Of a stretch of DNA of 64,000 bases, positions 1 through 64,000 are shown piece by piece (position 1 is the first letter of the stretch; each line of letters begins with the position of its first letter). This DNA is from Hamiltosporidium tvaerminnensis FI-OER-3-3. Lineage: Eukaryota > Fungi > Microsporidia. The notes below the pieces were generated by a model, which did no database searches, had not been told where the DNA came from, and saw only the letters and a list, made by a program, of their open reading frames with translations. The stretch is taken from positions 62,001 to 126,000 of the forward strand of contig JAKIMF020000013.1 of the NCBI GenBank assembly GCA_022605425.2. The letters run 5' to 3'. A program made the position numbers and the translations under genes.

Positions 1-1342
1 ATTCGGCATTAAAGAATCCAAGATAAATAAAGAGATTAAACATATAGAATTAGATCGAATAAGTGTACCAAATATCGAAGTTTTATTTTTGTTGATTCCG
101 AAAAAATTGGAATCGCTTATTTTAGTAAAATGCTATTCTGCAACCATGGGTACGTTTCTTGCTAAAATGACAAAAAAATTTGAAAATTTAAAAGTCTTGC
201 AATTACTTGGTACAATGTTGCAAAATGGTTTTTTCAATACTTTGGATTTAGTGAGCATTGAGAGGTTAGATTTATCGTGTTGTACGTACAGAGGCATTCT
301 AAAATACGTCAAAATCAAAGAAATGAAAGCATTGAAAGAATTAAAATTAGACTATTGCCACATAAATTATAAAGTTGTAGAAGCTTTGATTAGAACCGAA
401 TCCTTAGAAGTTATCAGTATAAAAGAATTTGTATTTAAAAATATAGATGGCTTTAATGTTTGTTTAAATAAGCAAAATAATTATCGATGTTTGGATGTTT
501 CCTGGTGTATATTTGAACATCTCTTTACCGAAATATTTTTCAAAGATTTAAATGTCGAAACTTTAATATTGGCAAATATAAAAAATCTGCAAACAATTAT
601 TATAATTTTATCACAGAATTCATTATATATAAGTGTCAAGTGTTTAAGTTTGTCGGGTAATTTACTTTTTGTGGGTATTTTTGCTTGTTTAGATAAATTT
701 GAAAAATTAGAGTTTTTAAACATTTCGAATTTAGATAAAGAATCTATATATTTTAAAATTTCAGATGTAGATTTCCCCAGTCTTTCTTTAGATATTGATT
801 CCAACCGAATTTTAAATGAAAAAAAAACAAAGACAATACTCGAGCTACCACCCAGTTATGGAAAAGAACGAAATCCATCAAATTTCGACTTTATAACAGG
901 TTTCTTAGAATGTTTATGTGCTACCGGGCTATCAACTTCTCTCAGAGGAATAAATTTATCAAAAAATGAACTTGATTCTGCAAATATTTTAAGAATAGAG
1001 TGGCTCGTAAATCTTAATTATCTTATTGTTTCGTTTGATGATAGAATATTTTCCGAATTCTTAAAGGAATACGGAGCTCTTAAATTTTCAAACTTAGAAA
1101 CTCTAATTTTAGTGTCTACAAATATTAATAATGATATTTATCATTTTGTAATGACATTACCTTTATTAAGAAATTTTGAAACACGAGAATGTAAATTTGT
1201 TGAGGATATATTAGTAAGTAACTTAAATTTATATCCCATGGTTTTGGAAAAAATAGTTTTTACGAATACAATTTATTCCTCATACTTCAAATCTGTTTTG
1301 GAAGAAATGCACGCAAAAAGAATTAATGTTATAGTAAATTAA
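1..1342 (+). CDS. Leucine-rich-repeat protein, expanded family (5'-partial; probably starts before the window)
   Basis: LxxLxLS repeats (IERLDLSCC, LKELKLDYC, LRGINLSKN). The last ~215 aa are nearly identical to 6615..9266. The ORF-track start at 89 is an internal TTG. Confidence 0.85.
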   Translation, partial: FGIKESKINKEIKHIELDRISVPNIEVLFLLIPKKLESLILVKCYSATMGTFLAKMTKKFENLKVLQLLGTMLQNGFFNTLDLVSIERLDLSCCTYRGILKYVKIKEMKALKELKLDYCHINYKVVEALIRTESLEVISIKEFVFKNIDGFNVCLNKQNNYRCLDVSWCIFEHLFTEIFFKDLNVETLILANIKNLQTIIIILSQNSLYISVKCLSLSGNLLFVGIFACLDKFEKLEFLNISNLDKESIYFKISDVDFPSLSLDIDSNRILNEKKTKTILELPPSYGKERNPSNFDFITGFLECLCATGLSTSLRGINLSKNELDSANILRIEWLVNLNYLIVSFDDRIFSEFLKEYGALKFSNLETLILVSTNINNDIYHFVMTLPLLRNFETRECKFVEDILVSNLNLYPMVLEKIVFTNTIYSSYFKSVLEEMHAKRINVIVN

Positions 1343-2789
1343 TAAAGCATATATATTTTTATATTCTAATTAGGATATACGGAAATTCAGTTTATAAATA
1401 AACAGTATTTAGATTTATAAAATATATTTAAATGCAAAACAGGAAAGCCTATCATACTATGCCATATAAATATTGTTTATATAAAAACGAAAATTCTAAA
1501 TATTTAATTTTTTTATATGTTCGTAATATAATAGGTCGATTACTCACAACGCTACTGTATAAAAATTGGCATGCTTTTTTTAGCGAAGGTATACAAATTA
1601 TTTTATGGAATTCTAAAGCTACAAAAGAACATAAAATATAGAGTATAACCGAAATGAGTAATTATGAATGTAGGCATTACGTAAATAATTTGTCTTTGAT
1701 ATAGCAATACTAAGGTATTACTTGACAATCGAAGCTACATATATTAATGAGAGATTATAGCTCAATATGTGCAGCAATAAATCGTATAATAGTCTCTTAT
1801 GCATTTTTTCTCGGGTTTCAAGCTATATCTCACATTTAAGTCATCATATTTCTCAAAAAAAAGAGGTTACATAAATATTATATCTAGCATATTGTACTGA
1901 ATCTACTAATCGAATAATATAGCACGAAATTTTGAATAGTACAAGCCTTTCTTTGTACGACAAAATTTAATTAAATAAAAAAAGTAAATTCAATCATCTG
2001 TCAATCTCTTATTTAACAAATAAATACTCCCTCAAACCGCTTTCATACAAAACGTTTAACAAGTCTTATTTAGAATGATTCATCATTTATTATCCAAAAT
2101 GAAAGAAACCTGTGAATCGATATTGTTGTTGTGGAAAAGAAAATTAAAAGAAGATGATTCCAGCTACGGATTACAATTTGCAGGAAGACCCTTTAACCTA
2201 ACACCTCGGAGGCTATGATTTGGCTTAAAATATTACCCAAAGTTTAAATATAGCAACTATTGATCATACACATGCAGTTTAATATATCATTGGTTGATCT
2301 TGTTTATGGTACTACTCTTAGGGGTTGGTCTGTATTTTATATATTGTGTTCGCTTATCTAAACCATAATGCAACGTATTGCTGCGCATTCAGATTCCAAT
2401 GAAGAAACATTCTAAACAAATGAGCTATTTTAATATTTTGAAGGTCTATGCAACTCTCAAGAATTATATCGGTGTTGTTTGTACTGACGGCTATTTGTAA
2501 GTCAATACTTTTTATGTAGTCTCTGATCTTTCTAACATTTTTTATCTTAACTTGTGTCCAGTAATATCCTTTTGTTGCTCTGTATTGTCCCTGTATCAAT
2601 ATGAAACAGGAAAAACTGGGATTATATATTAGGATGAAAGACCAATATCCAGGGGGATTTTATCCCGAAAAATCAACTTGATTTTTGTTATTATGATTTA
2701 TCGCATTCAATATCATTATTTGTTTATAATACAAAAAGTAACAGGTTTATGTCTAATGACGCGAAATAATTTGAAAAAAATTTAGCATT

Positions 2790-3530
2790 TGATTTATTTA
2801 ATAAAATTCTGGGTTAACAAATTTTCTCCTTTTTTTTAAATAGTTCGGTCCACCATTTAAACCCCTTCTATCTCTTCCTCCAACTCCGAGTGCTCATTTG
2901 CATTAATTTTTGGTACTTCTGCTGAGGTTATGCCATCCAAAATAAGGGATAAAATATTTTTTGTATTTTCCGTTTTAACACCATCTTCTTGGTTGTATAC
3001 TTGCTTTAAAGAGAGTGATGGTTGCTTATGCATCTCAGCTCTTAAAATAACAGTTACCGACACTCTCTCTTCGGCATTAGGTCTCGACTCAAGTACTCCT
3101 TGTCGATAAAAAAGAAATCGTTCCGACCGTCTTCTTAAGTAATAGATTCTATATATGCTTCTACATTCATGGGTATTTGTAGTCATTATGAGTATTTTGT
3201 CACAATATCGTCCCAGGTCATCACATAATGGATTATCTCAGCACCAAACTTATAAATAAGACATAATTCATTGGCTAGCAGGTCATACTTCCTAATTTTC
3301 TTTGATTCGACTGTTTGAAGTGAGTCTTGATAAGTAATTACTACTTCAATGACTGTCATCTTGTTTTTTCTCATATCTAAAATGAATATATCAGGTCTAT
3401 TCCACCAAATCTTGACATAAGTTTTTATCCTGGTTTCCACTCTTATCTCTGCATACTCGTTATTAAGAATTTCTCAAACTAAGTGACTCCTTATTCGTTT
3501 TGAAGACTTAATCTACACCTGTTTAGTAGT
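2790..3530 (-). mobile_element. 5'-truncated, decayed RLE non-LTR retrotransposon fragment
   Basis: Translates to NRPDIFILD...VIEV...KKIRKYDLLANEL, matching the endonuclease region of the full copies. Ends in the family tail AATTTGTTAACCCAGAATTTTATTAAATAAA. Confidence 0.9.
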
Positions 3531-3576
3531 AGTGTTTGATTATATTCAATTTAGTAAAATAAATCATTGCTTAAAC

Positions 3577-4250
3577 CAAGGATCGCTAAACTTTTTAGCC
3601 AGCAGGCCACAAAGACTTGTATTTAAAGTTTCGCGAGTCAATTATTCATATAATTTTATACCAGCACACTGAAAAGTATTTCTTCAATGTCTATTATTAA
3701 CATTTGAAGACTAATGTATACAGTTTCATAGTGATGCTTAAAAAAAAATAAGTTCATCTTTACAATATGTTTTTAGAAATTATTCAAACAAATTATCTGA
3801 ATAATATGAGCCTCCTAACCAAACAATTCCATAACTTTCATAAATTTAATTGAGTATTATTTTCACTTTAGCACTATCTAGCTGTGTGAATAAGCATTAT
3901 CCAAAAAGAATTTGCAAAAAATAGTTGCCGGTCTTATTTGACATACACTCAGGGAAAGTCATTTTTAATAATTTATCTCTGAAAATTTGGCTTTAATTTC
4001 AAGAAATCATTAGAAAAAACCTTAACTACATCAATCTCATTTGCAATTATAATATGTATAACTTATTACGAGTAGTTAAATGGAATTTTAAGCAAAATGA
4101 AGCACAAAAATCACAAACAAAATAATTCAAGCTATTTAAGTAGTTTTCGATTGTCTTTTATCTTCCGTAAATTTTAAAACAATAGATTTCATAAACAAAG
4201 CAGAAAATTTCGAAATAATCTGGTTAGATATTATAACGAAGCATTTATGC
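3577..4250 (-). mobile_element. Possible hAT (Buster/Charlie-like) transposon end with decayed transposase 3' region
   Basis: CAAGGATCGCTAAACTTTTT...GGCCAC resembles the CAGGGGTCNNCAAACTTTTT terminus of this group. Minus-strand fragments (LGGSYYSDNLFE, SSNVIIDIEEIL) weakly resemble the hAT C-terminus. No partner end found. Confidence 0.4.
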
Positions 4251-4358
4251 TAAATGTAATACTAATTAAAGGTAGTTTGTGTTTCTTCTTGTATTCATTA
4301 TTTTTTTCAATTATTTAATTCATCAAAAAAAATAAAAAAATAATAGTAAGAAATCTAT

Positions 4359-6037
4359 TGTATTTTTTTATTCATAAGTTACTTAACTAACAAAAAAATG
4401 ATGTAAAAGTTAAACTAAATAAAAATTAAATAGGATGTAAATATAAATATTAAACGAAAAATAAAACTTTTTTTGATTGTTTATCCTACTCTTGATACTT
4501 CTGTAAAGTGTTTTTTTTTTCACCATACGATCTTTCTTATTTAGTTTAATGCGAAAAAAATGATGACCAACCGCTCAACGAAATCCAAACAACATCCTCA
4601 GAAGAAAGTTCCATATTGCATCTTTTTGGTATTTTTGTTTGTATCAAAGCTCTCTGCAAGAATGACATAATCCTGAAGGAAAAACTCTTTTTTGTTGTAA
4701 TGAACATCAGTATCACTTTTCGTTTTAATAATATACTTAGCTCTATGCCCTTCCAAGGTTTAAAAATTTATTCCTTTCTCTATAAGAGTTCTAATGTTTT
4801 TAATTACTACTATGTTGTCAAATAAATGCACCGGTACAAATATACATCTACTAACAATTCATTACTGGACAACACGTTTTATCAAAAAAATCTGTTTGTA
4901 GTAAAAATTTACCATCAGAGTTACCATCATTTTCATTATTAACGATTTCTGTTTTATCTGCTTCTGCTACGATTCGTGGGTTAAACCCATCTCTAAATCT
5001 TGGGACGCGTATCGGTGAACAACCAATTACATTAGGTTGGGCAATATTGTATTTATATATTACTTTCTTGAGCATATAAATCCATATTTTGACAGGTGAG
5101 TTCCTTAATTCTTTTGCAAGAGCCCGTGTGATTGTTTGATTCGCGCTAAACATGCTCCAATTTTTTGGATGTCGAGGGCGGCCATAGACTCTTTTACTAT
5201 CTAATCTCATATATAATTCATTCAAATGTCTATTCGAAATTTTTTTTTATAATATCAGAATGAACTATTTCAGGCGATCCTTCTTTGTAAAATAGTTCAT
5301 GAAGCTATCCCGCAGCATGTTTCGCTGATTTTGTTCGCATAAATACTGCAAAAATATATTTTTAAGGAATATCAACAACAGTTAAAATCTACCCATATCC
5401 GTTTTTCGATTCTTCATATTTCCGAAGGTTTATAAAATCAACCTCGAAGGGTTTCCAAGACTTATTTTTAGTTATAACTCGAAGAGATTCGGAACGTTAT
5501 AAACTATAAAAGTTTTGGTAAGCTTCAGATTTTAAAACTATATATCAATTCTTACACGCCTAAACCCCATACATATCATCGCGATTGAAGAAAACATTTC
5601 TGTCATTCTAATGTGATTTGGCAAATAATGCTCTTCAAATGTTCTTGGATAAGCTTCTGACTTACAATCTCCGATTGCCTTTGGATCTCTATTTTTATTT
5701 TTGATAAAAATAACTTCTTCTATCAGATGAAATTGCTTTGCTTCTGTTAAAAAATTGTTGTTTTTTTTGAAAATTGGTATAATTACAAAAGATTGTGCCA
5801 TTTTTTAGATATTTTTTTATTTCTTGTATTTTTGCAATTTCTATTTTTTTCATTAGCTGTGTATAGCAGAAACATTTTTTAAATACCTTTTTCGGCCTCC
5901 TAAATATTTTACCCGCCAATTCTTTAATTTAAAAATTTTTTTATATGTCCGTATAATTTAACCAGTTGCTTTTGGTATCGCATAGGTCATTTTTCCCTTT
6001 GTTTAGTAAGTAATAGGTAAAATTAGTTATAGATACA
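4359..6037 (-). mobile_element. Decayed Ginger-like DNA transposon (retroviral-type integrase pseudogene)
   Basis: Fragmented ORFs: zinc-binding-like region (EEHYLPNH), rve motif GRPRHPK...ANQTITRAL...W...VIYKYN, and C-terminal FDTNKNTKK. Termini are TGTAT (4359) and ATACA (6037). Both ends are shared with 19778..20414. Confidence 0.8.
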
Positions 6038-6614
6038 GCATTTACTTAGCAAATTAGATACGCATTATTTTCAATTCGATCATATAATTAGCTTCGGAAG
6101 AATTATTTCATTCACAAATTTAATATTTTTTTTGTTTCGGTACAAATCTACCTTGTTAAGATCAAACCTTAAATTTAATTTCGAGACCTCTTTTAAAAAT
6201 TTTATTGGTAGAAATTCCAAAGCACTATATGAGTTTAATAAAGTGGCTTTATTAAATCAAGATTGAATCTCGTAATTTAACTTGAGTGTCATATAAAAAA
6301 ATATATGAAACACCAGAGGAAAAAATAGATTGCGAAATGACTATATTATAAAAGAAGAAAATGACAATAAAGACTTAGAGGATTGTTAAAGAAAAAAATA
6401 TCCCGAAAGCTCATTTTATACAAAAGAATGGTGGTTTCTTGCCGGAAATAGGCATGCTAAAAAATAATTAATGAGACTGATAGTCAGAACTGACTATCGA
6501 GCAAGTTATTATTATTACAATCAATTATCAATTAAAAAAAATTTAATAATTTAATTTAAAAAGTATTTAATCGAAAAAAATATATTTAAGGTAGAAAAAG
6601 CTGGGATACATTAG

Positions 6615-9266
6615 ATGTATTGGCAAAATCTATCGCTATTATTTGCTGTTGATTCAAGTAGAGAAAATGTTCGGAAAATATATATTTTGTTGTTTCTATT
6701 GGCTACGAGATATAAATATTTCTGTATTTATATATTAATTACAAGTTTTTTTATACCGTTAAATTGCGTTCGTATTACTATTGATTTTACTGATAGAAGT
6801 TGCACCGAAAAAATCGGTTTTAGTTCTGATCATTCTTGTTTTCCTATGAATTCTAAAAGTGAAAGCGGTATATACCATGCTGCTTCTGAAGAAATAGAGG
6901 TTTATGAAAGAAACCAATTCTGCATAAATAAAACTCCGACATACGTTCGCAAAAATGAAGCAAGCGAAGATAATTATACATGCAATAAAAGATTTAAGGT
7001 AAGCGAAAATGTTGAAACAATATCAAATATAAAAATCACTTCGATGTATTACGATTTAAGCAATAATCTATTTCAAAAAAGCGATACTCACCAGGAAAAA
7101 CCGGTTATTTCTACATCATCCGAGGGAAATAGATGGTGTGAAGACAATATAGAAAATTCAGTAAATAAAAACTCTTTTTTGTTCCAAAACCCTAGTCCTA
7201 TTCTAATATTCGAATATTCAAGTTCCTATATGATTCGATCTAAGTATTTTGATGGTTTGAAATTTTCTGAGTTTACCGAAATTCATCTTAATATAAAAGA
7301 TATAACGAAAAGTAATATTGATATTATTATGTGCAAGGAATGTTTAAATATTTTATGTTACGGTCTGAATTACTGTATCCTAGGATTAAATAATGAGAAT
7401 TTCCTAGATTTTATCTGGTTTTTTCACGATCTGTCTTGTTATTCAGAATCTGATGCATTAGATATATTTTATAAAAATCTACTTCCATTTCTATTTTCGT
7501 ATATAGCAGATAAATCGAGCCTAAATGTGTTTAATATGCAAGATTCTGATTTTTTAAAATTTAGAAATATTTTTTGGCCTTTCCTTATTGCATATTATGA
7601 TACAATCGATATATATTTCGATTTAAATACAAAGGAATTAATGTTCATTGAGAAGAAAGGAATCAGGAAATTTAACTTATTCGGACTAGATAGTACCGAA
7701 GAAATAGTAATTCGTACAACACCAAAAGCTCTCTCATTGATGCATATACACCATATTCATAATAGGCAATATTTTTTATGGAGACTGATTAGTTCTTTTC
7801 GGATATATGGAATAAGAATATCTGAGAATGATAAATATTATTCAGAATACAAGGATTCGGAAATTTCATGGGATTCCTCAATATATAGTTTAGAGGTTTA
7901 TGGAATGCAATCAAGTTTTTGTTCAGTTTTTACTATTGTTGAACAGAAAGGTAACGAAATCAAATTGATTGAATTTGAAAAGTTTCATTTAACAGACACG
8001 GATGTGTCTTTTTTATACAGCAACGAAAATCTAGAATCCCTTATCGTAGTGAGATGTAATATGGAGAAACTTGCCAATTTCTTGCGTACCACGGTGAAAT
8101 CCTTTTTTAAATTAAGAATTTTGCAGATTATTGGATTCAACCTAAAAAATTGGTTCTTTGATACTTTATATGCTATGAATATAGAAATTTTAGATCTTTC
8201 ATGTTGTAGATGTATTGAATCATCAAATAAATGTACCAATAGGAAAATGGGAAGGCTAAAAGAGTTTAGAATGAACTATTCAGATTTAAATCACGACATT
8301 ATAGAATCTATTATGGAATGTGGGTCCTTGGATGTTTTGTACATCCAAAAAATAAATTTTTCCAAGTTTAAAGGATTTAAGAATTCCGTAAATTGGCAAA
8401 AATCATATCGCATATTAGATATTTCCGGGTGTATATTAATCAATTCTCTTTTAGAATTCTTTTCAACAGATATAAAATGCGAAATTCTTATTTTAGAATA
8501 TTTTTGTAATCTGTTTGATTTGATAAAAATTCTCGATCAGAAATCTTTACATTCAAGTACAAAGAATTTAAGTTTATCGAAAAATTCAATTTCGTATAAA
8601 GTCTTCAAGGTGTTAGATAAATTTGAAAACTTAGAGTTTTTGAACATTTCGAATTTAGATAAAGAATCGATATATTTTAAAATTTCAGATGTAGATTTCC
8701 CCACTCTTTCTTTAGATATTGATTCCGACCGAATGTTAGATGAAAAAAAAACAAAGACAATACTCGAGCTACCACCTAGTTATAGAAAAGAACGAAATCC
8801 ATCAAATTTCGACTTTAAAACAGGTTTCTTAGAATGTTTATGTGCTACCGGGCTATCAACTTCTCTCAGAGGAATAAATTTATCAAAAAATGAACTTGAT
8901 TCTGCAAATATTTTAAGAATAGAGTGGCTCGTAAATCTTAATTATCTTATTGTTTCGTTTAATGATAAAATATTTTCTGGATTCTTAAAGGAATACGGAG
9001 CTCTTAAATTTTCAAACTTAGAAACTCTAATTTTAGTGTCTACAAATATTAATAATGATATTTATCATTTTGTAATGACATTACCTTTATTAAGAAATTT
9101 TGAAACACGAGAATGTAAATTTGTTGAGGATATATTAGTAAGTAACTTAAATTTATATCCCATGGTTTTGGAAAAAATAGTTTTTACGAATACAATTTAT
9201 TCCTCATACTTCAAATCTGTTTTGGAAGAAATGCACGCAAAAAGAATTAATGTTATAGTAAATTAA
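6615..9266 (+). CDS. Leucine-rich-repeat protein, 883 aa, hydrophobic N-terminus
   Basis: Long ORF with C-terminal LRRs; GGG at 6603-6605 before the ATG; AATAAA overlapping the stop; paralogous to 1..1342 and 39351..41939. Confidence 0.9.
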   Translation: MYWQNLSLLFAVDSSRENVRKIYILLFLLATRYKYFCIYILITSFFIPLNCVRITIDFTDRSCTEKIGFSSDHSCFPMNSKSESGIYHAASEEIEVYERNQFCINKTPTYVRKNEASEDNYTCNKRFKVSENVETISNIKITSMYYDLSNNLFQKSDTHQEKPVISTSSEGNRWCEDNIENSVNKNSFLFQNPSPILIFEYSSSYMIRSKYFDGLKFSEFTEIHLNIKDITKSNIDIIMCKECLNILCYGLNYCILGLNNENFLDFIWFFHDLSCYSESDALDIFYKNLLPFLFSYIADKSSLNVFNMQDSDFLKFRNIFWPFLIAYYDTIDIYFDLNTKELMFIEKKGIRKFNLFGLDSTEEIVIRTTPKALSLMHIHHIHNRQYFLWRLISSFRIYGIRISENDKYYSEYKDSEISWDSSIYSLEVYGMQSSFCSVFTIVEQKGNEIKLIEFEKFHLTDTDVSFLYSNENLESLIVVRCNMEKLANFLRTTVKSFFKLRILQIIGFNLKNWFFDTLYAMNIEILDLSCCRCIESSNKCTNRKMGRLKEFRMNYSDLNHDIIESIMECGSLDVLYIQKINFSKFKGFKNSVNWQKSYRILDISGCILINSLLEFFSTDIKCEILILEYFCNLFDLIKILDQKSLHSSTKNLSLSKNSISYKVFKVLDKFENLEFLNISNLDKESIYFKISDVDFPTLSLDIDSDRMLDEKKTKTILELPPSYRKERNPSNFDFKTGFLECLCATGLSTSLRGINLSKNELDSANILRIEWLVNLNYLIVSFNDKIFSGFLKEYGALKFSNLETLILVSTNINNDIYHFVMTLPLLRNFETRECKFVEDILVSNLNLYPMVLEKIVFTNTIYSSYFKSVLEEMHAKRINVIVN

Positions 9267-9305
9267 TAAAGCATATATATTTTTAATTTAATTCTCACGT
9301 GATAA

Positions 9306-12300
9306 ATTTATTTAATTAAACACGGGGATAACAAATTCTGTGTCTTTTAATTGATTTATTCTAACATTTTAACCACTTTTATCTCTTCCTCCAACTCCAA
9401 CCCTACATTTGTATTAGTTGTTGGTTCCTCTGCTGTGGCTACGCCATTCAATAGGGGATATAATATTTTTCTTATTTTTCCTTTTAACACAAAATACCTC
9501 GTTGTCTACTTCTTTTAAAGGAAATGAAGGTTGCTTATGCATCTCAGCTCCTGAAATAACACTTAATTACCGTCTCTCCTAGCTATCTCCGGGATTTGGT
9601 TCAGACTCAAGTCCTCTACGTCGATCAAAATAAATTGTTTCGGCTGTCTTCTTGATCACTATGAATTGTATATATGCCCCTACATTTATGAGTATTTGTA
9701 GTCTCTTAAGATAATCTTATGGTATTTTGTCACAATACATTCTGCAGTCATCACATAAGGAATATTCTCCATCCTGCACGCATAAAATAAGAATAAAATC
9801 ATTTGCTAATAGGTCATACTTCCTGAGTTTCTCCGTTTCAACTGTTTTAAGGGAATATTGGGTAGTGATTTTTGCTTAAATGAGGGTTATCCTATTCTGT
9901 CTCTTGTCTAAAATAAATATGTCTAATCTGTTACACAGAATATGGACATCAGTTTTTATTCTGGTGTTTACTCATATCTCTGCATACTATTTATCGAAAA
10001 TTTCTTGAACTGAGTGTCTCCTTATTCGTTTTTAAGACTTGAAATAATATCTTTTTAGCAGGAAAGGGCGCAGTCATCTAACCACTTCATTGTATCGTCT
10101 AGTATAGTCATGACCAAGCATTTTCTTAGATCGAGTTGCTAAATGATCCAATGTTTTTCTAGACTGTTTGCACTGTTGACACATACCATCGTCTCCCCAG
10201 AATGCATTTCTATCCTGGATATAGCAGAACACTGCTTCATCATGTAGCCTTATGTTCACCTTCTTGAGCCACCTAGAAAAGTCACTAATACTTACAAGTT
10301 TGTTTTTTCTTGCATTATATATCTTTGAGTGAAGGTTTCTTTTTTCTATTTCGTTTAGAATTTTGCAAGTTAAGCTTCCCCTGATTTTTTTTCGTGCATT
10401 CTTCTTCCGACCTATATTTTAATTTTAAGAAGCCTTTTATTAGCGCAAGTAGGCTTTTATTAGTATTCTTCACTTTTAGATTGTGGCTCTTTTATTTGAT
10501 ATTTCTTACTTTTTTTCAGATAATCCAAGAGTTGCGAAAGCATATTTTCGTTTTTGAACTCAACACTATGTAAAATTCGTCTAAATTCTTTAGTGAGTAG
10601 GTAAAGACGTTCTTTACATACTAGGCGTAGATTTATTTGTTCTTTACTAACACGTACGTACAGCATCATCAAACTTAGAGAACTCAACCAATTCCAGTAG
10701 AAATACCCCTATATGAAAGTTTAGTAAAGAAATTGCATGTTGATTAATGACTTGAAATAAATTTCTTAATTTAATCTCGTGCGATTAAGTCTTTCTACAT
10801 GTGCTAACAGTTTAATCAGTACTTCTTAAACGACCTACATATTAGAATTCCTCTGCTATGTCTATATTTTCAAAGTATTTACAAACACATATTCCTTTAA
10901 GAAAAGAGGCAGTATCTTTTCAACATGGATCTTTCTTGGCTGACTTCTCTTTGTTTATTTCTTATCCTATATTGTTCATAGATTTTTTCACCTCGTCTTT
11001 CATCTGATCATATGCTTGTCTATCATTAACAAAGGAGCTTGTGATCATCAAAAAACAGGAATGATTGGTAGAGATAATTTCTCATTATTATGTATTTTCG
11101 CTTTTTTGTATTTCTCGTTTCTTTAGCTCAATAGATTCAAACACAAAAGAAACAACAATGGTGACAGACTATCTTCTTGCAGGATTTCTCTATAAAGTCT
11201 TCTATTCATGATTTATCCCGGTCCTACTGATATATCAATTTTTCATTTTTATATAATTATCATAGTAATTTCAGGATTCATCAGGTAAAAGAAGTTTTTG
11301 ACTACATAATGTCATATAAGCATATCTTTTGAATCATAAGCTTTTTTTTACAATAATCCACGTTGCCTTAAGATTCCTTTCGTACTCTTTCTTCAGGGCA
11401 ATCTTCAGAAAAATTTGATATTTTGCTCCTTGCTCTCCTCTCAATGTGCTACACTGAATATCTGATAGCAAACTCTTCTTTCCATCTCAAGCTGAACGAT
11501 TTTCGTTGCGAACTTCGTCGTAAGCTTACATAGGTTTAACATAAGGTCTTTGTTCGATAGTCGGAATCTCTCATGGGTGTACATTTCTTATCAGATATGT
11601 TATCTTGAGTAAAACCAGTCAGCTTGAAGCGTTGCTTTTAAAAAAATGACTTACAGAATATCATAAAGATATTTATTAAGAGCTGTATGTTTTTTGAGGT
11701 AGAAATTTTAGATACCATCTGATCCAGTAGCTTTTAAATTAGGAAGTCAATTAATGATCTTAAAAAATTCAAAGAGTTAAGGAAACGTGGTATGATCAGT
11801 AGATAAAGATCTGACATAAAAGATAATAAATATTCATCATACAGGATTTTGTCATCCTCTTTGTTTCACATTGTACACCAAAAACTTACAATTCGTCACG
11901 ATTGAGCACATGCTAGAATTTAAGCACATAGACAGACTTCGATTATATCTACCTCGGAAAAGCCTAAATTTACGATTCTTTCTTCTTAATTTCTTCCTAT
12001 TTCCGTTCATTCTAAATTTCTTCACATACAATGTCTCAGAAAGATCATTTGTTTTACTTAAGTCTAAATTAAACACTCGCATTATTTCTCCAATACTTTT
12101 TGTTTGAGAAGCAGAAAGCTTTCCCGTCTACGAGCCTCCCTGAGAAGATCTTTTAAAAGTTTTAACGCAGAGTTTTTAGACTCGATGATTTTTTTCATAT
12201 TTGATCTTAGTTTTTTTTGTATGTTTCCTCGTCATACCATGCCTTCGCTGCCTGGATAATTCCTGGATGTAAATTATTGTCATCGCCCCATGAGATTCAG

Positions 12301-12962
12301 CATATTCACTGATAACTTGATTGAGGAGGTTTAAAACTTTACTGTTAACCAATTCACTTAGGGGTTTTCTAGTTCGACCACTTCATCTCCGATTTTCTTC
12401 CCCGAGAGTTCCTTTATTTCACACAAGTACCCTCTTTAGAGTTAATATAGAGCCCAGTGTCAGTCTGGGAACATGCCTTGGGGAGGCAAGTGGCGATACT
12501 ACATCGCTCTCTATTCTATTTTTACTTAATTTTTTTCCTTCCTCATTTTGCTAATTTTTAAATATATCGATATCTAATGTTCAGACAAATTTCCCATTAG
12601 GTACCTCGGAATTACATACCAGCCATTTCTGGGCATTCTCATAAATCTCTGTTGTACTATAAAGATCAGATCGAGGCAATTCCTGTTCAGCGGCTTTGAA
12701 TGAATCTAATGCTAGTCCACAAGTATTGGCATTAGTACAGGAAGACGATGATATGGTGTCGACTAAACTGAAAGACTAGTCTGGCAATATTTGCTTGGTA
12801 ATTGGTTTTATGGATGTTCGGTTGGGATAGAAGTCTCTCGGATATCGTTGTATCATCTACATCACACGATTTAATCTCCCTTGCACTATTCTCCGACTTG
12901 TTTACAGCTTTTATTTTTTCATTTTTTATATTTTCGCTGTCAACTTTTTTCTTTATACCCAT
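9306..12962 (-). mobile_element. Full-length, heavily decayed RLE non-LTR retrotransposon
   Basis: Colinear with 46564..50309 from MG.KKKVDSENIKNE through CQQC...DHLATR and RYNEVVR to the tail; many stops and frameshifts. Possible degenerate TSD ctcacgtgataa (9294-9305) / ttcatatgataa (12964-12975). Confidence 0.92.
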
Positions 12963-14461
12963 CTTCATATGATAATATCTCCAAGTATATATATTGGATG
13001 TATTTTACTCGAATAAAAAATTATTTAAAATTAACAGAAAACCATTCTATTTGGTGGTATGAAAATAGCATTTCAATCACATTTAAAAGTAGTTAGTATA
13101 CACATCCAGAAAATCTATGACAAAATAGGATTTCTTTATATGGAATACTCTATGAATCAATGGATTTTATTAAAGCAAAAAAACAAAATTTGTAATTATA
13201 TAAAATTTTGTACTTATAGTAAATGAAGTACTCGGTTCCGAGTAATGAAATTAACAAATTTAATAATTATTTCGTATAACCTTAAGATGTAGGAGAAACA
13301 GAAAAAAAAGACCTTCGTAAATAAATTATCCTTTCCCTGTCTTTCTAACACGCTAGTATAAGCAGAAAATACATCGATTATCGTATAATTATAAAGAATA
13401 TTCTTTAACATAAGAAAATGGGGAAAAATAAATTTAAATGAAACTGAATACTTTACTCGTAAAGGCTATATAAGTTTCTCTGTTACCTGATAAAAATATT
13501 TTCTTGCGAATAAATCTTTTGAAGCAGTTTTTTTACCTTAACTGACTTATAAAAAGTGTTTATAGTAATTTAATAAAGAGAATATTGAATTATTGCATTC
13601 GATTTTTTCAAATATATTTATGATAGAAATTTAGATATGATATATATTTTGAAGGCAAAAGGTTTAGATTTCACTTTATTTTTTTGAATCATAAAATCTA
13701 TGGAAAAGTAACTTATTTGCTAATGTTTTATGTATCTTATTCATGGATTTAGTAAAGAAGTAATCGCATGCGTTATAACCATGGATAGTTTTGTAACCAA
13801 ATGCCTAAAATATGTCTTAAAAAACTTCAAATGTCAAAAAAAACCGAGATTAATATTCAGCTATTAAAACTTCAAAAACAGTTGGAAACTTATTTGTGTT
13901 TGAATAATGTTTGACGCGAAAATCAAATGCTGATGAGCACTAAAAAAATGCATCTCTGGATATAATACAAGGTACCGAGTGAAACAAATATCCCATATAT
14001 CTACTACTCGTATACTATATTTTGAAGAGGGTTTATATTAAACAGCTAAAAGATCATTTAATCCAAAGTGTAGATTAAGTGATAAAATCGAAGTATTATT
14101 TCAGAATCTAATAAAGAGGCAAATATAAAGGGTAAATTAAAAAAAACAAGACACAAAAGGCGCAGAAATACTCCGATTTTCAATAATATTATAAGCTACA
14201 AATACTTTTAATCACAATTATTTCTACAAAATATTCAAAAATTTTTATGCTCTGTTCATTTTTGCGTATTTTTCCATTGTTACATTATTCATGTCGTAAA
14301 TCAAATTATTTTACTCATTAAACGTTATATTCAATATGATATATATTTTGTAAGAAATTCTAGTCAATTGATAAATAAATGACATTTTTAAAACCTTCTA
14401 GTTGAAAATTATAATATTATTTTACACAGCTATCAGATTTTATATCGTTTGAAAAATATTA

Positions 14462-15105
14462 ATTCAGTTCTAGGTTTTACGTACAACCGCTCTCCAATTA
14501 CTCCGTCAGTATCCTTAAACTACTGAATCACAAACCCTTTCATCTAAAAGGGAGATAGCACTTGATTGTTTGGTGAAGAAGTTTTCCAGATTTTGTTAGT
14601 GTACATTGCATAGGATGTGATCGCAGTACGAAACTCACCCTGGGCTTCCCTAAGACTATCCAAGATTTACGCTTGCTCTACTATTTCTGAACCCAATAAA
14701 CATCCAGCCAGGATACATTTCAGCGACTTATATGGGGTATACCTGACATGCAGTGCTACATCAACAAGTATAACCTGCTATTTAGCTCTCCTGGCTTTAA
14801 ATAATTTGATTTTGGTATCTCCCGGGTGTCCGTTTTTCTAACCCGAGGACGCAAGGCTAAGTTTCTATACTTTTACATATAAATTCTCATCAGGTTCAAA
14901 TGTGGTCTTCGAGCTGATTACTTAAAAAAGTACAAAATAGATTTGTAGAAAAGTTGAACCATTTCATAGATTTTTTCCTCACAACAACTCCTATGAAACA
15001 AATGAAAATATTATGTGCTTATATTTCAACCAAAAATATAAACAATGATGGCATCCATCAATTCACCTATTCATTAGCAAACAAGAAAGTTTTAATTGTG
15101 GTATT
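14462..15105 (-). mobile_element. Dispersed ~650-bp non-coding element, copy A (SINE or structured-RNA candidate)
   Basis: Reverse complement aligns along its length with 45440..46090 (CTCGGGTTAGAA, AAAGCCAGGA.AGCTAA.TAGCAGGTTATAC, GTTTATTGGGTTCAGAAA). More GC-rich than flanks; no shared reading frame. Strand inferred from the LINE-like tail. Confidence 0.7.
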
Positions 15106-15522
15106 TTTATTCATCATGGATTTAGAATGCTGAGATTTTTAGGCATCTTTTCAACTTAATCGAACTATTAAAGCAAATATATTCGCACAAACTTCAGCTG
15201 AAGAATAATTAAAGGTGATCTTTTCTTTTCATTTAAGTTATGATTAAAACTGAAGATTTCGATCCTAAAATGATTAGATACCTCTTGTTTCGAAAAAAAG
15301 ATCTAATTCCACTGCAAATAAAAGATTAAATCAAAACAACTTTTATGTTCAGGTTTCTATAAAAGAAGCTCATCTATTAAATATCTTGTTCAAACCTTTT
15401 TTAGTCTTATTAAATAATAAATATATTTTTATTTACTAAATTCTGATTTAAAAATGGTTTCTATCTCTTATATTTCCTACTACGTTGTATTTTCGACTTT
15501 CAAACCGTTTCTTTATTTATAT

Positions 15523-15738
15523 ATATGTTCGGTTTCTCCGATGCTTTTAAAGTTTATTAATAGGTCCTAGTATTTATCTTTACTTTTTTATTTTAAATAT
15601 GTTCGGTTTCTCCGATGCTTTTAAAGTTTATTAATAGGTCCTAGTATTTATCTTTACTTTTTTATTTTAAATATGTTCGGTTTCTCCGATGCTTTTAAAG
15701 TTTATTAATAGGTCCTAGTATTTATCTTTACTTTTTTA
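15523..15738. repeat. Tandem repeat, ~3 x 74 bp, near-perfect
   Basis: GTTCGGTTTCTCCGATGC recurs at 15527, 15601 and 15675. Confidence 0.95.
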
Positions 15739-16006
15739 ACTAAATCTTCTTGGTTAATTGACTTTCTAAAAAAATATATTGATTTTTCATCCTTCACTAT
15801 CTATTATAAAACCTATTAACACGCTCTTTAAACTTTATTTTCCTCAAAGCATTCAAATTTGTAATTTAAAATCAAAAATTTTTAACTAAAATACTAAAAA
15901 TACATTCTAAGACACATTCAAAACTTCAAATTAAAAAATTGAATTAATATGAAGAAATAAAACCGTAAAACAAAAATAAAAAGATTATAAGAGATTTATA
16001 GTTTTA

Positions 16007-17416
16007 TTACAAATATTTAACTAAAATATCGTTGTCACCGCTCTGAATATCAATACTATTTTCACTTGCCAAATGTAACAAACTAATTATACAATAATGA
16101 ACCGAAATATCTTTTTTCTCAATTTCATCATAACTATCCTTGATTTCACTATAAATATCACTCAAACGAGCTATTTTGTTTTTCTCAACATTAAAATAAA
16201 CTTTGTCTTTTAATTTTTTAATGTCTACTTTTTTTTGTGTTCGGTTGTATTTTGATATTAAATTTTCTATTATGTCTTTACGTTCTGTAGGTGGAATATC
16301 AACAACTATTTCTTCTTTAAGATCTTCTTTTATGAATGAAACTGCTGTTATTTCAGTATTGGTGGTTATATTACCACAAATAGAAGTATCATTGATTTCT
16401 AAATTGTTGTTTGTATAGAAAGAACCTTCTCGTACAGCATATTTATAAATATCTTCGGTATTTATTTTATAATCATTAGGAAGTAATGGCTTATCTTCTC
16501 TTCTTCTAGAAATATAAGAAGCATCAAATATTGTATTTGCTTTTTCTAGAATATTTGTAGAAATTTTTATAGAAAAATTTAAAAGATTTTTTTGTGTCGG
16601 TTTTCTTGCTTTTGTTTTTTTAGAAATTGAAGATTTCCAATGTTCAGGGCCAGCCCAAGCATTTAATGAATTTGAGCTGGTGATTAGAGGTGGATTGTTG
16701 GTTTCTGAGATCGATTCATTGAAATCATTATTAAACTCAGTACTGAAATCGTTTTGAAAATCATTTTCAAAATTTACATTTTCAGCTTTATTTTCTATTA
16801 AATCTTCTCGATTCTCTAGACCTGTATAATGAGTAGAAATTCTTTTAACCGAATGGTTTTGAATGTCTTTAATAGACGGACAAATAGGAAAATCACATTC
16901 TTCAAGATTTAAAGGGTATTCCTTGGTTTCTAAAATAACATTTTCGTCAAAAATATTTTCATCAAGAGAAAGATTTTGAATACCGTGTGAAGAAATAAAA
17001 ATATAATCAAGTAAGAGTCTGTGTGCAGTTTTTCTACACGAAATTTTAAATAATTTTGTTTGATTTATTTGTTCAGATAATTTTATATTCAAATTTTCTA
17101 CATCTTTTTCTATAAAATTTTGTCTTTTAGATCTTTGACGATTTTTTGTATTATCTTTGCCATCAGAATCAATTTCATCATCTAAGTGTTCAAGAAGCTT
17201 ATTTGTATTCTCTGATACATCATCTACACGTGTGGAAAACTCTTTAACAGCACCATCTAATGTAGATGATGCCATCTGAAAATTTAAACCATTGTTTTCT
17301 ATAAACTGGTTTACATCAGCCAAATACTCAATTATATTTGATTTCCATGTATTTTTTGTTGTTATTTTGTTTTCTGCTGCTGCTTTTAACCAAGTATGAA
17401 GATTTGATTGTACCAT
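16007..17416 (-). CDS. BRN1: Condensin I kleisin subunit (Brn1/Cnd2/CAP-H)
   Basis: ENKITTKNTW, NFQMASSTLDGAVKEFSTRVDDV, AWAGPEHWK, KKVDIKKLK and CIISLLHLASEN are Barren-family motifs; CCC 3-5 nt upstream of the ATG. Confidence 0.93.
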   Translation of the reverse strand: MVQSNLHTWLKAAAENKITTKNTWKSNIIEYLADVNQFIENNGLNFQMASSTLDGAVKEFSTRVDDVSENTNKLLEHLDDEIDSDGKDNTKNRQRSKRQNFIEKDVENLNIKLSEQINQTKLFKISCRKTAHRLLLDYIFISSHGIQNLSLDENIFDENVILETKEYPLNLEECDFPICPSIKDIQNHSVKRISTHYTGLENREDLIENKAENVNFENDFQNDFSTEFNNDFNESISETNNPPLITSSNSLNAWAGPEHWKSSISKKTKARKPTQKNLLNFSIKISTNILEKANTIFDASYISRRREDKPLLPNDYKINTEDIYKYAVREGSFYTNNNLEINDTSICGNITTNTEITAVSFIKEDLKEEIVVDIPPTERKDIIENLISKYNRTQKKVDIKKLKDKVYFNVEKNKIARLSDIYSEIKDSYDEIEKKDISVHYCIISLLHLASENSIDIQSGDNDILVKYL

Positions 17417-18739
17417 AAGGGTTGTATTTATTATTATAATTTAAAAGAAATCTTACTTTAAATACTTTCTTTGTCAGAGTAGAAGAGAAAAAAAAATTAA
17501 AAAAAAAATTAAAGAAAATATTTAACCTGGAATTTAAAAAACCATTTAAATGCTTTTTCTTTTTTAAAAAATGTTATTTCTTCAAATCTGCGAATCCGTG
17601 TCTGATTTGATTCAAATTTTCGAAATCTAAAATAAAAGAACCAAAGTATGTTAATAATGAGGTAAGTCTTATTTATAATAATTGCAATGAAAAAGTGACT
17701 TTGTGATATTCCTGTAACCTATATTTTATCAGCCTTAGAATAAGCATCTCAAAATAATTAAAGTACCAGTAAGAAAAAAAACATACATTCAGTTGATAGT
17801 ATAATAAGATAAATATTTTATTGTTTTTTTATTTAAAAAAACAATCATTATTAAATTTAAAATGGCTTTTGAAAAATATTCAGTATTCAATTGAAATGAA
17901 AAAGGAATTTTTTTTTCTTGTTTCATCAAACACGAATAAATCTTTGTTAAATAAATATTTGAATTGTAATAAACAATTATCTCCAATTATAAGTCGTAAA
18001 ATATAGGAAAAAATGAAGATTTTTAAATATTTGAAAAACTGAAACCGTTTTTTGATACAAAAAAATCTTTAGAATAAAATTTTGCTCTTAAAATATTTTT
18101 TTGTTTCTTTGATACGTAACAAAAATATTTTTATAAAATTCTTCGTATTTTTGACAAACTTTTTATTCATAAAAAAAGTCATTAAAATGTTTTTGAGACA
18201 ACTAAAAAAAATTCCTAAAATTAGATTTTTGTTAATAAATAGAATAAAATAACTGAAAAACCATATTTTAAAAAGTTTTAAACAAATTCAAACTCTGTTA
18301 AAATTTAAATCTATAATTTAAAATAAAAACACAAGTAGAGTAATTTAAACATATATCCGTAATAAAAATAAAATTTATTTAAATAGAAAGAAACATTCAA
18401 ACTCTATTAAAACAGCTGAATCTAAATTTTAAACGTAATTTTATTAATAATTCAATCTATTTCTATCAAAAAGGTGTATTATTTTTTTTAAAAAAAGAAA
18501 TATAGTGAATTTAATTAATATAAATAAATAAAATTTATTTCTAAATTTAATTATTAACTTATTACATTATGTTTTTATCTTAACTCATAAGATTTTAATT
18601 TAAATATAAATTTTTTTTTAAAGATATTCAAGTTTTAGTGATAGGAAAGATTTTTTTCAATAAATAAACTATTTACATATTTAGATATTAAATAAATTGG
18701 AAATTTAACTATTTATATACTAAATTTATTACTCTAAAA

Positions 18740-19345
18740 ATGAATACGTTTTTAATCTATTCATTACTAATATTTACAATGACCCAGGCAATGATTGTAT
18801 TTGATTTGAATGGTGTATTGATGAAAAGATTAAATAAAGCGAAAAGTAAAGAAATAAAAGAAATTGAAACTAATAATGTAATGCGAGATATAACTCTTAA
18901 CAGTTCTGTGGTGTTTTTGAGACCAAATTTTGAAGAACTAATTTTATTTTTGCGAAAGCACAAAGCAAGATATATTGGATGGACAACGGCTATTAGTTCA
19001 ACGGTGGAAGAACTTAAATTACATTTGAAGGGATGGGGATTTGAATTTGAAGATATTTTATCTCAAGAATATTGTGATGTAGGTGGTGTCAGGCCACCAG
19101 ATATAAAATCTGAAAAGTGGATAAAAAATTTAAATATTGTGGCTGAAAAATATAAATGCTCACTAAAAGATTGTGTTTTGGTGGATGACAGCAGAAATAA
19201 ATCAGTAGAAGGACAAAATTTTATAAATGTGGCTGAATACAATCCTTTAAGTAATAAAGAGGATCAATATTTAAAAGAATTGTGCGTAGCTCTCCATGAC
19301 TACGTACAATGTAATGATGATGATTGCGAATATAAGAAAAAGTAA
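18740..19345 (+). CDS. FCP1/NIF-type HAD phosphatase-like protein with predicted signal peptide
   Basis: VFDLNGVL, FLRP, WTTA, SQEYC, KNL and LVDDS motifs; 17-aa hydrophobic leader ending TQA. Confidence 0.85.
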   Translation: MNTFLIYSLLIFTMTQAMIVFDLNGVLMKRLNKAKSKEIKEIETNNVMRDITLNSSVVFLRPNFEELILFLRKHKARYIGWTTAISSTVEELKLHLKGWGFEFEDILSQEYCDVGGVRPPDIKSEKWIKNLNIVAEKYKCSLKDCVLVDDSRNKSVEGQNFINVAEYNPLSNKEDQYLKELCVALHDYVQCNDDDCEYKKK

Positions 19346-19777
19346 ATAAAAAGCAACTTACAATTCTTTCTTCTTTGTATTTAAATTTTAATCTTTTAAA
19401 AGAATAACTGTTGATTTGATTTTTAATCTTCGAAAAAATTATATCTTTGAATATTTTATTTTGATATTTTATGTCGTATCCATAACTTATTATAGAGTGT
19501 TTTGTGGCATTTGAAGCAAAATGGAACACCAAACAACATAAATTAAAGCTATTTACATAGTTTTGGATTGTCTCCTATCTTCTTAAAATTTGTAAAAAAA
19601 AATTGCTTAAACAGTGCAGAAAATTTAAAAATAATTTCTTAAGGTAAGAAGACGGAGCATTTATTTCAAATTAATATCAATTAAATGTATTTTGTCTTTT
19701 TTTTGTATTAACTTGTATTTTCGAATTTTTTCAATTTATCAAAAAATAAGAAAAATAAGAAAAATAAAACTAAGAGA

Positions 19778-20414
19778 TGTATAGTTTTGTTTTGACCATA
19801 ACTTATTTAAATAACAAAAAATACTATAAAATACAAAATAAAATGGAAAGTAAAACCCAAAATTAATATAAATAAGAGAAATTAAACTCTTTTATTTTAA
19901 TTGATTATACTCTTGATAATTCTCTAAAATATTTTTTTCCATAATACCACTTCATTCTTTAAATTTAGGTGAAAGAATAACAACCAATAAAATCTAAGAT
20001 AGTCAAATAACAGCCCAGAACGTAATAATGATGTCTTCTTTGTACTTTTGTTTGCTAAAAGCTCTTTCAAAAAAGATAATATCTTAAGATAAAAACGCGA
20101 TTTCGTTAGATGAACATCAGCATTTCGTTTCATTTTTAAAAGATACTTACTTGTATTCGTGTCTATGACGGTTGATACTATCTCGGTCCTTTATACTAGC
20201 CCAGTAATTACAGACACTACTGAATTGATTTATGTTGCAGCAAAATGGTTTGAAATGTTTTTGATAGCTAAATATGTTTTACCGCCAATTCTTAAAATTT
20301 AAAAAAAATATTTTTTGAGCCTCTATAAATCTATCAATTGCTTTCGAGATCGCATAGCTCATTTTAGCATTGTTTTTTGAGTAAGTAATGGATAAAGAGA
20401 GTGTTAGTGATACG
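19778..20414 (-). mobile_element. Internally deleted non-autonomous relative of the Ginger-like element at 4359..6037
   Basis: 19778-20140 aligns with 4359-4740 (TACTCTTGATA, AAAGCTCT, TGAACATCAG). 20240-20414 aligns with 5860-6037 (CCGCCAATTCTT, ATCGCATAG, AGTAAGTAAT). Confidence 0.8.
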
Positions 20415-22444
20415 AAATTTTATATTGATCAACAATATTCCATTCATTTTTTATATTTTTCACATTAAAAATTTGAAAAAAAACATTTACTTACAACTTA
20501 TTCCATTTCTCTTTTACCAAACAAAGTCGAGGATAACCAAATAAAATTTTTCTATTTGTTTCTTTTAATCTGTTATAACTCGAAATTATAGAGCATTTGC
20601 CTATAGATCTGGTGTAATTTATATACTACCAAAATGGCGACAATGATTTTTACTTCAATTCTACATTTTCGTTGCCAATCAGATAGTTTTTAATGTGATA
20701 TCTTCTCTTCCATTGAACAAATAGATACAAATTAAAAAAATTATAATATTAAAAACATCATGAAGGTTTGACAAGCTAATAACTACTATTATGACAAATA
20801 AACTCTTAATAAAATATTGTTTCTATCATTATAAGTGTTCTAGAGTTTATAACCGGTGATTGATTTATTGTATTACATTTTATTCTTAATTTAAGTCAAA
20901 TTGTTTAAAGATTTATTTTTGATATTCAAATTTGTCTAAAACATAAAAAACGCATCATTAAAAGTATTTTTCTTGCAAAGAAAGTAATATGAATATGATA
21001 GCTGTTTGCTTTTTGGTAAATTTCAATCAAAAATATATGGGTTTTATTGCACAAGAGTTGCATATTTCCCATCGACTCATGTATTTTTTTTGGCAAATAA
21101 AGCAATAATTTCATAAATTATTTACGTTGATTTTAATAATTCGCTTAGAATTTTTGATCCAAAAATATTTCTAGCAGTCAAATTGAAGATTTCGAACGAT
21201 CTACAGATATAAATAAATCTTTAGATCAAAAAAAACCATAATTCCTTGGTATTTTTGTGTATAAATTGAAAAAAAAAACTTTGAATGTGTAATACATGTA
21301 AAGGATTTACCCAAATAAGTTCTTTGTTCCATATATTAAGGCAAATATATAAAACATTTTAAGTAAATGTTGATTTCGATCGTTTTTCTATATTAAAAGT
21401 TTAATTCTTAAGTTTCTAAGAAATCCATAAGTCAAATAATTTTATAGTTTTTTTGTAAAATTTAGATTGTCATTTCTAGTAAAACAATATATATTAGCAA
21501 AATATTTTTTCCTAACCCTTTTTTTTCTAAAGCATTACTTTGGTTCTCAACACAATTTTATAGTTTTTTTTAATATAATATGATTCCTCATTTTGATTAC
21601 ACGATAATTTTAAAATATAGAATTTTTCTTTTGAAATTATATTTCTATTATGTAAATCAAAGAAATACTTTAATTAATCAGTCAATTTACTCGAATATAA
21701 GGTAAATACTTTCTTTATATTCAAGGAAGTATTCTTTTATATTTTTCAATTGATAAAAGAATGACCGATAGAAATAATTATTGAAAAATTAGATTCTTTA
21801 ACATATTTTAGCTTTCATAATAAAGATATACAATAAATATTGATTAACAGAATTATTTTTTAAAAAAAATATTCGAAAGAACTTATTTTACTTCGTAATA
21901 TTATAGACACTAATAAATCTTTTAAAAAAAGGTTCTAATCAAATTTATCTTTCAAAAGAAATTCAAATATTAGGTTTAGTTTTATTATCTTGGCTTGAAT
22001 ATCTTAGAAGTTGTAGATTACAGATAACATACATGATTTTATTTTCATATTATCAGAGTTTTCTTTAAATACATTAAATATATAAATATGACTTGTTTAG
22101 TTACAAGTAAGTTCTACTTTCTAGGTTTTTTATTTATTTGAAAAATTTGAAGTGAATCTTGGGAAGTAATTCCGATTTAAATTAGTGTTTTCTTATTTAG
22201 TTTAAACAAAATTAAAATTATCGAAGAAGTCGTAAATCTTTTATTTTTAAAAATTCAGGGGTAAAAACATTTTCATCCTTTTTTACATTTTCATCCTTTT
22301 ATACACTTTCATTCTTTTTTAAATTTTCATCCTTTTATACATTTTTTTTAACCTCATTACTCATCATCTTTTCAGCTTCTAAATCTGACATAAATCTTTA
22401 AAATATATTTTTTTAAAAGAAACATCAGATTTAAAATTACCCAA

Positions 22445-22873
22445 ATGAAATTCGGCACACACGAAATACCTGAAGATCACATAATATTCAAAACAAAATA
22501 TTCTTTTGTATTTACAAACATTCGACCTTTTCTACCAAATCATTTACTGGTATCGCCTATAGCAGAAAAAATGCGTATTTCTGAATTAACCAAAGAAGAA
22601 AACGAAGATATTTTTGAAACAGTTAGAAATATAACCACTGTTCTTTCTAAAATTTACGAAGGATTTACTATAAATGTGCAGGATGGAGTATCAGCAGGAC
22701 AAAAAGTTTTACATGTTCATGTACATGTTGTACCACGAAAAAACAAAGATTTGAAATATAATGATGATATTTATAAAGAAGGAGCACTCGATTATGAAAG
22801 AGTTGAAAGAAGTTATGAAGAAATGAAACAAGAAACTTTATATTTACGGTCGTTGTTTAAAAAATATATTTAA
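22445..22873 (+). CDS. HNT2: Fhit-branch HIT hydrolase (diadenosine polyphosphatase)
   Basis: MKFG..., NIRPFLPNHLLVSP, QDGVSAGQKVLHVHVHVVPR, NDDIY, RSYEEM; CCC at 22440-22442. Confidence 0.93.
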   Translation: MKFGTHEIPEDHIIFKTKYSFVFTNIRPFLPNHLLVSPIAEKMRISELTKEENEDIFETVRNITTVLSKIYEGFTINVQDGVSAGQKVLHVHVHVVPRKNKDLKYNDDIYKEGALDYERVERSYEEMKQETLYLRSLFKKYI

Positions 22874-23381
22874 AATTTAATTTTCCTACAATCAAAAACT
22901 TTTATAATTCTTTTCTTTACAAAAACGATAAATTATATTTAAATTAAAAATATTTTCTTAAATTTTTTTATTAATTAAATTAAAAAAAACCGATTTTAAA
23001 TCTTTTTTTCTTATTAAAGAGTATTTTCCTCATTTTTGGAGTATTTTTCTTTATAAATTAATTTTGAATTTATATTTTTTTCTGTTTAAATTCTTAGTTA
23101 AAAATACTTTTTTAACCTTTTTTTATCTTTTGCCTTTTACTGCTTCTAAACTAGGTTCTATTCATTAAGTTATCCTTGAAAATGCTTTTTTTGTATCTCT
23201 TCTTCTACTACTTCTTGTAAATATAGAATTTTATTAAATTTTCAGCCGAAAATGTTTTCTATTCCCTTCTCTTTTGTATCTCTTCTTCTACCTCTTGTAA
23301 ATATAAAATTTCAGTTATTAAATTTTTTTCACTTTTTTAATTCTCTTTTTCTTCTTTCAATCACCCCAATTTTTATATTCA

Positions 23382-23870
23382 ATGAAACAATCTTTTACAA
23401 TCAATGACATACCACAAATTCTTAAATCTCTAACCGATAAACAAATTTACATTGAAAATTTTACTACTGAACAGATTTTTTACCAACTAAAAGATATAAC
23501 AGATGAAATAATAAAAGAAACAGAAATATTTATTAAAGAAACTGAAACACTTTCTTCAAATTCTTTTTTAAATTTTATAAATAGTACTAACCAACTTGAC
23601 TGTAAACAATCACTAAATGAAGAAAATAACCACAATATACCCATCAATCACAATTCTAATGAAACAATAGAATCAAACGAACATAAATCGTTTGAAAAAA
23701 CAAATCACGAGTCCAATGAAGAAACAGATAAATTAATTAAGAAAAATAAAATAGAAAATTTATTAAATAAAAAAACAGCAAAAGAAATTTTAAATTTCTT
23801 AGATGAAGAAGTAGAATGTTCTATTTCTACCGATAACAGTATATCATCTACATATCTTAACGATTATTAA
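23382..23870 (+). CDS. Protein resembling the N-terminal part of U3 snoRNP protein Mpp10
   Basis: IYIENFTTEQIFYQL resembles the recalled Mpp10 N-terminal motif (L.I.NFD.EQIWQQL), followed by an acidic region; CCCC upstream and AATAAA at the stop. Confidence 0.65.
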   Translation: MKQSFTINDIPQILKSLTDKQIYIENFTTEQIFYQLKDITDEIIKETEIFIKETETLSSNSFLNFINSTNQLDCKQSLNEENNHNIPINHNSNETIESNEHKSFEKTNHESNEETDKLIKKNKIENLLNKKTAKEILNFLDEEVECSISTDNSISSTYLNDY

Positions 23871-24102
23871 ATAAATTAAAAATTATTTATTTTTCTTTAT
23901 TTATATTCTATTGTTTTATACTTTATTTCAAATATATGGTTTGATTCTATCTTTCTCCTTTATACTTATTTATTTATTTATTTATTTATTTTTAATTTAA
24001 TTAATTTAATTAATATTTTATTCAAATATATTTTTTATAATCTATTCTACTTACTTATTTATTAATTGATTACTTTACTTATTTATTTATTTATTTATTT
24101 TT

Positions 24103-27100
24103 ATGGGTAGAAAGAAAAATGTTAGCAGCGAAATATCGAAAAATACCAAAATAAAGGCTGCAAACGACGCTGATGAGGTGAAAAAGAGTGATAGTGAGAT
24201 ACAAAAATGTAAGCTACACCCACCGGCGATTCCCCTACCTTCCTCCTCCTACACAACAATAACACCTCCACCACCAAGCCAAACATGCAGTAAAATGCAA
24301 AATAGTGGGCTTGACACCTTACCTTCGCCTAATGCACCAGTTCCCTCTTCGGTTGAAGTCTCTGCGTGCGAGCCATCGTACGACATGACAAGCCCCTGTA
24401 CTCTAGCTATTCCGGAAGGTAACAGGCTAATGGCATTGCGGACGATATTCGATTCCGTAACAGCCGACCCGAAGGAATGGCCTCGAATTGTTTTTTTTGC
24501 AGTACAGACAAGGTTTGAAAGAATGCCAAGAAATGGCTGGACAGAGCTTCACAGGTACTATAATGAGAAATTTGGCTGCACTGAAACTCTCGAAGTGTTA
24601 AAAAAATTGGCACAAAGTGAGATGGGAAAGGATGTAAAATCAGAAGAGAATGGAGAGCGACGTAGAATCGCCACTTGTCTCGCTGATACATGCACCTTGA
24701 CCGACACCACGGAGTACATAAACCTGAGAGATAAATTCTTGAGTAAAATCAAAGAAATCTCTGAGAACGAAATTGGAAAAGTGGTGGTCCGAACTAGAAA
24801 ACATCCAAATGAATTGGTTGATAGTAAAGTTCTGGATCTCATAAATCGAGTAGTCGGTGAATATGCAGGAGCTCATGTACCTGAGTCAATTACGGAAGCC
24901 GCGTATATCATGCAAGCTGCGCAGGTATGCTATGACGAGGCAACACGTAAAGAGAAGCCTAGATCCGCTTGGAAGGAAAACATAAAAAGTAAAATTTCTA
25001 AGTTAGTACTTTCCAAAGAAATCCTCGAAAAAGCTCGTAAGCAGGAAAAGCTCTCCACTTCGGAAACGAAGAGCCTTAAGAAAATCATGCGAGAGTTTAA
25101 TTTAAACTTGAGCAGCGTAACTGATCTTTCTGAGGCTTTAGTTAAGAAGAATGAGTCTTTGAATGTTTACGAGAAAAAAATTACGATGCATGAAAGTAGG
25201 AAGCAATTCCGAAAAGAGAATCGTATGTTTGAGCTTTTCCGAGGTCGATTTTATCGTGGGTTATCCGAGCGTGTGGAATCCGAGCATGTGGTTAGCCGTG
25301 ATGAAATTGTGAGTTTTTGGTCTACAATGTGGAACAAAAATGATGACACAGTCACGTACGATGATTATTTGACTCTATTTGTATCAGATAATCATCCGAC
25401 CACGTTTCCTTCACTTGATGAATTTGTGAATATCATTAATTGGCTTCCTAATTGGAAAGCTGCTGGAATTGATGGTATTTACAATTTTTTCATTAAGAAA
25501 CTTACAACTCTTCACAAATATCTTTATGATATTGTGAAAGTTATATGTTTAGAAGGAACACCTCAAGCTGATTAGTTTTACTGCGGGCTTACGTATTTGA
25601 TACCGAAAGGAATTCCACGAAGAGGCTCTGACTACAGGCCAATCACTTGTATGTCCAACCTCTATAAGTTAACGACAAAGTGTGTAACGAAAGTCGTTCA
25701 ACTTGAAGTGGAAAGGCGAGGGTTGCTTGCAGAGAACCAACTAGGGGCGGTAAGAGGTGTGCAGGGAGCGAAAGAGCAGGCTCTACTGAATATTGCCTTA
25801 AATAAAGAGTATGGAAATAATCTTAAGGCAACATGGATTGATGTTAAAAAAGCTTATGATTCAATAGATCATGCTTAATTAACTCAATGCATTGAAAACC
25901 TTAATTTACCTGATTGGATCCTGAAATTTATTAAGGTAATTATATCAAAATGGAAAATTGATATATCAGTAGGGCCTGAAAAAATCATGAGCAAGAAGAT
26001 TGATAGAGGGATTCTACAAGGAGATAGTCTGTCACCTTTGTTATTTGTGTTGTGTATGGATCCATTAAGCCGAAAGCTTAATGAAAAATACACAAAAGTG
26101 ACTGTAAAAAAGGATGCAGAATCCCATTCTACCAATCATCTCTTGTTTATTGATGATCTAAAGCTCCTTGCTAAAGACAGTTCGACATTGAGTGCTATGA
26201 CAGGCGAGGCAAAGGAATTTTTAGAGGTGATTGGCTTAGAGATTAACAAAGAGAAGTCAGCCACAAATGATACGTGTTGTGAAGATACTGCTACTCTTCT
26301 AGAAGGTGTTAGTGTTTACAAATATTTAGGAATAATAGAAGATAGCAGAGGAATCCCAACACGTAGCTCATTTGAAGAAGTACAGAGCAAACTTATATCA
26401 AGAGTTGAAAGACTTTGTCACACTAGATTAAATGCAAAAAATTTATTTTCTGCAATCAATCCACATGCGATATCGTTAATCAACTACCACATAGGAGTAC
26501 TTCGACTTGAACCGGCTGACTTCTCTAAGTTAGATGATGCAGTGCGTGCGGTGTTAGTGAAGAATAAGATACATCTCCGCCCAGGATGTAAAGAGCGTTT
26601 ATACCTTCCTAGAACAGAACTTGGAAGAGGCCTACATAGTGTTGAGTTGCGAAGCGAACATATGCTTCTGCAACTCTTGGATTGTCTGGAAAAAAGTAAA
26701 GAAATATCAACTAGACGAGCAGCAATCCTCAAGGTGGAGAATAATAATAAAACCCATCTTGCACTAATAAAAGGCTTCTTAAAAGTAAAGTACAGGTTGG
26801 TAGAAGAAGTCACTAAGAAAAGTTTAGAAGAAGCTCAACTTGCAAAACTATATAACGAAATAGAAAAACGAAAACTCCATTCAAAGTTATATAATGCAAG
26901 GAAAAATGAGCTTGTGAGTGTTAGTGACTCTTCAAGATGGCTAAAGAGAGGAAATATTAGGCCACGAAATGAAGCTGTGTTCTGCTATATCCAGGATAAA
27001 AATGTATTCTGGGGAGCAGATGGTGTGTGTCAACATTGCGGGAAGTCTGGTAAGACTGTGGATCATCTAGCTACTAGATGCGAAAAAATGCTAGGCCATG

Positions 27101-27900
27101 ATTACACTAGACGGCATAATGAAGTGGTCAGATGCCTACACCTTCTTCTTCTAAATAGATATAAGTTTAAGTCTTCAAAACGAATAAGGAGCCACTCAGT
27201 TCAAGAAATTCTTGATAATGAGTATGCTGAGATAAGAGTGAATACCAGAATAAAAACTGATGTTAAAATTCGGAACAACAGACCTGAATATTTATTTAGT
27301 AAGAAGAAGAATAAGCTAACACACATTGAAGTAGAAATCACTTCCTACGATTTTTTCAAATAGTTTAAACTAAAAACTTAGGAAGTATGACCTCTGGTTA
27401 ATGAGTTGGCTCTTATTTATAGGTGTAGTGTTGAGATAATCCCTTATGTGATGACCTGGGACGGTATTGTGACAAAATACCATAAATCTCATCTTAAAAG
27501 ACTAGAAATACCCATGAATGTAGAAGCATACATTCAGTCTATAGTACTTAAAAAGACAGTCGAAACTATTTCCTTTGATCGACGAAGAGGACTTGAGTCA
27601 GGACTAAATGCCGAAGAGAGCTGGGAGAGAGCGTCAATGGGTGTTATTATGAGATCAGAGATGCATGAGGAACCAATACCCCTTTAAAAGAAGCGAAAAC
27701 AGAGGAAGATGGTGCCAAAAATTTTAAACCAAAATATAAAGCCCCCTTTATTTTACAAGGAGGAACCACTTTAGAGGAACCGACCAATAACATAAATGAA
27801 GAGTCGGATTTGGAAGCAGAGACAAAAGTGGTCAAAGAGGTAGAAGAAAACATGTAAAAATGGTAAAAAATATTTTAACCCAGAATTTAATTAAATAAAT
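24103..27900 (+). mobile_element. Full-length R4/Dong-like RLE non-LTR retrotransposon with a disrupted single ORF
   Basis: RT motifs (YRPITC, WIDVKKAYDSI, GILQGDSLSP, FIDD, YKYLG), CCHC knuckle, RHNEV and RLE domain. In-frame stops at 25573 and 25876 plus frameshifts after ~27290. TSD-like ATTTATTTATTTATTTTTA at 24085-24103 and 27901-27919. Confidence 0.95.
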
Positions 27901-28130
27901 ATTTATTTATTTATTTTTAATTTAATTAATATTTTATTCAAATAAATTTTTTATAATCTTTCTTTCTACCTTTATACTTACTTACATACTTATTTATTAA
28001 TTTAATTAATATTTTATTCAAATATATTTTTTATAATCTATTCTACTTATTTATTTACTTATTTATTTATTTAATTATATTCTACTTCTACTTCTATTTA
28101 TACTTCCAATATATTTATTTACTTCTACTT

Positions 28131-28667
28131 CTACTTCAATAGAGTCACATTTCTAATCTTTCTTAACTTTTTAATATCTTTACTTTCTTTACTTCTCTTT
28201 TTACTTTCTTTTCTTCTTTTTTCACTTTCACTAACATTTTTATCAAAATTTATTTCGTTTTCATTTTTAATCAATTCTTCTTTATAAAATAAAGAATTAC
28301 AAAATAAAAGTTTGTAATCCGTAATTTGTAAAAGTTGTTTATCAATTAAAGAAAACAACTCCCTCATTTCTTCTTTACTCAGATTATCATCTTCTATATT
28401 TGTTATATCTTTGTTCTCTTCATTGTTTTCAATTCCTTCGTTTATATTTTCTTCTTTTTTTTGTAAAATCCAATTGTCATATTTTCTTTCTTTAATTCTT
28501 TCTATTACAACTTTTCTTATATCAAAATTTTCTTCTAAAATTGGTATTAAAGGTTTTGTTTGGTCAAATTGTATTTCTTGATTTAAAAGACTACCCTTTG
28601 GTCTTTCTCTACCTTCTACTTCTCCTTTATATTTCCAATCTGTAAATTCGTTTTCTTCAAAAGTCAT
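28131..28667 (-). CDS. MPP10: Mpp10 conserved central/C-terminal part
   Basis: WKYKGEVEGRERPKGSLLNQEIQFD...IERIKERKYD and EEMRELFSLIDKQLLQITDY match recalled Mpp10 motifs (W.L.GEV....RP..SLL...L.FD). An in-frame stop lies 7 codons upstream of the ATG. Confidence 0.85.
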   Translation of the reverse strand: MTFEENEFTDWKYKGEVEGRERPKGSLLNQEIQFDQTKPLIPILEENFDIRKVVIERIKERKYDNWILQKKEENINEGIENNEENKDITNIEDDNLSKEEMRELFSLIDKQLLQITDYKLLFCNSLFYKEELIKNENEINFDKNVSESEKRRKESKKRSKESKDIKKLRKIRNVTLLK

Positions 28668-28948
28668 TAAAACGGTTATAAAAAATTAAAAATAAAAAGA
28701 AATTATTCGGATAAAATACTAGTAAAATACTAGGAATTTTAGAAGAATATAAGAAGGGGTTTTAAAGAGGAGTAATACAAAGAAATTATAAATCATTTAG
28801 TAAAATACTAGGAATATAAGAAGAGGTTTTAAAGAGGAGTAATATTCTTACTTCTTATTATTCTTCAGTTTACATTTTTATTATTTCCATTTTCTTAATA
28901 AAAAAATATTTCTAAAAAATTCCTTAAAAAATAATAAAAAATGCAAGT

Positions 28949-29197
28949 AAATTTAAAACCAAATTCCATATTTTTTTATCATTTAATACTTCCTTTAAAT
29001 AAATTCACACGTTTTTTTTAAAAAATAATAAAAAATTTAAAACCAAATTCCATATTTTTTTTATCATTTAAAACTTCCTTTAAATAAATTCACACGTTTT
29101 TTTTAAAAATAAAAAATGCGATAAAATTTAAAACCAAATTCCATATTTTTTTATCATTTAATACTTCCTTTAAATAAATTCACACGTTTTTTTAAAA
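28949..29197. repeat. Tandem repeat, 3 x ~85 bp, in the MPP10/uL2 divergent promoter
   Basis: AAAACCAAATTCCATATT...TAAATTCACACGTTTT present three times. Confidence 0.93.
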
Positions 29198-29222
29198 AAT
29201 GAAAAATAAAAAAAAAATGAAA

Positions 29223-29225
29223 CCC
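29223..29225 (+). promoter_or_regulatory. CCC motif before the start codon (microsporidian initiation signal)
   Basis: AACCCTTTAA-ATG. Equivalent motifs at 22440, 23364, 17419-17421 (minus) and 56791-56794 (minus). Confidence 0.7.
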
Positions 29226-29230
29226 TTTAA

Positions 29231-29974
29231 ATGTCAAAAGTAATAAGAAAAAACAGATTAGGAAGACCATGCAATAAAAAGAATAAAATGTTTAAGATTG
29301 CACCTTCAATAATACCATCTTTTGACACACCAGTAACTGCCACAGTAAAATCTATATTACACGAACGTGGAAGAGGTGCTCCTTTGACTTTGTTGAACTA
29401 CAAAAAAGATAAAAAATACGATGCAGTTATTGTGTCTGTGGAGGGAACAAGGACCGGACAAAATATTGAAATGGGTGATAATGTACCTTTATCTATTGGT
29501 AACATAACAAGACTTAAGAATGTACCTGAAGGTACGTTGGTATCTTCTGTTGAACGTATTCCTAACGATGGTGGTAAATATGGACGATCTGGTGGCTGTT
29601 TTGTTGCTGTGGTTGCGCATAATAAAAATACAAATCAAACTATTGTCAGACTTCCTTCAGGAATTAAAAAAACTGTCAGTTCAGAAGGAAGAGCAGTGAT
29701 AGGAATTGTGGCTGGTGGTGGAAGAACAGAAAAACCTATTTTAAAAGCAGGAAGAGCTTACTACAAGTACAAGTCTCGTTCTATCTCATGGCCTGTAGTC
29801 AGAGGTGTGGCTATGAACCCAGTTGACCATCCACACGGTGGTGGTAACCACCAACATATTGGTCATCCTTCTACTGTATCGAGACATGCTCCTCATGGAC
29901 AAAAAGTCGGTCTTATTGCAGCAAGAAGAACTGGTCTTAAGAGAGGTTCAAGTAAGGAATTGGTTAAACAATAA
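29231..29974 (+). CDS. RPL2: 60S ribosomal protein uL2 (L2/L8)
   Basis: GRGAPL, RLPSG, AGGGRTEKPILKAG, WPVVRGVAMNPVDHPHGGGNHQHIG, GQKVGLIAARRTG. Confidence 0.98.
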   Translation: MSKVIRKNRLGRPCNKKNKMFKIAPSIIPSFDTPVTATVKSILHERGRGAPLTLLNYKKDKKYDAVIVSVEGTRTGQNIEMGDNVPLSIGNITRLKNVPEGTLVSSVERIPNDGGKYGRSGGCFVAVVAHNKNTNQTIVRLPSGIKKTVSSEGRAVIGIVAGGGRTEKPILKAGRAYYKYKSRSISWPVVRGVAMNPVDHPHGGGNHQHIGHPSTVSRHAPHGQKVGLIAARRTGLKRGSSKELVKQ

Positions 29975-30250
29975 AATTATTTTATTTTTTATTTTTTATT
30001 TTTTAAATTTTATTATACTAGGAGAGAAGAGGTTCAAGTGAGGAATTCGGTTTACAATTTTAAAAAAAATTTAATTTAATTTTTTATTATACTAGGAGAG
30101 GAGAGGTTCAAGCAACAATTTTGGTTTAAAATCTAAAATAATATTTAATTTAATTTTCTTTTCTACTTTAGAAAGGTAGAAGTTCAAGCAACAAATTCGC
30201 TTTAAAATCTAAAATATTTTATAATCTTAGAAGTTAAATAAAGGTTCAAC
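29942..30250 (+). repeat. Degenerate tandem repeat seeded by the uL2 3' end
   Basis: AGAGGTTCAAG-type motif at 29942, 30028, 30102, 30178 and 30241. Confidence 0.85.
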
Positions 30251-30687
30251 TATGTTGAGAAAATTATAGTTTTTAGGGCATTTATTTAATTTTAAAAGAA
30301 AAATGTAAATTTTATTGGCAGATTTTATCTAAAAATAAAAAACGGTTAATTAAAAATATTTTTATAAAGAATTTTAGGATTAGAAATTTATAATTTGTTT
30401 TAATTGGTTTTAATTGGTTATAATTAAGTTATAATTGGTTCTAATTGTCTTTTTTCTAACGAATTATTGTATTTTCTTAACAATTATTAACCATTTTCAC
30501 TTCAGAGGTATTACGCTAAGATTTATGTAATACTCTATCACTTAATTGGGTACAACTGTAGAATAAAATAGAAATATTGATTATTTACAGGAGAATATCA
30601 CTTTGAGACATATAAAATTGGGTGATAGTTGTTTGCAGTATTAACGTCTTGGTTTTAAGAATTGTATTAAATTACTTGAATACTTCA

Positions 30688-30834
30688 TGTTTTTCACAAT
30701 TATTAATTCTTAGCTATTACAAAAATAATTATTTTTAATATTTTTAATAAATATTTCGTTTTTTTTCACAATTATTAATTCTTAGCTATTACAAACATAA
30801 TTATTTTTAATATTTTTAATAAATATTTCGTTTT
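30688..30834. repeat. Tandem duplication, 2 x ~73 bp
   Basis: TTTTCACAATTATTAATTCTTAGCTATTACAAA...ATATTTCGTTTT present twice. Confidence 0.9.
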
Positions 30835-33800
30835 AGTCTCTTCCAGGCAAAATAAAATCAAGTTCAACTTCTAGATCAATTATTTCACAATTTTCTTTAA
30901 ATTTGATATTCTTCATTTTATCAGTACAAGGAATTAAAACTTTATGAACCGAATAGTTTTTGGTCTCAATATGTGTGTATTTTATACTTTTGTAATTAAA
31001 AATATTAAGATGAATGTTCTGTATCTGTACTTTGAGGTAGAAAAACTGTCTTATGCGGGTAGAGACGATGTGGATTTATAAGACATATTTTGAATGTCGC
31101 TATATTTGTGATAACAGAGTTCAAAGAGTAAAATATATCATTCTGGTATAAACTTATTTTATTAATTGATTATTCGAAGGTAGTTGTTCAATTCAGGTTT
31201 CTATATAAAGCGTATTATTTTAACCATCTCGTACTCAATAAAAAATATATCTTAAGAAGATATATGTTGTATATATCTCACAGTTTCTTCTATAATATTC
31301 ATTGATATCTTTGTATAAGTGTTATTACATTTTATTTTAACTAAATTCTACTCAATTTATTGTATATAACAATTTGAATAGCGTTTCTCTTGTCTTTGAT
31401 TTAATCTATGCTTTATTTCATATCAGTGTTTAAAGAATTTAAGGTATATCTTGTTATATTTACTAATAAAATTGTTTCTGGTTATTCAAAAACAAGATTA
31501 TTTGATAAAGAAATCTAAACTACAAATTTCAAGTTTTAAATTATTTGTTTTATTAGTGTGAACAATAGAAGAGTGTCTTGTAGAGTTATCTTTATTTAGA
31601 TGTGTGTTACGATATTTCTACTCTTATATATAAAATATATATCAGATTTTTAATCCTGAATAGAGACATAGGTCATTTAAACAACTTATTTTTACATTTA
31701 TTGTAATCTTAAGGAATTTATCTTACAATAAGTTTAAATTTGTTTAATTTAGATTAATTTAGTTAGAGTTTATATGTAGAAATATGTTATTGTTTGGTTA
31801 TATTTTGTGGGTTGGCAAAATATTTTTACAATCTTTTAAATTACTTTATGGTATCACAGGATAAACTTTAAAAAACAGTTTCTTCTGCATTCCAGCATAC
31901 ATTTGCATCTTGGTTATAGCAGAAAAATTATTTTGACAGATTTTTAAGCTTTCTTTCCTTAAACCGTTTTAAAAAATCTTTATTTTTCACTGGAATAGTA
32001 TTTTTAGAAGTTAACTCTCAATTTGTTTTATATATTCGATTCGTTGTATTAATTCGTCAGTTAAATATTTTATAATCTATCTTTAGCGGCTTATATTCAA
32101 TCATATGACTATTAATCAGAAAGTCGTTTATACGTTAAGAATATGGTATATTTTTATTAGAAAATTCAAGTTTGTTTGTTCTTCATTGAGAAGTCTTAGC
32201 ATCTTACTACATAATATTGGAGATACGACATCTTTTTATTATGCAAAGTAAAATGTTTTATATCTCTTTCGGAATTTGGTAAAGGAAGATAAAGATATTT
32301 ATTTTATTGTATAGGTAGAAGAATTTACCTTTTCTAAAACTAAGGATAGTTCTTAAATTAATTGAGAGGGATAATATGTGTAAGGCAAAATATTGTTTTT
32401 TTTAGCTGATTAGCGATATAGCATGTCGATAATTACTTTTAAACGTTTTTTATATTGATTTAGTGGAAAAGAGACTCTTTTTGTTCTTATCTCTTTATAA
32501 ATTAGAAAAAGAACTACATATACTATTATAGCTACAATCTTTCTAGTTCGCACTGTTTATAGGAGAAAATTTATTCTACAGAGTAACAGTGTATTTATGA
32601 CAGTTTTTTTAGCTCTTTTAAACCAATAGCATAATTTTTGGCCAGCGAAAATCATTTGAATTTCCGAATGATAGATACACATATAAATTCGAAATTGCAA
32701 TTATATCAAAATTATTATGGATTTGAATGAGGAGATTATTAAAAAATTTATTATCCTTTAAATACATTTTTGCATTTTCCTTCGGTGACCACAATCGAAT
32801 GTAATCATAAAAAACACAAATGCACCAAGAGGAAGTATATTTTTGCGAATCTGTACTTTAAATATTGTTACTTATGATTTTTTAGGCTCTATTAATACAA
32901 ATGGCTATTTTTATGGTTTGCAACGAAAATTTTAAATTCAAAAACTTAAATAAAGATCTTTGCAATAATAAATACCTAACCATAATTCTAGAGTCATGAT
33001 GTTTTATAATTTTAAAAAATATCTTTTTAAGATTTTTACAAATATTTTTTCATAAAGGTGCTTATTTTCAAAGGATATTAAATAATTTGTCGTTCAATAT
33101 TGCTTCCCCGCGATTTTCTAAGATGCACTTGCATTTTTCCTTAAATAGAATATTCGTTTTATAATTTTGTTGTACTTATAGAAATTTGACACGTTGATGA
33201 GGTATCTATAGTATAGGCCTCTTTGGAATATGCGTTATAAAATTAAATACATAATTTTAAAGCTAACACTCAGCTTGAAGAGTAACTTCTAAAACTACAA
33301 CCTCTTCGATATCACAAAGATATTATGAAAATGTGTAAATAACAAAATAGATAAAAATCATAAATGCTATTATCAAAATTTTATATATATAAATTAATGA
33401 TGCTGTGAACCAAGCGAGGGAGGAAGTGATTTTTAAAAGATACCAATGAACATTGAACATACCAGAAAATACTCTTTTTTATACTTTCTAAATAAAAAAA
33501 AAAGAAATTTTTATAAAAAAGTTATTTTTTGAATTTAAAACTCATACTAAGCAGACCAAATTAACCATAAGGTAGCTCAACCTGTTGATTTTTTTTGAAA
33601 TTATTCTCTGAGTTAATTTCATGTAATTTTAATTCGTCGATATAGGCTAAAAATTTTGTACCACACTGGAGCCCCAGACAAACCATTATGTTTATCTGTG
33701 ATTAAATTTAAGTTTGATAATTTTTTTAAATTGTACGTGAGAATCTTTTTTCTCCACCTATTTACTTTATAATAAAATCCTGTAGAATCATCGACTTAGA

Positions 33801-35049
33801 AGTTTATCTTTCTAAGTTTTCGTTTAGATTGAATGAGAATTTTTATAATATTTTCATCATTGCATACTAGTTTTGCCTGATATTACAAGCAACGACTTTT
33901 AACGCCATTGGTAAGATAGATTTAGCAGGGTTTTCGACTTTTCGTTTAATTAGTTTGAAAGATTTGTATCAAGATAATTTCATTAGGTATTTAGCTTCGA
34001 GCGATTCTTTTTTAAAAAATTTCTTATTCGAATTTCTTCAGTTTCATGCAAATATGAGTAATCGATGGTGTTATCTTCTGAACGATCTATTCGTTCTAGA
34101 TTATTTTTAGACAATTTTTTTTGTTCTTAATTGCCTGTAATTTTATAGAGCCTCATTAACAAATCAATACATCCTAATTCATAGCTATACTATCTATCAG
34201 TTTCTGACTCTTATTCTTTCCATTTTATAAAAACTGTTTTGCCATACTAAGTACATAAATTAAGGACTTGGATCTCTTTTTATTTCTATCGAATGCAAAA
34301 ACATAAGCTCGTTTTTTGGATAATGAATTCATTAGAGAAGTTTTGTTCGTCATTGTTTTCCCGCTCGTTAAGGATTCTGCACATGGAAATAGAACCGGTG
34401 TCGCAGTGATTAAAATACAATATGGCTATAAACAAGTGTAGATTTTTTTTGTTTTATGAAAGCAGTGTGTTTTGTTTTCATTTCTACAATTGGAAATTAT
34501 AATAGAAAATATGTTTTTTTAAGAAATTTAAGTTTAAATTAGTGTTTTTGGCAGTTTACCATAGCGAAATTAGTTCCGACTTAAGTTTTGCAGTCAGAAA
34601 ATATGTTCACGTATAAAATTTTTACATTTTAAACCAATTTTTTTTACCAAAATTTAAGGCATATGTTGCATTCGAATCTTGAAATATGGGTTAATTTTTT
34701 TTGATATGAAACTAAATATACAATCTAAGATTGAAAAAATTTCTAGAATCTATATACTGTGAATTTATCAAAAAAACATTTGTATTGCTCTAAATCCTAC
34801 CTAATTTGAGCCTAAAAACACAATTATTCATAGTTTTGTAGATTTTTTTCTATTTTTTGATAGCATTCTTTAAAATTTTTCTCAAGTAGTCTTCGATCCT
34901 ACGATGAACAGTAAATTAAGACTGCAAAGGCTTTGCTGCACAGATGTTTAACCGGTCGTTCGATTTAAAGCTTATTGAATTTAAACTAGAAGAATTTTAG
35001 ACTATAAATGTTATCTAGAAGATATAGAAAATAAATAGAACTTTAATTA

Positions 35050-37720
35050 AATTCAACATAAATTCAATGCACTTTGACTGAATTTAAAACATTCAATGAG
35101 TGGCAAAAATGATTGTATTTGTACGAACAATACCCTTTAAACAGATTGAACATTATTTCTTGTATTCTAGCAGTACTCTATCATCAACCGAACATTCTCG
35201 TTATTTAAAAACTTTTGATGAAGAAAGCATGATTACAGATTCATAAATATCAGTATTTATATTTGTAGAAACAAGAATAAAAGTTTCTTACATTAAGTAT
35301 TTCGATGTTTCGTATTCTTTTACCAAAATTTAACACATGCTATCTTTGAATGAAACAATAATAGTTTGAGGTGAATAAGTCATTCAATGGGAATATCATC
35401 AGAATTAGAAGCATTTCCTCGTATGTGTATGTTTGCGCAATATTTGATAGCTCTAGGGCACTTAGACATTTTTAACCTCCGGTTTTACAATGCAAAGTAG
35501 CTAAATTTTTGGTTTATAAAAACTAGAGGCATTTGATAATGAGAAAGTGCCCTAATTAATATTTCTCTCAACTTGATCAGAGAAAATCTTACTTGTTTCA
35601 AATGAGCGAACTTAACAAAAAAATGCGAAAGATCCCTGATCTAAATCCGATTTTTTTAATAGTCTAATAATTTAAATTGGTCTAAGGAAACAAAAATTTT
35701 CATATGAAGTAAATTTCCTAAAAGCTTAAATTCTTGGCACTTTAATATAATGAGTTCTGATTTAAAGTTTTAAATAATGCATAGAAATTATAATAATATT
35801 CTAGAATAAAAATTCCGCCTTTTATATTTATTGAAAAACACCTAAAAAAAGATCGCGGAATTTGCACTGGAAATATCTATGTATAATAATATTTTTCCAA
35901 TTTATACAGTTCTCTAAATTTTGAAAATTTGCTAAATATATATTTTCCACTCTCAAAACCTTTAACGAGTTACTTAGATGTATATATTCAAAAATTTTCA
36001 AATTTAAGCTTGGAATAATTTATTCCAACTTCTTTTAGCTCTTACATTTTCAAATGGTTAATAAGTTAGGTGATGCTTCATATATACTGCATGAAAGATC
36101 TATAATCTCTAGATTCATGGCGTAAAGATTCTTAAAAAATTGATTCGCAATGTGCATCTAAAGATTTGTAAAATTCCTAATTTTGGGAAATTATTTGACA
36201 GATTAGAAATAAATCTTGCAGAATAGTACTATTGCATTTCACAGAATAAAGACCTCCAAAGCAATTAAATTTTCTAACATTGAAACATCTTTATCTGAAA
36301 ATACAGCCTTTAAATTTAATCGATTCAATTTTATTTTTTTAAAAGTTCTTATTGCTATTAACAGAGAATAAGAAAGTATTCTGTTCTTCGAACACCGAAT
36401 CATTGTGTAAAAACCATAAGTAATACCCGAATCTTCGAAAAAAGGTGTATATATCATCAGTCGAAATTTTTATTCGTATATAATATATGAAAAAACTAAT
36501 TTGCACAGAAAATAAATTTTTCTTTAGAACGTCTTCATGCGTGAAATTAATAGCTTACCGTGTAGATTGAATTATTATTTACTCGATAGAATCTATTCTA
36601 AATGAATCGTACTTTCCAAATTCTTTCTTCAAGGGAAAGAACAATTCTTTTGTGTTCGAATTGAAAAATATATCGATTGAAACAAAAATGACCTTAAGAA
36701 AGACAAAAAACATTTCTATATTCCATAAAATCAGAATTTTTTATATTAAATACCTTTAAAAATGATTTATTTAAGATATACAGAAAAAAAATATAAGTAA
36801 AAGAATGTACAACATTCATATAATGCATGAGACTCTAAATAACAATAAATATCATGAAGGAACCAAATTTTATCTAAAAATTTGTCATTTCTCTATTTAA
36901 AATATTCGATTTTCAACTATATCATAAAATATTTAACAATCAATTTTTTCTTCGTTATATCCTGAATATTAAGATATATTTTACTAATTTTTGGTTTATT
37001 ATGATTATAAAAGACAATTATCAAATCATATGAGTATTTGCATTTACAAATATTAGATTAAAGATGAGTCTTGGAAAATTCGTTCTGATACGTCTCAGAA
37101 TAATTCAAGGCATTACTAATTTTGTATTTTGCTCACGATAAAGATATCTCTGTATTATTTTTATTTAATACATTATTAGAAACGAACTCTATTCAAAGAG
37201 AATAGTTCGAACTCTTTGCCTTCTAGATTTAGTCGCGAATTATCAGCTACTCTTGATATCTTATTACATCTATTATATTTCCTTATTCGGAAATTTCGTG
37301 AAGGTATGTATTGAATGGCGTTCTACATATAAATCCGTTTATAAACAATCATTTTTCAGACTTATTGCCTTTATTTTCATTATCAGGATTTGCTAGAAAG
37401 CAAGAAGCAACCTGATCTGTCATTATTTTGCGCAGGAAATCTTCTTTTATCAAAAAAATGATGATGCGCACGAAATCAAACATTCCAAAAAAACTAGTAT
37501 TTGAAAATAAAGTAAAGACAGTTTCAAGATCGTGGGCAAATTATGACAAAAATATAAAAATTTTACTTTATTTTCTGTATTTTTTTCGGGTCAAATTCAC
37601 CAATGTAATACGAAAATCCCTGAGAATTCATTCTATCAAAGCGTTCTTTCCTTTTTATTATACAATTAATTTTTATAATTACTTTTTTCAATTAAACATT
37701 TTTAAAAATATTTATTTCTA
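35050..37720 (-). pseudogene. Decayed paralogue of the LRR family
   Basis: Minus-strand fragments in family order: FRITL (~37610), KFLDKIWFLHDIYCYLESHAL (~36860), SDKDVSMLENLIALEVFIL (~36270), MNLEIIDLSCS (~36100), IYESVIML...RECS (~35200); many stops and frameshifts. Confidence 0.85.
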
Positions 37721-39350
37721 TTTAGTCATGACTGAGATAGCAGCCTTAGATTAAAATTTCAGACTCTATAAAAATTTTTGTTCTTGTTTACATCGAATAA
37801 AGTACAGATATTAGAGTCAGCTGCTTTAATTTAGGGCATACCAAAATTTATGTCTTGGCTTGGTAATCATTATAAAAACATATCAAAATTTAAATTTTTA
37901 TATTTATAAATAATAAAACTACATACAATTCATATTTAAATTTTTTCGATCTAATTAACGATCTTAAGTATCTTATTTATGCTTTATGGAATTACAGCTT
38001 AAAAAAAGTCTAAAGACATTTACTAATAACTCGGATCTATAACGAGCAAGATAATTTTGCAGTAGTTCTTTTTCACCAATTAAACCGAAATTTTTTGTAA
38101 TATCAAGAGATTTCGTTTTATTTTGAATGAAATAGTCGGTTTTTGAGTTTGAATATCTACATTATTTACTCGCCTTTCTACACTATCAGAATAACCTAGT
38201 TATAGAACCTGGTCAGAAAATTTAATTAAAACAACCCAGTTTCTATTTCAAAACAAGAACTCAATTTTTTGTAAGCTGTTTCCTCGCTTTTCTAGTTCCT
38301 TCTAGTTCTTATGTTTTTTTTTATTAGATATTATGTTTCAAAATGTCTAGCAACGTTTCGCTTTATTTTTAAACACTTTTGTGTAAATGCAGTATACCAC
38401 AGTTAGGTCTACAAAAATAACTAGCATGTATTCTTTTTGATTCATCGACTATAAATTTGACATTTTAAAATTTTTTGAAATCCAAGAAAAGCTATATTTT
38501 CCCCTTTTCTATCTTAATAATACTACCACAGTAGTTCTTATTATTTTTTGCTAAAGACTAAATATTTAATTGAAGGGTGTTTATAAAGATATCTACTAGC
38601 ATTCTGAAAGTAAAATAGGACATTGATCTTGGTTCAATAAATTACTTTCTACTTTTTTTACTTTTATCGCTAATTATATCTCTTTTAAGATTCCTGTTCA
38701 AATTGACATTTTCTCGAAGATTTCTTAATTTCATTGGTTCTATATCGATGTAATTAACATAGCTTTTAATTTATATTTCATTGTTATACAGAGTTTAGTA
38801 CATATTATTTATTGCGATTTCATCAATCTTTTTAAGCGTTATATTAAGAACATATAGGATGAATATCGTCTTATCTCAAATCTCATATTTCACAAAATTT
38901 ATTGATCTATTTTCATGCTTTCGATTGTTATTTTGGTTCTGTTATTGGAGTTATTCAAATTAGCCTTACAATCTTATGTGGTAATTGCGGTTTTGATACT
39001 TTGAAAATTACAGTTCTGATTAAAATACCAATACATTGCTTATAGTCTATATATAAAGAGACAATGAATGATTATATTGTACGTGTAAAATTATGCCGAA
39101 AGTCATTCTAGGTAAATATTTGTAATGTTGAATTTGTTTTTTAAATGAATGTTTGATACATTGTGAAATAATTTTCATTACATGATAATGACCTTTTAAT
39201 ATGCTTAACTTTGGTTTTTAAGTAAATTTTAAAGTTGTTGTTCCTTTAGTTTTAAGCTATTTATTTAGAACTTTTTGTGTTATTTAAAAGGCTATTAGAC
39301 TGAAATAAAAAATTTTATATATCCTAACTAGGATAAAAACACAGAAAACT

Positions 39351-41939
39351 TTAATAAAATATAACAGAGATTCCCCTTTTGCTGAATTCATTTAATATAA
39401 TTCTGTAATGGCTAGAAACTTCCGTGTTAATAACAAATATTGTTTCTAAAAACATGGGATATAAAGTAAGGTTACTTGTTAATATTTCGTCAATAGATTT
39501 ACATTCCCGTAATTCGAAATTTCTTAATAATGGTAATGTCATCACAAAATAATAAATATCATTATTAATATTGGTAGAAACCAAAACCAAGGTTTTTAAC
39601 TTTGAACATTTTAATGCTCCGTATTCTTTTAAGAAATCGGAAAATATTCTATCATTAAACGAAACAATAAGATAATCCAGATTCAAAAACCATTCAAGTC
39701 TTAAAATATTAGCAGAATCAATCTCATTTCCAGATATATTTATTCCTTTGAGAAAAGTTGATAGCCCAGTAGCACACAAACATTCCAAAAAACCAGTTTT
39801 ATAATCGAAAATCGATTGATATTTTTCTTGCATATAATTAGGAGATAACTCGGGTACTGTTTTACAATTATCTTTATCTAATATTATGTTGGGATTAATA
39901 TCAAAGGAAGATGGGGGGATTAATAGATCTAAACAATAAAATTCCAAGGAATCTTTATTCAAATTAGAAATATTTAAATATTCTAAGTTTTCAAATTTAT
40001 CTAACACTTTGAAGACTTTGTACGAAATTAGGTTTTTCGATAAATTTAAATTCTTTGTACTTAAATGTAAAGATTTTTGATCTAAAATTTTTATCAAATC
40101 ACACAAACTACAAAAATTTTCTAAAATAAGAATTTCACAGTATATATTCGTTAAAAAAAATTTCAAAAGATAATCGGTAAATATACCCCCAGAAATATCC
40201 AATATTCGATATGATTTTCGCCAATTATCGAAATTCTTGAATCCTTCAGACTTGGAAAAACTTATTTTTCGCATGCGTAAAACTTTAAGCGAGTTACATT
40301 CAATAATAGATTCTAAGATTATGGAATTCAAATTTGAATAGTTAATTCGAAATTCTTCTAGAGTTCTCATTTTCCCAATTGTTAATGTGGTTGTTGATCC
40401 TCCATATCTGCTGCAAGAAAGATCTAAAATCTCTATATTCGTTGTATGTATTAATTTAAAAAAACCATTGTCTAATGTATATCCAATGACTTGTAAATTT
40501 CTTAAATTTCCGAAGATTTGCACTGTGTTACGCAAGAAATCGGCAAATTTTTCCGAATTGCATTTCACTAAGATAAGAGTTTCTAAATTTTTTATATTCT
40601 TTAAAGTAGAAATATCCGTTTCTGATAATAATATTCTTTCAAATTCAATTAATTTGATTTCATTAGTTTTATGTGCTATAATGGTAAAAATCAAACAAAA
40701 ACTTGTTTGCATATTACAAATTTCTGAATTATCCTTTAAAGAACTACATGAAATTTCTGAATCTTTGTATTCTGAATAATATATATCATCTCCAGATATT
40801 CTCATTCCAATAATACGAAAGGAACCAATGATCTTTTCTAAAAAAAATTGTTTATAATTAATCTGATGATTTTGCATCAGAAAGAGGGCTTTTGGTGTTG
40901 TACGAATTACTATTTCTTCGGTAATATCTAGTCCGAATAAGTTAAATTTCCTGATTCCTTTCTTCTCAATGAACATTAATTCCTTTGTATTTATATTAAA
41001 AAATATATCGATTGTATCATAAGATGCAGTTAGGAAAGGCAAAAAGATATTTCTATACTTTAAAAAATCAGAATCTTTCATATTAAACACATTTGGGCTC
41101 GATTTATCTTCTATATACGAAAATAGAAATGGAAGTAGATTTTTATAAAATATATCTAATGCATCAGATTCTGAATGACAAGAAAGATCAAGAAGAAACC
41201 AGATAAAATCTAGAAAATTTCTGTTATTTAATCCCGAAATACAGTAATTCAGACCGTAACATAAAATATTTAAACATTCCTTGCACATAATAACATCAAT
41301 ATTACTTTTCGTTATATTTTTAATATTAAGAATAATTTCAGTAAATCCGGAATAAATCAAACTATCAAAATACCGAGATCGGATCATATAAGCATAAGAA
41401 TAATCAAATATTAGAATACTATCATTTGGCGAGAGCAATGGAATTTGTTTATCAACTGATTCATCTATACAAAAACTTTCACTTTCCCGAATGCTCGCTG
41501 ATTTTAAAGCTTGTGTATTTTTTTGATATATAGTCTCTTCATAATATAGATTATTATTTAAACCTACATTTAATGAAGCATTTATAGAATCATGTTTTGA
41601 TTCCATCCTTGTATCGCCGTTTACATTTTGATATCTTAGACTATTATCTTCTTGGTTTGTACGAATAGATGTGAATTTCGTATTTGAATCAGAACATACC
41701 AGATTGTTGTTATATCCCACATCTAATTCAGGCTTATTATAGGAGTTTGTAGAGTTATAAGAATTAGCACGACTTGATAGCATACTATTCATAAAATAAT
41801 CATCTGTGAAATGAATAGTTATACGAATGCAATTGAATCTTTCTATATATACTGAAATTAAAAAATATGTCATTAATTTTCTCGATATTGTAATATAGAG
41901 TAACGAAATCTTATACATTACCCCTGCTTTCGTCTTCAT
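39351..41939 (-). CDS. Leucine-rich-repeat protein, ~860 aa (true start may be 41918)
   Basis: Full-length paralogue of 6615..9266. GGGG precedes the second ATG (MYKISL), matching the MY start of the paralogue. Confidence 0.9.
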   Translation of the reverse strand: MKTKAGVMYKISLLYITISRKLMTYFLISVYIERFNCIRITIHFTDDYFMNSMLSSRANSYNSTNSYNKPELDVGYNNNLVCSDSNTKFTSIRTNQEDNSLRYQNVNGDTRMESKHDSINASLNVGLNNNLYYEETIYQKNTQALKSASIRESESFCIDESVDKQIPLLSPNDSILIFDYSYAYMIRSRYFDSLIYSGFTEIILNIKNITKSNIDVIMCKECLNILCYGLNYCISGLNNRNFLDFIWFLLDLSCHSESDALDIFYKNLLPFLFSYIEDKSSPNVFNMKDSDFLKYRNIFLPFLTASYDTIDIFFNINTKELMFIEKKGIRKFNLFGLDITEEIVIRTTPKALFLMQNHQINYKQFFLEKIIGSFRIIGMRISGDDIYYSEYKDSEISCSSLKDNSEICNMQTSFCLIFTIIAHKTNEIKLIEFERILLSETDISTLKNIKNLETLILVKCNSEKFADFLRNTVQIFGNLRNLQVIGYTLDNGFFKLIHTTNIEILDLSCSRYGGSTTTLTIGKMRTLEEFRINYSNLNSIILESIIECNSLKVLRMRKISFSKSEGFKNFDNWRKSYRILDISGGIFTDYLLKFFLTNIYCEILILENFCSLCDLIKILDQKSLHLSTKNLNLSKNLISYKVFKVLDKFENLEYLNISNLNKDSLEFYCLDLLIPPSSFDINPNIILDKDNCKTVPELSPNYMQEKYQSIFDYKTGFLECLCATGLSTFLKGINISGNEIDSANILRLEWFLNLDYLIVSFNDRIFSDFLKEYGALKCSKLKTLVLVSTNINNDIYYFVMTLPLLRNFELRECKSIDEILTSNLTLYPMFLETIFVINTEVSSHYRIILNEFSKRGISVIFY

Positions 41940-44900
41940 TTCTTTTATATTTAGAAAATTAAAAAAAATTAATTGTTTAATCTAATATATTTGTTACGTT
42001 ATCATCTTTTTTTCTTAGATTAATATTTTACGATTAAATATATACAAATTAAATTATTAAAAACTTTTTTTAAATTAATAATTAATAAATGTTAGAGCGT
42101 ATATGAATATATTAGATTTGTACGAAACATCATTTTCAAAAATATTCAGAAAATAGAATGTAAATATTAGATGGAGAACCTAGATTATAATACAAGTGTC
42201 ATGATTTACTATATAACCCGGTTATTTGTAATCATAAAAATATATGTTTTTAGCTTTTCCACTAGAAGTTGCCAACTAATGAGACCTTTTTTCCGAAGCT
42301 AAAATTCCAACAAGATAGACCCATTTAAACATATTAAATATTTTCTTTATATGCAACGAGGGTGAACCTCAGAAACGACATTCTGAGTAGAATCTTTTAC
42401 ATATTCAAATCATGTTTATAAACATTCTGAATACTCTTGTCAAACCACCTACGTTAATTTAACAATTTTATACGGACAAAGAAGCAAAAATGCTTTTTCA
42501 TCAGTAATAGATAAAATTTTACCCGAAAAAGGGTTATAAATGCGTAGAAATACACAATTTAGGTATGAAAGGTATCTTCATATTTATATTACGTCAATTT
42601 GAAAATTTTTAATTCATATTCTATTCGACAAAAATAAGAGAATATTATGTTAAACAAAAAGAATAAAAATGTACCTCTATCAAAAAATCCACTACATTTA
42701 CCCACAACTTATCTAATGTTAAGGTTTTAATTTATCACAGGGGTGTTTTTTAGGAAAATTTTGAGTTTAATACTTTTTTTACGGTACTTGCATTTGTCAG
42801 TAGACTTCCGGGTTTACAGCCAAATAAACTATAGCCATAATACCTGTCGTGGATCACATTCTTGAATATTTTTTAGTAAAATCTTGAACAGAAATTACAT
42901 TTGGCAGAAATAAACTTTTCATTGCACATTTAAAATTGGTCCCTAGCATAAATTTTATTCTAAATTCGAGTCTCTTACTAATTCAGAAAAATTTGGATTG
43001 ATATTTGTAGAATAAATGGCAGAATATTTTTTTCATTGCTACGCTATCTGGCGACCTCTTGTGCTCAATTTCTTACTGTGTCAATCTGCATAGCGACAGG
43101 GTGTTTTCATTCACGGTCTGAAGCATCCTTTGAGCTTTTTTTGTTTAGATTGCTTGCTTAAATCATCCGTATTTTTAATAGGTCTACTTTTCAGTTTTTC
43201 AAATTGTAATCTTCCATAATCATCATAACCTTTGTTTGCACGTTTCTCATCACAAAAAATTTGAATATAATATCTCAAAGAACATTTAATTATCTTCGTT
43301 GCTATGAAAATAGGGATTTTATTTAGACAATAAAGTGTGTATTGAAAATAGCTAGCAAATAAAGATACATCTTTCTCATTATTTTGAGATATTTTTATGT
43401 AGACTAGTGCCGTGCTTTTCAGGAAGGCAGCCAAGTTTGAAGTACTTCTTCAACAAGGAGTTCGTCTTCCTGCTCACTATTTCTCTGCTATTGTATAAAG
43501 AATTTTATTTATAAATAGAATAATCATCTTTATTAATTTTATTCACCATGGCCACCTCTCCTTTTTAGTTTAAAATATAAAATAAAAATATTATATTTTT
43601 GTGATATAAATAATATCACAACTAGTTTTATCTTGCAGTATACCTCCTTGAAGATTATAAATTGTTTGAAAGTTTAATACTACATCGCTGTTTTTATTAT
43701 TTATATCAAGCAGAACTAGTGTGGATAAAAATATTTGAACCCAGCCTTTAATTCTGATCTAAACATGACTTCATAAGAGTACAGTTTATTTACTATTGTA
43801 AACTCTATTTTTTTAATCTGAATTAACATTAGCTTTCTATCCATTTTCAGCTCTGATTGTTTTTGGCTACGAACAAAAGCATATTTTCTCATATTAATTC
43901 GCACGTTCTATAAACTTTAACTTTGAGAGTGTCTGGCTTTTCATGTACTATCTTTGACTAAATGCCATGTTTTAAATAAATCTTTGATAGTACTTTTGTC
44001 GAATTCTCTGACATTATAATATTGAAACCAGTTGGCATGGTGCAAATAGTGCAATAATCTAAAATAATACAAGCAAACTCTTCTGCAGCTTTGCTTTTAA
44101 GAGATCGAAGTGACGCAAATAAAATAATCTTAAGAAACAAGTATTAGTGCATACTAATTATTAGATTTTAACTTATTTCGACTAAATAGCCTTGAAATCC
44201 CAATTCTTGTTTTTACTTAGTACTGATTCTATAAGCAAATATTTTTTAGGTAAAAAGTTTTTTTTGTGAATGAAATAGAAATTTAGAAAAGTCACAATTA
44301 TTTCGCTTTTGAAGTTTATATACTTTAATTTCGCCTTTTTACATTCTTTTTTTGATCATGATGCTTGATTTCAACATATACATTATTTTAAATTCAAATT
44401 TAGTCTCTCGATCAAGATATAACTCAATCCGTTGTTTACATTTCTCATGAGCAACAATCGGCTTACTTTATAGCGTGCAAATCATATTGACTTCTATATA
44501 ACGTCTCAAAAACCATGAACACATTGGCTTTTATATCAACGTACTAGAAGTACTTATTCGATGTTTATATAAATATTTTTGTTTGAAATGTTATAAAGTT
44601 TTACCCAAATGTTCGAAAAAATAAATGTATCTTCCAGCAATTTTTAGAAAAATATTTAAACTAGTATCCTACATTTTATAAGATTATTGTTGTCAAATTG
44701 TTTGCGTTCATAAATTTGATCAAGCGTTTATTTTCTGAATCAGAACGCAATGCAATTTTGTGAAGAAATATTTTCAAAAATGAAATACTCAAAAACTTTA
44801 TTCTTGCTTATCATTCTTAATTCTTTTTAATCTTATGGTGTTGAGAACAAACAGACAGAACGCCAACATATTCTCTCGATAGTCATTGTCCTAGTATTTA

Positions 44901-45439
44901 CTCGTCTGTTCCTCTTTCACAAAAAGCCGATTTAAAAGAATCAAATCAATTGAAAATTTACAACTTCTCTCTTTTATCGGTCAAACCTACTAACTAGATG
45001 TTTCATGGGTAAAAGTTCGAATCCCACGACAGTTCACTGATTTTTGAAATAGCTTTTTATTTTTCTCATTTCCTTTTAATCTGTTGCGATTCAGAATTAT
45101 AGGGATTTCACTAGGATCCAGTGTAGTTTAAAAAAAATAATATAAAGATCCATATTAACAGATATGCGCTTAGATTCCTTTTTAATGGTCTCCAACGGTA
45201 AATTAGATCCAAAATTCCAAGAAAATATTGTGACAAATGACAACCACATCAATCTCACCAATAATAAATTTTGATACACTCTTTATTGTTAGTAATTTGG
45301 TCTTGTAAGTATAAAATCATAAAAAATATGACTAATAGTTTATAAAAATGTTAAAAATCAATGCTCTTATTTCTATAATAAATTCATTATAAAAATAATT
45401 ATAATTGTAATTTTCTTTGTATAATTAATTAGAGGGAAG

Positions 45440-46090
45440 ATAACCACATAAAAAACTTTCTGTCTGGCAATGAGTATATAAAACTGGTGTGAATATCAGT
45501 GCATGATTTTCTGTGGTAATATAATCAAACTACGTTTTCGGTTGTTTCATGAGATTTTGTTCGAGTAGGAGAAGGTCTACAAAATGGCGAGACTTTTTCT
45601 ACAAATTTATTTGTAGTTTTTTATGTAACCGGATTGCAGACCGCAGCTGAACATGTAGGTAATCGCTATGTAAAAGCGTGCAAACATAGCCTTGCTCACT
45701 CGGGTTAGAAGACTTAGTGCCTGAGAGATATAAAAATAAAAACCAGTAAAAGCCAGGAAAGCTAAGTAGCAGGTTATACCTGTTGGTATGACATTGCACT
45801 GTCTAGGTGGACCCCATGTAAGTCTCTGAAATATATCTTAGCTAGAAGTTTATTGGGTTCAGAAAGTGTAGAGTAAGTGGGAATGCTGCATAGTCTTGGG
45901 GGAGCCCAGAAAGGCTTCGGCCTTCGATCACACTCAATGCAACGGACATTAACGAAAATAGGGCAAACGCTCTCGCCTAGAAATTAGGTTCTACACACCT
46001 GGTAGTTGAAAGGCTTTGGAACGTAGGTATTGCAGGGGTTACCGATGGAGTGTTGGGGTAGCAGTTATTTATGTTAAACCTAGAAATTGC
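45440..46090 (+). mobile_element. Dispersed ~650-bp non-coding element, copy B (SINE or structured-RNA candidate)
   Basis: Homologous to 14462..15105. Contains a C(UUCG)G hairpin at 45911-45924 and ends GTTAAACCTAGAAATT. Confidence 0.7.
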
Positions 46091-46159
46091 GTTAATGTGA
46101 TGAAAAAAAATATAAAACTTGCCATTGTTTAAAAAATATGATACTTTTCAATAAATTGG

Positions 46160-46460
46160 AATTCAAAAAAAGGATTTAAAATAATTTTACTTCATAAATT
46201 TACATTCTGTAAGATTTAAATCAAAGACTAAATAGAAAAAGGTTATAAAATAATTTTGCATGATAAATTTACTTTCTGTAAGATTTAAATCAAAAAACTG
46301 AAATAGAAGAAGGATTTAAAATAATTTTGCTTGATAAATTTACTTTTTGTAAGATTTAAATCAAAAAACTGAAATAGAAAAAGGATTTAAAATAATTTTG
46401 CTTGATAAATTTACTTTCTGTAATATTTAAATCAAAAAACTGAAATAGAAAAAGGAATAA
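46160..46460. repeat. Tandem repeat, ~5 x 60 bp
   Basis: AAATAATTTTGCTTGATAAATTTACTTTCTGTAAGATTTAAATCAAAAAACTGAAATAGAA units. Confidence 0.92.
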
Positions 46461-46519
46461 AATACCTAGGAAAAAAATTACAAATAAAATATAAATCTAT
46501 AAAATATTCTATATTTATT

Positions 46520-49500
46520 ATTTTTTATTTAAAAAAATCCTGGGTTAACAAATTTTCTCTCGTTTAACTAATTTCTTCCATCACTTTAACCACTTTATTC
46601 TCTTTTTCTACATCCGACTTATCATTAATGTCTATCGTCGGTTCCTCTGGTCTGGTTACGTCATCTAAAATAAGGGGTAAAATATTTTTTGAATTTACTT
46701 GTTTAACACTATCTTCCTCGTTCTTCACTTCTTTTAAGGGGGGTGTTGGCTGTTTATGCATCTCAGCTCCTATAATAACACTTAATGACGCTCTCTCCCA
46801 GCTCTCTTCGGCACTTGGTCCTGACTCAATTCCTCTTCGTCGATCGAAGGAAATCATTTCGACTGTTTTCTTAAGTACTATGGACTGAATGTATGCCTCT
46901 ACATTTATGGGTATTTGTAATCTTTTAAGATAAGTCTTATGGTATTTTGTCACAATACCGTCCCATGTTATCACATAAGAAATTATCTCTACACTACATT
47001 TGTAAATAAGACCCAGCTCATTTGCTAATAGGTCATACTTCCTAAGTTTCTCTGTTTCAACTATTTGAAGTGAGTCTTGGGAGGTGATTCCTACTTCAAT
47101 GAGGGTAATCTTATTTCGTCTCTTGTCTAAAACGAATATATCTGGCCTATTATTTCGAATTTTGACATCAGTTTTTATTCTGGTGTCCACTCTTATCTCT
47201 GCATACTCATTATCAAGAATTTCTTGAACTGAGTGGCTTCTGATTCGTTTTGAAGACTTGAATTTATATTTATTTAAAAAGAGCAAATGTATACATCGTA
47301 CCACTTCATTGTGTCGTCTAGTATAGTCATGACCAAGCATTTTTTCACATCTCGTTGCTAAATGGTCTACTGTTTTTCTAGACGTGTTGCAGTGTTGACA
47401 CACACCTTCTGCTCCCCAGAATACATTTCTATCCTGGATATAACAGAACACTGCTTCATCACGTGGTCTTACACTTCCTTTCTTTAACCATCTTGAGGAG
47501 TCATTTACACTTACCAGCTCGTTATTTCTAGCGCTATATAACTTTGAATGGAGTTTTCGTTTTTCTATTTCGTTATATAGTTTTGCAAGTTGAGCTTCTT
47601 CTAAACTTTTCTTAGTGACCTCCTCTGCCATCCCGTATTTTACTTGTAAAAAGTCTTTTATTAGTGCAAGACGGGTTTTATTATCATTCTCCACCTTAAG
47701 GATTGCTGCTCTTCTGGTCGATGTTTCTTTAGATTTTTCCAGACAATCCAAGAGTTGCAAAAGCATATGTTCGCTTTTGAACTCAACACTATGAAGACCT
47801 CTCCCAAGTTCTGTTCTGGGAAGGTACAGACGCTCTTTACATCCTGGGCGAAGATGTATCTTGTTCTTTACTAAAACTGCACGTACTGCGTCATCCAACT
47901 TTAAGAAGTCAGCCGGTTCAAGTCGGAGTACACCTATATGATAGTTTAGTAAAGAAATTGCATGTTGATTAATGGCTTGAAATAAATTTCTTGCATTTAA
48001 TCTCGTGCGACAAAGTCTTTCTACTCGTGCTATAAGTTTAGTCTGTACTTCCTCAAACGACTTACTTGTTGGAATTCCTCTGCTATCTTCTATAATTCCA
48101 AGGTATTTATGTACACCTATTCCTTCAAGAAGAGTAGCAGTATCTTCACAACATGGATCATTAGTGGCAGACTTCTCTTTGTTAATTTCTAATCCTATAT
48201 TTTTCATGAACATTTTTACCTCCTCCGTCATCTTTTCAAGCGTTGTTCCATTTTTGGCAAGGAGCTTAAGATCATCAATAAACAAGAGATGATTAGTCGC
48301 GTGGGATTCTGCATCTGTCTTTATTGTCACTTTTGTGTATTTCTCATTAAGCTTTCGGCTCAATGGATCCATACACAACACAAACAATAATGGTGACAAA
48401 CTATCTCCTTGCAGAATCCCTCTATCAATCTTCTTGCTCATGATTTTTTCAGGCCCTACTGATATATCAATTTTCCATTTTGATATAATTACCTTAATAA
48501 ATTTCAGGATCCAATCAGGTAAATTAAGGTTTTCAAATCATTGAGTCAAATAAGCATGATCTATTGAATCATAAGCTTTTTTGACATCAATCCATGTTGC
48601 CTTAAGATTGTTTCCGTACTCTTTATTAATCGCAATATTCAATAGGGCCTGTTCTTTCGCTCCTTGCACTCCTCTAACCGCTCCCAACTGATTATCTGAA
48701 AGTAATCCTCGTCTTTCCACCTCAACCCGAACCACTTTAGTGACACATTTTGTAGTCAGTTTATACAGGTTTGACATACAAGTTATTGGTCTGTAATCAG
48801 AGCCAGTATTTGGTGTACCTTTAGGTATCAGATAAGTAAGTCTACAATAATACCAATCGGCTTTAGACGTTCCTTCTAAACATATGGCTTTCACAATATC
48901 ATAAAGATATTTATGAAGGCCCGTAAGTTTATTGATGTAAAAGTTATAAATACCATCAATTCCAGCGGCTTTCCAGTTAGGCAGACAATTTATAATATCT
49001 ATAAACTCTTCAAGTGAAGGAAACGTGGTCTGTTGCGTATCTGACACGAAAGGTATCAAATACTCATCATATGTAACTACTTTATCATTTTTATTCCACA
49101 TTTTAGACCAAAATTCTGAAATTTCGTCACGATAAACCACATGCTCGGATTCAACGCGCTCAGATAACCCTCGGTGGAATCGACCTCGGAATAACTCAAA
49201 CATACGATTCTCTTTTCGAAATTTTCTCCTACTTTCATACATCGTAATTTTTTTCTCGTACACATTCAAAGCCTCATTCTTCTTAACCAAAGCTTCGGAG
49301 AGATCATTTATTTTGCTTAAGTCTAGATTAAACTCTGCATAATTTTTCTGAGACTTTTCGTTTCCGAGGTAGAGAGCTTTTCCAGTTTACGAGCCTTCTC
49401 GAGGAGATCTTTGGAAAGTACTAGCTTAGAAATTTTACTTTCTATGTTTTCCTTCCAAGCAGATCTAGGCTTCTCCTTACGCGTTTCCTCGTCATAGCAT

Positions 49501-50309
49501 ACATGAGCCGCCTGGATGATTCGAGCTGCATCACTAACATTCTTAGGCACATGAAATTCAGCATATTCACCTGTGATCCGATTTATGAGTTCCAAAACTT
49601 TATTATCAACCAATTCACTTGGAAGTTTTCTAGTTCGGACCACTACATCTCCGATTTCCTTCTCAGAGAGTTCCTTGATTTTACACAAGAACTTTTCTCT
49701 CAGGTTCATATAGAGTGTAGTGTCAGTTAAGAAACATGGCTCGGCGAGACAAGTGGGGGTTCTACGTCGCTCTCCATTCTCTTCTCGCCTTATTTCTCTT
49801 TCTGCCTCATTATGTGTTAATTTTTTTAACACATCGATATCAACAGTTCGACCAAATTTCCCATTATAGTACCTAAGAATTGCAGACCAGCCATTTCTAG
49901 GCATTCACTCAAACCTTTTTTGCACTGCTGACATAGCAGATCTAGGCCATTCCTGCTCTACGGCTGTGACAGAGTCAAGTATTGAATGCAATACCATCAG
50001 TCGATTTCCTTCTGAAATGGCAGGTGCATTGAGGTTTTCCATTGTGTTGGCTGGTCCACACGCAGAAGAATCGGGACAGGAAGAAGGGTGTGCGGAATCG
50101 AGCAGGCTGACTGGAGTAACATATAACGTAGTGCTCGGTGGGGAATGGGTGTTATTATGAATGGTCGGTTGTGGTGGAAGTGTTTCGGATATAGTTACTA
50201 CATCTCTATCACACGTTTTTGTCTCTTTTAAACCAATTTCCGAGTTGTTTACAGCCTTTATTTCTTCATTTTTTATATTTTCGCTGTCAACTTTTTTTCT
50301 TCTACCCAT
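46520..50309 (-). mobile_element. Full-length R4/Dong-like RLE non-LTR retrotransposon, lightly disrupted
   Basis: Same domain order as 24103..27900, with intact RPDI...IEV...EKLRKY. One in-frame TGA (49905-49907) and frameshifts near 49330 and 48540. Confidence 0.95.
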
Positions 50310-50329
50310 TAATTTAGTATAGATATATT

Positions 50330-51000
50330 TAATAGATATAAGTAATATAACACATACTAAATATATAAGTAATATAACACCTACTATAACACCTTATAAT
50401 ATATAAGATAATATAACACCCCTTTAACACATACTATATATAAAGATAATAACACCCCTTTACCACATACTAAATATATAAGTATTATAACACCTTATAA
50501 TATATAAGTATTATAACACCTATTATAACACCTTATAATATATAAGTAATATAACACCTATTATAACACCTTATAATATATAAGTAATATAACACCTTAT
50601 AATATATAAGTAATATAACACCTATTATAACACCTTATAATATATAAGTAATATAACACCTTATAATATATAAGTAATATACCACCCCTTTACCACATAC
50701 TAAATATATAAGTAATATAACACCTTATAATATACAAGTAATATAAAACCTTATAATATATAAGTAATATAACAACTACTATAACACCCCTTTACCACAT
50801 ACTAAATATATAAGTAATATAACACCCCTTTAATTGGTCAGTATTATAACACCTACTATAACACCCCTTTAATTGATAAGTAAAATAACACCTATTATAA
50901 CACCCCTTTACCACATACTAAATATATAAGTAATATAACACCCCTTTATAAGATACTAAATATATAAGTAATATAACACCCCTTTAAAATCAATTATTTA
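50330..51000. repeat. AT-rich minisatellite array
   Basis: Many variants of ATATATAAGTAATATAACACC(TTATA/CCTTTA). Confidence 0.93.
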
Positions 51001-51169
51001 TTAATTAGAATATAACACTTCTTCATATGAAATCAAAACCTTATCCTCCTCATCACTACTAACCCTAAGAGATACATCACCTTATAGTATCCTAGTCTTA
51101 TAGTCTAATAGTATTATAGTATACTAGTCTTATAATCTACTAGTCTTATAGTCTTATTATCTAGTCTTA

Positions 51170-51470
51170 TACCTACCCTTATACTATAACACTCTACTCT
51201 CATACCCTACTCCTCACTATTCTACTCCTCGCTATTAGACTCCTCCTTACTACTTACCCTTATACTATAACACTCTACTCTCATACCCTACCCTTATATT
51301 CTACTCCTCGCTATTAGACTCCTCCTTACTACTTACCCTTATACTATAACACTCTACTCTCCTACTCCTCACTATTAGACTCCTCCTTACTACTTACCCT
51401 TATACTATCACCCTATTCTTATACTATAACCCTACTCTTCTCCTACTCCTCACTATTAGACTCCTCCTTA
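51170..51470. repeat. Tandem repeat containing the last codons and stop of the CHD gene
   Basis: CTACTCCTC(A/G)CTATTAGACTCCTCCTTA at 51222, 51301, 51362 and 51443. Confidence 0.92.
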
Positions 51471-54400
51471 TTACCATACGCCTTAATTAAAGCCTCTACT
51501 CTCCTAACAATAACATCCTCTCCAATACAAAACCTCTCCTCCACTCCTTTAAACCCCCCTCTCACCAACACATCAACCATCTCCTTATCATACTCACTAC
51601 TCCATTTCCTAGGTAACCCACTACTCTTCCTAACACTAGGTATACTTCCTTTATCACACATCTCATTTAACTTATCAAACATTTTAACTCTATAACACAT
51701 CTTCTCATCTTTTTCTTCTCTTTTTCTTCTTTTCTTAAAACTCTTATCAATAACACTTTCTACTTTTTCTAATTTACCTTCTAATTCTTTACCTTCTAAA
51801 ATATTTTCTAAGGATTTATAATAATTTTCTTTATTCTTTTCACTTACTCTACCATAATTAAGAATTATTTCTAATATTTCTAAATCATTGTCTTCTTCTT
51901 TATTTTCATTTATTTTTTTATTTAAACTTAAAATTATTTTTCTTATTCTAGCATTTAACTCATCCTCACTCTTACCTCTAAATATACTCTTGTCCTTATT
52001 TTTAGGGATAGTGGGGGTGATGTTGGATATGTTAGTGGTGATGGTGTTAGTAATAGAAGGGTTAGTAACAGTAGAAGGGTTATTAGTAGTGGTAGTATTG
52101 ATATTAGTAGAAGTATTATTAACACCAATATTATTACCCTCCTCCCTACCCCCCTTACCACTAATACTAAATCCATTCCTTCTACTACTACCTACTACGT
52201 TACATGGGTAGTTATCATACCCATTAGTAAGTACCCAGTTAACTAATCTCTTATCATCCTCATAACTCCATCCTCTCCATTTCTCTACAAATCCTAATCC
52301 TTCACATTTCATAAGAATACCTAATATAACAACAACCTGTACTCTTAATAAGAATCTATTACCGAACCTATCAAAGATATTTGTAGTGTTAGGGGGATTG
52401 TTAGGATGGTTGTTGTTAGAGGGATGGTTGTTAGTATTAGTGTTACTATTGTTAATACTCTTATTGTTGTTACTATTGACATTACTATTGTTACTCCCTA
52501 CTACATCACTCCCTACTACATCACTACCTACTACATCACAATTACCTATCTCCCCTTTCTTTTCTCCTTTTATATATCCATCCATGTGTAAGGAATAATC
52601 TTCTTTCATTTTATTTTCTACTTTTTCTAAACAATGAGAAATACAAAAATTTAAATAAGGAATTGGATCAGAAGGATATTTTAAAGTAGATAAAGAATTA
52701 ACACCCTTACGTAATACAGTAAGAAAAACAAGGGAAGTAAAGTCAATGGTAGTATTAGGAGTAGGGGTGTTAGTATTAGTATTAACAGGGTGTAAGGTGT
52801 TAGTATTGGTATTAACAGGGTGTTGTTCATCTATATCGTTATTAACACCCTCCTCCTTACTAGTATTAACACCCCCTATGCCCCCTACCTCCCTACTACT
52901 AGTATTAACACCTTCTACCTCCCTACTAGTATTAACACCCCCTACTAAATCCCCACCCATCACACCACCCTCTATATCACCCCCTATTCTATTAATCCTC
53001 TCTTCTATTTCCTTTATCATCCTATCAATCTCTTCTACCTCACTACAACTAACACCCTCTCTTCCTAACCTACGTATCTGTCTTTTAATTCTTCCTTCAT
53101 TTTCTTCAGATTTCTTTTTATTAACTAAATTATCCCAAAAATCTGGATCATCAATTTCTTCTTCTACAAAGAAAGAAGCTTTACTAAAAATATTACCACC
53201 TTCATATAAATTATCATGTTTAACTACTTTACTTCTTCTTTCTAATATTTGATCAATATCTTCTTCACAGAATTTAACACTTATCTCATCATTCTCCATA
53301 AGTACTCCATAAGCACCTTTTCTTAATAATAATTCTATACTATCTTTATATTTTAAAGATGGTTTGTTTTCATAACTTAATCTTTGTAATATAGCTTTAT
53401 CTAATCCTAATTTTAAACCTGCTTTATCAAACATTTCTCTTTCATATGTGTTACGTGTTACTAATCTATATACTTTAACTTCATTAAGTTGTCCTATACG
53501 GTGACATCTAGCTTGTGCTTGTAAATCGTTTTGTGGATTCCAGTCACTGTCAAATATTATTACTGTATCTGCTGCTGTTAAATTTATACCTACACCACCT
53601 GCACGTGTACATAGTAGAAATACAAATACATCAGAATCTTTATTACAGAATCTATCTATAGCTTCTTGTCTACATTCTCCTCTTACACTTCCATCTATTC
53701 TTTCATATTTATATTTTCTAAAATTTAAATATTCTCCTAATAAATCTAAACACCGAGTCATTTGAGAGAATATTAATACTTTATGACTTCCTTTTAATTT
53801 AGCTAATAATTTATCTAATAAAACCATTTTACCAGAAGATTGTATCATTATTTTATAATATTCATCTAAAGGTATCTGTTGAAGGAGAGAAGTAAAGGTA
53901 TTATTTTCAAGAACAGGGACACTGCGGGTAATGGTATTATTGGTATTGGTATTGGTGGTATTGGTATTGGTGGTATTGGTATTGGTGGTATTGGTATTGG
54001 TGGTATTGGTATGGGTAACAGGGTCTTGATTATAAGTACTATTGTTAACAGGGTCTTGATTATAAGTATTGGTGGTAACAGGGTCTTGTTTATAAGTGTT
54101 GGTGGTAACAGGGTCTTGATTATAAGTATTGGTGGTAACAGGGTCTTGATTATAAGTGTTAGTATTAACAGGGTCTTGATTATAAGTACTGTTGTTAACA
54201 CCCTCTAATTCATTATCCTTATCTCTAACACCCTCTAATCTACTATCTTTATCAATAACACCCTCTAATTCACTATCATTATCACTAACACCCTGTTGTT
54301 TATTAGTACTAATGTTAACACCCTCTAATTCACTATCCTCATCACTAAGACCCTCTTCATCTATACCCTTATCACTAACACCCTCTAACATACCCTTACC

Positions 54401-56771
54401 CACACTACCCTCCAACATACTCTTACCCACACCACCCCATAATATACCCTTATCACTAACACTCCCCAACATACCCTTACCCACACTCCCCTCTAACATA
54501 CCCTTACCCACACTACCCTCCACCTCCACCACTTTACTCCTCTGTTTATATATCCACTCTCCTAATATCTTTTCTTCTGCCCCTAAAATAAGATAAGGAT
54601 GTATACAACACTTCCTTAACTCCATCATAGCATTAAGTAAATTAGGTGCATTATCACCTTTTCTTAAAAATTCTATATTCTTCTCCAACAATAGCTCTAT
54701 AAAACCTTTTCTGTATCATTGTTAATTCTACTTCAACAATAGTCTCTTCTTTAACAGGTATACTTTTTTCTACATCATCCTTCATTCTACGTAACATTAA
54801 AGTTTTTAAAACTGATTGTAATCTTTCTACATCCTCACTCTTATTCATAGTATAAGTCATAAGAAAATGTGTACAATCATCATATTTATAAGGATCTATA
54901 AAATTAAGAAGTGACCATAATTCTCCTAAATTATTTTGTAAAGGTGTACCACTTAATAATATACGATAATCTATATTTAATTCTCTTACTGATATACTAG
55001 CTTTAGAATTTATATTTTTTAATCTATGAGCTTCATCAAAAATACCAACACAAAAGTTTATATCTTTTAAATGATTTAATCCTGACATACACATTTCATA
55101 GGTTGTTATTAGAATATCAAATAAAGGAAGTGTAATATCTTCTTTATAAAAAAATTCATAATTTCTTATTACATCTCTACCAGATGCACTACCATGATAT
55201 ACTAATACACGTAAATCTGTCCAACATAAATATTCTCTTTCCCAATGTATAATTGTACTTAAAGGTGCTACTATTAAATAAGGACCTGGATTTTTATGTA
55301 TAGTATGTATTGTATTAGTAAATACAACACTTTGTACTGTTTTTCCTAATCCCATTTCATCTGCCATTATACAGCTTTGTCTATGATACCATCTATTTAA
55401 TAACCAATTAAGACCTTCTAATTGATAATCACGTAATGTATTGTTATTTTTAAAAGAAGGGCTTTTTTCAAATCTAAGCATTTCATCACGGGGTGGTCTA
55501 TAATTAACAGGTTTGTAAGAGAAGGCATTAGTATTAATGGTATTATTGTTTGGGATGGTATTTGGGATGTTGTTTAAGTTAGTATTATATAAGTTATTAA
55601 TAGTATTATTGGTATTATATAAGTTATTATTAGTATCATTAGTATTATATAAGTTATTATTCAAGTTATTATCGTTTAGGTTACTATCAATCCTATTATC
55701 AATATTACTATCAATCCTATTACTAATATTACTTTCATATCTACTATCAATCCTATTATCAATATTACTTTCATACCTGTTATTACGGCTTCTTTTTATT
55801 TTTATTGCTTTTTCTACTCTTCTGTTGTATTCAGTGAGTGCAGATGTGTAATTTTCACAATTTTTGACTTTTTCTGTTTCTTCGAAAGTAGAAAGTTCAT
55901 GGGAAAGTTTCTTCCATTTGATAAGACATCTGGTATCTTCAAAAAGAAGGATTTTTTCAACTATCAAATATTCTGGGTCAAATGGTATATTTTTAGGTCT
56001 AAATCTTCTTATTTTAATACTTCCTGATCTGGTTTGGAGAATTGTGTTTTTAGAGACCCAGGAACAGTGAATGTATGATTTGTTTTTGTATTTTACTAGG
56101 TATGTGTCTTGTGATGGGTTGTGTGATAAAAGCTTTTCTATGTCTGAAGATGTGTCTGAGATTTGTTCAAGTTCTATTTCTTCTTCTTCTTGTATTTTTA
56201 GTGGTGGCTGGGATGGAATGTAAGCGGATTTTCTTGTTCGTTTTGGTCGGCCGCGGACAGGAGAAACTGGTATGTATTTCTTTGGTTGGGGGTGTGTGGG
56301 TGTAGGGGTGGTGGGGTTTTGGTGGTGGGGAGGTGTGGTGGTGTGGGTGGGTGGAGTAGGAGGGGGTCTTATTTGGTAGTTGGGGTAGGGAGAATAATAA
56401 GGAGGAAATCTATATGGTGTGTTGTAGGGGGTGTTATTGTACATAGGAGGGTAGTTGTATTGATAAGGGGTGTTATGAAAAATATTACCGTAATATGAGG
56501 GATTGGAGTGTCCCATGGAGGAGGGGTAAGGATACGGGTAGGAAGAAACCTGTCGGTATAAATACTGTGATCTCGGGTTGTAGTTGTAACCGAGTGGTGA
56601 GTTATAAAGAGCAGGATTTGAGCATTGGGACTTACGTGGTCTACCACGTTTCTTAAGTGTGGGTAGACCGTATGATGGCTGTGGTGAAGAGGAGGAGTGA
56701 AATGATACTGAATCTGATGAAATTGATGTTTCTTCTGATTGATCTGAATTTGTTGATGCAGTGCTTGTCAT
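51443..56771 (-). CDS. Chromodomain-helicase-DNA-binding protein, CHD6-9/Kismet type; one gene with a 1-nt frameshift near 54689
   Basis: AT-hooks (KRGRPRK, RGRPKR), double chromodomain ([15 protein letters not shown]), [34 protein letters not shown], and subfamily motif LLRKGAYG...[11 protein letters not shown]. The two ORFs join as [16 protein letters not shown]. Confidence 0.93.
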
Positions 56772-56959
56772 TTCTTTTTTTTATATTTTTGGGGTAAAAA
56801 AAAATATTTAAAGAGGGTTTTTTGGGGGGTAAAAGGGTGTTTTATTTGTGGTGTAAAAAATTCTTTTTATTGTTTTTTATTTCTAAATTGATTTTTATTT
56901 GTTTTTTTTATTATTTTTTTGATAAATGGTGGCTCTTTCTTTATATTTCTAATGTTTAT

Positions 56960-57140
56960 TATTGTATATCTACTATCTAATCAATAAAATTATTAATTAA
57001 TAATATTGTATTTCTTATTTATATTTATTATTCTATATCTACTATCTAATCAATAATATTATTAATTAATAATATTGTATTTCTTATTTATATTTATTAT
57101 TCTATATCTACTATCTAATCAATAAAATTATTAATTAATA
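56960..57140. repeat. Tandem duplication (~70-bp unit) upstream of the CHD gene
   Basis: TATATCTACTATCTAATCAATAA.ATTATTAATTAATA present three times. Confidence 0.88.
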
Positions 57141-57639
57141 GTATTGTTTATAATTCTAATAATATTTCTATTGTTTGAAGTATTTATTGTTTATGTCCTT
57201 ACTGATAATAATATAATTGGTTAATAAGTTTTTTCCTAATCTAATATTAGTAATTTAATATTATCTTACGTAATTATATTATCTTATGTAATTATATTAT
57301 CTTATGCAATTATATTATTGGTTTAATTAATATCTCTTTGTATCTTTTTTGGAATATTTTATTAATTTTTATCTTATTTTAATCTTATAATATTTTAATT
57401 AATACCGTATCTTTTTTTTGTACTACATATATTTATTAATTTAATATTATTGATTTAATCAATATCTTACTCTTTGATCTATTGTTATTGGTTTAATTAA
57501 TATCTTGCAGTTTGATTTATTGTTATTGGTTGTTGTTATCGTATTTTTTATTAGATTGTATTTGAAATTTTTTTTAATTCAATTTTATTTTTTAATTAAT
57601 ATATTACATATAAATCTAATATTGGATTAATTAATATTT

Positions 57640-57815
57640 TATATTTTGATTTATTGTTATTGGATTTATTAATATCTTACTCTTTGATTTAATTAATATC
57701 TTACTCTTTGATTTATTGTTATTGGTTTAATTAATATTTTACTCTTTGATTTAATTAATATCTTACTCTTTGATTTATTGTTATTGGTTTAATTAATATT
57801 TTACTCTTTGATTTA
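57640..57815. repeat. Short-unit tandem repeats
   Basis: AATAT(C/T)TTACTCTTTGATTTA repeated at least five times. Confidence 0.85.
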
Positions 57816-60130
57816 ATATTATTCGTTTTTCTAATCCATTTATAAATTTAAAGTGTTGTGTTAATAGTTTATTATTAGTTTATACATTTATGTATTTAAA
57901 ATAAAAAGAAAAAATATATTACTTTTTATAGAATATTTATAATTAAATTAATATATATTTGAGGATATAATTGGAGAGGAAAATATATGTTTTGGATTGT
58001 TTAGAAGTGTTTTTAAATATCTGAATTATAATTTAAAGTTTATTACATATAATGTTTTATTAAGTTCAATTTAAATGTAAGTATGGTTATTGGTGTTATT
58101 TATATTGATTGAGAGATATTTGTTTACTGATTTGTATATTTTATTATTGTTTGGGGTTTTTGTTGTGGTTTTTATTGTGGTTTTTTGGGTGCATTTGTGG
58201 TAAATGGTGTGATAAGTTTTGGGTTAGACTAATTATTTCTTGGGTAATATGTGCGTGGATTGTTTGTGTTATTTGTTTTTAGGGGAATCGATATCCTTTG
58301 ATGATAATATTCGGTATGGTTGTAGAGAAATGAACACTTGTGTTTATGTGTACTATCATCTTATAAAGTGAATGTTTTTGCTTATAACTCTGGCACTTGG
58401 GTGTATTTTCAAAATAATTTATGATAAAAGTAAGTAATATTAAAAAATTATTGTCTGTGAATTATCTAAACAGTACATGAATGCGTATAATTTGGAATTT
58501 TTATTTATAAGTCGCAATTTTTGTTTTTAATAGATATAGCAAAGTTAACCAGAAGATTCTCTTGTTGAACATGATATCATATTTGAGCTGCTGTCTATAA
58601 TTAGAATAAAAAATAGCGCTTTCTTTAATTAAATCTAAACTTTGCCGAGTCTTTATAATGTTGAGTTGCAGATCTTTTATATGTTTTTGGAACTCTTGGT
58701 TGCTGAAAGGAATTTAGAAATATCTACATGAAGAGCAACAATCATAGACGAACAAAATACTAACAAAAATCATTTGCATTAGCAGTTGGCTGCATGCAGG
58801 TTACATATAGGTTATATAAAATATCAGGAGCGAATTCTAGAAAAAGATCGAATAGCGAATTGGTTAATCACATATACATAAAAAACATGTTCGAAGTCAT
58901 ATAATATTAGACTCGAAAAGTAATATCTGAAAGGAATACTTATAAGACTTAAGATTTAGCAATAATTCTTTGAAAAAACAGTTCTTGGTTGCATTCAACA
59001 TCGAAATGTATTCTTGGATATATTGGAAAAGTGTCGAAGAAATGGAAATTTTTAAATATAGGTTCATTATTAGAAATAGGCTTTGAGTAATGTTGGGTTT
59101 GAGAATTATAGAGTCATCGTGATTTGCAAGAGTATATAGCTACATCTCTTTAATGAATTTTAATTAATATATATGAATCAATTGAAATTCACTCTGCTCT
59201 AAAAATTCTTGAAAATAAGTGAGTTGGAATAAAAGTGTACGCTTTAAATTTAATTTATGTCTGATTTCGGAATAATAGACCAAATATTTCTATTTTAGCT
59301 ATGAAATAAATAATAAAAAAAACTTCTTGATATTGGAATTTCACAAGCACCAATTCAAACTGTCAAACAAAAAAAATCGACGAAAAATACTTGCCGGTGC
59401 AATGGATCATATTGTAAAGCTAATTTTGTTACAATTCCATATATGATAATATATGGTGATAAGACTACAAAATATCGATTATTTATAGAGATTACAATTT
59501 TAAATAAGAATCGATGCAAACTAACGGGTCTTATAATATCGAAAGAGAATTTTTTTTAAATAAGCGAAAAGAATGAGTCAGAAAAAATGCAGAAAGAATT
59601 TAAAAGAGCATAATTAGTGTCATACGGGAATCTCAAATAAATGTCAAACCATATTGTAACAAAATTACACACTAAGAGTAAGAAATTGATAAGGCAACTA
59701 AATAATAAAATCAATACCTCTACACTTTGAAAATGATGATCGAAACAGAAATATTGACTCAAATTACAGAAGAAAATCGACCAAACAAGGAAAAATATGC
59801 ATAGCTTTAAATATACTGGTTTTAAGTTATTGAGGGGCGCTATTATATTTCTTTAATAATAAATTATATTTTTTTTAAACACTCATCGTGTTCCTTTATT
59901 GACGAAAATAATACTAAATGTAAAAATTCATAGATTATATCAAGAACCTCGTTCGAATTTAAAGAACTTTTTTTTAACCAAAAAATATACTCGATTGAAT
60001 TTGGGTTTTTCTAAGAGATTAGTCTCAAAACATTCCTGATCTGTTCTTATTTGTGTATTTATTTCTAATGAAATAGATAAGACACTTCTCATAAAATTTG
60101 GTACAAACACAAACTTTTTTATATAATTAA

Positions 60131-62817
60131 TGTCATACACCAATAAACCCCCCATGTCCAATAGAACCCCGTTATTTCCTATATACCCCCTTTATTTTCT
60201 AATGATTTATATAATCCCAGTTATTTTCATATATTTTAGCTAAGACCATATATTTGAAAAAAGGAAGTGATTTTTTATCTAAATTTAATTGGGGGTCCTC
60301 TTTAAAAAATGCTTATATAGTTTTAACTTGAATCGCCTGCCAAAAAAAATATTTCAAGTTTGCCAGAATAAAAATAAAAACTTTGATGATAATACTTGCA
60401 TAAAAATGCTTATTATAATTGCAATGTAAACTAAATTAAATCTCTTTTTTTACGTCTCTAAAAACTTTGATGATAATACTGGAATAAAAATGCCTATTAT
60501 AATTGCAATTAAACTAAATTAAATCCGTTTATTCGTCTCTTAAAACTTTCTTGTGTCACCGTCATTGTTTTTTACTTCAATCATATGTTCATCAAAATAG
60601 CTATAACTTTAAAAACAGAATTATCGTAAAAAAGTCAAAGGACGCTTTTTAGTTTTAGTATTCATACCTAATCTTGTTTTTTATCAAACTTGATTTCAAC
60701 TTGAAAAATATCTCTTTAGTCTATTTAAATTGTTGTTTTCTAAAATTCTTTCTCCTATAGTTTTTAAAATGCTTAGACATCCGTACGAATCTTACTATCG
60801 ATTTCAAATTCATCAGTTATTATAGTGGTTGTAGTGTTTACCGTTTCAGTAAATTCTTCATATAGATCCGAGGCGATTTCCAGGATCCATTGTGTATCCG
60901 CTGTATTTTCTTCGACCAAAACCATATCAGGATCTATATAAATTGCAGGCACCATCGTACTGGCTTCTTTTTAACACTATTATGCTTTTAGAAAGTGTAA
61001 TTGTTAAAACCTGGTTGTACAACGAAAAAGCATAAATAGAGATTTGTTTGTTGCACTATGTACTGATATGTTATATGCATAAAAAACATTATTAAGATGT
61101 TCAATTCACCTTTTTTCACCTGTTTCGTTCAATTCTCCGCTGGCCATCTTTTTATGGTCTGATTTATAACGTTCCACTTGACCTTGCGCCTTTGAATTGC
61201 ATGGCATTCCATGTAATAAATTTGATGTTAAGATCTTTTAAAAAGGCTTCAGTAGTGTGTTTTGAAACTCTCGACTGTTATCTGATTGTATTTCCACCGG
61301 GACACCGAAGTTTGTCAAAAATTTTTTAATGAATCTCTTACTAATTCCGAAGTTATATTAATCAGCTTAAAGACTCTAGAGAGTTTGTGAATGTGTTCGA
61401 TTACATTAAGAATCCAGCTATATTGATCATTTTAATCACTGTATCTCCTGTGATCTACACAATCCATCATAAAAAGATCATTTTTCTTGGTAATATGATT
61501 TATATATATTGGCTGAATTGTTTCAGAGAATCAAATCTGCTACAGGCTTCACATTCTTTCACATACCCTTTTATGTATGCCCTGGGAATCCCATAGTATT
61601 ATTGTACATGAAAGCCATCATTTTATTTACTTCGATGTGTGCAACAGCATGCTCTGTTTGAATAATTTGTTTAATCGAGGCAGTTTCAAATCCAAAAACG
61701 GCTCTTATTAGATGATCGCGTCTTTTAAAACAAATATCATCTCCGAGCAAAGTAAAATGCTCTGCCTTCTGCCTAAACAACCTCTTTCCTTCTTTGGAAT
61801 ACTCAGCTGGATACTGACCGGGTTTTAAATATGGTGTAAGAATTTCTTTTTCTTGCCTATTTTTACAATTTAGAATCTTTGGCATTTTGGTTACATTATG
61901 TTCTTATATATGTATAAACTTAATATTATTCAATAAAATTCTGGGTTAACAAATTTTTCTTTTTTAAATAATTCTTTCCCCCATTTCAGCACTTCTATCT
62001 CTTCCTCCAACTCCAACTCTTCATTTGTATTGTTGTTGGTTCCTTTGCTGTGTTTATGCCATCCAAAATAAAGGGTAAAATATTTTTTGTATTTTCCGTT
62101 TTAACATCATCTTCCTCGTTGTCTACTTGCTTTAAAGGGGGTATTGGTTGTTTATGCATCTCAGCTCCTAAAATAACACTTTATGATGCAATTTCCTAGC
62201 TCTCTTCGCATTTCGTCCAGACTCAAGTCCTTTTCGTCGATCAAAAGAAATTGTTTCGATTGTCTTTTTGAGTACTATGGATTGTTAAATGCCTCTACAT
62301 TCATGGGTATTTGTAGTCTCTTAACATACGTCTTATGGTTTTGTCACAATACCGTCCCAGAACATCACATAAGGAATTATCTCTACACTGCATTTATAAA
62401 TAAGTGTATAAACTAAATACTTAGAAAAAAAAACAAATAATATAAGAGTTTTAAATAAATGTATATACAATTTTATGTTGTTTAGTGCCAGTATCAAATT
62501 CTACAACGAAATTTTGCCTTACAAATACTAAAAAATGCAAATAACTGAAAAAAAATATAAATTTTATTGGATATTTTATTCATAATTAGCACATCCTATT
62601 TGTTTATACAAAAGAAATTTTAAAAAAAGGATGGATAAGAAATATTGGAAAGAAAACTCAAATAAGAAGGTTTATACGAATAAAGGGAATAAATGCGTTA
62701 TAATAATATAGAAATTAAAAGGCTATATGAAAAATAAAGGGTGTTATCAAGATTAAAAATGTATAGGAAATAACGGGATTCTATTGGTGATGGGGGGTTG
62801 TTTATCTGCCCGTGACA
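60131..62817 (-). mobile_element. Ginger-like DNA transposon with TIRs; integrase pseudogene ~60560..61885
   Basis: TGTCA...TGACA termini. The imperfect TIR CCCCCCATGTCCAATAGAACCCCGTTATTTCCTATA is inverted at ~62762-62797. Flanks TTAA/ATAA. H2C2 motif (EHAVAH...CEAC) and rve motif (AQGQVER, YAYNISVHSATNKS). Confidence 0.88.
61926..62404 (-). mobile_element. 5'-truncated RLE retrotransposon nested in the Ginger-like element
   Basis: 3' ORF end plus family tail. 15-bp TSD TGTATAAACT(T/A)AATA at 61911-61925 and 62405-62419. Confidence 0.92.
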
Positions 62818-63049
62818 ATAAATTTAATTTAACTCGTGAAATTTTTAGTTTCTTCTTTTAGATCTGACTAAGCTTATAATTAGTGTCGGTTCTCGAGTGG
62901 TTCTTAGATCCTAAATAGAGCTGCATCATATTAATTGTCATCACGTATTTAACACGAACTTGCTCGATACCAGGTGATCTTAAAGTGAAATATAATTTCG
63001 TATTTCTTTTGCTTTTAAAACATCATTGTGCTACTTCCAATTCTCCTCG

Positions 63050-63570
63050 TTATTTTATCATTACATATTAGACCAATTCGATCAAGAAAAATTATTTTAA
63101 CGTCCATTTTAGCACATTCGACTAAATACATGCTTCTAAATTTATAGGCATTTGAAGTCTTTAAGGATATTTCTTATGATATTTTAACAAAATATCAAAC
63201 CAATTAAACATAAAAAGATTATTTCGGCATATCACTTAAAAATAGCCTCGAAAATCATTTACTAGGGTGTCATACATCTTAATATTTCAGTTTCCACTTT
63301 TAAGTGAATCTTAAAACTAATTTTCACATCAATGAAAGTTATCATATTTTAACTCTTATCATACATACTTATATGGCTTCTATTATTGCATATCTTAACC
63401 TCGGTTTTTATCTAGGTGGCAAATCTTATTTCCGCATACTCATTTTTAAGATTTTCTGATTTTGGGACTTCTAATTCGTTTTAAAGATCTAAATTTGTAT
63501 ATATTTAGACGGTGTGAGGATAGACATCAAAGCACTTCATTAAATCGTCTGTGTAGTCATTTCAGTGTAT
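63050..63570 (-). mobile_element. Old decayed RLE retrotransposon fragment
   Basis: Minus-strand fragments FNEVL, YKFRSLKRIRS, NEYAEIR and IKTEVKICNNR match the family endonuclease region. Confidence 0.8.
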
Positions 63571-64000
63571 TTTCTCATATCGTATCACCATCTATATATA
63601 GAATCTATGAGAAATACAAAATGAACTTGAAATACTTATGGAAATTTCGATTTTTGAATGTTCAAATATCTCATTGATGAGTTGCGGAACATTAAATGTA
63701 ACATATATACAAATGATATTTTCTTCGAAAGGTATTTTTTATGTAATTTTCACACCCCAAAAAATATTCTTAGTTTTATGAATACCAAATAGGGCGTCAA
63801 AAAATATATTTTTAATAGATTGCGACCGTTAGAAAAACCACAATCTACTTATTAAAAAATAGCTTGAAAATTTTAAAAAAACAAACTAATATATAATATT
63901 TTATGTAGTGATAATTCATTTTCTCGGTGTTTTCATACTGTGATATTGCTCTATTCTTAAACTTTTTTTATCGTTGATTATTTAACTCAACAAATAAACT

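Follow-up and report, generated by a model that had tools for sequence, protein, structure and literature searches.

Convergent Mpp10-like genes either side of a retrotransposon

Two short open reading frames (ORFs) that resemble different parts of Mpp10 lie within the 64,000-nucleotide stretch of Hamiltosporidium tvaerminnensis DNA analysed here (the window). The two genes are convergent and tail-to-tail, the N gene on the plus strand and the C gene on the minus strand, with a non-LTR retrotransposon (LINE) between them. Mpp10 is an essential scaffold of the SSU processome across eukaryotes; within the earliest pre-40S particle, it places Imp3, Imp4 and Utp3/Sas10. The features of the locus are as follows.

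18740..19345, plus strand: NIF/FCP1-type phosphatase gene (Pfam PF03031, E=5.7e-13), a synteny anchor
22445..22873, plus strand: HIT-domain gene (Pfam PF01230, E=1.3e-18), the synteny anchor directly upstream of the pair
23382..23870, plus strand: Mpp10-N gene, 162 aa, with its own ATG and stop (PF04006 match, orthologues, hhalign)
23871..24099, no strand: left part of the intergenic spacer, AT-rich ~80-nt repeats (families D1, D2 and D4)
24100..27903, plus strand: LINE, a degenerate copy with RVT_1 (PF00078) on two ORF pieces
27904..28130, no strand: right part of the spacer, ~80-nt units repeating the sequence left of the LINE
28131..28667, minus strand: Mpp10-C gene, 178 aa, with its own ATG and stop (PF04006 above cut-off, hhalign, orthologues)
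28668..29230, no strand: divergent promoter region between Mpp10-C and uL2, tandem repeats (families D3, D7 and D9)
29231..29974, plus strand: uL2 ribosomal protein gene (Pfam PF03947, E=5e-41), the synteny anchor adjoining the pair

Both ORFs proved to lie at the coordinates and on the strands given in the first-pass annotation of this DNA, and an ORF check found the in-frame stops that it had described upstream of the Mpp10-C ATG, as well as similar stops upstream of the Mpp10-N ATG. With the LINE removed from the window, the two stop codons would be ~457 bp apart, close to the ~450 bp proposed at that stage. The head-to-head placement of Mpp10-C with uL2, also reported there, is likewise present.

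The intervening element carries a reverse transcriptase (RT) domain, has at least 40 other copies in the genome at 92–100% identity, and has defined 5′ and 3′ ends, which were set by those copies, most of them starting at window positions 24099-24103 and stopping at 27898-27906. Its ORFs are broken at ~25575-25597, 25878-25987 and 27363, and the RT ORFs are frameshifted. The LINE begins and stops within the spacer, at distances of 229 and 228 bp from the stop codons, such that both ORFs are untouched. The spacer repeats at 23997-24082 and 27993-28078 are 91% identical, and the ~80-nt repeats flanking the LINE could have arisen as a long target duplication or could belong to a tandem array that predates the insertion; with tandem repeats in the flanks, the call of a target-site duplication is ambiguous. 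Four read runs from one study (X1-X4) contain 85-91% of the sequence words of the stretch, and no RNA run is on record.

Complementary homology of the two products to Mpp10

Full-length Mpp10 contains, in order, two N-terminal Utp3-binding motifs, an acidic loop, an Imp4 site, an Imp3 site and a basic tail (PMC5558966; PMC6451133). The two N-terminal motifs are hydrophobic and bind Utp3/Sas10 (PMC5558966); in the fungal and zebrafish proteins the N-terminal motifs bind the Sas10/C1D domain of Utp3/Sas10.

The 178-aa product consists of an Imp4-binding block (residues 10-74) followed by a helix and a C-terminal tail, both conserved, with a basic stretch between them. As the first-pass annotation had recognised, the ORF starts at the Imp4-binding block, W..GEV..RP..SLL. 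The Pfam Mpp10 model (PF04006) aligned residues 10-74 with profile positions 313-379 (E=7e-9), and the block, here W..GEV...RP.NSLL, passes the Pfam gathering cut-off (35.4 bits against 29.9). A PDB search aligned the ORF with yeast Mpp10 residues 323-423, with 5o9e_B, the Chaetomium Mpp10 fragment co-crystallised with Imp4, and, weakly, its tail with the yeast C-terminus (domain 4). Comparison of the C family with 16 full-length Mpp10 sequences by hhalign gave a probability of 97.9% (E=4e-13), and a low-stringency extension covered columns 296-560 of 607, with low confidence past column 377. The helix and tail are kept in an alignment of 12 microsporidian sequences. Judged from these alignments, the C half appears collinear with full-length Mpp10 through the Imp4 site, helix, basic stretch and tail, with low confidence beyond column 377.

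The 162-aa product contains motif 1 (residues ~20-50), an acidic, N-rich linker and motif 2 (residues ~130-145). Its likeness to the Mpp10 N-terminal motif, proposed previously, is sub-threshold and reproducible in orthologues: PF04006 aligned residues 20-133 with profile positions 41-153 of 529 (E=1.3e-3; 18 bits, under the 29.9-bit cut-off) and is the best Pfam family in five of nine N-family members (E=4e-4 to 7e-3), where the match always starts at profile position 39-41 and all scores, 15.7-19.8 bits, lie below the gathering score. Aligned by hhalign to 16 full-length Mpp10 sequences, the N family covered columns 49-230 with both motifs collinear (E=3.3e-5, probability 72%). Moreover, when an HMM of the metazoan Mpp10 N-terminus was run against 178 ORFs from nine microsporidian loci, ranks 1-4 were all taken by N-family ORFs. 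The likeness rests on a hydrophobic motif, G-F-T/D-x-E-Q-I-aromatic-aromatic-Q, and not on the acidic part; low-complexity acidic sequence, of a type common to many unrelated proteins, makes up the middle of the protein. The PDB sequence set, yeast Mpp10 included, yielded zero matches for the N-family profile or the single N ORF, and an Atlas feature search from the N orthologue of E. hellem was without a usable hit. The N ORF and its orthologues carry motifs 1 and 2, the Utp3/Sas10-binding motifs of full-length Mpp10, in the same order, and these sub-threshold but consistent data suggest that Mpp10-N retains both hydrophobic motifs of the N-terminus along with some of the acidic linker.

The N and C homologies are thus complementary and, as the first-pass annotation had predicted, do not overlap on the Pfam profile. 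A six-frame PF04006 search of the whole 21.6-Mb genome recovered the C locus only, with no intact Mpp10 elsewhere, in agreement with the earlier expectation, and the N ORF is single-copy in the same genome. A one-polypeptide Mpp10 is not found here: the ORFs are on opposite strands and the genome holds no second PF04006 locus.

The pair in other microsporidia and its probable origin

A word-index search with the N ORF alone returned only the H. magnivora copy, and other genera were reached with an alignment query; later N-gene searches used window positions 23382-23738 or the orthologues as query. N-gene orthologues were identified in six other lineages, and the convergent N/C pair is present in E. 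hellem, Astathelohania contejeani and the lineages L007, L018, L019 and L020, making seven loci, across which Mpp10-C is only 26-38% identical. The E. hellem pair is compact and LINE-free, with 82 bp between the genes, and the A. contejeani and L-lineage loci are also compact and LINE-free. An independent H. magnivora assembly shows the same gene order as the window; there, codons 1-79 of the N gene are 100% identical at the nucleotide level, compared to only ~70% for the 300 nt upstream. Mpp10-C lacks an adjoining N gene in Edhazardia, Conglomerata and the L006/L021 lineage, and metagenome scans with the N- and C-family alignments gave pattern matches of which 0 were confirmed by tblastn.

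A phmmer search of 1.8 billion representatives found 11 Mpp10-C orthologues, 150-183 aa in length and in several cases from named Microsporidia; a 558-aa tunicate protein was the single long match. In several genomes Mpp10-C is annotated or predicted as a stand-alone protein of this size. A short Mpp10-C, of 150-183 aa, is the norm in Microsporidia. The N orthologues EHEL_010170, TCON_1891 and EROM_010100 bear only the database label "hypothetical protein", and the literature searched held no description of a split Mpp10 in Microsporidia.

The neighbouring genes are also shared. uL2 is a neighbour of the pair in E. hellem, Astathelohania, L019, L020 and H. magnivora, and the NIF gene lies upstream of it in E. 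hellem, L007, L020 and H. magnivora. Ahead of Mpp10-C in Conglomerata (L005) and L007 lies a HIT gene; H. magnivora has one ahead of its N gene. Four other lineages have the N gene, not the C gene, head-to-head with uL2; the arrangement in Hamiltosporidium, with Mpp10-C in that place, is the derived state.

One might argue that the N half of Mpp10 was simply lost and that its 162-aa neighbour is an unrelated acidic protein with a likeness due to chance or composition. The sub-threshold scores of every N-family Pfam match, the missing PDB and Atlas matches and the low-complexity acidic middle would be expected of such a protein. However, the match depends on a specific hydrophobic motif, with a second one after it in the order expected of Mpp10; five members independently gave the same Pfam family and profile start; the N family tops the 178 ORFs with a profile built from metazoan sequences only; and it adjoins Mpp10-C in seven loci even though Mpp10-C itself has diverged so far. 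We consider loss of the N half unlikely. Less probable still is a recent, Hamiltosporidium-specific break by the LINE and a local inversion, or a mis-assembly, with one or both pieces as decaying pseudogenes. The LINE does lie exactly between the pieces, in a genome rich in the same element, and short-read H. magnivora contigs end near both genes; yet such a break is contradicted by cross-genus synteny and the compact LINE-free loci, neither ORF is disrupted and their lengths are conserved, the LINE has its two ends within the spacer, and N codons 1-79 are unchanged between the two Hamiltosporidium species while the flanking DNA has diverged.

A break caused by the LINE was rejected on the LINE-free loci of other genera, and mis-assembly on the cross-genus synteny and intact ORFs. 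The local event tied to the retrotransposon that the first-pass annotation implied thus does not hold for E. hellem, Astathelohania, L007, L018, L019 or L020; the LINE is a young multicopy element and a recent bystander, without a causal role in the split. Trans-splicing of both ORFs into one Mpp10 message, already ranked as the lesser option in that annotation, is the least probable reading of all: it has nothing in its favour beyond the complementarity of the pieces, and it is unnecessary since each ORF is self-contained. It was rejected because the separate ATG, stop and upstream in-frame stops are conserved, this independent structure being kept in all lineages examined, and Mpp10-C stands alone in several genomes.

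It is probable, by contrast with these alternatives, that in Microsporidia, this Hamiltosporidium among them, Mpp10 is made as two small proteins whose genes are neighbours and convergent. The presence of the convergent pair in LINE-free loci of other genera argues that the fission predates these lineages, and, as judged by sequence comparison, it appears old and conserved across distantly related microsporidia. We infer both the direction of change, from fused to split, and its origin in a single inversion; with complementary halves on opposite strands, the fission plus inversion put forward earlier is the simplest route to a two-chain Mpp10. That the pieces are adjacent but convergent points to an intragenic inversion, not to stop/start gain or duplication with complementary loss. 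One such inversion of the C half, with one break within the disordered acidic loop and the other immediately after the stop codon, would turn a one-strand N-C gene into a tail-to-tail pair, in which the N gene would have retained the old promoter common to uL2 and the C gene would have acquired a new start. In Hamiltosporidium, the whole pair would later have been inverted between HIT and uL2, and the young LINE would then have inserted in the ~457-bp spacer, sparing both ORFs.

Predicted function, the Sas10/Utp3 partner and known systems

Both chains are predicted still to act, separately, in 18S rRNA maturation. Mpp10 consists of linear binding motifs strung together and does not form a folded domain, which makes function as two chains feasible. 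The partner expected for the N-terminal motifs, Utp3, was scored absent in Encephalitozoon (Feng et al. 2013). A genome search with PF04000 (Sas10_Utp3) gave no credible match, the only one being of 16.8 bits inside an 884-aa frame; the genome does contain genes with a Brix domain, the family to which Imp4 belongs.

A candidate Sas10-like protein of 153 aa (G000:C6:815769-816230) matched PF09368 at E=2.6e-3 (18.7 bits, cut-off 25) and yeast Sas10 at E=1.3, and PF04000 was not detected in it. An Atlas feature search placed it with Sas10 clusters at 0.84, which is a lead only; its structure was modelled as a helical hairpin, for which Foldseek found no match, and phmmer with its N-terminal half found nothing relevant. 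Complex prediction of the N ORF with this candidate was rated as weak support: it scored 0.55, against 0.01 for the best of three controls, with at least 65% contact agreement between runs and a partner pLDDT of at least 56. Of 78 solved complexes, 51 reach the mark used, as do 2 of 108 mismatched pairs; at scores of 0.60 or lower, only 5 of those 78 reach it, together with all 4 mismatches (of 180) that pass, such that the score is a lead and not evidence of binding. Tentatively, and with somewhat more doubt than confidence, many canonical Microsporidia may have a two-chain Mpp10 made of a free ~160-aa Sas10-binding protein, working with a ~150-aa mini Sas10/Utp3, and a separate Imp3/Imp4-binding protein. 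If so, covalent linkage of the Mpp10 modules would be dispensable, and Utp3 would have shrunk beyond detection and not been lost from the phylum.

The split assigns a predicted function to microsporidian "hypothetical proteins" such as EHEL_010170 and TCON_1891, and would correct inventories in which microsporidian Mpp10 figures as one short protein and Utp3 is scored as missing. It also offers a natural experiment in which the Mpp10 halves need not share one chain, which bears on Sas10 delivering or stabilising the Mpp10 module. The split state, the convergent pair and its position relative to uL2 together provide a rare genomic character for microsporidian phylogeny.

Full-length Mpp10 (MPHOSPH10; PF04006), of the Mpp10-Imp3-Imp4 module of the SSU processome/90S pre-ribosome, has the same linear motif order as N plus C here. 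Elsewhere, however, Mpp10 is one polypeptide of ~500-800 aa, whereas here it is 162 + 178 aa on opposite strands, and the acidic loop, which in Chaetomium includes an Rps5/uS7-binding stretch, is mostly gone. E. hellem XP_003886624, Astathelohania KAF7682894 and Conglomerata KAM0688503 are orthologues of the window C gene. The annotated microsporidian "U3 small nucleolar ribonucleoprotein component / MPP10" shares its length class and its start at the Imp4 block; databases treat that protein as the whole Mpp10, whereas here it corresponds to the C half. As a system, the split Mpp10 is of a known kind, and the retrotransposon is incidental. Gene fissions are known for folB-folK-folP of the folate pathway (PMC4224340), in which, likewise, an ancestral single gene gave rise to separate genes that jointly retain its parts. 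Unlike in fissions of that type, the Mpp10 pieces stay adjacent but convergent.

Two convergent reading frames in place of one Mpp10 gene

Hamiltosporidium is a microsporidian parasite of Daphnia, and its DNA in the window is AT-rich (GC ~20-25% outside the transposon). The features of the locus are as follows.

18740-19345, (+), NIF phosphatase gene
22445-22873, (+), HIT protein gene
23382-23870, (+), 162-aa ORF (Mpp10-N)
24100-27903, non-LTR retrotransposon (LINE) between the N and C genes
28131-28667, (-), 178-aa ORF (Mpp10-C)
29231-29974, (+), uL2 gene

Each short ORF has in-frame stops upstream, its own ATG and its own stop, confirming the first-pass annotation of Mpp10 in two opposite-strand, tail-to-tail ORFs. 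As that annotation had also anticipated, their matches to the Pfam Mpp10 model (PF04006) do not overlap: the 162-aa ORF aligns with profile positions 41-153 at 18 bits (E=1.3e-3), short of the 29.9-bit cut-off, and the 178-aa ORF with positions 313-379 at 35.4 bits (E=7e-9), which exceeds it. In a PDB search the C ORF aligned with yeast Mpp10 residues 323-423 and also with the Chaetomium Mpp10 fragment co-crystallised with Imp4. When compared with 16 aligned full-length Mpp10 proteins from metazoans, the C family (the orthologues of the C ORF) matched columns 296-377 (probability 97.9%, E=4e-13), reaching column 560 at low stringency; the N family (the orthologues of the N ORF) matched columns 78-119 (E=3.3e-5, probability 72%) and at low stringency was collinear over columns 49-230, second motif included. 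No intact Mpp10 was found elsewhere, as a six-frame PF04006 search of the 21.6-Mb genome (17 contigs) had the C locus as its sole match, and the N ORF is present in one copy. By these alignments, the two ORFs correspond to complementary parts of Mpp10.

The Mpp10-C/uL2 divergent promoter region (28700-29230) contains three units of ~85-90 nt repeated in tandem (28930-29222), along with a pair of shorter duplicated blocks at 28720-28844.

The gene pair across microsporidia

A filter-free phmmer scan of the C ORF against 1.8 billion representative proteins returned 15 hits; 11 of them are full-length matches of 150-183 aa, and so a short Mpp10 beginning at the Imp4-binding block is the microsporidian norm. 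Sources of the short form include Edhazardia aedis, Astathelohania contejeani, Conglomerata obtusa and Encephalitozoon hellem; the sole long protein among the hits is a tunicate Mpp10 (558 aa). An H. magnivora hypothetical protein is 99% identical to the 178-aa ORF.

Gene order shows the same pairing in other genomes. The order in E. hellem is NIF (+), Mpp10-C (+), a 157-aa gene (-) and uL2 (+), with 82 bp separating the convergent genes, and that in Astathelohania is Mpp10-C (+), a 167-aa gene (-) and uL2 (+). Both neighbour products have the N-terminal motif seen in the 162-aa ORF, together with a second shared motif near the C-terminus. Metagenome contigs from ENA (L007) and JGI (L018) also carry the convergent pair, as do the Logan assemblies L019 and L020, in both of which the N gene is head-to-head with uL2. 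Used as a profile query, the N alignment recovers EHEL_010170, EROM_010100 and TCON_1891, each annotated only as hypothetical. Inspection of the Mpp10-C neighbourhoods in Edhazardia, Conglomerata and the L006/L021 lineage revealed no adjoining N gene, and two metagenome scans with the N-family and C-family alignments found nothing. NOL10 is a nucleolar pre-rRNA processing factor; in one lineage from Logan runs (L006:3007-4489 and L021:268-1887), Mpp10-C is head-to-head with a NOL10-like gene, outside the NIF/HIT/uL2 context.

The N-family scores against Mpp10 are all sub-threshold, and its assignment draws on several sources. PF04006 is the best Pfam family for 5/9 N-family members, with the alignment always starting at profile position 39-41. 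When 178 ORFs from nine microsporidian loci, six N-family members among them, were ranked with an HMM of the metazoan Mpp10 N-terminal region only, four N-family ORFs took ranks 1-4 (E of 8.6e-6 to 0.04), an ordering with a chance probability of roughly 4e-7 given six family members. Both conserved motifs of the full-length protein's N-terminal domain are present in order, and the N gene is physically linked with Mpp10-C across lineages whose Mpp10-C identity is only 26-38%. An N-family profile search of PDB sequences gave no match. Each line is modest, yet all agree, and the N family is very probably homologous to the Mpp10 N-terminus.

Within Hamiltosporidium, codons 1-79 of the N gene are 100% nucleotide-identical between the window and H. 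magnivora, against about 70% identity for the 300 nt upstream. Within the first 108 codons there are four amino-acid changes, every one of them in the acidic/N-rich linker. In the H. magnivora N gene (L013:5270-5645 versus window 23382-23738) the N-rich linker also contains an expanded repeat, and the H. magnivora contig ends inside the gene. In the C gene, 6/537 nt differ. This pattern may reflect selection on motif 1.

The retrotransposon and the origin of the split

The element between the genes carries reverse transcriptase pieces within three broken ORFs and belongs to a very abundant and young family (at least 40 scored copies of 92-100% identity; 199-851 first-look candidates). Most copies start at positions equivalent to 24099-24103 and end at 27898-27906; the majority begin at the ORF's ATG. 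Distances from the LINE to the stop codons of the N and C genes are 229 and 228 bp, respectively. It sits among AT-rich tandem units of ~80 nt present on both flanks (23963-24102 and 27884-28090); these may have arisen as a target duplication of unusual length or may belong to a tandem array that the spacer already contained. Units 23997-24082 and 27993-28078 are 91% identical, and a further copy lies at 27913-27998.

The first-pass annotation had placed this LINE between the two genes and had proposed fission plus inversion yielding a two-chain Mpp10. The two-chain reading is supported, but as an old fission and not a local event: the same pair recurs at seven loci spread over three named genera and several further lineages. 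The LINE is a recent, incidental insertion into the spacer that took no part in the split. A full-text literature search (Mpp10 with microsporidia/Encephalitozoon; microsporidian gene fission/split genes), covering part of the journals, turned up no account of a split Mpp10.

Fission is a more parsimonious direction of change than one starting from two ancestral genes, given that Microsporidia lie within the opisthokonts and that every other eukaryotic group surveyed has Mpp10 as a single gene (PMC3879963). Starting from one minus-strand Mpp10 gene head-to-head with uL2, a single inversion of the segment from the acidic loop to just past the stop codon would suffice, giving the common layout of (NIF, HIT), C (+), N (-), uL2 (+); the old promoter would stay with the N gene and the C gene would need a new start. 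Inversion of the N half instead would yield a head-to-head pair, which is not seen. The Hamiltosporidium order differs, being HIT (+), N (+), C (-), uL2 (+), so that, with respect to the two anchors, the whole two-gene block is inverted. The independent short-read assembly of H. magnivora has the same order, across two contigs.

A candidate partner and the division of Mpp10 functions

In zebrafish, the Sas10/C1D domain of Sas10 binds Mpp10 residues 1-230, and a short motif equivalent to motif 2 sits in the interface (Zhao et al. 2019, PMC6451133). Utp3/Sas10 has been scored absent in E. cuniculi and E. intestinalis (Feng et al. 2013). Profile searches of the Hamiltosporidium genome did not find PF04000 and gave one weak match to PF09368, the Sas10 C-terminal domain, in an ORF of 153 aa from a different contig (G000:C6:815769-816230 (+), or L015:1228-1689; E=2.6e-3, 18.7 bits, cut-off 25) that may be a miniature Utp3/Sas10. 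Against yeast Sas10 its E is 1.3; the best three clusters in an Atlas feature search are Sas10 clusters (0.82-0.84), a lead only. Its single-sequence model is a long helical hairpin, with which Foldseek found no match. Complex prediction with the N ORF scored 0.55 (best of 3 controls, 0.01), with contact agreement of at least 65% and partner pLDDT of at least 56 across runs. The mark applied was reached by 51/78 solved complexes and 2/108 mismatched pairs, and at scores of 0.60 or under by only 5/78 solved complexes and all 4 passing mismatches (of 180); the verdict is weak support, and binding of the two proteins is a hypothesis, not a result.

On contig C12 of the same assembly, two near-equal Brix-domain matches (G000:C12:512433-512951 (+) and G000:C12:544009-544527 (-); 236-aa frames, 72-73 bits) are separated by ~31 kb and point in opposite directions, which suggests a recent inverted duplication including a ribosome-biogenesis gene.

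Chaetomium Mpp10 has been divided into an N-terminal domain, a long acidic loop that binds Rps5/uS7, an Imp4 site, an Imp3 site and a basic C-terminus, five parts in all; the N-terminal domain contains two conserved hydrophobic motifs, either of which can bind Utp3/Sas10, and the second is required (Sa-Moura et al. 2017, PMC5558966). On this domain map, the microsporidian break falls within the disordered acidic loop, separating the Sas10-binding from the Imp4/Imp3-binding module. Since Mpp10 consists of linear motifs in series rather than of a folded domain, two chains could plausibly do the job that one chain does in these systems.
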